A stretch of 64,000 bases of DNA from Carcharhinus amblyrhynchos (taxonomy: Eukaryota), in NCBI GenBank assembly GCA_965287045.1, contig OZ336878.1, positions 33,418,001 to 33,482,000 of the forward strand, in the 5' to 3' direction. A program made the position numbers and the translations under genes. This document shows, in pieces, positions 1 through 64,000 of the stretch. The notes beneath the pieces were generated by a model, which was given only the letters and a program-made list of their open reading frames with translations, was not told the DNA's origin and made no database searches. How positions within the stretch are numbered: position 1 is the stretch's first letter; each line of letters begins with the position of its first letter.

Positions 1-829
1 ATCTCTTTTTTGCAACTCCTGATTATTTTCTCCATCAATTTAGAATCATAGAATCCCTACAGTGCAGAAAGAGGCCTTTTGGCACAGAGCTTGCACTGAC
101 AACCATCCCATTGGGAATAATCCGACAGGGTGAATAAGGAGCTATTGATTTACTATCACTGATTTTGCACTGCTGCTCAAGACAAAATACCATCCCTCAT
201 GAAGGAAAAAAAACTCATCTATGCTGGAGGCAACTATCCAGAAAAAAATAGATGCTCAGAGACCAATATCATACCAATATCCCATTTACATTCAATTGGG
301 CAATGGCCATCAAAATGACCCCTTCAGTTGAAGTACATTTTATGTAGTAAGTCTTCCAATGAAGGCAAAATATAAGAATTATTCCTCCCAATTCAGGTAA
401 AAGGTGGCAGTGTACCGTTCAAACAGAATAAACAATCATCCATTTGTATTCTTCAATTATTAGCAGGCAAAGACTTGGCTTCATTTTCTAACAGCTGTTT
501 TTATAAAAACAGGTGAGGTACCCACATCTCAGCAACTGAAAAACCTGAACTTCATGGACATTATTGTACAGAAACAAAAACTATGCATCGTGTAATCGTC
601 AAATCAGACCATTCCAATTCTTCAACTGAAACAATCTGGCCAAAGGAATTGTGACAAATTGTCCCATACATTATACAGATAAATCAGACATGGTTACATC
701 TTTCCTCAACCAGATTTGTTCATATTTTCACACAGATTAATGCAGCTGATGATTTCACTCACATTTTCTAACCAACACCCTGAAAGCTTTGTATGCTCTG
801 CCAAAAAGTGGCAATGGTTTTGAAAAGTT

Positions 830-2625
830 ATAACAGATTACGTAGGAAATATGGCACAGAATCGATTATTTGACCCCAACATGTCAGTCTTTATGCTCCA
901 CTTGTGCCTCCACCTACTGTTTCTTATCCAAACCTACCATCGTAATCATTTATTATTATTCTTTCATATACTTGTCTAGCTTCCACTTAAATCTATACTT
1001 ACTACCCACAGAGGGTAGTCAGAATCTGGAATGCACTGCCTGGGAAGGTAGTGGAGGCTGGAAACTTTTAAAAAATAGTTGGATGAGTGTTTGAAATATC
1101 GTAACATTCAAAGATATGGGATAAGTGCAGGGAGAAAATGAAATTTGGCGCATCTTTAGTGGTAGTTATTGTCTGTGGAGATTTGATGAGCCAAAAGGCC
1201 TTTTCTGTGCTGTATGATTCTGACTTCCACCACTCCCTGTGAAAACAAGTTGTATACTCTTAACACTCAGTGAAACGATTTCTGTACTTCTAATTGGATT
1301 TCTTGATGATTCTATTACATTTAAGGCTTGTATTATGCTTAAGAGGAAACATTCTCCTTGTATTCATTCTATCAAAGCCTTTCTGAATTTTAAAGACCTC
1401 TGCCTTCTTTCAAGAGGGAACCCACTCAGCCTGTCAATCCTTTCCTGGTATGTATGCCCATGTACTTCTGATATCATACTTGCAAGTCTTCCCTGCACCC
1501 TTATCAGTGCTTCTATATCCTTTTTAATATGAAGAGCAGAACTACATGCAGTCTAACAATAGCACAACATCCATACTTTTCAATTCTATCCCTCTAGAGA
1601 TAAAAGTGAATGCTGGGCTTGCTTTTTTATATAGTCATCGGATATGGATGTTGCTGGCTGGGCCAGCATTTGTTCGCCATCCCTAACTGCCCTTGAACTC
1701 AGTGACTTTCTAGGTCATTTTAAAGGGCATTTAAGAGTCAACCACGTTGCTATGGACTTGGTGTAACACGTAGGCCAGACCAGGTAAGGATGGCAGATTT
1801 CCTTCCCTAAGGGACATGAGTGAACCAGAAGGGCTTTTACAACAATCAACAATGGTTTCATTAGAATTCCAATTTTTTTTTATTGAATTCAAATTCCACC
1901 ATCTATCATGACAGGAGTGGAACACATGTCTCCAGAGCATTAAATAAGGTCTCTAGATCACTAGCCCCGAGACAATATCACTATGCCATCACTTTGCCAC
2001 AAAGTTTGGTAATTGTTGTTTTAAAACCGAGATCCCTCTATTCCTCTACCCCACCTAGCCTTGCACCTGTACTGAACTTCATTTGTCAACTACTTGCCCA
2101 TCAGCAAGATTATTAACATCTTCCTGTTTGTTTTGACTATTCCCCCAATTTGGTGATATCTGCACAATTAGAAACGGAGTTTCTGATTCCCAATTTCAAT
2201 TCATTAATGAAATTGGGAACAGCAGTGGTCCCAGCATTGATCCTTGTGGATTTGTGCCAACATCTCTGAATAATTACTCTTAATTCCCATTCCCACTCTC
2301 CACTTTCTGTCTTGAAGCCAGCTTGCAATCCATTATTCCATATGGAATCCCAAATTCCATATTCTCTGACCTTATTCACCAGCCTCTTCATGGGTACCTT
2401 ATCAAAAGTCTTTTCAAACTCCAGATAAATGGCATCTACTATATCTACATAATCTACTCTCTATTGCCTCCTTGAAAAGCCAGTAAGGTTGGCCATGCAA
2501 GATTTTTGCTTTTGTAATCTATGCTGATGATTCATGATTATAATTCTCACTTTTTGATGTTGTTTTATTCTCTCTTTTAGTAAGGATTCCATTGTTTTTC
2601 CTACCACCGATGTTAATCTGACTTT
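830..2625 (-). mobile_element. Old, degraded CR1-like LINE fragments, interrupted by a plus-strand CR1 3' end (about 1005-1225) and a SINE
   Basis: Patchy similarity to CR1 ORF2 and 3' end sequences. The plus-strand piece reads cacagagggtagtcagaatctggaatgcactgcctg and ends in tgtatgattct. Confidence 0.5.
1625..1992 (-). mobile_element. tRNA-derived SINE, family B (core ggaaggaaatctgcc..ccttacctggtctggcctac)
   Basis: Reverse complement of the copies at 21230, 52648 and 54418. Confidence 0.8.
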
Positions 2626-3019
2626 TCCCACCGCAGAAGATTAAGGAAAGCATTTTGTGGAGTTCCTACCAAATAATTGTGATGTAATAAAACTACGTAC
2701 CCCAATCTTTTAAAATTTGTGACTGATTTATGATCTTGTACCAGAATTGTATCATATGTGATCAAGGAATCAAATGTATGATGTAGGCATTAGCCTGTTT
2801 TAATGGCTTTAGCCTATTTCTGCCACAGAAGCAGTCTCCATGCAATCTTAGGGAATACTCCTCTTTGGTTGTATTGTTCAGAAAAAAGCATTTTCCTGGT
2901 GGTGAAAGTAGGATACACATTCTTCCTACATACTTTAGTGCTCTCTTGACCAGCCCCCCCAAACCCCATTCCCATTCTCCATAAAATTGAGCTCACCCAA
3001 AACTATGCTGTACTGTCCT

Positions 3020-3395
3020 AACTTACACTCAGCCCCTTCACCCATCACTCCCTGCTTTCACCTAGGACAGTAACACCTCCATTTCAAAATGCTCATTCTC
3101 CTTTTCAAATCTCAGCAACCTTGCCTCCTCCCTACCTTTTCCAGCCCTATGACTTGCCAAGATCTCAACATTCCCCCAGTTCTGGCCTCTTATGTATCCC
3201 TAATTTTAATTACTTCATCTCTGGCAACTGTATCTTCAGCTCCCTGGACTGGAGAGTCTGGAATTCCTTCCTTATACCTCTCCACCCAACTTTCCTCCTT
3301 AAAAACCTACATCTTTGGCCAAGCTTTTGGTCAGCTATTAATAAATCTATATGCAGAATGGTGTCTGATGTTGTTTGATGATGATCCTGTTTATA
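3020..3395 (+). mobile_element. L2-like LINE 3' fragment
   Basis: tttcaaaatgctcattctc...ctggaattcc...aaaacctacatctttggccaagcttttggtca, similar to the minus-strand L2 ends at 25450 and 30550. Confidence 0.55.
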
Positions 3396-3399
3396 AAGT

Positions 3400-3735
3400 T
3401 TTTAAGCTTAATTATTAGTCACAAGTAGGTTTACATTAACACTGCAATGAAGTTGCTGTGAAAATCCCCTAGTCACCACACTCCGGTGTCTTTTCGGGTA
3501 CACTGAGGGAGAATTTAGCATGGCCAGTGCACCTAACCAGCTTGCCTTTTGGACTGTGGAAGGAAACTGATCTTGTACCAGAATTGTATCATATGTGATC
3601 AAGGAAACAACACAGAAACCCACACAGACATGGGAAGAACATGCAGATTCTGCACAGTGACCCAAGCTGGGAATTGAACCTAGGTCCCTGGCACTGTGAG
3701 GCAGCAGTGCTAACCACTGTGTCTCTGTGCCACCC
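3400..3735 (-). mobile_element. HE1/V-SINE (tail type b) carrying an internal templated insertion
   Basis: tRNA-like head gtggttagcactgctgcctcacag, V-domain, and tail cttcattgcagtgttaatgtaa. Confidence 0.88.
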
Positions 3736-5432
3736 CAGTACCCTATGAGGGTAGTGGAACATTTTCCCATGGTAAAGGCATGTTATAATCACAGAGTGTT
3801 ACTAGTAGTCCGTGAGAACAATACTCTTGACTTTTTACATGTCACACACTTTATTCAAAATGTTCGCATTTGTCTTGAAGCTCAAGGGCCAATTTCAACT
3901 TTAGGCAGATATTGGGTGAGCTGTGGCTCCAAAGTCAGCTCCACACTATAGCTCTCTAGTTGTCAAAATGTCTTCTCAGGGAAGGCAATTCCAGAGGGAG
4001 TCTTTGAATCCAGCTCCTGCATTTACATGAGGTACCAGGTGGCTCAGAATTGTAACTAAGGTCCTACATATACTGTAGCACTTCAACCTACAAATTGCAA
4101 GTGATCACTCACCTCGAATAGATAAGAGCGCTGGTCATCCATCTCAGGATCTTACCTGAGATGACGGTATGTGATTTATTAGTGTAAGTGGACTAGCAAA
4201 TAACTTCCTGCTATTCTATCATCCTGTTTACAAAGGGTGGAAAAAGTTACAATCAGCCCCATGCTGATTCTCACACTTCACTCTATGCTATCTCTTTTGA
4301 AACGTTTTTCAGCTAACTTCAACATTCACATGGATCCTATTTTTAGATGGGAATGGCTATAATGATAATATGGATAAAATACCAATGGGTCTCGATGAGC
4401 TGAATGGCCTCCTTCTGCATTGGGATTCTTTGATCAAAGTAGTAAACAATCGTCTGTACTTGCAAGTGGATCTAAATTCTGGTTGGATATCTCCATTCCG
4501 GATCACTTTGAGTATCAGGTTTGGTTTCTTGTTTGGATCTTTCGGTTTTCTGTCGCATTGCCTCCAACAATTCTAATGTTGTGATGAGGTTTCTAGTTTC
4601 CAGTCATTTGGCTCAGGTGCACGTACCACTACCGTCTCTTCCGGCAACAGTGTTTTAACAGGCAAACTTCTCACTTTTAATACACTTTGTGCTCATTTCT
4701 GTATCAAAGATTCTTGTGATGGTTTTGTCAGCAGCTGTCTGAGCTGGAGGTGTTGTTTTTGTGCTTTGGCCCATTGACAATTATGAAAGGCACATTATCC
4801 AGCTCCATGCATTTTATGAAAATCAGAGAGGTCCCTAACAATGTCTTCAATGCTGCATCAAGTTCTTTTGCAGTCATGGGTCTCCCATTGGATAGCGGGT
4901 GTGTTTGATGATGATATGGTGACATGGCTTTTTTTTTAATTCGGATGACCATCTCTGTTGCATAAACTTGAAAGTATTGTTTTTATTCTCACCACATGTT
5001 TATGACATTTCCTTCTAGACTCGTAATCTGGGAGCTATGAACCTGGCAATTCCGTCCCCGTTCTGACGCCACAAAGAGGCTTGTGCCCAACGTGAACAAC
5101 AACTCACAAAGGAGTGTCTCCAGAAAGTTTCAAGTTTTATTCAAAACGTCCATCTCCTTCTCTGAGAACATGTTATTTACACATTATCCTATCTCTAATC
5201 ACAATATGGCTTGAATCAACTTTTTACATACTATACGAAGTTTCATGTTCAAAGCAACCATGCAACAACACACAGCCACTTGCCTGTAAAAACCAAATAC
5301 AAAAGGCTGTAAACAGAGCTAAACAATCACAAAACTAATGGGTGACAGCAATGTAGTCCTATCACATCCAATTGGCAGTGATAGTGGACAGTCAAGTAAG
5401 TGATGGGGAGGCTCCAGGGACATCCCCAACGC

Positions 5433-5795
5433 AGGGGCAGCACTGTGGTACAATGGTTAGCACTGTGGCCTCACAGCTCCATGGACCTGGAATGAATTCC
5501 GGATTTGGATATCCGTGTGGAGTTTGCAAGTTTTCCTAGTGTCTTGAGTGGGTTTCCTCCGATTTCCTCCTGCAGTCCAAAGATGTGCAGGTTAGGTGGA
5601 TTGGCCATGCTAAATTACACCTAAGTGTCCCAGGATGTATAGGTTAGATGGAACAGTCATGGTAAATGTGTGGGGTTGCAAGAATTGGAGGGGGGGAGGG
5701 GGGGAGGGGGGGAGGGTGGGGGGATGCTCTGACAGGGAGTTGGTGGAGACCTGATGGGTTGAATGGCCTCTTCTGCACCATATGGGTTCTATATA
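5433..5795 (+). mobile_element. HE1/V-SINE (tail type a, CR1-like)
   Basis: tRNA-like head, V-domain, tail gaatggcctcttctgcac...ttctat. Confidence 0.85.
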
Positions 5796-5819
5796 TAAAA
5801 AAAAGCCAGGATCTGAGTA

Positions 5820-7270
5820 CACGGCTGAAGGATTTGCAAATTTATTCAGCCAAAAGTACTAACGTCATTCAGCATCTGCCATCTTTCACACTCCATCCAC
5901 TACCTTAGATGCCAGTCAAACCAACCTGGCTCGTACCGCATGACATTAAGCAGCAGTCGAGTGTGCCACTGAAAATGGTGTACCTTGATAACATTCTGGC
6001 AGGAGTGTTGAAGTTCAACTAGAACTATTCAATCTTGTCCCAACTCCTCCGCAGCTAAGTTGTTCTTGTGTCAATCTGACATTAGCATCAAGCCAACAAT
6101 GTAGGAAATTACCCAACTCAAACCCAGTTATAAATAAGGATGAAAAATCTAACCTGGCAAATTTTTCCATGCATCCTCCTCCCTTTCATCTGTGAGGTGA
6201 TGGAAGGAATCATAAATGTTATTCTCATACAAGCTGAGAGCAGTTACCTCTGACACTAAAGCAGCATTCATCTAAGATTGGCACCAAGGAGCCCTTGCAA
6301 AACTTATCGACAGAATCAAAAGGAAAACTCTCTAATACCTAGGGTCATACCTGAGGCAAAGAAAGGTGGTTTTGACTGACGTGGGCCTACAATGCAGTCC
6401 CAGAAAAGATGTTACAGGAGTTCCTTAAGGGAGTCTTTCACGAACCAGCCCTCTTCAACTGCTTCATTAATGACTTACCCTCCATGAAAAGGGGACAGCT
6501 TGCTAACAATTCCACAATGTCTAGCTCTATTTACATCCTTTCTGATATGAAGCGGCCCATGCCATCCTACAAGGGAGCCTAGATAACATTCAGACTTGGG
6601 CAGACAAGTGGCAGGTAACATTCACAAGTGCTAAACATCAGCAACCAGAAAAGTTCTGCCCACCTCCCTTTGATTTTCAACAGCATTGCCATTGTGATGT
6701 CTCACACCATCACCTTGGAGGGGATGAGGGTCACTACAGACTAGAAACTTAAATAGACCACACATCTCTACTCATCTACTACAGCAGCATGGCAATGTCT
6801 AGGCTGAGTGGCTTATTAACTCATGATTCCTCAATGCCTCACCACCTTATACAGAGCTCAAGCTGGGAGTCTAATGAAATACTTGCCAATCAGCTGGAAG
6901 AAGAAATTCACTGTTAATCATAACTGAGTAATGTGTTTGATTGAATACACTATCATTCATCTTATTATACATCCCTCCATCAACTAGGCACAATGTAGTG
7001 ACCCACTTCAACACTAATTCCAATCTCTCCTGGCATGAGAGATAAGAGCTTCAGTCTAATGGGATATCTATTAGCTACAAGTTTCCCCTCAAAGTGATAC
7101 CTCATTTTAGATAACATGAATTGCTCTTCCACCTTCATTGCTAGATTTTAAATCCTAAAATTCCCTATCTTACAACAGCGTTCATTACCATGATTACAAG
7201 GGCAATTAGGGATGGGTAATAAATGTCCATCTCACCAGTGAGGCCTCCATCTCATTAATGAATTAAAAAT
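5820..7270 (+). mobile_element. Highly degraded CR1-group LINE (RT region to 3' end)
   Basis: Colinear with the fresher copy at 62935-64000 (gacaagtggcaggtaacattcac...). Ends in gggcaattagggatgggtaataaatg. Confidence 0.7.
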
Positions 7271-7734
7271 AACTACCATGAGAGTGTCATCAGCACAAAG
7301 ATGTCACTGCTTTAAGGAAAAGGCCCACCAGTTACTTCTTGGGTCAACTAGAAATGGACAATACACATGGCTTCACCCAGCACCAACAACTTTCTAAATA
7401 CATATTTATGAATGGTCAGGTTGGCACTGTGTGTTTCCTTGATGCAAGCTGACCAAAGATGCTGTTTTAACAGTATTTTTTGTCTCACCTCCCAGCAACT
7501 ACCACTTACTGGTTATTCAAAAGCAAAGATAAGGACAAGGGCTTTTGCCTCACTGACTATCATTCAGAATTACTGCGGATAGTGCTTATGAGGTTGCCAA
7601 AGACTGATTTTGATGGTTTAACTTACTTGCTCACTCTCCATCTTATAGCTGAAAATAAATTAAGTGATTCTAGCCAAGAGCTGATAATTGGTACTTTTGA
7701 CTGATCACTACCACTGTTCACAGGTGATCATGCC

Positions 7735-7985
7735 TGTGTCTGTGGGAGTTTGTGCATTCTCCCTGTGGTTGCGTGGGTTTCCTCCGGGCGCTCCAGTTTC
7801 CTCCCACACCCCAAAGATGTGCTCTTAGGCTGATTGGTTTACCAAATTGACACTATTCTCCCCTGAATCTGGCTAAGTTAGGGGTTCCATTCGTAGACAT
7901 GCAGGGTAGAATAGGTGCAGGGTGATGCGGCGGCGCGGGCTCATTGGGCCAAAGGGCCTGTTTCCCGTGCTGGGTTGTTCTTTGT
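7735..7985 (+). mobile_element. 5'-truncated V-SINE with a variant tail
   Basis: V-domain gcgtgggtttcctccgggcgctccagtttcctcccaca, followed by a tail ending gggccaaagggcctgtttcc. Confidence 0.75.
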
Positions 7986-8167
7986 ATGCCAAATATTGAC
8001 CACTCTCCGTATAGTCTAAGGTCCTTCTTTTATCCTAGATATGTGCTTGGCAGAGGTCAAACTTTCTTCATGGAGGTAGCTGCACATGGTAAAGTTAGAT
8101 CACATTTTCACAAGAAAGGAATGAAAAATACAACCTGCGCACATGATGAGGTAGTCTAAACATACTG

Positions 8168-8285
8168 GTGTTCTTTGGAGAGATACAGTACCCTTTTGGA
8201 GCAGTAAGGTCACTTTTTGGATATGGTCCTAAGACATCTTTGGGAGAGGTCAGGTGCCCTTTGGGAGAGGTGACATACCCTTTGC
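8168..8285. repeat. Degenerate minisatellite, unit about 21 bp (ccctttgggagaggtcaggtg-like)
   Basis: Recurring ctttgg(g)aga units, reflected in the 7-aa SPK periodicity of the 8095-8316 ORF. Confidence 0.55.
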
Positions 8286-10289
8286 AAGACGATTGAAAGT
8301 GGATAAAAATGTGCATAAAAAGTGGATTAACTCGTTGGTACTGTCACGCTCTTTGGAATTGTTAAAGAATTTACATAAATATTTGAAAAAAACCAGGCAG
8401 TGTTTAAACGTCAGTGCTCGTCAGTTCCTTCTGTCTGTTGACATAAGCCTGAGGACTACCATCACAGGATTAATGCTGCATGGCCGATTTCACAACCTAT
8501 AATTATCACAGTGGGGTTCTGATCAGTTCACAATATGTTTGACAGCTCTAAGTAGTCTTTGAGGTGGTTGTTGTCATAAGGGACCAAGGAGTTAAATGCA
8601 GTGACTAGTTTTTTTTAATGAACAAGAGCGCTTTTTAATAGTAAATTCATCAATAAATTCTTAAGAACTTTATTTAATCTCATTACGAGTCCTAATGTTT
8701 GCCAATGGGAATACTGGGGCGGAGGGGTCGGCATCAAGTGTGCAATGGAAAAAGGTGGTGAGTGGGGTTAGGCGCTGGCATGGTTTGGCACCAAATTGGG
8801 ACAATAAAGGTACAGGGTTACAATTTGTCATAGAGGGTTTAAAAAGCCATCAGTGAGATGGATGAAGGAGCACAGGTTAACGTGGTTGGTATGAAGAGCC
8901 ATGGGGTGGATGGAGGCACATATGTTGGCATAGAGTGTGAGGGGTCCATGGGGGTTGCGTAGAGGGGCGTATGTTGGTATGGAGAGTTTAAGCATCCATT
9001 AAGGGGATGAGTAGAGTGGTTTGGCTTAGCATGGAAGGTACAAGGGCCATGGCAGAATAAGTTGGGAGCATGGGTTGGCATTGATGAGGCATGGCCCATT
9101 TGTGAAGAGGTGAGAGGGTGTTGACTGCCCCCCTCCTGAATTGCCCCAAATCTAAGCTCCCAACCCGGGAGTGAAAATCCAGGACTACATTGCTCAATAA
9201 AGTAGGGTTAAGACTGGTGATTTATCATTGGCCTGAAACTGGTCAGCCTCTGGAACCTTTATGTAAAATGGATGTTACTTGGGACAATTTCTGTGACATA
9301 GCAAGTATATAAACTTGCGGGATTTGCTGTATCATCTTAAATCATTCAACCCAAGTGCACCAAAAAGGTTTGGGTTTTTTTTGCCATTTTAGAGTTCCAG
9401 ATAGCCCCAACAAAGGGACCCTTTAAAATAATGCTTAAGTTAAAAGTTTCATAAAGATTTTTTTTTTTAACTCATTCATAGGATTTGGCAGGCAATGACC
9501 AGGCTAGCATTTGTGTTACTAACTCCTTAATAATTGGATTCACCTTCATATGACCCAGAGACTGAATATTGTTCTTTTTCAACTAACGTAGCGATTTTCT
9601 TTTCTAATAAGAAATTAATAATCAACCGTGACACTTTGCAACAGAATGCACAAAGACATTGAATGAAAACATACTGCTAGTCTCTCACAATCACCATTTG
9701 TTTCAAGCAAAAACCTCACCCTGACCAAGTCTCCAAAAAGCTCACAGCAGAATGGGGATATGGTTTTTCAACATCCCTTAGCGATACAGCCATGAATGAA
9801 ATACTGCAGTTTCAGATTTCTAGTCTCTTTATAGGGGAAAGCCTGCCCCACCCTCTTGCCTCCCTCCCCTTCACTCTTAAACAAAGTAAATGTTCTTACT
9901 TATGTATGAATTAAAAGTAGGTTTGATAAATGAACATGAAGGTCCTGAAGATTTGAAATATTCTCTGTGTTTAGCTGGGATACTGCCTATAAATTGAGGC
10001 TGTTTCAACATCTGACTCTTTTCATCACTGAGAGGCAATTTTCATGTCATGTATTTAAGAACAGGGGTCGAATTTCACCCACACATTACTAAAATAGGCC
10101 CTTTAAAGAAAATTCTTGGGGTCAACTTAAAAATAAAAGGAAGCAAAGGTGGAAACCTAGAAGTAAAGTCACTTTTCAGCAGTTTGTCAATTTCGAATTT
10201 TAAGAAATATTTGCGGGGAAATGTGAGGGAAAGCAACCAAATACACCACAATTAATATCCTACAGAGTTTGAACTATGGCAAGGCAGTA

Positions 10290-11130
10290 GGATATGATAA
10301 TATCGTACCAGTTTTACACAATGGCCATAAATTCCAAAACCATTCCAAAGGAATGGTGAACAGCAAAAGTCATTGCCAAGTCCAGAAAACACCTCATACT
10401 CTCAGCTAGCTACCATCTAATCTCTCTCCTGTCAGCCCCATACAGGATCCTTGAATGCCTCATCCTTCAGCACATATCCCCAAACATAGAAGAAGTCCTT
10501 AGTGTTGACCAAATTGGTTTCTGTAAGGACTGCAGCAAATGGGAACAGGTACTGGCCCTTATCACTTACATTAAAAAAAGCTTTCAGAAAAACTTGAAGA
10601 CAGGTACTGTGTTCCTCAACCTCACATGGTGCCTTCGACACCATTTGGCACAGTGGTCTCCTCCTGAAGCTGTCATGGGCCCTCCCCTCATCCCCAGGGG
10701 ATTAAAAGCATTAGCACACAGTTGAACAAACGAAAGTTCAGAGTTCAGGCAAAAGGCAAACCAATGGACTCCCCCAAGGCTCATTACTGGCTCCAACCCT
10801 GTTCAATTTGTACACAAATGATCTTCCAATCTAGAAACAACTTGATTGCCAAACTAGCTGGCTCAACATGGGGTGCTGCTACCACCATCCTCTGAACCTC
10901 AGCAGTTGCGCTCATGTACTCAGTAGCAGTAGCAGAATACTGCACTCCTTTTTGATGAAGGTCATCATACATGCAGAATTGAAAACCAGCTGAATGCTAT
11001 CATGCATATTATTACTGGAGCACCATGTTCAATGCGACTCCCTTAGTTCCCTGACATGGCAAACTTCACTCCTCCACATATTCACCAACTTGCAAGATCC
11101 CCTTTTAAAAACCTCGATCTCTGTGAAGCC
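10290..11130 (+). mobile_element. Degenerate, internally deleted Ingi/Vingi-like (I-group) non-LTR retrotransposon RT
   Basis: Manual translation: SYHLISLLSAPYRILECLILQHI..DQIGF..QVLALITYI..FQKNLKTGTVFLNLT / AFDTIWHSGLLLKL / GLPQGSLLAPTLFNLYTNDLP / RNNLIAKLAGSTWGA..YSVA..EYCTP. Frameshifts and stops are present. Confidence 0.75.
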
Positions 11131-11269
11131 TGGTGTGTTTGACATTGGGGATTTTTTTTTGCAGCCAAAGACTGGTTGAATCCCTACTGGGTTAGCACTG
11201 CCAGTGCCAGCTGGAAACACTCCAGTTTTCCCACTGGTGGCACACTTAGATTTGTTTTGGGAGTATCAG

Positions 11270-11530
11270 ACCATAGATCAAGGTCCCATTGGCCTTGTGG
11301 ATGGATATAAAAGGTTCTGTGATGATGCTTAAAAGGAGAGTAGGGTTTTCTCTTGGTGTCCTGGCTAATCCCTCACAGTCAAATTCACTAAAGCAATTGT
11401 GCAATCATTCATTTCATTGTTATTTGTGTAGACTTGGACACAAGTTGTCTTTCTCATTTGCCTATATAGACGGAGAAATACTTTGAGCCATGATAGACTT
11501 GTCAAAGGCGGCCCATAATTGAGAATTATT
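11270..11530 (+). mobile_element. Degraded Deu-domain SINE (SacSINE1/AmnSINE-like)
   Basis: gatggatataaaaggttc...ggtgtcctggctaat...cattgttatttgtg resembles the remembered Deu core and L2-like tail. Confidence 0.5.
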
Positions 11531-13799
11531 TCTTTCCTTACATGGTCACAAAATGGAATTGCTGTCCACGGTCTGTTTCAATTTGTACAGAATTGGCAGA
11601 ATATTGAGAGGTCAGGGAGAATCTCTGCTCTTAACTCAAAACTTTTCAATGCATAATAAAGCAGGTTAAGTGGAAAGATGTGGACTTCTAAAAGTTGCTG
11701 CCTAAGGGGAGTAAAATTCGCCTTTGAAATATTCTGATTAAAATTGCACAACACGTTTGTGGGTCAGAACAGCGCTTGCTGTGCCGCAAAGAACAGGATA
11801 CGCATGGAAACTGGTCGCGAAATCACAGTAATAGCAGCAATTACTAAACGCACGTTATAGTGTTGGTCCAGGTTCAAGTGAACAACACGAGAAAGCCACT
11901 GAAAGATAAAAACAATGATAAACCTCACAGCACATTAAAGGCTATGGAAACTGCTCATTTCCAGCATTTTCATATCAAAGGAGACTCAGAATTTAGGACA
12001 GCATGCTGACTGATATGAGAATGCTTCCATATGGAGGGCAGTGTACACAACTGTGGTAGCTGATGGTATCTCCTGTAAATAGAGAGCAAGGTTCAAACAA
12101 ATATGCCAGGCCTAATACACAGCAACAGTTGTACATGTGCCAAACCATGTAAAGTATTCACTGGAGACCAGAGCTATTTGGCATCACTAAGTGTAATACA
12201 AAGGATCAACACCACTGGGACATTAATTACGCAGTAAATTATTTTCAAAACATTTGTGAATCCTTTTCCATGAATATGTAGGTATGATGGGGGACTCAGT
12301 CCAAAGCCATGTTGTGGTTCTGAAGTGCCAGGCTTCCAGAACATAACAGAAAGGTTTTATTGAATTAATGCCGCTCACTGGTTCTACTGTTGCAGCCTTT
12401 GGTGTTTATGGTTTAGATATTACAGAACACAATTTAAAAATGAGCATGTTAGAAGCAAGAAGAGCTGCTAATTACACAATTGTTTGTGATTAAGTTACGA
12501 GGCAAAACCACCCAAGTGTTGAATGGCTCCAATTTTATCATTTTATTAGACAAGATATCCATGCAGTCAACTGTATGGTGATCATTTGAGAAGAATTAAA
12601 TACTTGAAGCAGGATTTACCAGCTGTGGTCCATCCAAAAATCGGAAAATCCAGCCTGAGGTCAACAGATATTTGCATGATCCATGCCCCACCCGCTACAA
12701 TTCCCATGGCGGGCAGGATGGGAAAATTCTTCCCTCAATCTCCACTGCATTTTGAAAATGGAAGTTATGCAGAAGATATACAGAGCTCAGGTACCTCATG
12801 TGGAACACTCTGTTCAGTTCTGGGCATTGTCATTATCAGCTTGCACTTCCAAAAACTCTGCAAATAGCTGTGCCTGATCAAACAAGGGGCACATCATGAG
12901 ATGTCCACTGGACCAGTATAAATACAACAATTCTTCAGTTTTTGGATCTGAGTACCATTTAGGTGAAGAGGACCTTTTTAAATTATACTTTTATGTACTG
13001 GGAATTTAACAGATTTGAATTCAAAGCAAATCCCTGCAGAAGTAATTTAACTCCCAGTTTGGTATTCTGTACCTATCTACATAACTACTTCTTTGTACAT
13101 TTGCCTAGGAACTCTGGCCCTTGTTCTGAAGCCTGTCAGTTGAGTGCTGGATGTCATTCAGTATTTTGCTCTCAATGCAACTTGGGTTTTCACTATGCTC
13201 TGTTATTGTTAATATCAGGGGCATAACAGAATATGCGCAGACAAAGAGCATTATGTTCGGAATTAGTTGCAAAAGCCCTTTGTAATGTTTAGGATTTGCA
13301 AGAACAATTGACCATTTTACTACTACAGCATTGGAAGAATGCTGCTATTGCTTAAAATCTCTATGCTACTATCCATTAATATGTATTATAAAGAGAAAAA
13401 GCATATGAATTATTGCAATACCGTTGCTCTGAACTGGTAGGAGTCTGACCCCAATTTGAGAAGCTTCATAAATCAAGCCATGTGAAGCGTAGTGTCTGGC
13501 CAGCATCAGTAAACCTAATCTGGTGGTAGGGTCAAACTTCTATTCTGCATTCCAGCGATCTTTAACCTCACATCATATTGCAAAAACCAGTTAAGCTTAC
13601 AACTGTATGTTATTAAATCTATTCCACAATTTTTGCTCTTAAGGGGGTGTTACTGCAGAAGGATCTTTTTGTAAATAAAAGAACAAAAACGTTCATTCAG
13701 AAGATTCAAATGACAAAGAATGCTACACAGAAATTTTGTTTTACTTTGAACACTAAACATTTAGATAAAGAAGCTTTATTTCCAAACAATGACTTCCTG

Positions 13800-13897
13800 C
13801 ATAAATATATGTGTGCCTGTGTCTATATCTATATATATAACTAACATAATATACACATACACACACATAGTATATACATATATAAAAAATATACATA
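13800..13897. repeat. Degenerate (TA)/(CA) microsatellite
   Basis: tatatctatatatata...acacatacacacacatagtatatacatatata. Confidence 0.7.
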
Positions 13898-16339
13898 GGC
13901 CAGTCAATGCACAATTCTAATAAATGATTTGCATTTGGCATCTGCCATTCCATTCTAAGTTGCAGCTTCAGAACAATGAAATGCAAATGGTATATGATGC
14001 ATGAGCATTTGTGCTATTTGTTCCTGCAGCGGTTTATATTGGGGTTCCGGGGACAGAGTGTGAATTATAGTTATTTGTGCCTGCATGCTGACGAGGTTTA
14101 CGAGTCTATAAACTGCAGAACTAACCATAAGCTTATGGACATTAGTATATGCACAGCAATGGCATAGACAATCAAGCCAACTGAGTTTAAAACCAGTTCA
14201 TTCACTTCAGTAAGCCGTGATTCATGCTTACGAGAGATTGGGTTTGTCAATTATCTGCGCAAAACTTGAAATAAAACTGGGATTTGCATACTATTTGTAA
14301 CGTAAGGAACAAAGAACACGGCTAATATAACGTGAAAAGAATTGTAGGGCCATTGTTATCTAAATTCAGTGCTTGAATGTTTAGTCTCATTTCTTATGCA
14401 GTGGATTAAAGCTCTGATTCCACAGGTGTATGGGATCATAAACATCCCACGTGAGTACTCAAATCAATTCTTTTGGCTCACAACACAAAGACGGATCTGA
14501 ACAAGTACACTGGTGGCAGTATGGAATGTAAAATGCATTGAGAACCAGTGAAGCTCAAAGACCACTCATAGAAACAAAACCTATTAAGACAGATCGGGTC
14601 TGTCATCCTACAGAAGGAACTCAAGAGTGACTCAAAGTGTCCAGCTATAAAGTTTTGAATGCATGTGAAGATTTTAGTTACGTTCATTGTTTCCCAAGCT
14701 TCCAAATTCTTGGGCATAAATTTGCTTTTGATGGTTATGAGAAAATTGAGTCCAGAAACCTCAGTGGTTTCTCCAGGTTCCTTTATGGTTTGTTTCCCAC
14801 ACAGTAATAAAGTTAATGTTTTTATGTCCTTTGTAGCTCAGACCATGTTTACCCTAGAACCCCCCACGCTGGATCCCTCTGTGACCTGTGCAGTCAGTCC
14901 TTCGTTTCTATGGTATCTGTTTATTGTGCCATGTACTGCTGGTTAATGTGCACAAAGAAATCTCCCTATGACTCCGATGTATTATCCACAATACTTAAAA
15001 GTCCAAAAAAAAATGGCATAACACAATTTGTTAAAGTAACAAGGTGTGAAGTGTCACTTTTGTTCGCTAGCTGATGCAAGTACAGGACATCCAGGAGTGC
15101 CCAGTACTGCAGACACCAGTGCTAAACCGGTATTGGCCAATCGCAGCAAACTTTAAACATGCATATTTTAGCAGAGCAAAACATGAAACAAAGGCACATG
15201 ACCAGGAATTTGCACAGCAGGAGACAAAATGAGGCATTGTGCTCCTCTTGAATGGCTGTCTGTTACTAAATCCATCCAGGAAAAAAAGTTCTAATGGAAT
15301 TAGACCAAGGCTACTTTGAGGAATGTTGAATGTTACATTGCGATTCTCAGACAGGAAAAACTAGCTTCAGTCCTGCCTGACTTTCCTCTCCTGACTGCTC
15401 TAGAAGACAAGCAGGGGTGGAAAAGTAGGCTTGTATCTTCCAGTCTCATCACAAACTGGAAGTACGATCCAAAATGTACATCGAGACCCCACAGAGGTCC
15501 TGACCCACTGACATCCCAGAGAATTGTCTGAGAAATTGGAACTTATAACTGGTACCCTCTGCAAAAGTCTCTGATTCGCCCTTTGGACAGTTCCATCATA
15601 CTTAGCTGAATAGTTACCCAGGAAATGTTAGACAGAAAAATTTGATCTAACTCTTGGATAACTATAGAACTGATCTCAGCCAATCATTCACACTGGCCCT
15701 CGATGCACCCCACAAGCCCCTGACTAATCTCCCCAAAACCATGACCCAACTACGCCTCCCGAACCAACCAGATTACCCCTCCCAACCACACTAACCCCTG
15801 AACACCCAACTATCCCTTTCCGACCATTCCCCAACCAACCTGACTACCCCATTCCCAACCCGACTTAACCCCGACCAGACCTGACTAGCCCACCCACCCT
15901 CCTCGCTCGCCTCGCCCACCCTCCCATCCTATCCATTCAGTCACCCCGCTATTCACGAACATTCACAGTGGATATTTAAATTTAACTAATGACAGCCACT
16001 CTGATGTCCTCCCCACCACCTGCACCCCACCCCCCTTCCCTTTGGCTATTTTGTAGGAAAGGGAATTCCCTGAGAGATTACACACTCTGCATTTCTGAAA
16101 AAGCTAGGCTTAGAAGACCCAGCCAGAACAGAAAGCTGCGACCGGGCACTGAAAATTACGGATGGAATGACAATCCAACAGTGATCATGTTGCTTCATGA
16201 AAATTCCAAGCTATCAAGTACACAGATGTCAAGCTCATCAAAGTCTGGTGAATGTCCACATTCTGATAGAACAATCAAAACCCCAGCAGGCACTCACACA
16301 CAAGCCCAGGAATAGGTGCCATAAAGATAAGATGGTCAT

Positions 16340-16590
16340 TAATCAATCCACTAACGAATTCAAGATAAACTTCTTCACCCAGAAGAGTAGCTGCAATGTG
16401 GAACTCACTACCTCAGACAAACAGATTGGAAGTATTTAAGGAGAGATTCGCTAAACACTTGACAGTGAAAGGAATAAATATATTCATGGGAGAAAATGAA
16501 GAAGGTGAGAGGAGTTGTGTGTGGAGCATAATAACTGACATGGACCAGTTGGGCCAAAAGGCCTGTTTTTGTGCTGTAAACATTTCTGTC
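16340..16590 (+). mobile_element. CR1 LINE 3' end fragment
   Basis: aaacttcttcacccagaagagtag...tgtggaactcactacc...gggccaaaaggcctgtttttgtgctgtaa. Confidence 0.7.
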
Positions 16591-16842
16591 ATCTTCTGTA
16601 ATGCATACTAGCATCATTGGCATGGCCTGGAATCTGTCACAGTGATCATCTACAATCCCCAGCCGTCCAGTGAAGCTTACTAATGATCTCAGTGTAACAT
16701 ACCATCGACACTGTGCACATATCACAGCCAAGGAACAGCTACGATGTGAAAGAATTACACCTTCAACAAAATGGCGACCTAAAGAAATTCAAATCTCTGG
16801 GTGCAGACTACAGAAAGACAAATGGACCATGAAGTTACTTAC

Positions 16843-16900
16843 CGCTAAATACAACATGGTGTACAATGAGAAGGAAGCGTGTCCCGAAAAGAATGACTTC
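16843..16900 (-). CDS. PLPP3: PLPP3 coding exon 4, (R)KSFFSGHASFSLYTMLYLA
   Basis: Catalytic motif C2 (SGH). Acceptor ttttccAG and donor GTAAGT. 58 bp, phase 2 to 0, joining in frame to exon 3. Confidence 0.96.
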
Positions 16901-18994
16901 CTGGAAAATAAACCAAAATAATCAGCCACTTCTACAACAATTTGAGGTAACCTAAGCATGTTTATCTTGCCAAATTCCCACCCACCCAAAGTGCAAATTA
17001 TACAGAGAGGTAAGTCCATTCTGGAAAAGACCAATCCAATGAAATTAATTACAAACTATGCATAATGGAAGAAATGCATAAACTCCTACTCTCCATATAT
17101 TTGCATACATAAAAGCAATCCTTTTGTGATGTGCTTTGAGATATTTAGACATAAAACACAATCAGAGTGCTTGCTGTGGGTGTAATTTATATTCAATGTT
17201 TTAGTGTACTGCACAAAGCCAAGAGAAGAAACTGAAAATAAATCTAGTTTGGATAAACAATGGGTACAGCCGTGAAATATGTGAGCACTCCATGGAAGAC
17301 CTGCCCAGATTTCTAACAGATCCTATTTTGCTTGGGTTGACATTAGGCTGGCATAGCAACTAGAAGGGATCATTAGGATGAGTGGGATTATAGGTTGGCA
17401 AATGTTGGCATTAAATTCTCAGAGGCTACTAGGGGCCTTGGGGTTGAGTGGTGGTTATGTGTTGGCGTAAGTCGGCATGGGGCTATAAATGGTCATGGGG
17501 TGAGTAGAGAGGATAGATTGACATAGAGGACATGAGGGTGGTTTGAGGCATGCATTGGCATAGATGGGTCATGGAAAGTGAGTGGGTGGAGTGAGGGGTT
17601 GTGAGGGATGAGGGATAAACTCCTTTAATTGCAAGTGGACAAATTTTAAGAGCACTGAGGCAGACATTTTAAATGTCCTGCAGCTGCCTCCACAGGGTTG
17701 GGGTGGGGGGGTACTGTAAGTGGGCAATTAGTGCCACCACCTTATCCCATCACTGCTCATATTAAGCCACAAGGACTCAAAGGCTAATCCCTGTCAGGAT
17801 TGCTCACGGTTCCCAGAGAATTGGGAGAGGGGGAAAGGGGAAGGAAGAGGAATTTTCCCTTGTTTAAAGTCACTACATGCCTGATCTAGGATCCCATATC
17901 AGGAAGAATCATCCCTTGCCATTGATTCCTCTTCCACAACTCTCCCTCTGCCATCACTCACTCTGGCCTGGGTCCAGTGAGGATTCTAGGCCTCGGGCAG
18001 TTGTCATGGCAGCAAAAGCCACCATCTCACCACTGGTGTTGCTGTTCAATACAGCTTTCTGCCCCTCACTGGATAGCAACTCTCACCAGCTGCAATTTCT
18101 ACCCTAGGGTCCTTATCATGGTGGAAGGCCCACTGCTGGCCTGTAAAGTGCCTCAGAGGAATAGGAAGCAGAGGGCCTTCCCAGAAAAAGGGCTCTTGCC
18201 AGCTTTCTGCAGAAGGCCAAGATGGCCATGAGGGCCGAGATCCCCGTGAGGGCTCAAATCGCTTCACCATCACAAGTTTTTGCCAGGCATGCAGAGGAGG
18301 CCAGAGGCAGTGGAATAATGTGGGTGGCTTTGATAAACAGGAAAAAAATGTGACATCAATCACAAACAGCTGCAACTTTCATTCAATTTAGGCGTAAAAC
18401 ATTCAACTAAAAGTACAAGTTTCACTGTGATGTGGGAATAACAGAATTACTGTGAATTATAGTCAGCTGACATTCCTGCCTCTTGTAAACAACACAGTCC
18501 ATAAAACTGTACAGTGTTCCTAAATTTTATGTGAAATTGTGTCATAAAAATCTAAAAGAATTATGTGTAATAAAAGTAAAAGGTAGGCTACCATTGTGGC
18601 AGTCTACTTTACTCTTCACCTGAGTTTCCTTTGCCCTGACTTCAGTGAACACCTTGGGGTATGATGTAAAAGGGACACCTGCTTCAATATTAACCATTTT
18701 GCATCGTCTCCAAAGAACAGCTTTGCTTTCATCTCTTCCTGGAGTGCATATGTGGGGGCAGGAACTGTAGCCATACTTAAATTGCTCTATAGAAAACTAC
18801 TGTGGAAACTGGGGAATTGAAATAGAGAGAGAAAGCCCTGCACTCAGGAGGTCTGGCAGCATCTATGAAGAATGAGTTAGTCGGTGTTTTAGATTAATGA
18901 CCTTCCACCAGCCAAAAAAAAAAGCCATTGACTTAAAACATTAACGTACGGAAGTAACATTCCATTTCATTCCTTATTAAGTAACAATTCCTAC

Positions 18995-19275
18995 CTTGCT
19001 TCCTGAACTTTACTTTCATTGCCTCTGCATTCAAAATCCACAATGTAACCGAGGGAACAGTTGATTGTTGAAAAGTTTGGATTGCAGACGTCTAGAAAGT
19101 GTGGCCTTAAACGGCCGACAGACACTTTTGCAATGTCAGTGAAGGACTGGCTAATGGCACAGCCAAAGATGAAGCATCCGACTTGTTTATACAAAGCTGC
19201 TACATATGGGTTGCGAATAAAGGATTTGGAACGCTCCTTCATGTAATGGATCCGGTAGCACTCTCCTGATATTAT
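18995..19275 (-). CDS. PLPP3: PLPP3 coding exon 3, [93 protein letters not shown](R)
   Basis: PAP2 catalytic motif C1 (K-x6-RP: KVSVGRLRP) and LPP3-diagnostic [14 protein letters not shown]. Acceptor aacAG and donor GTAGGA. 281 bp, phase 0 to 2. Confidence 0.97.
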
Positions 19276-19777
19276 CTGTTAACAAAAACACACAAAATTA
19301 TTGCTGAGGTCATATCGTGTTTCCTGCATATAAACAATGCCTTGTGGAACTAAGATAGCCCGCATTATAATTAGCAACATCGTGGCTGATAACTTGTTTG
19401 TAAAAAGAGAAGATCAGGGAAGAGGCTATTTATTACTCCATCAGGACAATTATTTCTCACCGTCATAGGAAACAAGTCCGCATGGAGAATTAGAATTAAA
19501 TGGGGGAGCTTGTCATGTTTGCCAATGGCGTTAGCATTTCAGCCAAGACACTAACAGAAAAACGTAATTATACTTTTTGGTTTCAGGCTCAGGATATTGC
19601 AGGATTCCTCAATATAAGTTCTCACAAGCTGCTATGTACATATCTAAATATAAAGGGAGCCTGTGTGCATGAAATGATTGAAAATAAAGTAAAACTAAAT
19701 GGGAGGTATGATTAGTAATGGCACAGTAATGTGTCACCACAGGGCATTTAAGGCATGGCAGTCAGGTCTGCCAGTCT

Positions 19778-20075
19778 GGGGTGGCACGGTGGTTAGCATT
19801 GCTCCCTCAAAGCGCCATGGACCCAGGTTCGATTCCTGGCTTGGGTCACTGTCTGTGCAGAGTTTGCACATTCTCCCCATGTCTGCATGGGTTTCTTCCA
19901 GCGCTCCGGTTTCCTCCCACAGTCCAAAAGATGTGCTGGTTAGCTGCATTGGCCATGCTAGAGTTTGCCTGTTGAGCTGGCACCGGAATGTGGCACCTAT
20001 GGGATTTTCACAGGAATTTTATTGCTGTGTTAACGTAAGCCTATTTGTAGCACTATTAAATAAATAAAACTAAAT
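19778..20075 (+). mobile_element. HE1/V-SINE (tail type b)
   Basis: Head ggcacggtggttagc, B-box ggttcgattcc, tail ending taaataaataaaac. Confidence 0.88.
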
Positions 20076-20737
20076 TTCTCTGTCCAAGAAAAACAAAACA
20101 GATCTGCATTATTTGCCAAAATTTACAAATTACTAACACAAGCATGGTCTTGCATGCCATTCGGACATGCAAAATTCCTTAAAATTCAATTCTGTCTGCA
20201 AAAGACAGATAGTCATGATACCCAATGAAGACCCTTTAACATTTCTCAAGCAACAGAGAAGTCACTAAAGTAATGCATAATGTTAAAAGTTCTTTCATCC
20301 ATTCATGGATTGAGCAGTTTCTGCGAGAAATGCATCGATAACAAATTTTCATAAAGTTTTTTTTGACAGACTAGGCCCAGAGGCATGGATTGTTGCCGTA
20401 ATCAAGTGGCGTGGTGGGAATTTGGTAGACTAGACAACTCCAACAATGCAAAGGAATACAATCTTGACCACAGTTTTTTAAAAGCTACCACCAAACATAA
20501 GGCATGCATCTTACTATTACACAGCAGCACAGGTCATTCTTGCACACGAAGAAAAGCAGGTGTTGTAAAAACATTTTCAAATACAATACGTGGTACAATA
20601 CAAACACAAAGGATGCAACAAATAAGATAGCTAAAGCACAATTGGAAAGCAATGTAAATTATGCATGTTTTTATGGCAAAGAGAATAGACTGCAGAAAGC
20701 AATTTCCATGGATCAAATAACTTCTTCTGAAATTAAC

Positions 20738-21230
20738 TTTTTTTAACATTTGTGGGGCATGAGCATTGCTGGCTAGCCAGCATTTATTGCCCATCCCTTG
20801 CTGCCCTTGAGTAGGTGGTGGTGAGCTGCCTTCTTGAATCGCTGCAGCCAAGGGGTATGGGTTAGGGAGGGAATTCCAGGATTTTGACCCAGCAACTGAG
20901 AAGGAACAGCAATATATTTCCAAGTCAGGACGGTGAGTGGCTTGGAGAGGAACTTGCAGGTGGTGGTGTTCCCATATATCTGCTGCCATTGTCCTTATAG
21001 ATGTAAGTGATCGTAGGTTTGGAATGTGCTGTCTAAGAATCTTTGGTAAATTACTGCAGTGCATCTTGTAAATTGTACACATTGCTGCTATTGAGCGTTG
21101 GTGGTGGAGGGAGTGGATGTGGTGCTAATCAAGCAGTCTGCTTTGTCCTGGATGCTGTCAAGTTTTTTGTGGGGACTATTGTATTACACCCCTGACTTGT
21201 GCCTTGCAGATGGTTGACAGACTTTGGGGA
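20738..21230 (-). mobile_element. 3' end of the CR1-group LINE (same family as 5820-7270)
   Basis: Minus-strand translation contains the LINE C-terminal motif GSKSWNSLP. Tail gggatgggcaataaatgctggc. Confidence 0.75.
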
Positions 21231-21580
21231 TGCAATGGCTGAGTGGTATCATCACTAGAATATTAACTCAGAAACTCAGCTAATGCTCTAGGAATCTGGT
21301 TCAAATCCTGCCATGGCAAATGGTGGAATTTGAATTCAATAAAAAAATCTGAAATTAGGAATCTACTGATGACCATGAAGTCATTGTTGATTGTCAGATA
21401 AGCCCATCTGGTTCAATGTCCATTTTGAGTTCCTTTAAGGAAGGAAGTCTGCTGTCCTTACCTGGTCTGGTCTACATGTGACTCCAGACCCACAGCAACA
21501 TGGTTGACTCTCAATTGCCCTCTGAACAAGGGCAATTGGGATGGGCAATAAATGCTGGTGAGCCAGCAACACCCATGATC
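21230..21580 (+). mobile_element. tRNA-derived SINE, family B
   Basis: Head with ggttcaaatcc, core ggaaggaagtctgctgtccttacctggtctgg, tail gggatgggcaataaatgctgg. Confidence 0.82.
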
Positions 21581-23318
21581 CATTTCAGCCGCTTCTGCCA
21601 TCTGATCTAATAGAGGGAGATTTGACTGTCACCAGGAGACAGATGCCAGACTCAGCCTCAATTTAGTGGGCCCGGTTACCATGGTTCCATAACAAGTCGC
21701 GTTAAATCCTGCCCATTATCATTCTCTCCCTAAACTCTTCCATCTTTCCAACCATCTTTCTTCTTTTAGAGACCCTTAAAACACACCAGTCTTACCCCTC
21801 CTTATATTTCTATATATGATTCAATGTCTATTTTATGTCTTTGTGAAATAATGTGGAACAATCCTCCGCATTGCAGGTGCTATATCAATTCAAGTTCTTG
21901 CTAGCATTGTTATAATCCCAAGATATTCCCACATTTTCAATAATTTCACCAATTTTGGAGAGTGAGGAACACTTAAAAGTTGAAATAAACACAAGTCCAG
22001 TGCTCCTTTCATGCTTTCTACCGACACTACTCAGCAACTGCTTGCATAGATTCCTTTTTTCCAAAAAAAAGCAAGCAAAGCAAATTATTTTAGCTAGACC
22101 GTTGCAGAAGGCTGATGCTTCCCGGGGGGCGGGGAGACAACCAGTCACCCCAAAGTGCACATGGAAGTACCCAAACAGCTTTCTGTAAAGTTCCATTAGC
22201 AGAGGCCTGCAGTGGGACAGCTCTACAGACCCACATCTCGTCCTAGAATGCTGAGTTTGGCAGAGAAACTCCAAAAAGGGAAAAAAAATATACATACAAA
22301 ATAAACACTGGTGTAATTACTACCAGCTTTCAGCTTAAGTTACCCTGTTTTACATTTAGCTTGATAGAATTGAAAAGAAATGGCCTGAAGGAAATTGTAT
22401 ATTGCTTACTGTGAATTTTCCTGCAACCTTCAGCCCGCAGTGCAAACCGCACCACCTCCCCCCCCCATACCCCCTCCTTTTAGAAATGCAGCCATTCGCA
22501 ATGTAATCAACATTACTGCTGGAATCTGAGCTTTGCATGTCCAATCTCTCACTTTAGGTAATATGATTTCTAAAAGCAGTCATCCATGGTCTGCCTGCTA
22601 ATTGGCTCAACTAATCACTTTATTGCCTGCAACACCAAGACATTTGAAGGGAAGGTCCAAAAACTGTCCAGAACATGCAAAGCTTAAAACATCTCATAAC
22701 AAACGTACAGTTGTAAAGTGGATAACCCTATCAAAGCTCACTTTCCTCAAGATTAACGAAACGGCTCTGAAGAATTACCATCAACTTCTTATTCTTAAAA
22801 TAATTGCTGTATAGTTAGCCTAATAAAATGAAGTTTTTTCATAGCAACAATTTTTTCATTGACAAGTGAGTAGTTGATTAGTTTTACAGCTTTGACAACT
22901 GGTAGAGTTGGTGACAGAAAGCTCTCTCAAAGCTTGTTTATATTGTCAGGAAGATCCACGCATTTGGAAAGAATCCTTGAAAATAGAGATTCAGATTGGG
23001 CAGAGAATATGTCCCCATTCATGGAAATGAACTTATCATTAAATTGATCAACAGACCTTGTTTGTAAAGATATTATTTGTTCATTTTTGACATGGATTCC
23101 AAAAGGAAATTCCATAACCAGACATTTTATTTTAGATTTATTTCTAAAAGTATTGTTGGCATGAAACGTAACTTTTTAGTAACAGAATGGAATTATAATT
23201 TTGAACATTTGGTCAACAGAAACTGATGATCATAGTCAAGTAAATGATTTTGGTGACAACACTTTAGGGAATTAGCTTGGAGGAGATGTATCGAGACCCC
23301 CGACACATGGGGCTCTGG

Positions 23319-23554
23319 ATCAACACACAAAGTAAGGAGTCTCACAACACCAGGTTAAAGTCCAACAGGTTTATTTGATAGTAAATGCCACTGGCTTTCA
23401 GAACACTGCTCCTTTAGCATTCCAAAGGGACAGTGTGCCGAAAGCTAGTGGCATTTACTACCAAAAAGACCTGTTGGACTTTAACCTGGTGTTGTGAGAC
23501 TTCTTACTGTGTTTACCCAGTCCAACGCCGGCATCTCCACATCAACACACAAAG
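23319..23554. mobile_element. Penelope-like-element-derived palindromic insertion with 14-bp target-site duplication
   Basis: Inverted arms 23331-23415 and 23424-23508. ATCAACACACAAAG direct repeats at 23319-32 and 23541-54. The terminus matches the PLE end at 41169. Confidence 0.75.
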
Positions 23555-25449
23555 CCAAGGTGCCTCCGTTAATAAGCCTTTCGCCAGTTCCATTGCCTTG
23601 CCCTTCCAGAAAACATGCATCATGATCTTCATCAATTCCTAGCCAAACCATTCTGGCATTGATAATTTTCAGGAAAAATAATTGGTGCAACTACAAAACA
23701 TAATAAATAGCTTTGTTTCGGGGCAGACTTTTTCAGTAAAATTATTGACAGCAGTAATTTCACCCCTTTGATTATTTGCAGACGGAGTAATTCCAGGAAA
23801 AATATCCACATTCTTGCTTCAAAATGCGACTTGTTTCAATTTATTAATACTATGCTGAAATCCATGTCAAGGTACAAGGTCTTTAACTCTTGCAAAATAC
23901 CCAATGCTGTACAGTAAATATCACCGTGTATACCACAGTTCAAGAAGATGGCTCACTACCACCTTCTCAAGGGAATTTAGGGATGTGTTTAAATACCAGT
24001 CTTGTTAATGATGGTCACAATCCATGAATGAATGCAAAAAACCCCAGCAAGCTATGTGGGCTTTGGCATGGTGCACTCTATGCCATTGCATGCATATCTC
24101 TTGAAGGTAGCCTATTTTATGACCTTGTTTTAAGCAAGGCAAATTAAATTTTTTCTGTTGTTTGTAATGGTTACGCCACAATCCATCGAGAGGCCGACCA
24201 AAACTGCATGGTTATCAGACACTTTACCGGATTTTGTGGCAGTACAACTAGGTTCACACTGGTGACCTGAAGGAATTCCAGTCGTAGCTACACTTTTAGT
24301 TTGGATCGCAGTACAGTAACCCGATTATCTTAATTGCTGCCCTTTCAGGTCAAAATTCCAGTCTGACACGAATAACTTCAGAGGTTTGCCCCTCCACATT
24401 GAGAAATAAACCTGGATATTTTTAAAACCCGCAACTCACTGAGTGATATGTTGGACAGAAAGGAAAGTGATCAAGAGAAAAAAAGACTTATATTGGGTTT
24501 TAAAGCCAATTATCACAGAAGCATATAATAGATTGGACAAAAAGTCAAGCCATAAAAGAGAAATTGCTAACCAATTTGTTGCCTTTATTCTGCCTTTTCT
24601 GACAACTCATTTTCAGAACTCATTCAGGAAATGTCTAAATCAGGAATGCATTTAAATTACACAGAAACGGAACTGTCTTCTTTGACATCATCAATGTCAA
24701 AAGCTTAACACAGTAGGTGAGGCAAGCAAGGTCGTTTAAAAAGCAAAATGTGCAGGTTGCGGAAACCTGAAACCATAATGAAAATCAGTGGACATGGTCA
24801 GCATCTGTCAAGGGAACACCAGGGTTGGATATTTCAGGTATAAATCCTTTCCTTAAAAAGGTTTTATCCCTAGAATGTCAACTATCTTATCATAATGTGG
24901 CTCCTTGATCTACCTCGACTACCTTCACAACTAACAAATGTATTTATGCAAGATATGACTGGCCTCTCACCAACAGAACTATCTACTGATTCGAAAGTTG
25001 ATGGTTGAAAGGCAAGGCAGTCAAACATTTGAACCAACAGAAACTTGTTGATTTTATGCTTCCTTTTAAGACTCCACAGTAATGGTTAGAGAGCAGAATA
25101 TTGAATCCACTGCCACAGCCAATGTACCTACGGGTGTGATGCCTGCCGCAAACCATACTTGAATCTCCATAATGACAAAAGTACACACCATGTTTACCAA
25201 TACATTGGTGTTTATAGCACACCATATATTATACTTCTTTTTAATTGTATACTTTGAACAAGCGTTTCAAATCATTTTTTGTATGGTTTCAAATTTGTGT
25301 AAAGTTGGTTATTCACTGAAGAAATATTTTCTAAGCTAGTAGTTCAATTTTAATTTTAAAAAAAAAATCACTTTGGGAGATATTATATTCTTTAACTCAG
25401 TGCTGTCTACAAGACATGAAAGAATTCAAACCTATTGAACAATTAACAC

Positions 25450-25860
25450 AAACAATAACAATTTGCATTTATATAGCACCTCTTAAAATGTAGTAAAACA
25501 TCCCAAAGCACTTCACAAGAGTATTATCAAACCCATTTGATATCAAGGGATGTTAGTGGATATCAAAATTTTGGTAAGAGAGCTGGTTTGAGGGAGCATT
25601 TGAAAGGAAAGAGGAGTTTAAGGAGGGAATTCCAAAGCTTCAGCCCTTGACAGCTGAAAGCACAGCTGCCAAAGAGAAGCAATTCAAATCAGAAATGCTC
25701 AAGTGGCCAGAATTGGAGGAGAGTAGATACCTTGGATTGCATGACTGGAGATGAGAGCGATCGGGCAGGGACAAGGTTATGGAAGGATTTGAAAGCAAGG
25801 ATGAGAATTTTAAAATCACAGCTTTGCTTAGCCCAGAACCATCGTAGGTCAGTGAGCACA
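25450..25860 (-). mobile_element. L2 LINE 3' end
   Basis: Begins aacaataacaatttgcatttatatagcacc (reverse complement of the L2 terminus). Minus-strand translation includes FKILILAFKSFHNL. Confidence 0.75.
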
Positions 25861-26168
25861 GGGACACAGTGACACAATGATTAGCACTGCTGCCTCACAG
25901 CACCAGGGACCCAGGTTCGATTCCCAGGTTGGGTCACTGTCTGCGCGGAGTCCCCACATGCTTCCTATGTCTGCATCAGTTTCCTCCGGGTGCTCCGATT
26001 TCCTCCCACAGTCCAAAAGATGTGCTGGTTAGGTGCATTAGTCATGCTAAACTCTCCCACAATGTACCTGAACAGGTGCTGGAGTGTGTCGACAAGGGGG
26101 TTTTCACAGTAACTTCATTGCAGTGTTAATGTAAGCCTACTTGTGACGCTAAGAAATAAACTTTAAAC
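25860..26168 (+). mobile_element. HE1/V-SINE (tail type b)
   Basis: Full head, V-domain and tail ending aaataaactttaaac. Confidence 0.9.
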
Positions 26169-26904
26169 AATGAGCGAACAAAGCTTGGTGTGAGCTCGGA
26201 TAATAAGATAGATTGCCAGAGCATGGACAGAAAATGATTTATCCTATCTGAAACACATTTTATTCAATTTGTAGTTCTCTTTAGAGTATCTGCATATCGG
26301 TGTCCTTCTCTTTCTTTGTGTGCCTCTCTGTGACAGACTTTAGTATCTATTATAATCAGTCCAGTCACATCCTGGCCTGAAGCCAATTTATCTGGCAATC
26401 TTTAAAGGCAATCTAATGAAAATCAGATTTTTCCCAATTGAATCCAAACGCATAATTCACAGACAGCACTAAAGTTTCACCCTGTCCACATCATTTCTTT
26501 TTGTCCTATTTCCCAATCTCCATATTTTCTGGAGGGAAGTATCTGTTGCCAATCAAAACAAATTGCAAGGGACTAGCGTTTTTACTACATCAGTGTTTCT
26601 GTTTGTTTTATCAAGTGAAAAATTAAATATACTCTTTATCATGAACAATGAAGAATACTGGGGGCAGAATTGGATAGCCCCTGAAAATGGGTATAAGATA
26701 CACAATTAACTTCTGCCCATTCCTCCTGTAATGCTGTCTGCTACTTTACATTTAGGTGCGTCAGCCCAGTGCTAAATGCACTGAGTGGTTGGCTATATGC
26801 CTTAGCAGGGGTTGAAGTTCATACAAAGACTTGAAGAGTTATGTTGTTCTCCTCAAAGTCAACCTGTAACTCTTAAAGGGGAGATGCATTCTGGCTGGAG
26901 TGAA

Positions 26905-27200
26905 CAAACAATAAAGAAAATTATAGCACAGGAACAGACCTTTCGGCCCTCCAAGCGTGCACCTACCATGCTGCCTGACTTAACTAAAACCCCCTACCCT
27001 TCCGGGAACCATATCGCTCTTATTCCCATCTCACTCATGTACTTGTCAAGATGCCCCTTAAAAGTCACTATCGTATCCGCTTCCACTACTTCCCCAGTAA
27101 TGAGTTCCAGGCATCCACCACTCTCTGTGTAAAAAGTCTGCCTCATACATCTCTTTTAAACCTTGCCCCTCGTACCTTAAACATATGCCCTCTAGTAATT
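26905..27200 (-). mobile_element. CR1 LINE 3' end
   Basis: tatagcacaggaacagacctttcggccctccaagc...ccaccactctctgtgtaaaaagt. Confidence 0.75.
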
Positions 27201-27328
27201 GCTGTGGGAGCTGGAAGTGGCTGGGTAAGGCACTATGAGCATGAAGAACATTGACTAACAGTGCAATTTTATGTTGAGCATTCTTCCAAAGTTCTCAGAC
27301 GCTGCAGTGGAGACCCTGCTGCACAAGG

Positions 27329-27667
27329 TCATAGAATCTCTACAGTGCAGAATGAAGCCATTCGGCCCATTGAATTTGCATTGATTCTTCAACAGACGGT
27401 ACCACCCAGGCACTTTCCCACAACCCCACATGTTTACCCTGCTAATTCCCCTAACCTACATCTCTTGGGATACTAAGGAGCAATTTAGTGTGGCCAATCC
27501 ACCTAACCTGCATATCTTTGGATTGTGGGAGGAGACCGGGGCAGCTGGAGGAAACCCACACGGACATGGGGAGAACATGCAAACTCCACACAGACAGTCA
27601 CCCAAGGTCAGAATTGAATCCAGGTTCCTGGCACAGTGAGGCAGCATTGCTAACCACTGTGCCACCC
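27329..27667 (-). mobile_element. HE1/V-SINE (tail type a), inserted into the Harbinger Myb domain
   Basis: catagaatctctacagtgcag tail through to gctaaccactgtgccacc head. Confidence 0.9.
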
Positions 27668-30171
27668 ATTGGGACGACCAGGAGAAGAGATGCACTCAGT
27701 CCATAGGTGTCCAAGAGGTGTGCCAAACAAATTCAGAGAAGACAATGGGAGCATATAACCATCACAGTCAATGCAAGCAAAGATCTGGATGCAGTGCCCA
27801 AAGAAGTTTGATGGCCTCACATGAGTGATTAAGGTCAGCAAATTCATTCCTGAATGCCAAATCCTTAGAACGGAACTAAAAATGTATGACATTGCTCAAT
27901 TCATCACCAGTTCTCCACTTCCTCACCTCCCAACATTCTTTATCGGTCACAGCTCTCACCTCATAGTCATAAACCCAGCTCAGTCTCACACAATAGACAC
28001 GGGTGCAAACCTCACACCCACAACTCATTGTGAGCACACATTGTCAGATATTCAACCCTGGCAGGCACATTACCCACATATCACACTCACTGAGGCACAT
28101 TTTTCAGCACTGTGGTCAAGTAGACTCTGAGTGTCAGTAAAACAGGGAAAGTGAGGTGTAGGAACGTGTGTGGGAATTGGAGTTTGGCTCACAGGTAATT
28201 CAGTCTGATGAGGGGATCATGGACTCCACAGTCCATGTGTTAGTTGCCATCTCCCTCCCCTTTTAGTCCTTCATTCATGGTGGTTAGGGCATGGCATATT
28301 ATGACACGCTCTGCAAAGCTTCACCAGAACAATCCAGGCAGTAGGAGCATGTTTGAGCACCTCATTAATCTGCTCAATCACATCTGGTGTTTTTATTACA
28401 TACAAAATACCCTCATGCCCGTGGGTCTCCCACATTGAAGTTATCAGCCAAGTGGTCAGCAGATAACCCTCAATACCTAGCAGCCATCTTTGGGTTGCTG
28501 TGGTAGCTCAAATGCAAATCATCTAGTGGACAGTCACATGGCCACTGTTAGATACTGGGCATTCACATGCATAATGCATTGAGTATGGCCACATACGACT
28601 GGAATTCCTATTGATTGTGGTACATCTTAGAATTTGCACACGTGCCTGCAAAGTACCATGCAGGTAGTCAATGCACTCTGCACCGTGCAGAGGCTTGCAA
28701 TCCTGTGGAAGCCACCTGCTCACTCCACCTGCTTCTCTCTGCTGAGAGGGACTGAAATGTATTCAGCTCTCTTTGTATACAGAGCCTAAGTGGTTAATAC
28801 CAAAACAGAAAATGTTGGAAAATCTGACAGCATCCATGGAGAGAGAATAGAGCCAACGTTTCGAGTCTAGATGGCGGACTGGGAGAGGTGTGGCAAATAT
28901 TGCCCACTTCAGCCTGGAAGGGGCTGGATGCAAAATACCCCCCAGTCCCTGCGGTGCCCAATGGGCATGGAAGGCCTTGATGGTGCCCTCAGACTCTGCA
29001 TGCTCCCTCTCTCCAAGAGCACCCGGCCACAAATATAACGGGGTATAGGGACAGACAGTCGGGTCGGACGACCCCCTCAGTCACCCGCTTCCCGGTCCTG
29101 TTAACAGCATGTTTGGCTAGGCCCAGGAGCAGGTTATTACCTAGACAACTGGATCCTAGAGATGTAGTAACAAATATCCCATTCCCTATGACAAATGACA
29201 AGACGATTTGATCACTTTGGTTCCCATCTAAAAAAAAACTTTAATCTTATTACCCTGAACTTTAGTTACTGGTGATGTTGAATGGGTGCTATTACATCAC
29301 AGGAAGTTTTGGAGCACTCCCAGTTCCCAACATATCTGGCCTAGAGATCTCACTTGGCTAACCACCATGTTGGCCACGTACAGCTTTGTGCTGCCTCAGA
29401 CATTTTGCAGATGTTGCAGTGCAATCATTGACAAGCCAGATTGGATTTTTTTTAAAGTGCATTCCCCCCACCCCCCGCAAAACCAATTTCACTGCCTGAC
29501 GTGGTCACCAATAAAATATGATCCTCTGTTTATCAGATTGTACCAGAGATAATGAGGAATAACCGCTCTGTGACCTCGTTCTGTGGATCTCCTATTGGAC
29601 AATAACACAGCAAAATATTATGGAGAAGCTATTGCCCGTTCCTCACCTCACCAGCCTTCCCGGCAACAGCTGCGACATGCGGCCAAGCATTGTGAAGACC
29701 GTGTACTGAGAAAATGCGCAACTTAAAAATAAAACTTTTATTTTCTTAAAGTTTGTTTTTTTAAGCCAAATGGAGTGAGATGTGTGTTTCACTTCAAAGT
29801 TAGCTGCGGATCATTCACGTCAAGATAGCTATAAACAATTCATTTAGCTAGTTGCTGTTTGTAGCAGCTGGTGAATCACATTCATGTATGATTCACATCT
29901 TACTATTTAGAACACTTAGGATTTTCTTTCTTGCCAAATATTCTGTAATATATTATCCACACATTGAGGTTTTTTTTAATAAACTGATTTTTTTTTAAAT
30001 GGCTGTCTTTAGAGTAAAGACACTAAATAAATAGACATTGCTTTCATTTCTTAAATGTTACTAACTCCCAAAATGTTCAGAAGTGTGATTTGGTTTCCTC
30101 TTCAACATGACACTGATTTCTTTCGAATCGCGTATTGTTTGAACTCTTCCTAATGCAGGAAAAGCTAGAAG

Positions 30172-30385
30172 ATCTCCCCATGTTTGCATGGGTTTCCTTC
30201 GGGTGCTCTGGTTTCCTCCTACAGTCCAAAAGACATGCTAGCTAGGCGCATTGGCCATGCTAAATTCTCTCTCACTGTACCTGAACAGTCACCAGAGTGT
30301 GGCAACTAGGGGGTTTTCACATGAACTTCATTGCAGTGTTAATGTACGCCCATTTGTGACACTAATAAATAAACCTAAAACTTTA
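30172..30385 (+). mobile_element. 5'-truncated HE1/V-SINE (tail type b)
   Basis: V-domain and tail cttcattgcagtgttaatgta...actaataaataaacc. Confidence 0.85.
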
Positions 30386-30904
30386 GAATTATCAAGTCAA
30401 ATTAGAGGTTCGCATTCTATAGAGAATGGAAACCTTTCTTTATATGGGACTGGTAATCATTTACTTTCCACTACCTAAAAAAGCTACAGTTTTGAAGTGT
30501 GCATGTATTGAGCAAACCGCCTTCCAAGCCATTTTACCACATGTCTAAACAAACAACCACAACTTGTGAAGTGCCTTGTAATAAAAAGTTACAAGGCACT
30601 TCACAAGAACATAATAAAGCAAATTTTGACACTGAGCTCCATAAGTGATATTAGGACAGAAAGTCTAAGGTTGCTTAAAAGTTGTAAGGAGTGAGGGAAA
30701 GCGAAGTAGAGAGACAAAGAGCTACGGAGGGAATTTCAGAGCTTTGAGCATAGTCAGCTGAGGGCACAACAACCAATGTTAGAGCAAGTAAAATCAGGGA
30801 TACTGAAGAGGGCAAAATTAATTCAAGGAACTCAGATACCTTGGAGAGCTATGGGACTGAAGGAGATTGCAGAATTAAGGAAGTAAAATGTATCTATGAC
30901 TCAT

Positions 30905-31160
30905 AATGACTTACTGCAATGAAGTTACTGTGAAATTTCCCTAGTCGCCACTCGAGTATACAGAGAATTTAGCATAGCCAATGCATCTAACCATCAAATC
31001 TTTCGGACTGTGGGAGAAAACCAGAGCACTTGGAGGAATCACACGCAGACACAGGGAGAACATGTAAACTCCACACAAACAGTGACCAAAGCCAGGGATT
31101 GAACCCAGGCTTCTGGCACTGTGAAGCAGCAGTGCTAACCACTGTGCCACTGTGCTGCCA
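30905..31160 (-). mobile_element. HE1/V-SINE (tail type b) nested in L2
   Basis: Reverse-complement head gcagcagtgctaaccactgtgccac and V-domain. Confidence 0.88.
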
Positions 31161-32309
31161 ATTGGGCAAGGCCATGAAAGATTTGAGAGAAAGGTTTTAG
31201 AAGTAAGCTGTTATTTAACTGGGAACCACAGTCTGATTCAGCCTCAACGTTGCCAGCAAAAGGGAATCTTCGAGAGCTAATGGCTTTCATCTTCTTAAAG
31301 TTAATTACAGCAAATTTCTGCTCATCCAATACTGGATGTGGATAGCAATCTGATAATTTAGCAACAGGGAGAGGTGCAGGTGTGAGGTAGAGTTGAATAT
31401 CATCCATCTGCATATGAAACTTAACATTGTTTGTGGATGGTGTCACCAAGAGGCAGCAACTAGGTGAGAAATAGGAGAGGCAAAAGGATAGATCCTTGGG
31501 GAATGTACCAGAGGGATGAATGGGATGAGAAGCCATTGCAAGTGATACTCAGACTACAATATGATAGATGAGAAAAGATTCCAAAACAAGAATTACATTG
31601 AACTCAAAACATTAACTCTTGTTTCTCGCTCCACAAACCTACTGAGTTTTTCCAGCACTTTCCATTTTTATTTCAGATCTCCAGGATCCACAATATATTC
31701 CTTTTAGATAAGAGTGGAACCAGGTGAGCAAGTCCCATCCACGTGGAAAATGGGGGGAGACATTGGAAAAGGGGATTGAGGTCAATCTTGTAAAAGGCAG
31801 CAGACAGATTGAGGAGAGATAATTTACCTTCATCACAGTCATGTGAGGGTGTCATTTCTGACTTTGATTAAAAAAACATTTTGGTACTTTGACAGGTGCG
31901 GAGACCTGAAAGGAGAACTTCAAACATAAAGATCCGGGAATGGTGGGAATGGATTTGGCAATAATACGTTCAAGGATTTGGGAGGGAAAAGAATTGTTAG
32001 AGACAGGATGGAGCTTGCAAGGATAGTGGGGGCAGAGTATTGTTTATTTGAGGAGAGGGGTTATGGTGACTGATACAGAGGAGAGAGGCAGTATCCAGAG
32101 AAAGAAAACCACTAACAATATCAGATAACATAGCAACCGGAAAGGGAAGTTGTATGATTAGCATTTTAGTGGAAAAGGAGAACAGAAGGGGAGGTCTCAT
32201 GGACAAGATGGGCTGGAAGATGGCATGAGGGAACAAACAAGAGCATGACGTGAGTTTGGAGCTGGGTCAGGGAGAAACTTTAGAGGATTGGCCAAGTGTG
32301 CTAGAGGAA

Positions 32310-33019
32310 CATAAGAACATAAGAAATAGGAGCAGGAGTAGGCCATCTAGCCCTTCGAGCCTGCCCCGCCATTCAATAAGATCATGGCTGATCTGGCGTG
32401 GCTCAGTTCCACTTTCCCGCCCTCTCCCCATAACCCTTAATCCCCTCTCTTATCAAAGACCCATCAACCCGCTTCTTAAAAATATTTAGCGAGGCAGCCT
32501 CCACCACTTCAACGGGCAGAGAATTCCAGAGATTCACCACCCTTTGAGTGAAGAAGTTCCTCCTCAACTCCGTTCTAAACCGCCTCCCCTTTATCTTGAG
32601 GCTGTGCCCCCTAGTCCTACTGTCTTTTTTGAGCGGGAAGAGTCCCTCCACCTCTATCCTATCCATCCCATTCATCATCTTATACGTCTCAATGAGATCT
32701 CCCCTCATTCTTCTAAACTCTAACAAGTACAAGCCTAGTTTATTCAGCCTCTCCTCATAGCTCAACCCCCTCAACTCCGGTATCAGCCTAGTAAACCTCC
32801 TCTGCACTCCCTCCAAGGCCAAAATATCCTTGCGTAAGTGCAGCGACCAAAACTGCACACAGTACTCCAGCTGCGGCCTCACCAATGCCCTATACAGCTG
32901 CAGCAAGACCTCCCTACTTTTATATTCAATCCCCCTCGCTATGAAGGCCAGCATCCCATTCGCCTTCCTGACCACCTGCTGCACCTGCAAGCTGGGTTTT
33001 TGCGACTCATGCACAAGGA
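32310..33019 (-). mobile_element. Young 5'-truncated CR1 LINE with an intact ORF2 C-terminus
   Basis: Open frame VHESQKPSLQVQQVVRKANGMLAFIARGIEYKS...RPQLEYCVQFWS...FFTQRVVNLWNSLP to the stop at 32403. (TTCTTATG)n tail, retained CpGs, AGGAA at both flanks. Confidence 0.95.
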
Positions 33020-36000
33020 AGGGAGGCTGCAGGGGGGACAGCTGATTGGATAGTCTCAGTCTTGACAGCAAAGAAGTCCACTAGCTTGTGGAGGTAAGTC
33101 CATGTAGGATGAATTCTCATCCCAATGGTCAACATCGTCCAAAAAGTGTTAATTTTCACAAGTAGATTGGTGCCATCCAGCTTTACCTCATCTCCTGAGT
33201 CCGCCACTGTTGCTGGATTCTTGATTCACATGAGAAAGATCAGATTCTTGACACAAATGGCACATGGGAAACAGGTCACCTGTTATATTTTGCTTTCATA
33301 AAATATGCTGAATCCAAAGTTAGCATCACGGGATTGCAATTTAGATTTCGCTAACATGTCCCAAATCGGATAACCGGAGTTCAGAACTCCTCGCCAACCC
33401 AAATTCAAGTATATTGTGTCATCTGACATACTCCTCAAGAAACATGCGCGATAGTGAGAAGGCCATTTACCTCTTCATAATACTGCTGCACTCCTTCCCA
33501 TTTGCAGAGAGGTAAAAGAAGCTGGGTGACCAAGTGTTACCATCATCGGAAATCTCTCTCCTTGCGACTGACACCCGTGCTGATATTGGAGGGTGGCCTT
33601 CAGCTCCCAGTAGGTCACATTCCTTCTGGCTTCCTCCAATTTCTCAACACCAAATGGTGCTCATGGAACTCTATCATGCTGCTGTGTTGAAGAATTTCCC
33701 CTTTTGTGCCACAGCACACACAACTCCCACCTTCATACCAAGCTACAACTCTAACAGCTGCTGTCTCACACTCCTCAGCCAAGTGTCCGGCAGCCTGGAG
33801 GTCCCTGAGCAACATTTCCTGGGCATGTAGCTTATTCTAAAGATGAGTGGGTTGGGCAGGCTATTGCTAAATTCAGTGTTGTGCGCTGTCCTTGAAGCCC
33901 ATTTTTGTCTGAGAAACAAAGAGGTTTTAATGTAAACCTAACAGACAAACACTTCCCTGGCTGATAATTCTGCAAGGGAATAAGCCGAGTTTTAATTCAG
34001 GAAGCACTGTCTGAGCTATAACATGTTACAGACAATGGTATTGCCCAGAGGGGGGGAAATGCACCACTTTGTTTCCATTGTTGTAGAAAATGTGAGTTGA
34101 AAGCTATTGTTCAAAATGACACAGCCAAGACAGGTCAACTGAGGGTTCTCTGTAATACTTTTGTTTTATCCTCCCCTGTAAGCGAATCGTTATGCTACAC
34201 TAAAGTAGTATTACCAAAGTTGATAAATAACCTTGACAAGGTTGTAAGTAACTTTTTTTTAAAAAATGAACATTTATGTTCCTCCGTTACACTGCTCATG
34301 AGAAATCGTTCAATGAGAGTCATTCAGTAATTTCCAACTTCATGGTGTTTAAAATTATGCACAGCACAAGCCTGGATTACCAATATATGCTCTTGGTGGG
34401 TAAGGATCCTCAGCAGCAGTGCAAAGGCAGAAAATTACCCCTTATGATTCCTGGTTCTCCTCTTAGGTTAGGCAACTGGTTCCCTATTAGTCAGTTGCTC
34501 ACTTCAGATAAAGACAAAAGGAGGTTAAAATGGATAAGAGTCTGAAAATGGGATCATGATGCCTGAGTAATCTGCGCCCATACAAAGTAATGCTGGCATC
34601 TTGCCAACTTCATCCTGCCTGCTCCTTTGAATGATAGTTCTGTGCCGCCAGCACCAGCCACACTGTTCATTGGCTGTGCATATTCAGTGCCGAGCCTAAA
34701 ATCCTAACTAGCTGCAATCAGTTAGAGCTAGCCTGGCACTGCTTAAAGCTGGCAGGAACCTCTTAAAGAAGTGCATTGTGGCTAGAACAGGTGCGGACAG
34801 TTGTGGCAAATGGGAGCCAATAAAAAGTACACAAAATGGTGGAAAACCGGCTCCGTCCTTTTAGTGAAGATGGTGGAGAGGAAGAGAGGTGCACTGCATC
34901 TTGCAATGTAAGCAATGTTTCATTCCTCCATCTCCCCCCCACTTACCTTGTCACAACTTATCTTTGTGTCTTTTTTTTCAGATACCCAAAAGATACAACC
35001 TAGCCAGGCAGTGCAGGTCACAAAGGAGAGAGCAATGAATGAAGCACAGAACCATTGTTTAATTTCACACGTTCCCAGCCACCAGCTCGGATACTGACAT
35101 TATCTTATAGGACAGATATAAGTCAGAGAGCTCCCGCTGGACTCAGGACAGCCCAACCTGTGCACTTTTGCAGCTCGTAGACAACACGTCAGCCCCCTGT
35201 GTGACTTCACATGTCAGGTTTGTATTTTCACACAGGGGTCGAGTTTGCAGTGCTGTGCTGGAGCGTGAGAGGAGTGTGCTGTGGAGATAGGCAAGGCGGG
35301 AGGCCCGTCTCCATTTTTCAATGGAGTAACCAGTGTCTAAAGGCCCCCTAAACCTCACCCCTTGCATTCCTTACCCCCCAAAACAAACCCGCATGTCAGT
35401 CTGTGCCACCTCAAATCTCCCATGCCATTTCTATCCTGCAATGTATCCTGCATATCCCCTCAAATCACCACACCACATCACCTGTATTGCCCCACTTATC
35501 TTCCATGTCCTCTCAGATCATTGCGCCATCCCTATAATATCTATGTGTACCACATGACCTCTCAGATCATCCTGAACACTCAAAACCACCATAATATCTC
35601 CATCTATCTTCCATGCTGCCTCAGATCACCCATGACACTTCTATGCTCCACATGTATCTTCCACAGTCACTCATTCAATATGCAATACAAAGAGTCCTCA
35701 AATTTAATTTAGCATCAGTGGAAAATACTCTACATTTCTGTGTAGAAAATCTTCCCTCAACATCCAATAAAAGCCTCTATCAAACAGATATCATGACATG
35801 GTGGGGAAAATGCATTCTACCATGTGAAAAAATACTTGGGCATTTCTGTAATCCTTCTGGTTTGTGTCAAGAAATCAGAAACCACATCAAAGGAAGAATC
35901 ATTCATGAGAACTTCACATGTTTTCAGATGAATAGAACATCTGCACACAAACCCATTTGCAATTGAAACTCAGCCAAGCATTCAAAATAGCCACAGCTGT

Positions 36001-36719
36001 CCAAACAATAGTCTGCTTTCTGGGCATGAAAGAACAGAGAGTGCTCATTTCGATTCCAAGCAAACTGTCAGTCAATTAACGTTGGGACACAGGTTTCATA
36101 GAGTATGAAAAACTTTCTTTAAATAAACCAGGGTCATTTAAATCACAGCTGAAAAAAAACACGAATTTATGGGTCACTGTGTTACATTTTTCAATGCATT
36201 TTTTTCGATTGGAAAAGCACTGTAATGCAGTTGAACAAATAGACAAAACTGGCCAACGTAAAGGTCAATTTACCTTTAAATGACAGATTGATCACTACAT
36301 TAAAAACACTTCTACATTACAACACAGCACCTAATTTGTAGGTGTGAAAACACTTTACACTTACCTCTCAGAATGTTCCTGACTCCTCAGTAGGCTATTT
36401 GCTTCATGAACTCTCAAATCTGGTGCAGGTTTAATGGACTTCCAACATCCCTTACTCCCCAGATGAAAATTCAGGAGGCAATCAAATATTTGTTCCCCCA
36501 TCTAAAATGGGGGTCCTGACTTCAGCAGGGGTGGGTGTGCGTCTTGTATATTCAGGGATTCCCAACCCACAAAATGCTCAGAAGAAAATTGTGTGGTGTC
36601 TGGAATGCAGAGGGAAATCAGATTTCCTCCAAAAAATTACGAAGTGTGGCCATCCATGCGTCGAAACGTGGCTCTGCACCCAGACAATAATTCAGCCCAC
36701 AATCTGAAATGAGTCGATT

Positions 36720-37650
36720 CATTGGGCACAAGGGCAGCTGAAGCCCACGTGTGGGCAAGGATTAATGGAAGTGTCAGTTCTCCAGGGGGCTAGGCCACAT
36801 ATAGATCCCACTGCAGAAAACTCAGATAAGCTCTTCAATAGAACAGCTTTCAGAAGAATGTTGAAGGAGATGTGAAACAATATGGTTGCTGCATGGAAGC
36901 CTGCCATGAAGCTTGGAGTCAATGTCAAGGAGCATGGAGGACTCCAACACCAACCTGAGATAACGTTTTATGTTGTGCTCAGAGCCCTTACTTTCCAAGT
37001 GCTGGTCAATTCCAGCTGCACAGTTGCGCAACCATGCAGCATTTGATGACTAATATCGCAGCTTACACTGTAGCTCAAGAGTGGTCATCCAAAATCAGAG
37101 TGCTGCAGTGGACTGTCAGACTGCCATTATACAAGCTCACACTGCCATCACGGCCGTGGATTACAGTGTGTTTGCGATGTGTTATAGCGATCCAGTATCC
37201 GTCATCTAATACATTGCTAGGATTACTGAGATATCTCCCCAGGGGAATGGCAATGGCTCCATGGAGTATCCCTGTCACTCTGCCAGGAGCTTTGCTAATC
37301 CCAGTAAACCCACAGTACTATTATTCTTGCTGAGATGGTGCCATTTGCAAGCAGGCCTTAAGAACCCAGAGCCATTTTCCAAGGCCGTCTGCAGTCTCCT
37401 GCAGTGAAATTCATGAGAACTACATCAACCCTGATTCAGGAGCTGATGATGTTACCTTCTCCTTTCCCTTCCTCTTCCCCCTTGCTTCTCAGCTGCTTGC
37501 GGTATAGCTGGTGCTAAAGATTGTGCCTTCGTGTTGGCAAGGTCATGCAGTGTGCAGCAGGCCACCTCACATCGTGATACCCACTCTGGCAAGTACTGCA
37601 CGACTCCTCCAGAGGCGTCCAGGCAACAAACCCACTCAAGCACACAAATA
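36720..37650. mobile_element. Harbinger transposon remnant (transposase C-terminus on - at about 37450-37640)
   Basis: CLDASGGVVQYLPEWVSRCEVACCTLHD matches the HARBI1-type CLDRSGGALQYSP..VS....ACC.LHN motif. Attribution of 36720-37350 to the partner gene is less certain. Confidence 0.6.
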
Positions 37651-38972
37651 ATCTATTCTATCACATCTGGCGGGGCAACTTAGCTTTCATTGATCGTACA
37701 CTGTGCAAACAGCTGCTGACAAACTCAATCTCTCATTGGAGCGGGTAGATTTTGACTTTGCATGATCGTATAAAATGGATCATAGCCAATTGGCCACCCG
37801 TTTTATATTTTCCCTGATTTCTGTTGACTGCAATAGAAATAAGAAAAACAGGAAAGACACAAATCAGGCTACTCTTGACCCACAAAACACCATGCTACTT
37901 CAATGTGTTTTTTAAATGGAACGTCAAATTGAAAAAAGAATTGCATTTCAGGCAAAGGGTCTGAAAAAACTTTTTCAGCTTGAATGTTGCCTCCTGCTGG
38001 ACAAGCATAGAATGGGATTCTGACAGTGAAGGGGAAGGAAGTGCACAGTCCTGCCATCACTGCTGGAGGGAATTGTTTGATAGTTTTGCCAAAGAGCAAG
38101 AGAAAGAAATGCTGCTTCAGAATCGCCTGTCGCAGACAAGTGGAGTGATGTCAATTCCGTAATATCCCCCACAGATGTGTAAGGTTTGACAGCGTAACAT
38201 TCAAATGGATAATAAGCCAGTACTTATGCAGGTTATATTATCTGCACATGGTCTTTGCAATTTTCTGGACCTGGGAGATCTCACTAAGCGAATTATATCT
38301 CATCATCAGGCAACAGTTTACCCAAAAGACCACAGGTGCGTGTGTAGTCCACCACGGACTTAATTGAGAACATACAGGACCCTAATGAGGGCCAAAAATT
38401 TACAGCAACATCTCAAATGTCAGAGGAATTGGAACGCTGTAATTCACCACAGCTGGAATAAAATTGGAGTTTCAGTCTCAGAACTCAAAGGACCCATTTA
38501 CAGCAGTGATATGTTTTTAATAAACGCTACATAAACATGTTATAGCTTTTTTGTGAATTGTTATAAATGCTTTTCGGCTTAAAAACATTTATCCTGTAGT
38601 GCTCTTGTTGTTTATAACATCTTTGTTCCTCTGGCTGAGTGTCTCATTACCGTTACTTAATTTTCTTTATAGATTCTACTTCTGTCAAAGCTTTACATTC
38701 TCCATAGCAACCCTGTGGGCCTCCGAGGTCTCAATTATTTATCGGTTTCCAAATGGGATCAGCAGCAGCCTTCAGAAAAGTTCTTGTTGCTTCTTTAGAA
38801 TAAAATTAAGGAGCAAAATTACCCCCGTGTCCCTTATACTTAAAAATAAAATGCGTTTTGCCATTGGAAAAATTTGGTTTGTGCATTTTTGAATATAATG
38901 CAAATTGATCATCTTTTGTTTTATGGATGAGAGTCATAATTTACTGAGATGTCAGACTATTTTACACCATAT

Positions 38973-39265
38973 TCATAGAATCGCTACAATGTGGAAGGGG
39001 GCCATTTGGCCCATCGAGCCTGCACTGACAACAAACCCACCCAGGTCCTATCCCCGTAACCCAATGTATTTACCCTGCTAATCCCCCTGATATTAAGGGA
39101 CAATTTAGCATGGCCAATCAACCTAACCCACACATCTTTGGACTGTTGGAGGAAGCTGGAGCATCCAGAGGGAACCCATGCAGACATGGGGAGAATGTGC
39201 AAATACCACACAGTCACCCGAGGCCGGAGCTGAACCTGGGTTTCTGGCCACTTTGCCACCATGTT
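38973..39265 (-). mobile_element. HE1/V-SINE (tail type a)
   Basis: catagaatcgctacaatgtgg tail and V-domain, with a partly deleted head. Confidence 0.87.
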
Positions 39266-39548
39266 GTCCAGAATATCTATCTCCCTTAGTATCTAAGAGA
39301 TTTTAAAATCATTCCCATTTTATCATACATTTATTACTACTTTCTGTCAGAATAGAAGCAGGACACAATGATTAGGTTTAAATAATGATTTTTGTTGGTG
39401 GCCCTTTCATTTTGCTTCTGTTTTGGTATGACCATTTAGTCATTCACTTTGACTGGAGAACTGAGTCCAAAGAAATCCATGACAAATTTTTCAAAAGCTT
39501 TCGTGGGATCTGAGTGCTGCTGGTTAGGCCAGCATTTATTGTCCATCC

Positions 39549-40332
39549 ACATCATATTGCAGATGCAGTATAATGCAGATAAATGTGAGATTATCCACTT
39601 TGGTAGTAAAAATAGGAAGGTAGATTATTATTTGAATGAGCGTAAATTGAGAGAGATGGATACATAGTGCATCAGTCATTGAAAGTAAGCACGCATGTAT
39701 AGCAGGCAGTAAAGAAGGCAAATGGCATGTTGGCCTTCATAATGAGAGGAATAGAGATGTTTTACTGCAATTGTATAGGGTGTTGCTGAGGCTACGCCTG
39801 AAGCAGTCTGTGCACTTTTTGTGTCCTTATCTGAGGAAGGATGTTCTTGCTATAGAGGGAGCACAGCAAAGGTTTACCAGACTGATCCCTGGGATGGGAA
39901 GTCCATCATATAAGGAGAGACTAAATCAGTTAGGGTTATAGTCATTGGAATTTAGAAGACCAAGAGGGGATCTCATAGAAACTTATATAATTCTAATAGG
40001 ATTAGACGAGGTGGATTCAGAAAGAGTGTTCCCAATGGTGGCGGAGTTCAGAACAAGGATCATAGTTTGAGGATAAGGAGTCAACCTTTTAGGACTGAGG
40101 TGAGGAGAAATATTTTCAGAGTGGTGAATTTGTGCAATTCCTACCTCAGAGTGTAGTTGAGACCAATGCGTTGAGTGATTTCAAGAAGGATCTTGGGATC
40201 AAGGGATGTGAAAGGAAGGCAGGATTAGGATATTGAACCTGATGATCAGTCATGATCATAATGAATGGTGGAGCAGGCTCCAGGGACCAAATGGCCTTCT
40301 CCTGCTTCTATTTTCTATGTATGTTTCTATGT
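39549..40332 (+). mobile_element. 5'-truncated CR1 LINE inserted into the tail of a minus-strand LINE (about 39490-40555)
   Basis: QMQYNADKCEIIHFGSKNRK motif, ttctatgt tail, and ATCC duplicated at 39545-48 and 40333-36. Confidence 0.88.
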
Positions 40333-41168
40333 ATCCCTAATTGGCCTTGAGAAGCTGGTAGTGAGCTGTCTTATTGAACTACTCCAGGCCATGTGTTGTT
40401 GGAACACCCACAGTGCTGTTCAGGAGGGGGTTCCAAGATTTTGACCCAGTGAAGGAGTGGTGATAGAGTTCCAAGTTGGGATGGTGTGTGACTTAGAGGG
40501 GAACTCAGAGGTAGCAAAGTTTCAGTGCACTTACTGCCCTTGTCCTTTGTAAATGTGAAATGTTTTTCCAATAGTGATTAACTGCAGAAGAAGGGAGCAC
40601 AGACAATAAACCATACTGCTGTTTCAGGATAGCAGCATTAAATTAGGTTTCATGTAATTCAAAGGAAATAAGTATCTTTGGTTCAGTTCATGATAATGTC
40701 ATCTCAGGTGTTGGCTAAAGCCTTGCCTGGAGGACTGGAGTTCAGGCTTAGACACCCTTGTGGAGTGTTAGAATTTCATTACATTATTGAGGTGATGTGT
40801 CCACCATGATCTGGACCTGCTTTTTTTGGGAGTGGCAGGTGTCAGGACAATAAGGTGTCAAGACAATAACCGGTTAAATTATATAGCTTCAATGAGACCA
40901 AATATAAAGGGGTAAACGTGTTAACCAATGCCCAAGCAAAGATAATTGAAAGGTGAGGCAGTGACAGTGTTGGTTAACAATTTCTATTACTAACTTCTCT
41001 CCCTCTTGTGGGTGAGATGTTTTGTCTCATGTGTTGGGCTACTTTTGATCAAACTCTGCCTCGAATAATATGTTTGATCCAGTGCACAGCCTTAAGGATG
41101 TCAAATGATTGAGAAACGCCAATGCATTCCAGTGCTTGGCTAAGCAAAACGGCTGCAAATAAAGAGAT

Positions 41169-41535
41169 GATGTGGAGATGCTGGCGTTGGATTGGGGTGG
41201 GCACAGTAAGACGTCTCACAACATTTGGTAGTGCGAGCTTTCAGAGCGCTGCCTCTCCATCAGGTGATTGGGAGTTGGGTTCACAAACAGGACACCAACT
41301 CAATTACAAGATAATGATTAGAATGTGAATCCTAACAGGTAATCAAGTCTTCACAGATACAGACAATGTGAGTGGAGAGAGGGTTAAGCACAGGTTAAAG
41401 AGGTGTGAATTGTCTCCAGCCAGGACAGTTAGTGAGATTTTGCAAGCCCAGGCAAGTCATGGGGGTTACAGATAGTGTGACATGACCCAAGATCCCAGTT
41501 GAGGCTGTCCTCATGTGTGCGGAACTTGGCTATCA
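41169..41535 (-). mobile_element. Penelope-like element 3' end (ORF end and pseudo-LTR with a degenerate hammerhead core)
   Basis: Minus-strand IAKFRTHEDSLNWDLG. Terminus ...ccaacgccagcatctccacatc is shared with 23520-23543. Confidence 0.72.
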
Positions 41536-41984
41536 ATATAATCCATATAAAGAAAAGGGTTCCAATCTAATATATATAGAACAGGCCTAAGGTGAATACT
41601 GTGATTGCTCCAGAGGCTGTCTGAGATCTGAACAGTGCACTGTCAAAAGCCATTTACCAATGGTTATTTTCCCTGGGCTTTTAATCTTTCTTGGAAATAT
41701 CCTAGGTGTTTTTGCATTTCTTCACATAGAAGCAATTGGCCAGAACAGGCAGAGCAAAAAGTCAGTTTGGTAGCATAATGCATTCTTCAAACTTTATCCT
41801 TTACCACAATAATCACCCATGTGAGAACTGTGGACCGGGTGGTCACATGGATGCTGTGGCACCATTAAGGGTCATGTGTGGGTAGTATGGGACTTCTCCC
41901 CAGAGCGCAGGCAGACATGTAAGAGCTGGACTTAATAAACTGCTGTTGTTCTTCTAAGGAGAAAGTAGCCAATAAAAAGGAACT

Positions 41985-42188
41985 TGCTGCCCCATAGTGC
42001 AGTGGAGTCTGAATCGTTGAATGGTTTCAAGGAGGAGATAGACATATTTCTAATAAAAAGGGATATGGGGAACATGTAGAGAGGTGGATTTGAGACCAGG
42101 GACAGATCTGTTATGATCTGATTGAATGACGGAGCAGGCTTGGAGGGTTGAATTTGCCTACTTCTGCTCCTAATTCCTATGTTCTTAT
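41985..42188 (+). mobile_element. CR1 LINE 3' end
   Basis: gcagtggagtctgaatcgttgaatggtttcaagg...tctgctcctaattcctatgttcttat. Confidence 0.78.
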
Positions 42189-44212
42189 CAATCAAATGGG
42201 ATTGTTTAGTCCATTTGTACTCAGAATGTAAGTTTCTAGAATTTGTTTTTTTTTTGCTTAGCAAGTGAGGATGCCAATGGCTCAGATTAAAACAATTAAT
42301 CCATTTTGAATGCCCAGTATCAGTGTCAAGGACCTCTAGGTTAGATATGACACAGAATATACATGGAAAAAAATTCTGTGCGAATGCCCAAAAATATACT
42401 GATATCCAAGCCTTAAGAGTGCTTAATCCTGTGCAATGCACTTTCTGCCATTTCTTCTAATACGCATCCACTTGGCTTTTCTGAACAAGATTGCCAGTTT
42501 AATGCTGGGCTGTGTCAAGATTCAGGCAAATTCATGCTGCCGGCCCATGAGGAGAGCACATCAATCAATTTAAAGCAAGATTCTTACAGTGATTTAAAAT
42601 GCAGAGTTGACACAGAACAGAAAGATAGAACAGGTGCAGAGGATTGGGAAACATGAACCACAATCAAACCAAATTAATACCAATGCTCGAATAAGTCAGT
42701 CAGGATGGTGAAGCCAGGTTACAAATAGTTTTTGCCAAGGCTCTCCCTGTTTACAATACATCATTTTCTGTGCATTGTTGCATCTGACAAATGAATCTCT
42801 TCAATCACTGCCAATAACAGATACAATTCTGAAGCATTGGGAATGGGAGGCAGCCAACTACACTTTTCTGCAGCAACTATAATCAAAGATGACACTTGGA
42901 AATTGGGTTCACTTGTAACTATAAAATGTTTTCACTTTACTCAGTCTTTTTAAAAACCTTTTAAAGTCAACTTTCTGCTCAACAGAATGAGGATCTCAGA
43001 TTTGAACATCAGCCATAAGCATCACAGGCTGGAGGTCATGCTCCTTCTACTCTGCGTACCTCATCTCCAAGTTCAAAGCACCATTACAGTAGCCCAATAG
43101 GAACTGGTTCAAGGTTGTTCAAACTCACTTCATAGCTGATCCTTAAGCCAACAGGCAAAGGAGGTGTTCATCTTTGAACTCTGAATGCAGATCCCAAAGG
43201 TGAAAAGCCAAAGTACAATCCACAACATTGGATCGATCTTTTAACGGAATTTATGGTAAATAGCAACTCAATCTCTGAAATCATCTTGCTAAGTTCCTGA
43301 TCAGCTGTTGCACTATCTACCTTGGATGACAGTACAGCCATAGTGGAAGAATCCAAGCAACAAATGCTTAAGCCACGGAAATGCAAGTGGGCTGGGCAAG
43401 AAATTACCTAGGAAGTATTTCAATCATTACTGCCTTACTCTCAGACATGCATTCTAAATAGTAATTGAAACGACCCTGGAGGTTGAGGCACAATGTGTAC
43501 AGCCACAGCTGGAGAGCACTGTAGGCTGAAAAGGAGGAAAAGAATCACTAAATCCTTCATGGAATCTGCAGAATCTATTGCATACGTTTCAACAATCTTA
43601 GTTTAACGGCATGTTGCCAAAGTAATTAATTTTCCCAGTTTCAAAGCCTTTTGGAAATTTGATGTTATCCCAGGCCTTCCAAGGTTGTTGCTGTTTTAAT
43701 TTTTTTAAAATTCCTCTTCCATTTTCTCAATCATAACCATTTCTCTTTACCTTTTAGCTTGATTGGTTAATTTAGTATTTCGGAATCCTGAGGGCCTCTT
43801 TAACACACCATTACCTCAAAATGAGAACCGCCTTGTAGATAAACATCCCGACACACATTTTACAAGAGCAGCCAATTCGCATAGCGATGGTGTTGCTATA
43901 GACACCAAAAATGTAGTAAACTCGCTAGGAAAAACTATTTTTGAAACTTTGCCACCGTAGTATGGAGATATTCCTGGCAGGGACTTCAAGGTGAGAAGGT
44001 TTGGGGCTGGTCATTTTATATGATGAAATTTTAGATGTGGTTTTTCCCTCATCAAGGGAACATGTCCAAACAAAAAAATTAAAGCCTCATTTCAGATGAA
44101 AGCAGCTGAATTAGTTAAAAGAGGAAACAGAATGGAATAGCTGGGAAAGTTTGTGGATTTTGAAAGCCAACCAACTCCCAATTTGAAAAGTCATGAAGGT
44201 GACTTTCCCTCC

Positions 44213-44520
44213 TTTTTTAAATACTCTTTCATAGGATGTGGGTGTCGCTGGCTGGGCTAGCATTTATTGCCCATCCCTGATTGCTCTGGGAGTGGGGGGT
44301 ATTCCTTTTGAAGAGTCTACCTCATTGCGGTGGATCTGGAGTCACATATAGGCCAAACTAAACAAGGATGGCAAATTTCCTTCCCTAAAGGGCATTGGTG
44401 AACCAGAAGAGTTTTGAGGCCATCACCATTTGCAGTGGTGGGATTTGAACCAGGGAGCATTACCCTGGATCACTAGAAAACCAACCCAGTGACAATACCA
44501 CTACACCATTACCTCCCCTA
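44213..44520 (-). mobile_element. tRNA-derived SINE, family B
   Basis: ggatgtgggtgtcgctggctgggctagcatttattgcccatccc...tttccttccctaaaggg. Confidence 0.8.
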
Positions 44521-44956
44521 CTATCTAAGGCAGGATCATTTCTGGTATAAAAGGAGCAAATCATGGGGTAGCAGGTTTTGCTTTCATTATCTTGCTAGTT
44601 GAACACATTTACCATTTTGGAGGTTGGTGCACCTTTTACCGGATTTTAGGTGAAATTCAGGAAAATCTGACATCCCATCTCCGTATGCCACCACTATGCC
44701 TTTCTTTGCACCAAAAGAATGAGGAATTCCAGGCTTTCGGTATAAATCTAATTATATCACTAGAAATTTTGGCTAGAAGAAATAATTTTACAATTCTGTG
44801 CTTCCTGTTGAAACCTTTTGGTGTAATGTTCACCGGTTTCGAAATGGCATTATGAAGGATGTAGACTTTGTGAAGGAATTCTGCAGATTTATGGCTTGCT
44901 TTCAGCTAGCAGACATAAAGGCACAATTGATTTGATCAAAGTGATTGGAGACTTAC

Positions 44957-45114
44957 AGACAGGATGGTGATTAGAATACCAGCAGCAGAAAGCACAGCAT
45001 CACTGATTGTTTCTCCATTCTTATAGGGATACTTGATGCTTTCGTCATTGCAGTAAAATCCACGCTTATAAGGTTTGATGGTGCTAGTTTCGATAACCAG
45101 GAAAGGGAGGCCAG
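44957..45114 (-). CDS. PLPP3: PLPP3 canonical coding exon 2, (A)[52 protein letters not shown] (end of TM1, extracellular loop 1, TM2)
   Basis: Close match to remembered human LPP3 [42 protein letters not shown]. Acceptor ttctattAG and donor GTAAGT. 158 bp, phase 1 to 0. Confidence 0.97.
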
Positions 45115-46142
45115 CTAATAGAAAGGACGACAACAGACACAGACAAAGCAAGAGTAAGTAACAGAGACGACAAACAGCTTAGGGGCACAACTGCTTCAAC
45201 AGAGTAAAATGTGGCATTGCAAGAAAAAATTCCATTCACTAATTCCAAGGTTCCCCTTCCCATCCCATTTACTCTTCCAAACCTCATGGTGCACTCATAA
45301 ATCGTGCATTATAGATGGTAGAAATTGTTAGAATTACCCCCAAAATGCCTGTTGTTTCACTTGTACGATGGGATGATCAAGCCACCTAAAGTTTGATGCT
45401 CAAAAAAAAGATTAATTCATACATTTTTATTTGCACACTATTTGTAAAACATTTTTAATGGCAAAAATATGCATGAAGTCAATTATTAGTAATTTCAGTA
45501 GAATTTATTCTGTTTAGATTGTAATGAGACTAGTTTGTCACATGTTTAGTTGTGGATTGAAGATTCCCTGCTGATGGGAATTAATATGTAAACAGAGGGA
45601 AATCCTTCAATAGTAATTGTCTTGTAATTAGTATTGTAACTAATCACACAGATTTACAAAGGCTGTAAGTGCATGAGCAGACCTGACACCTCAATTAATC
45701 CTCTAATCCCTAATAACTCTTTGAAACACTTGCATAATTCTTCATTTCTTCACTTCATTTGATCCCCACCTCATTTTTTTGACACTTCCTTTTCACTAGC
45801 TATTTTATACATTTCTTTTTCGCTCCACTTGTTTTTTTAAATATAGAACTCTGCTTAATGATGTACATATGACAGGAAAGGGCTTTGCCCTTTCATGGGA
45901 CATGGGTTAAACCCTGATATGAAGATGATATAAGCCTCCCCTTATCCCTTTCTGTGCCTTTCAGAACAGTGAGATCACTGTGGAGTCCAAAAGGCATTGC
46001 TGGTGTTGGAAGCTAAAAATATTCCTCTGATGCCATAATAAACACACTTTTGAGATTGGGGTTCCCAAATATTTTTTGTGTGCATGTGATTGTTAAAACT
46101 AAATTGTGTTTTTGATTTCCTCAGGAGGAAATCACAGAAACT

Positions 46143-46465
46143 GGCTGGTACAGTGGCGCAGTGGTTAGCACTGCTGCCTCACAGCTCCAGGGACCTGGGT
46201 TCAATTCCAGCCTTGGGTGACTATGTGTATGGAGTTTGCATGTTTGCGCAGTGTCTCCCACAGTCCAAAAATGTGCAGGTTAGGTGGACTGGCTAGGTTA
46301 AATTGCCCCTTGTTGTCCAAAAATGTGCAGATTAAATGGATCAGGCATGGTAAATGTGTGGGGTTACAGGATTAAGGCAGGGGGACAGGACCTGAGTAGG
46401 ATATTCTGTCAGAGGGTCGGTATAGACTCAATTGGGCCGAATGGCCTCTGTAGGGATTCTATGAA
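46143..46465 (+). mobile_element. HE1/V-SINE (tail type a) in the intron between the two exon-2 variants
   Basis: gcagtggttagcactgctgcctcacagctccagggacctgggttcaattcc...gggccgaatggcctctgtagggattctatga. Confidence 0.9.
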
Positions 46466-46656
46466 ATTACTGAATAACATATAGACTTCCAGGGATTAGG
46501 CTTGACCACCATCTCAAGTTGTTCAACTAAAAGAACCTCCGTGATGCTCGTTAAAATATATGGAGCACAGTCCACTGAACTGCCAAGATTCGGAGCATCC
46601 ATCAAGAAAAGAATGACTGTCAAGAAGCGCCACATTTCACTTTGTCTTGGCTTGGC

Positions 46657-46662
46657 CATGCA
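46657..46662 (-). promoter_or_regulatory. RBFOX-type splicing element UGCAUG at +20 of the intron after the alternative exon 2
   Basis: Minus strand reads GTAAGTTTATATCTGCTGG-TGCATG from the donor. Function is inferred from position only. Confidence 0.45.
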
Positions 46663-46681
46663 CCAGCAGATATAAACTTAC

Positions 46682-46836
46682 ACAAGCAATTGGCAGTAGT
46701 GTTCCCACTGCTAAGAGCAGGAGATTGGGTACCACACTTTTCTTATAGCTGTACTTGATGCTGTCGTCATCGCAGTAAAACCCTCTTTGATAGGGAGAGA
46801 TGCCTGCAACATTTATAACTGCAGCTGGAAGAATAA
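46682..46836 (-). CDS. PLPP3: Putative alternative (mutually exclusive) exon 2 of PLPP3, encoding (V)ILPAAVINVAGISPYQRGFYCDDDSIKYSYKKSVVPNLLLLAVGTLLPIAC
   Basis: Acceptor ...tctgttcAG (CT at 46837-38 on +) and donor GTAAGT (acttac at 46676-81). 155 bp, phase 1 start and phase 0 end as in the canonical exon 2, no stops. Shares the PYxRGFYCxDxSIKYxYK motif with the canonical exon. Confidence 0.82.
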
Positions 46837-47771
46837 CTGAACAGATAAAGAAATAAACGTGAGTGTTACAAATCTGCTGATCAGATTCCAAACCAACAGA
46901 GAGACCCATCCAGGTTGGATCTGTAACTACGACATGGTTTGATTTTGTTTTAAATTAAAAGTTGCAATATTATACCTTGCGGCAAAGCAATGAATTCCAT
47001 GGCTGACAATGAATTAGGTTAATTTAACCTAATGCAGGAGACAGCACATAATAAAGGCCCAGCATCACCAGCATTTTTTGTTACAAATTTGTACTGCACA
47101 ATTAACCCACTTGGCGGGATAATGCCACTGCTGTGAAGTAACACTGTCACAGCATTCAATACCAATAACCATGGTAATAGGCTGTTCCACAAATCAAGTG
47201 AATGTCCTTTCCAAGGAAGGATTGTATGATGCTGCTGTGCCTTTTCCACAAATATTCCCGTTACGCATCCACTGCTTTTCCCATATTACCAATCATCCAT
47301 CCCTGTTGTAGATTGTCCAGCAGGCTTTGTAAAAACAACAGGCATTGCCACTGTTCCACCCAAAAAAAAACTTTATAACCAATAAAATGCTGAATCATGA
47401 TGTTTTGCTGTAGGTGTTACACATTTAAACCATTGTATGTCAACCAGCAAGACAGAGTGAACACAATTAAACCTGATCATAGTAATGGCAAAATGCAGCA
47501 GAACAGTATTTATGTCTGATTGCCTACAGTTCATTAAACTTTTACAAATCGGAACTAAATTCCAAAGGCAATCACACTCGAGTCTTCTGTACAATGATAT
47601 CAATAGTGCAAATGTGCCTTTCTAAAAAACTTTGAAGGCTTCAAATATTAACAATCTAACCAAAGCAAACATAATTTTTCTGAAGTAGTATGCAAATTTA
47701 TTGTTCCTTTTCAGGACATTGTTTACAGTCATGCAATGGGTAATCTAAAATGCTCCAAATGTACATTAACC

Positions 47772-47915
47772 CTGGTTAGGTGCATTGGCCATGCTAAATT
47801 CTCCCTCAGTGTACCTGAACAGGTGCCACAGTGTGGCGACTGGTGGATTTTCACAGTAACTTCACTGCAGTGTTAATGTATGCCTACTTGTGATGCTAAT
47901 CAATAAATTTTTTAA
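47772..47915 (+). mobile_element. HE1/V-SINE tail-b fragment
   Basis: ctggttaggtgcattggccatgctaaattctccctcagtgtacc...tgttaatgtatgcctacttgtga. Confidence 0.82.
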
Positions 47916-49427
47916 AAAACAACTCTCGTGAATGACCAGGAATGATTAACTTGAGAATTTAGACATTGAAGTGACAATGAAGTGACAAAGTTTACCAAAT
48001 TTGATTTTAAAAATTAGCCTTTGTTAAGATGCAGCATTAACTCAACCAATTCAGTCCTGCAGAATATTAGAGATCTCTTCCAGAAAACACAGGTTTTATA
48101 CAGCCTCTGACCTTGTGACCTCCCAAACGTTTTAATCAATGAGTGTTTAGATTTGACATTTCAAGAAAAATGCCTATGAGCCATTGTCATAATTCAGATG
48201 TGGAAACTCCTTGAACAACACTTTAAAAGGTTCATAAATCTCTAGATGAGAAAACTGGAACCTAAAAAGAACAGTTTGATTACAAGTAAGGCCACGTTTT
48301 ATCTTTTAGATAGCTTGACCTTTCTCCCACAATCGCATACCAGCAGACCTAATCTTGCTGTACTCCTCACCTCCATGTTTGTTGTCCAAATCAAACTCGC
48401 CAACACTCAATAAACAACTAACCTCAAAGCTTTAACAGAACAGGAAAAAAAACAGCACCTTGGGAGTTACATCTTAATGTTAAAAGTCTCCATCTCTAAT
48501 CCATTCCTTCTCTTGAATCTTTGATGACATCTTTTGCCTCATCACGCAGGTGCAGATCTTTACCAAATGCTCCCTTTTAAGGCACCAGGTTCCAGCAAAG
48601 ATAAGCATTTTCAAACCTTTACTTCACTCAGGGCAGACTTGTTGTTATCATATCTTATCATCTGGCTTGCAGTTAATACTGTTCATTCTTCATGGAACCA
48701 CAGTGGCTGATCAATCAGCTCTTTAGAGTACAAGGAATCTGAAACCCACCATTTCGCTGCAAACACAGACAAATGGGTCACCAATGGCTGGCATGTTTAG
48801 ATTGACTACAGCCTGCTCTTTCAATACTAACCTAAATAAGTGTCAGTGGGTGCAATGGGGTGACTTTCAGCTTTGGTTTAAATCCAGCCTGGAATAACAG
48901 GATGAAAATCTCCATCTTGTCTCAAACCAGTTTCTGCACAGGCCTATTACAGCTTTATGTATGCCATTAATTACCATGCGAGACCATGGATAGGGAAGTT
49001 TAGGAAACAGCCCAGTGCAGTAGAAGATGCTCTCCTGAGGTTGGGGTTCAGGCACATCTAATTTACCTGGGAGTGCCTAATGCTGACAATGGAATCCCAA
49101 GCTAAAATAACTGAACCAATCTTCAACTCTGATCTCATCATCTGAGAGTTTTGGACAAGGGATATGAGAGGTCATTTATGTGAAATGTTACTCACCAGAA
49201 ACAAATAAATCTTTGACCTACAGGCTGTGAGTTACATTGTTTGTTTCTAATATTTCAGCCATTTACAATGGTGAATAAAATTTTCCGTTATTCCCAGTAT
49301 TGTGATAGGTAGCAGGTAACTGTTCGAGTTGTATGTTCTGGGGACTTTTATATTCCTGTTTGAATCTGAGTCAAAGAATTACTGTTCAAATTTGGAGTTA
49401 GTTTTAAAGTAGCTTGGTAATATTGGG

Positions 49428-49615
49428 TCACAGAATTGCTACAGTGCAGAAAGAGGCCATTCGGCCCATTGTGGCTGCACCAGCTCTCCAAATGAACAAT
49501 TCAGTTAGTGCCATTTTCCTGCCCTCTCCCTATAACCATGCGCATTCTTCTCTTTCAGTCTAACTTCATTTTGAGTGCTTCGAATGAACCTGCCCCCACC
49601 ACACTCTCCGAAGTG
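49428..49615 (-). mobile_element. CR1 LINE 3' end fragment
   Basis: cacagaattgctacagtgcagaaagaggccattcggcccat. Confidence 0.65.
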
Positions 49616-52312
49616 CATTCCAATCCTCAATCCACTGACGCTTGCTGCGTGGTCATTTACCCCCGACATTCAAAACCACCTCCAGAAAATGCCGGTTTTA
49701 AAGTAATGCCCTATTCAAACTACTTGGCAGATTGAGTATGGCCAGAATACTCCGATCTCGTTCGCTCTGCCACCTTTCAGCCAAAATTCCATTCCCTGCA
49801 GCGGAGCAGGAGAGTCCCAGCCACGGGTGGGGTCAGGGAATTCCAGCCTATGTTCGGACTAAAAGCTCATGGGTTAACTGTCTGAGATTAATCCCCTGAA
49901 AGTTTTGTTATCCCTCACTCAACATAAGGAGATCAGGGCCGAGAATTTCCCGTCTCTTCCTTTCTCTGCTGGAATCGTAGCAGGTGAGACACTGACAGAC
50001 CTTGAATTTGGGCAGGAATTTCCGGTCTTGGGGCGAGCACAGCTGGACAAACCCACCCCTCCTCTAGATAGTGTCAACCACTCATATTGATTTATGGATC
50101 TGGCCTAACACAAGTCAGTAAAGTCACACAGAAAATTCCAGTGTCTTATCATTCCAAAGTCATAAGACAGGGAGATGCAGAACACTGCCAGGGTGGAGGC
50201 AAGATCACAGCTTCAGCTTTGGTATTTTCCTTCCTGCTAATGAAAATTCATTAAAATATTTAAGCCTAAACCAGAGCTTTCCTCTAAGAAATAGAAGTAA
50301 GTGAGAAATTTTCCCTCAGTTTTAATAAACAAACTTTTAACATCTGGCTTACATTTTGGAAATTTCCAGATAGCCTGTTTAAAAATCCAGACTTTCCGGT
50401 CCAATTCCATACAGGTGGCAACCCTACGGCAGGTTGCAACCTCAAATCCCAGGCAATTCCAGCTAAGGTCATTTTCTTCCTTGAGAAGTACGAGTGAATG
50501 CGAGCATACTAAACGGCAACATGAGTGACAGGTCACTGGCTATGCGGCTAGCTTCACTTCACTGTGCTCTGTGACTAAACAAAAGGGCTTCCATTCGCAC
50601 AGACCCAAGCTCATTTCAAGGACTGTTTTGGTTTAAGGAGGAAGGAAGGGAGTGGTTTTTTAAAAAAAAATCTATTCAGTCAGTTTGATCAATTTGTAGT
50701 GTTAAGAGAGGAAAAGAAATCAAAGGCCTCAGAAAGAAGTCAGCATTGTGTCAAGATTCTTTGAAATTTTACTCCCTCAGATTTTAATGCTCAAGACCAC
50801 TTTAGAAAAACAGGGGTTGGCTTTCGAGGACCGCCTGAGGGAAAGCAGAGGACACTTTGTGTTGAACTCACACTCATGTGGTGCACATAACTGAAGTGGC
50901 TTGTGTCTGCCTCTCGGTCTTAGATCCAGCCTTTTACCTCAGGAAGCAAATAAACATATTTTAAACTTTGTAGTTCGCCTTATTTTAAAAAAAGAGAATC
51001 AGGAATTTCAAAATGAATATTTCCCACACATAAAGCGCTTATTGAAAAAAAAGTTAGAGCCAACATAATTATCTCCTGCGCTCTACAATACCTCATTCAC
51101 GCAACTGGATTTGGTGTGGGGGAGGTGGTGGGAGTAAATGATGTACACTCAGGCCTCAAAAAGCTATAAGCCTGGCAGTCAATTTGGGATTGTGCCTACT
51201 GTATTGCTCTTTAGCGATTCCACGAGAGTTCACAGGGCTAACAACAATGTAACGGATGTGGGCAGGGCAGATGGGCCTCTGTGCCACCACAAATACATCT
51301 CCAGTTCCCAACTATCTCACACAGCTGGAAAATTTGGCGCCAGCCCAATGTGAGAGGATTGCCAAGAGCTCACCCACCATCGCCTCCCCCACGCAGACCT
51401 TAACGTGTCCTCTGTGCAAGAGGCCAATGAAGAGACTTTCATTAAAAATCAGGACTTGATGGTACTTGCATTGCCTGGGAAACCCTCTGGGCTGATTTAC
51501 ACCCATCTGGAGACCATTAATCCCACTGGGCCTCTTCAGCCAAGAAAGTGGGTACACCTGGTGCAGGGAGTCCTTACACTCACTCCATTCCCAGGGACAT
51601 CCACATTGTAAGAGCAAGGCCGACATTACAGAGTGGCCAGCGGTTGCACGATGAAAATTTAGCGGGCTAAACAAGCTGCACACATCGCTACTTCAAACAG
51701 TGCTATGTAGACTAGGTCAAATCCCTGGAGGCAGACAGTGCCTTGGATCATGGCTCAGGTAGCTTTCTTCAATGGTATCAATGAAGAACACCATGCAAAG
51801 GATAGCAATGGCCCACAGCACTGTCTGATCCTGTATAATGGAAGCAAGTTGACTATGGAACATCGCTTTGAAATGGTGATCTGCAAGTTAATTTTTAGCT
51901 CAGTGTCTCGGATTTGGTCTTCTGTGATGCAAATCTATTATCAAATGAATATTCTATTGATGTATATTTGAATAGAAAGGGGTGGGAATCGCTTTGATTT
52001 TGGAAGTGATGATCAGGATGGTGCACTACAGGGAGCTGATCTAATATCATTTGTATTCCTTTATTGACCAAAGCCGGAATCTACTTGCGACAGAATTTCA
52101 AGAACATGTCACTATTATTCAACACTTTAAACCACTTAAATCAACCTAATATTTCAACAGGAATAAAATGAAATCACTAAAAATGTATTAACCAGTGTTT
52201 TGGAATGAGTAAAGCCCATACAGAGTGGTATAGGCAAGGATTTGTGCCATGTAGGAATTCCTCACCTTGATTAAGGAGAGAAAAAAAAACAATTAAATCT
52301 TTTTATACCTAT

Positions 52313-52640
52313 AGTGGCACAGTTGTTAGCACTGCTGCCTCACAGCACCAGGGATCCGGGTTCAATTCTGGTCTTGGATGACTGTCTGAGTGGAGTTTGC
52401 ATCTTCTTCCCGTGGCTGCATGGGTTTCCACTGGGTGCTCTGGTTTCCTCCCACACTCCAAAGAGGTGTCAGTCAGATGGGTTGGCCATGTTAAATTGTC
52501 CCTTAGTGTCCCAAGATACATAGGTTAGGGGGACTAGTGGCATAAATATGTGGGGTTTTGGGGATAGGGCCTGGGTAAGAGTTGGTGCAGGCTCGATGGG
52601 TCAAATGGCCTCCTTCTGCATTGTAGGGATTCTATGATTA
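52313..52640 (+). mobile_element. HE1/V-SINE (tail type a)
   Basis: Full head, V-domain and tail ending gtagggattctatgat. Confidence 0.9.
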
Positions 52641-52647
52641 CTATAAG

Positions 52648-52992
52648 GGGAGATACTGGCGCAGTGGAATTAACACTGAACTAGCAATCCAGAGACCCAG
52701 GATAATGTTCTGGGGGCCCTGGTTTGAATCCCAGCGAGGCAGATAGTGGAATTTAAATTCAATAGTAATCTAGAATGAAAAGTCTAATGACGACCATAAA
52801 AACTCCATCAGGTTCATTAATGTCCTTCAGGGAAGGAAATCTGCCACCCTTACCTGGTCTGGCCTATATGTAACTCCGGACCCACAGCAACGTGGTTGAC
52901 TCTCAAATGCCCTCTGAAATGGAGGGCAGTTAGGGATGGGCAATAAATGCTGACCCAGCCAGTGATGCCCACATCCCATAAAAATGAATTTT
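52648..52992 (+). mobile_element. tRNA-derived SINE, family B, directly after the HE1 copy
   Basis: Core ggaaggaaatctgccacccttacctggtctggcct and tail gggatgggcaataaatgctg. Confidence 0.85.
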
Positions 52993-54417
52993 ACAAAGCT
53001 TATGTATTTAGTTCAACAAAGCCTTTCATGGCTATAAAATTACTTTGCCACGAAAACTAAAACTATATCAGCGGACAATTTTTTCTGGTTTCCTCAGAAA
53101 CTTCCAGCAAAGAGCAAGCATTATACAGATGCCAACTGTGATTGGAACTTGGGGAACAAATTTTTGCACATATCAGGAGTGTTTATTCTGCAGATATATT
53201 TATAATGAATGATTTAATTGATGGAGAACAAATTACTGCAGTAGGATTTAACGTGGCCTGTGGGGAATGATGGCACTAGGTCTGAAGATAGATTATTGAC
53301 CTAAGACATTGAATGGAATCTTGTTGAGGCATCGGGGGCGTGGGGGGTGGGGGGACTATGGCTGCTGCCAGATGGACTGGCACTTGAGACCTGGGATTGC
53401 AGAGCAACCCAAGCCATAGATAAGTAAATGGTAGAGGAGGGTTAATGAGAGAAGGGTGTCAGGGGTCAGCAGCAAGGGCAGGTGGGTGGCTCTCACTGGG
53501 CCCCCTTCCCTGCCTGGTCCAAACACTCAGTTCACACCAGCAACAGCAGGATGAGGCCCTTAAGTGCTCATGATGCAACTTAAAGGCCTCAATTGGCAGC
53601 AGACAGGGTGGTTGACCATGAGACTTCCCGCCCAGAACTTAATTCTGGCAGGGGTGAGAAGACTGCAGGGTTCCACTTTGCCACCATTCAGCCTAAGAAA
53701 ATGCTCATCCTGCCTCCAATCTTTCCACCAGGGAGAGTGCAAGATTCTAGCCATTAACTCCCTCTTCACAGATGCTGTCTAACCTGTTGAATGTTTCCAG
53801 TATCAATTTTCAGGATGGCTAGTGGGTGTGGGATTATAAAGTTTGTGCATAAGATTATACCTCAATTAGTGGGAGCACTGTTCATTCTGTGTTTCCATTG
53901 AAACTTAAAGCCAACAAAAATGAGGCCCATTCTCTTTATATGAACGGACATAAAAAAATTTGGCAGCACATGGGGATCATGTTTTTTTTGCAGCACGGTC
54001 CATGCATTCCCCCACCAAAAAAAAATTAGCACTGTCTCTTATCTCCACAAAAGTTAACTATTGTGTGATTCGTGCTTTCGCAAATTTTGTTGCAAGTTGG
54101 TTTATTGTTCTATTTTCAATGAGGCATTATTGCTCATTTTATGTGGCTTTTAGAAGAATCCTGACATGTATTTCAATAAGTGGCTGCAGAATAAATTTTT
54201 AAAACAAAGTTGTCAAATGATCCCATCCGCAGCACTGATGATTGGTTTGTTGAAAGCATCGACTATTATTTAGAACCACGCGGTTGATCCTCCACTCACG
54301 TAATGATTCCAACTTCAGTTTCTGGACCAGTGCGTGTAGATTGTTGCCATTACCATGACAACACCAGCTTGGGATAAGTAGCACAATATTGTACTATCAC
54401 ATTTTCTTCTTAAAGCG

Positions 54418-54735
54418 GGAGTGATGTCTGGTGGTATTATCGCTAGACTATTAATCCAGAAACTCAACTAATGTTCAGGAGACCCGTGTCCGAATCCCAC
54501 CACGGCAGATGGTGTAATTTGAATTCAATAAAAAGTATCCGGAATTAAGAATCTACTGATGACTATAACACCATTGTTAGCTGTCGGAAAATCCCATCTG
54601 GTTCACTTATATCCCTTAGGGAAGGAAATCTGCTGTCCTTACCTGTCTGGCCTACACGTGACTCTAGAGCCACAGCAATGTGGTTGACTCTCAATTGCCC
54701 TCCAAGGGCAACAAAGGATGGGTAATAAATACCCA
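54418..54735 (+). mobile_element. tRNA-derived SINE, family B
   Basis: Same head and core as 21230-21580. Confidence 0.85.
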
Positions 54736-54909
54736 TGTATAGATTGGGCATTTGTATGATTGTATTTGCTTCCATTGAAACTTAAAGCCAACAAAAATGA
54801 GGCCCATTCTCTTTAGATTGTATTTGCACAAATAGGATTCTAAACGAAAAAGGGAGTTACATGTGGGGATTGTGTTTTAAATTGGAGAGTTTTAAACTTG
54901 TCACTAGGA

Positions 54910-55032
54910 GAACTGTCTTCTTTGCACAGCACCACAGGATCTTTACCATCCATTTTGAACTGGCTGATTTAAAGGTATGAACCAAAGGACAGCACATCTG
55001 ACAACGTGGTGCTCCCTCAGTGCTGCATTACT
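54910..55032 (-). mobile_element. Deu-domain SINE remnant
   Basis: ggatctttaccatcca...ggacagcacatctgacaacgtggtgctccctcagtgctgca is the reverse complement of the remembered Deu core. Confidence 0.55.
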
Positions 55033-56039
55033 GCAGTGAACTGGTCGCAAAGCATGTCACCTGTCCCTGTCAGTATTAGGGAATAAAATGACATTAACTA
55101 AAAGGTGCAAAATCACAGGGAAAAAGCTCACAAGAGGTTAATTCAATGTTCTTCAGTGGCACAAAACAGGCATTAGTGAATTGGGCACTCAAATCACATG
55201 CCACCAATTTCCATTCACATTTGATGCCACTGGAAAGGCAGCATAATATATATAAAGGGCGTTTGATTTTTATATTGTCTATGTTGCAGCATAGCCAGAG
55301 ATCAGTTTCACCCCTACTAACCTCGACCTTCAAATGTCAAACGTCAATACAAGTTCTTCCCACCACAGAAAATGATGTTTCTGAAACGCTAATGAAGTTG
55401 ATTTAAAGAAAGACAAAGACCTACGGTAAGATGATGGTGTTTATTATTACTTCTTAGCTCACCGACTTCAAAAAGCGTAAGTGCCTTTCTGACGGTTTGG
55501 AGCTGTGAAAAGTTCTTTAGACTTTGGATCACCTTTTGCTCATGCATCGGGTGGTTAATGTTTCCCCCTGACTTTCAAAGCGATTCCCATCAATTCTGCT
55601 CCAGAAGGTAAATATGCAAAAGTCTCTTTGACTTTAAGATTTGCCAGCTGCAAAAATACTGTACAGATGAGTCCCTGTAACTGAAGAGCTGCCTGGAGAC
55701 CTGGAGAGATTTCCTGATACCCATTCTGGCCACTCTGTACGTCATGTCACTTTGGAGTGCACTAATGGCTCTAAAACTAAAATCTATCGTGAGATAAGTA
55801 ATGGAATGGGAATAGCAGCAGCCCACATGTGAACTGCAAGAACATGCAATTGAGACAGAGTTCATGGTTAAATACAGTTCAATTTTAACTCCAAGATTAG
55901 AACATAGCCAAAGCAAACTTCATGCACGTGCACGAGCAGCAGTGGGCAGATGATGTTAACAGCCAAGACTCAAAAAAGCCACACACCAGCACTACAACAA
56001 AAAACCACAACTTTGGCAGAAAACTGCTTTCCGATCATT

Positions 56040-56326
56040 ATAAAGTTTATTTATTTATTAGTGTCACAAGTAGGCTTACGTTAACACTGCAATGAAGTTA
56101 CTGTGAAAACTCCCTAGTGCCACACTCTGGCGCCTATTCAGGGTACACTGAAGGAGAATTTAGCATGGCCAATACACCTAACCAGCACATCTTTCGCATT
56201 GTGGGAGGAAACCCACACAGACACAGGGAGAATGTGCAAACTCCACTTAGGCAATGCCTCAAGCCGGGAATCAAACTTGGGCCCCTAGCGTGGTGGGGCA
56301 GCAGTGCTAACCACTGTGCTGCCCCC
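56040..56326 (-). mobile_element. HE1/V-SINE (tail type b)
   Basis: tttattagtgtcacaagtaggcttacgttaacactgcaatgaag ... gcagcagtgctaaccactgtg. Confidence 0.9.
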
Positions 56327-57264
56327 ATATAATTGACGGGGTAGGGGTGGGGGAGTGGGAAGAGAAAGGAGATTGCTGTCCACAGGACGAGTCTTCAACA
56401 CAGGGTAAGTGTTCCAGGAGGGGAATCACAATCTAGAGAGAGTGGAAGAACCCAGGGAAGTGGAGACCCCACACTTTCTCATGAAGTTCAGAGGAACACT
56501 CCTCTTCTCCAAGGAAAATAGAAGGAAGATATAAAATGTACTTTTCTGGGTCTCTTCTGGTCCTATATGGTATTCCTGGCAAGGTTAATCTACTCATACC
56601 TCAGGTAGTGATTGCAGAGTGAAGCCTGATCAGCATATTAAAAGAGGACAGTGCCAGTTTTGAACAGGTGCCCTTGCTGCCTTCAACTTAATATTGACTG
56701 GGGTGAGAAATAAAGAGCAGTTCCCTTGTTCCTCTTGTAGTGGTCTCCATCAGGCAAAGGGGGTTAAAAAGACCACAGACTTTCAGGTTAACAATCCCCA
56801 TCCCAGGTTGGGGTTGCAAAGTTGCTGAGCAGTTAAAATTGGCCATTCGCTTACTCCCCTCTGCCTTCCCATCATGTCCCAGATTTGGCCTGCTGGAAGG
56901 AAGAGGGAATCCTCTAAATGATAATGGCAATATTAGTTGGAGACCTGAGCAGTGGGGGGGGAGCAGTTGTGCACCTCCTAGCCGCACAAGAAAGCCCTGG
57001 TCTCACTCAATCCCTCTACATCCACCCCTGTGAGCGCAGCCGGAAAGCTGCCCCATAGATCGTCTCCCCCTCCATAACTGACTGCCAGCAAGTATTCTCA
57101 GAGCCTCTGATCACAGAAACCCCAACACTCATAACTGGGTACAGGTAGGAGCCCAGGTAAACATCTTCAGATTATATTAACCGCATGAATGCACGCACAT
57201 TCCTTTCATTCCCCCATCCTCCTAGTTTAAAACTGGTGTTTCAATCAAATGGTTTGAATAACGT

Positions 57265-57583
57265 TTAAGTTAAGTTTATTTATTAGTGTCACTGGTAGAT
57301 TTACATTAACACCGCAATGAAGTTAGTTACTGTGAAAATCTTCTAGTCGCCACACTCCGGCACTTGTATGGGTACACTGCAGAAGAATTTAGCATGGCCA
57401 ATGCACCTAATGAACATGTCTTTTGGACTGCGAGAGGAAACTGGAGCACCCCGAGGAAATCCACGCAGATTTTGGGGGGGGGGCGGGTACTGACTCTGCA
57501 CAGTCACTGACTCAAGCCCAGAATCGAATCCAGATCCCTGGAGCTCTTTGGCAGCGGTGCTCCACTGTGCCACCATGCCACCC
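57265..57583 (-). mobile_element. HE1/V-SINE (tail type b)
   Basis: Same tail and V-domain as 56040-56326. Confidence 0.85.
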
Positions 57584-60500
57584 ATGGTAATAACGGTATT
57601 ATTACAAATGGTAATTAAAGGTGCTCAATCACGAATAGATCTATCAATACATTTTTAGATGATTTGTCACTGAGCACAGATATCACAGTCCAAATCTCAT
57701 TTTAAAAAGTGTTGAGTGTTCTGACCTGCTGCTGAAAACATGACACTTTGCAACCTGCAAACTTCACCAACCAAGCAATTAAACTCACAGTGACATAAAG
57801 GCTCTGGTTACTAACTGACAATTAGATTTTGTGTCCCTTAAAATACAAACTGCCCCACTTGAATGGGGTAACATCGGACCCGACTTTAAGCTGCCTGTCA
57901 GGAATAGACAAAGGAGTTGAGGCCAGGAGAGACAATTTCAATAAGTGGCCTCGAATCTTCATTCATTTCATTTTGGCAGGGAATAGGAGGAACCGAAGTA
58001 CTCCTTCAGTCTCCATAGGAACACTGTGAGCCACTATCGATTTGGGCTTGTCCCTACTGCCATCACCACTCCTTCCCACACAACTCCCACCCCAATCTCC
58101 AGTTTGCCAGCCAGCTTGGTGCCCATGTCAGCTGGCTTCCCCCTTTCCACAGCCCCACCCCAGCAGCTCATCAGGCAGCTGGTGAGGCACCCCTCCCAAA
58201 CACCCCACCCAACATCTACCCCAAGGTACTGAACCCAAGCAATGACTTGGGAGATTTGTTAACCTATAGAAATCTGTACAAATACATCTTACTGCGAGTT
58301 TGCATTCCCTAAGGTAGGTGCAGCACAGCCTTCCTGCATGCAAAAGCAATAGAAAACATTAAAGTATACAAAGTAAACTCACAGCCAAGTTTTCTTGGGA
58401 CTGACTGCTCATTTTTGTAAAGGAATTGGAACATGGGAAAAAGCTGCAGACAACAAGGGATTAATAGACAGAATGGGACAGAAAAAAATAGCCAGACTGT
58501 GCTTTGCTCTTTATGGCTCAATTATATACCGATAAGATGTGCACCATTCAGGTTTCAAGCCAATGCGATGATAAACTTACAATGAATAAGGACAATTTCC
58601 ACTTCAGGTCCTTTTACGAAAAAAAGACTGGCAACGTGTGAACAAAATACTAAAAAGGGCCATAACAGCCTGGAGGGGAATAGAGCCTTTCTCAAAAAAA
58701 AGATCATTGTGCTGGGATTTACAAAGAATTCACTGTTCTTCCTGCCCACTCAGCTGAGTTTCCAATGCCAGCCTACATTGTACCATTCACCATGGCGCTG
58801 GCCGGGTGCACTGTGGTATGCCTGCCTCAAATCTCCAATGGGCGTCGAAGATTAAGTCGCTTCTCAACAACAACCTTCTTTGTTTGTACAAATAATTAAA
58901 GAGGGGAAAAAAAACAACAAAGTGGGACAGGAGGCAAAACCTTACAGAATGCACACTGGGCACGTGCAGCACATTCGGAATCAAGGCTAGATTTTTTTTT
59001 ACATTCATTGGAGAAAACTCTTTCCTCAGTTCCCTGGAATTATGCAAAAAAAATGGAGATCATATATAATGGAATGAAAGGAAAAGAAAAGTAATGGAAA
59101 GGGACATTTCATCCATACATTCTCCACACAGTATTTACAATGCAAGACTGAATGGATAAGAACATTTTGCCACTCAGTGGGATGCTGTCTTTTAGCAACT
59201 CCATCCAATCTAATAAAAAGCTTAAATGGAGGCCTGAAATTGTGGTGTACTAAGGCACATATAATTCAATCGAACAAGAAATGTACAAAGTCTTACCAAA
59301 TCTGGTTTCAAACAGTTTGCGAAATTAACAATCCTGAAATGACTATTTTCCCCAAGTAATAAGGAAGCAATAAAATAAACAAGGTGGACTAGCAACATTC
59401 CAATGTGAGACCTTCTTTGCGGCCACCCACTCATGCTTTCTTCCTCTCGCCTTATATTCATCCTTTTCCATTTCCCAACTCCATCTCCCCTATCTTGTGC
59501 CACTCCAACAACAATGAAACTTAAGGTGCTTGAACAGCAGCAGTAGCTCCTGTTCCCTTTAACATGCTACATCATAGCTGTAAATTTCCCTCTTCACTGC
59601 ATGCTGACAGAGCATACTGTAGGCAACATTGAACCTGCATGAGTTTCATGCCATTGCAAAATAAAAGGTCAGCTTGCAGAAGCCTCATCTATTTGGCAAA
59701 GCTTCCTCTGGGTTCAGGCGTTTCAGTACTCAAATGGATGTCTGGGTCCCCAGCCAAGAAAACATAATGAGGCTGGGCTGAGAGCCCAGAAATCCATTAG
59801 CCTGTTGAAACACCCAAGCTCCAGAGAAAATATAGTTTGATCGAAGGCTCTGGCTCTCTGATCAATTTGATAATGTTTATTTACATAAGATAAGGATGTT
59901 TCAAGTGCTTAAGTTCCAGCAATGCATACTTCACAGGGTCTGGATGATGGAAGCTTTTATTAGACTGTAGTAAAAATGAGTTTATTTAAGAAAGAGGATT
60001 TTTTTTTACATATCCTATTGCCACTGTAAGATTCACTGGTTCTATACTACGCATGAATGGGAATGGAAGAGTCATAGCTTAGTGTGAAAGACTTAATGTG
60101 CCACTTGGGTTGTTTTCAGGGCATGCCATTGACATGGTGGGGGGTGCATGATCAAGGCACATTGGGTGGGAGGGCATACCCAAGCATGGGGAACATGAAA
60201 GGCCATAGGAGTTGTTTGGGGGCCATGGAGGAGACAAAAGGCTATGTGGATTTTTTGGGGCCTAGGCCTGGGGGGGCACGAAGGACCATTTTCACTTTCA
60301 AGAAAAAGCATTTCAGCAAAGCCTTCCAATGCCGTCAGTGTGAAATCAGATGAGGTGACTGTCCATCCTCACTGCTCACTTCATTTTGTTGTAAAAAATT
60401 GGAAGAAACACAGATAAGGAAAACATTTAAAACTAGTATAAATGTTTCCTGCTTCACTTACAGATGTTCGCAAGAAAATAAAGTCGATTTTCCCTTCTAA

Positions 60501-61243
60501 TAACAGACTGGAAAAGTCATCAAGCTACACAATCACAAAGGAAGCAGTTGAAAATTTCAGAGCCCAGCATCCAATGCAGCCCTTTCAATTCAGTTCTTCA
60601 GAACACAATGACATATTAGGCGGGTCACTGATCAGATCGTAACCTGCAGAGTCCTCAGAGTTTGCCATGATCATAAACATATGCTTCACCTCACAGGAGT
60701 TCAGAGCCCGGACTAGGCTTCCATTGTCCTTCTTTACAGCCTTCCTTCTGATCCTTTCCACTCTTGCCCCAGCAGCAGCACCCCCCCCACCCCCCAAATC
60801 ACCAACAGCTGAACTCCAGTCCTTGCTTCTTTGCTGTGTGGCCTGGGTCCCTCACTGAACGTAGGCCTCAGCAGCAGTCACTGAGTGCTGTAGCACTGGA
60901 GGGGCAGTGGAGAACTGCTATGATTAGCTAGTAGCTGTAAGGGGAGAGGGGCAGGGTTCACAGGGAAGGGCCAGTCAATTGCCTGATACTTCTTTCCAGT
61001 GGGACCTCCCCAACAGGGTTGACACAGGGCACCCTCCAGATTTCCATGGGCATGACACCCATCACCAACATTAAATTCTGCCCAAAGGGTGAATCTTCTC
61101 CCTGTGTTGTGTTGCAAGATAAAATAAATGACATCAGATCCATCGCCTTATTGAAGCCCCCATCCATCGATCACGATACAGACAACTCCACACACACAAC
61201 CACCAACCACCCCCCCCCCACACAACCCCCTCCCCACCATCCC

Positions 61244-61377
61244 NNNNNNNNNNNNNNNNNNNNNNNNNNNNNNNNNNNNNNNNNNNNNNNNNNNNNNNNN
61301 NNNNNNNNNNNNNNNNNNNNNNNNNNNNNNNNNNNNNNNNNNNNNNNNNNNNNNNNNNNNNNNNNNNNNNNNNNNNN
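61244..61377. other. Assembly gap (134 N) next to a C-rich low-complexity tract
   Basis: Run of N preceded by poly-C/CA sequence. Confidence 0.99.
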
Positions 61378-62261
61378 GGATGATTTTCCCTTCCGTAATC
61401 CAGGGCATTGGGATGAACCTTGGTAATGCCTCCCTTTATTGCCACAGGTGGAAAACGAACCAGGAATGTTCTTAATCTGGATAGCTCAGTTACTGGATAA
61501 ACACGCTTTTCTGAATTTTGAGGTGATATAGATAGCAAAACTGTCAGCATTCGCCATCAGCACTCCAGTAAAACTGACAGCAAATGTTTCCCATGTGTGC
61601 CCAAAATAATACAGAAATCCAAAGGTTGCTATCAGTTCAACATTTCTCCACAGGGCAAACTGCTGAGGGCAACTGGAACAACAATTTAGCACCAGAAAAT
61701 TACCAGGAAAGCTGCTGGGTTGCTGTAAAAACTGAATGGCTTCTTTCCCTTTGGGGAAAGAAACCTATCACTTCCTCACCAGTCTGCCCCACGCATGAGT
61801 CCATACTATATGATTTAATGCCCTCAGGACTATGAATGAATCACAAATATTGCTTCACTGCATCCCAAAAACAAAGGTAAAATAAAACTACAACTATATA
61901 TTCAGAAAACTCTGTATTATATACAGACTTGAGTGAAGAAAGGATACAAAAGAAAATTGTTGATTGCCTCAAGACAAGATCACAGGGTAATAATAGATTT
62001 GGAAGACCATTTTTTTTTAGCTCATCCATACAAGACCATCTTTCCAATTGCAATATTCAATTGTTTGTTAGATAATTCCAGGATTTTCCAATTTATTTCT
62101 CTACCCAGAAGTCCATCATTTTTCTCTTTATGCAAAAAATAACTTCTGATATCAGTCCAAACTGGTTTGAACTTGAGCCTCCTTGTCCTACCACTTGCAA
62201 TTTAGTTGGAAATGATTTTTGGGGTTTACCTTAATCCATAAGTGGTTGTTCGATACTTCCT

Positions 62262-62466
62262 TCATGGGTCATAGTCAAAGGATAAGGGATCATCAACCTT
62301 TTAGGATTGAGATGAAGATAAATTTCTTCACCCAGAGGAGTGGTAGGCCAGTGGAATTGGCTACCACAGCAGAAAGTAGTTGAGGCCAAAACAGGGTATG
62401 TTTTCAAGGGGTTAGGTTTAGCTCTTGGCCTACTCCTGTCCCTATTTTCTACGATTCTATGTTTCT
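62262..62466 (+). mobile_element. CR1 LINE 3' end, probably nested in an older minus-strand CR1 remnant
   Basis: gggtcatagtcaaaggataaggg...aatttcttcacccagag...attttctacgattctatgtttct. Confidence 0.72.
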
Positions 62467-62934
62467 GAGACTGTGCAAATCCATTCTTTTCAGATAACCC
62501 AGATCTCTGACATTTGGGATTGATCTTGTGGTACTTCTCTAGACTATTTTCAGCTCTTGAAAATTAACCTGTATTTCAGCAATCCTAACAAGGAAATAGT
62601 CTGATCACAACTTTAACTGAATTGTATTATTAATATTAATTGAATATTTATGTATTGGATAATTCAACATCCTGTTGGATCTATTGATTATTGATTGTTG
62701 CTTCAAGCATATGACAGACATTGGTTTCTTTCAACTTTTATCTATTTCAACAACTCTTCTGGGGTCCATATGTCTCCTCATCTATGTGCAGTCCTTTACA
62801 CTTATCCATATTAAACTTTACCTGGCATTGTTGTGTGCACTTGCACATTATGTCCAAATCATTCAAGCTACCTCTTCAAATTCACTCTCTCTCCTAGTTT
62901 GGTATCATTTGTAAATTTGGCAATTTGCATTTCA

Positions 62935-64000
62935 TTCATATGATACCAAGAAACGGCTGCAGGCACTGGATACTGCAAAGACATCACTCCAGCAACAGTG
63001 CTGAAAACATGCCCCAGAACTAGCTGCACCTTTAGCCAAGCTGTTCCAGTACAGCTACAACACTGGCATGCTACCCTGCAATGTGGAAAATTCCCAGGTA
63101 CGTCCTGTCCACAAAAAGCAATACAAAGTCTACCCAGCCAATTATCACCCAGTCTAATCTACTTACCAGGATTGTTAACAGTGCTACCAGGTGGCACTTA
63201 CTTGTAATAATCTCCACACTGAAGCTCAGAATGGATTCCGCCAGGGCTACTCAATTTCTGACCTCATTACAGTCCTACTTCAAACAGAGACAAAAGAGCT
63301 GAACTCAAGAGGTGAGGCAAAGCATTTAACTACGTGTGACACCAAGGAACCTAGTAAAATTAAATTCCTTGGGAATCAGGGCAAAAAAATCTCCACTGGT
63401 TGGAGCGCAAAGGAAGTTGTTGGAGGTCAATCATCTCACCCCAGGACATTACTGCAGCTCCCCAGAATAGTAACCAGGCCCAAACATCTTTAACTGCTTT
63501 GTTAAAGATCTTCCTTCCATCAGAAGTTGAAACGTTTGCTGATGATTGTGCAAAGTTCAGCAGCATTCGCGATTCCTCAGATACTGTAAATGTCAGTGCC
63601 CATATGTAGCAAGACCTGGATGACAGTCAGGCTTGGGTTGATAAATGGTAAGTGGCATTCACGCCACACAAGTGCTGGGTAATGACCAACTCCAACAAGA
63701 GAGAATCCAACCATCTCTCCTCAACATTCAGTGACACTACCTTTGTTGAATCCTTCGCTATCAACATTCTGGGGTCACCATTAACCAGAAACTGAACTGG
63801 AACAGCCATATAAATACTACAGCTACAAGTACAAGACAGGGGCTAGGAATTCTACGGCAAAAACTAACCACCTGATTCAACAAAGACTGTCCCCTATGTA
63901 CAAGGCACAAGTCAGAAGAGTGATTGAATACTCTCCACTTGACTGGATGAGGGCAGCTCCAACAACACTCAAGAAATGCAATATCAACCGGGACAGCAAC
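62935..64000 (+). mobile_element. Degenerate CR1-group LINE RT region, running off the window end
   Basis: LKTCP / LAKLFQYSYN / WKIP / QNGFRQGYSISDLITVL / FADDC motifs across frameshifts. Confidence 0.85.

What the first reader, a model, noticed from the sequence alone, without database searches (positions are those of the whole stretch)
44957..46836. Tandemly duplicated, probably mutually exclusive exon 2 in PLPP3: an LPP1a-like isoform of LPP3
Seen: two homologous exons 1567 bp apart (155 and 158 bp), both AG/GTAAGT-bounded, both phase 1 to 0 and both open. They share PYxRGFYCxDxSIKYxYK but differ strongly in the flanking transmembrane segments, so the duplication is old and the frame has been preserved. 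Including both exons or neither shifts the frame, so only one-of-two splicing is productive. Established, from memory: mammalian PLPP1 has alternative exon-2 isoforms (LPP1/LPP1a), and I know of no equivalent for mammalian PLPP3. The extra exon aligns without gaps to the remembered 52-aa LPP1a segment (ASMPMAV...IYPFQRGFFCKDNSINYPYHDSTV...LVGVGLPISS), including P.AV and VG..LPI. Inference: the exon pair predates the PLPP1/PLPP3 gene duplication, was kept in shark PLPP3 and lost in mammals. It would swap the end of TM1, extracellular loop 1 and TM2 while keeping the catalytic motifs.
Basis: partly seen in the sequence, partly recalled or inferred. Interest (0 to 1): 0.9.

Follow-up and report, generated by a model that had tools for sequence, protein, structure and literature searches.

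The report
Ancient swappable exon in shark PLPP3
This shark gene for a lipid-signal-degrading enzyme (PLPP3) holds two alternative versions of one exon, and public transcript assemblies carry one or the other; the pair likely predates the gene's split from PLPP1 and was likely lost in reptiles, birds and mammals, but it is already in gene databases and was noted for bony fish in 2015.

Summary
Exons A (155 nt) and B (158 nt) are intact and phase 1 to 0. Including both or neither gives a premature stop. Contigs of 4 of 4 runs laid (recorded as RNA by guess) cover each exon edge to edge; in 3 they are 214/217-nt pieces, as a one-of-two splice would give. Exon A is 51/51 identical in 8 of 13 cartilaginous-fish proteins compared and occurs in PLPP3 of gar, teleosts, coelacanth, frogs and salamanders, but in 0 of 105 named amniote proteins. 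This genome's PLPP1 has the same pair in the same order; PLPP2 and a PLPP3-like gene have only B. Exon trees split A from B across genes (98/96 to 100/96). Independent duplication is rejected in 4 of 5 AU tests. So the pair is likely older than the PLPP1/PLPP3 split, and A was likely lost near the amniote stem, not only in mammals. It is not new: RefSeq annotates it as isoform X2, and a 2015 supplement notes the pair in PPAP2B of bony fish. Its function is untested. The scan's notes held nothing on this gene.

The parts
46682..46836 (-). Exon 2A of PLPP3 (155 nt, phase 1 to 0), the LPP1a-like alternative exon; encodes the end of TM1, extracellular loop 1 and most of TM2
   Evidence: Sequence; contigs in 4 of 4 runs cover 46678-46837; identical to the segment in NCBI PLPP3 isoform X2 of 8 sharks
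44957..45114 (-). Exon 2B of PLPP3 (158 nt, phase 1 to 0), the canonical exon matching mammalian PLPP3
   Evidence: Sequence; contigs cover 44953-45115 in 4 of 4 runs; identical to the segment of isoform X1 P0418
45115..46681 (-). 1567-nt GT-AG intron between the two alternative exons
   Evidence: Sequence; essentially no contig cover outside the repeat
46153..46470 (.). High-copy repeat (likely a SINE) inside the A-B intron; not part of the mechanism as far as tested
   Evidence: Thousands of unrelated contigs pile up here in all 4 runs
46657..46662 (-). TGCATG at intron position +20 after exon A, a candidate RBFOX site (motif recalled; single hexamer, weak)
   Evidence: not seen at the same place in PLPP1; conservation not testable here
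18995..19275 (-). Exon 3 (281 nt), common downstream exon with catalytic motif C1
16843..16900 (-). Exon 4 (58 nt) with catalytic motif C2 (SGH)

Best explanation
Shark PLPP3 has two interchangeable second exons, A and B, each of which alone keeps the reading frame and appears spliced in transcript assemblies, and the pair likely arose once, before PLPP1 and PLPP3 separated. SHOWN: exon anatomy and frame logic; both exons in assembled transcripts; A kept from chimaera to frogs; the same pair, order and A length in PLPP1; B only in this genome's PLPP2 and PLPP3-like genes. INFERRED: an exon duplication in the vertebrate ancestor left A near the old form while B diverged. Whole-genome duplication copied the pair into four genes; A was dropped from PLPP2 and PLPP3-like, and from PLPP3 near the amniote stem. 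Exclusivity is likely kept by regulated splice-site choice plus nonsense-mediated decay of the both/neither products. PREDICTED: isoform A folds as a normal six-helix enzyme with all catalytic motifs and the tetramer contacts of loop 1. It changes the residues lining the acyl-chain cleft (F51, E55, D85, I93), so it would tune lipid preference or trafficking, as LPP1a is reported to do for PLPP1.
For: Frame test. Contigs of 214 = 155+30+29 and 217 = 158+30+29 nt in runs X3, X6 and X8 (three studies) are the sizes of a 31-mer graph bubble with shared flanks. The single mismatch at each 3' edge fits exon 3 beginning ATAA where the intron has GTAA. Callorhinchus NP_001279689.1/AFK11233.1 carries A. 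Exon A has 51/51 identity in 8 of 13 cartilaginous-fish proteins, at least as high as exons 1 and 3 in 12 of 13. Own-genome PLPP1 has 155-nt A upstream of 152-nt B, like human. Whole intron 1 of PLPP2 (91 kb) and PLPP3-like (45 kb) has no A. Trees: A versus B 98/96 with cyclostomes, 100/96 without; B clade including lamprey 96/80 with outgroups. AU rejects 3A+3B (p 0.033), 1A+1B (0.007) and the gene-wise split (0.014, 0.012). Amniotes: 105 of 105 named proteins are B; no PPAP2B/PLPP3 row in two human mutually-exclusive-exon catalogues. Model of isoform A: pLDDT 90.3, rmsd 1.2-1.3 A to human LPP1. Structure papers place Y62, Y67, C68, N69, E71, Y75, K78 at the tetramer contact and F51, I93 in the cleft; five of six PLPP1 tunnel residues come from this exon. 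In A exons Y62, C68, Y75 and K78 are largely kept while F51 is never F in 21 of 21.
Against: The flanking letters of the contigs were not shown, so exon1-A and A-exon3 junctions are inferred from lengths. The runs are RNA only by the tool's guess, and 17 of 32 joints were not displayed, so a rare A-B join is not excluded. The trees rest on 52 columns. One AU test did not reject the gene-wise split (p 0.113, hagfish forced with PLPP1/2). Raw identity is close: 3A-1A 28/51, but 1A-3B 27/51. No amniote genome was searched; the absence rests on annotated proteins, and lungfish, caecilians, sturgeons and several rays also gave only B. For function: F51A did not change phosphate release by human PLPP3, and the authors conclude the cleft does not set specificity. 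Human LPP3 (B type) and LPP1a (A type) are both described as good S1P phosphatases, so exon type alone does not predict substrate.
Confidence: 0.87

Rival explanations
1. The exon pairs of PLPP1 and PLPP3 arose by two independent duplications in early jawed vertebrates, and the A exons resemble each other because both stayed near the ancestral sequence or converged.
For: With outgroups, 1A and 3A are not joined. Identity 1A-3B (27/51) nearly equals 1A-3A (28/51). One AU test gives p 0.113.
Against: 1B, 2B, 3B, PLPP3-like and lamprey exons form one clade apart from both A sets (96/80). Four of five AU tests reject grouping by gene. Order and 155-nt length are the same in both genes. Shared A states sit at positions 55, 81 and 96.
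Confidence: 0.08
2. Exon A mainly serves to regulate PLPP3 amount through unproductive A+B or skipped transcripts, and its protein differs little in function from B.
For: Both/neither products have premature stops. F51A was neutral in human PLPP3. Amniotes appear to do without A.
Against: Protein-level conservation of A is near total among sharks, and A-specific residues are kept over the whole jawed-vertebrate range. Assemblies show A between shared flanks, not joined to B. This rival disputes only the functional step.
Confidence: 0.12
3. Exon A is a dead or unspliced duplicate, or an assembly artefact.
For: None found.
Against: A is open and splice-competent, is covered edge to edge in 4 of 4 runs, and is present in 107 of 159 named non-amniote PLPP3 proteins retrieved (the searches were seeded with A forms).
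Confidence: 0.01

Closest known systems
PLPP1 (PPAP2A) LPP1/LPP1a mutually exclusive exon pair
   Same: Same exon position, phase 1 to 0, order (155-nt A upstream) and homologous sequence; present in human and in this genome.
   Different: The host gene is PLPP3; B is 158 nt rather than 152; spacing is 1.6 kb versus about 13 kb (this genome's PLPP1) and about 15.5 kb (human). PLPP1 keeps the pair in mammals; PLPP3 apparently does not.
PPAP2B exon pair noted by Abascal et al. 2015 (PMC4494069, supplementary table row 68)
   Same: [quoted passage not shown] This is the same pair.
   Different: One comment cell only: PPAP2 and PLPP do not occur in the main text. That row gives no sharks, amphibians, tree, loss date or structure mapping.
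RefSeq PLPP3 isoforms X1/X2 of sharks, fish and amphibians
   Same: X2 carries exon A and X1 exon B; the window's exons match P0002 and P0418 exactly in this region.
   Different: Database models without comment on origin or function.

Membership tests
Mutually exclusive homologous exons (tandem exon duplication) | Neighbouring homologous exons of similar length | tested here: met
   155/158 nt, 24 of 51 residues identical, E 9e-12
Mutually exclusive homologous exons (tandem exon duplication) | Same phases and compatible splice sites; each alone keeps the frame | tested here: met
   AG/GTAAGT, phase 1 to 0; A or B open, both or neither stop
Mutually exclusive homologous exons (tandem exon duplication) | Each exon is spliced into transcripts between the same flanking exons | tested here: met
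   214/217-nt contigs in 3 of 4 runs, both exons covered in 4 of 4 (flank identity inferred from lengths); 305/306-aa isoform pairs in NCBI
Mutually exclusive homologous exons (tandem exon duplication) | The two exons are not joined to each other in stable mRNA | tested here: inconclusive
   No A-B joint among 15 shown of 32; contigs drop rare forms
PLPP1-3 lipid phosphate phosphatases (PAP2) | Six transmembrane helices and catalytic motifs C1, C2, C3 | tested here: met
   Motifs in exons 3, 4 and 5; isoform A model superposes on human LPP1; best PDB sequence hit human PLPP3, E 1.9e-141
PLPP1-3 lipid phosphate phosphatases (PAP2) | Phosphatase activity of the exon-A isoform | not testable with these tools
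   Needs an assay
Orthologue of the LPP1a exon | Groups with PLPP1 exon A rather than with PLPP3 exon B | tested here: met
   98/96 and 100/96 in unrooted trees; 4 of 5 AU tests reject grouping by gene; unresolved as a rooted clade
RNA-structure-driven mutually exclusive splicing (docking/selector type) | Intronic pairings stronger than chance near the exons | tested here: not met
   Of 12 flank pairs the best p was 0.033 uncorrected; A-downstream with B-upstream p 0.115; conservation not testable

The most novel reading that the evidence does not exclude
Fish and amphibians make an unstudied second LPP3 enzyme ('LPP3a') whose swapped exon relines the lipid-chain cleft while keeping the tetramer contacts. 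It would give tissue-switched LPA/S1P breakdown and mixed A/B tetramers, and amniotes lost it in one step at their stem. Zebrafish and Xenopus work on plpp3 would then be mixing two enzymes.
Probability: 0.35. Interest if true: 0.55.

Novelty: already known. Interest (0 to 1): 0.3.

Why it matters
PLPP3 controls LPA and S1P signals in vessels and development. An old second isoform in zebrafish and Xenopus affects how plpp3 experiments there are read. It also gives a natural exon-swap pair for asking why LPP1a differs from LPP1, now that structures place this exon at the lipid cleft and the tetramer contact. As evolution, it is a tidy case of one exon pair kept in two gene copies and lost in two. 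The existence of the pair is not new; the amphibian retention, the likely amniote loss, the tree and the structure mapping were not found in print by my 8 paper searches.

Tried and rejected
RNA secondary structure as the cause of exclusivity: a 17-nt inverted repeat linking the start and end of the A-B intron and a 14-nt one around A were seen, but duplex energies were not beyond shuffles after 12 tests. Steric hindrance is unlikely: the intron is 1567 nt and B's AG-free zone is only 61 nt. Both exons have ordinary GT-AG sites, so spliceosome incompatibility is not indicated. The first fold, on 28 close sequences, failed (pLDDT 48.8) and was replaced by a 113-sequence alignment. No run was on record as RNA; 4 of 24 listed runs were laid. 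Contig depths were not used to rank isoforms. dN/dS was not computed because no other species' DNA for the exon was on hand. No complex was folded, since a pass would mostly reflect the solved tetramers. The primary LPP1a paper (PMID 18755152) is not held; it is cited only through review passages. Paper searches found no main-text description of a PLPP3 exon-2 isoform. Subscription journals, bioRxiv supplements and file 1 of PMC4494069 were not searchable and may hold more. The scan's earlier findings had nothing on this gene.

Full report
Observation. On the minus strand, exon A (46836-46682, 155 nt) and exon B (45114-44957, 158 nt) are each flanked by AG and GTAAGT, open in phase 1 to 0, and 1567 nt apart. 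No further copy was found in the window or 40 kb upstream. Exon 1 (127 coding nt) lies 23 kb beyond the window end, exons 3 and 4 are at 19275-18995 and 16900-16843, and exon 5 lies about 26 kb before the window start; the last exon was not located. The exons match NCBI houndshark PLPP3 models P0002 and P0418 almost exactly, and the best PDB sequence match is human PLPP3. Spliced in silico, A alone or B alone is open. Both together stop inside B, and neither stops inside exon 3; both stops lie upstream of later junctions, so decay is expected from general knowledge.

Expression. Of 24 runs listed, none is on record as RNA and 18 are guessed to be; I laid 4 from 4 studies. In 4 of 4, contigs cover A (46678-46837) and B (44953-45115) and leave the introns essentially empty apart from a repeat. 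In 3 of 4 the contigs are 214 and 217 nt, which equals exon length plus 30 and 29 shared letters, the form of a one-of-two bubble in a 31-mer graph (graph behaviour recalled). The four-base overhang with one mismatch fits exon 3 starting ATAA against the intron's GTAA. In X1, B sits inside an 1807-nt contig and A in a 183-nt one. The flank letters were not printed, and 17 of 32 joints were hidden; none of the 15 shown joins A to B. A Callorhinchus record with an NP_ accession (transcript-based by convention, recalled) carries A.

Conservation and range. Against P0002, exon A is 51/51 identical in 8 of 13 cartilaginous-fish proteins, 50/51 in 2, 49/51 in 1, 45/51 in a skate and 44/51 in Callorhinchus; exon 1 is 34-38/42 and exon 3 is 81-90/93. 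Of 280 PLPP3 proteins retrieved (top 120 of 1321 and of 1356 hits, plus listed cluster members), profile scoring gave: named amniotes 105 of 105 B; named non-amniotes 107 A, 48 B, 3 both, 1 none; unnamed 14 B, 2 A. The queries were A forms, so these are not frequencies. A occurs in gar, bowfin, many teleosts including zebrafish, coelacanth, salamanders and frogs including Xenopus. The three 'both' proteins are hypothetical teleost models with A before B. Lungfish, three caecilians, sturgeons, paddlefish and several rays gave only B, so annotated absence is not proof of loss. For human, the searchable supplements of two exon catalogues list PLPP1 but not PLPP3 (PMC8373072; PMC5740500). I infer loss near the amniote stem; no amniote genome was searched.

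Paralogues. A genome-wide search with A found 6 matches in 6 candidates. PLPP1 on C1 has a 155-nt A upstream of a 152-nt B, as in human. PLPP2 on C26 and a PLPP3-like gene on C33 have only B across the whole of intron 1, 91 and 45 kb, bounded by probable first exons (E 0.0035 and 0.3, each ending at a GT donor).

Trees. With 49 exon peptides and 52 columns, 3A, 1A and one hagfish sequence stand against all B exons at 98/96; without the 3 cyclostome rows the split is 100/96, with an unsettled bootstrap. AU tests reject 3A+3B (p 0.033), 1A+1B (0.007) and the gene-wise split (0.014; 0.012 without cyclostomes), but not the gene-wise split with hagfish on the PLPP1/2 side (0.113). With 13 unnamed invertebrate-like outgroups (1 of 14 dropped on a parsing failure), the B exons, two lamprey exons and one long outgroup row form a clade at 96/80, while the A exons are unresolved. 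The firm reading is that B arose once, before the gene duplications and probably before the lamprey split, and that A keeps the older form. Identity margins are small.

Mechanism. The isoform-A model (113 sequences) has pLDDT 90.3 and matches human LPP1 at rmsd 1.2-1.3 A. In the human PLPP3 structure, loop-1 residues Y62, Y67, N69, E71, Y75 and K78 contact the next subunit, C68 forms a disulfide, and F51 and I93 line the acyl cleft (PMC13500480, first part of Results and passages read). In PLPP1, tunnel residues F24, T28, Y56, I64 and I68 fall in this exon (PMC13745504, Results parts 1-2 read). Across 15 PLPP3 A exons, Y/F62, Y/F67 and C68 are kept in 15, Y75 in 14 and K78 in 13, whereas F51 becomes A/S in 13 and is never F, E55 becomes N/H, D85 changes in all, and a proline enters TM2 in 11. 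So the swap would keep assembly and catalysis and reline the cleft. Against a large effect: F51A was neutral in human PLPP3, and a review names both LPP3 (B) and LPP1a (A) as the better S1P phosphatases (PMC7564803, passages). I put the chance that A changes substrate preference or trafficking at about one half. No RNA-structure basis for exclusivity passed a shuffle test.

What is known. The supplement of Abascal et al. [quoted passage not shown] RefSeq annotates the shark isoform as X2. Passages of PMC12902810, PMC12442299 and PMC8093947 held nothing relevant. Eight paper searches found no main-text account of the PLPP3 isoform (listings only unless named above).

Verdict. It is already in databases and in a supplement. 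The added value is the range (amphibians yes, amniotes apparently no), the tree and the structure mapping. Interest 0.3.

Noticed in passing
G000:C33:11985468-12047430 (L006, L008, L021-L026, L037): A fourth PLPP1-3-type gene, PLPP3-like, with a single 158-nt B-type exon 2; it has no obvious counterpart among the three human genes.
   Followed up: partly
protein P0023 (Myxine glutinosa PLPP3-like): A hagfish protein with an A-type exon-2 segment, while two lamprey genes sampled are B-type; whether cyclostomes have both in one gene is open.
   Followed up: partly
window 46153-46470: High-copy, transcribed-looking repeat (likely a SINE) in the intron between the two exons.
   Followed up: no
window 46657-46662 (minus strand): TGCATG 20 nt after exon A, a possible RBFOX enhancer; a UG-rich tract precedes exon B.
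   Followed up: partly
window 45199-45215 with 46629-46645; 45344-45357 with 47333-47346: Inverted repeats that could bridge the A-B intron or loop out A; the first was not beyond shuffles, the second lay outside the tested 200-nt flanks.
   Followed up: partly
proteins P0198, P0263, P0274, P0288, P0237, P0253, P0302, P0165, P0415, P0420: Lungfish, caecilians, sturgeons, paddlefish and some rays show only the B form: either repeated losses of A or gaps in annotation.
   Followed up: no
L011-L016 (G000 C9, C33, C5, C26, C17): Six weaker matches to exon 3, probably more distant PAP2-family genes.
   Followed up: no
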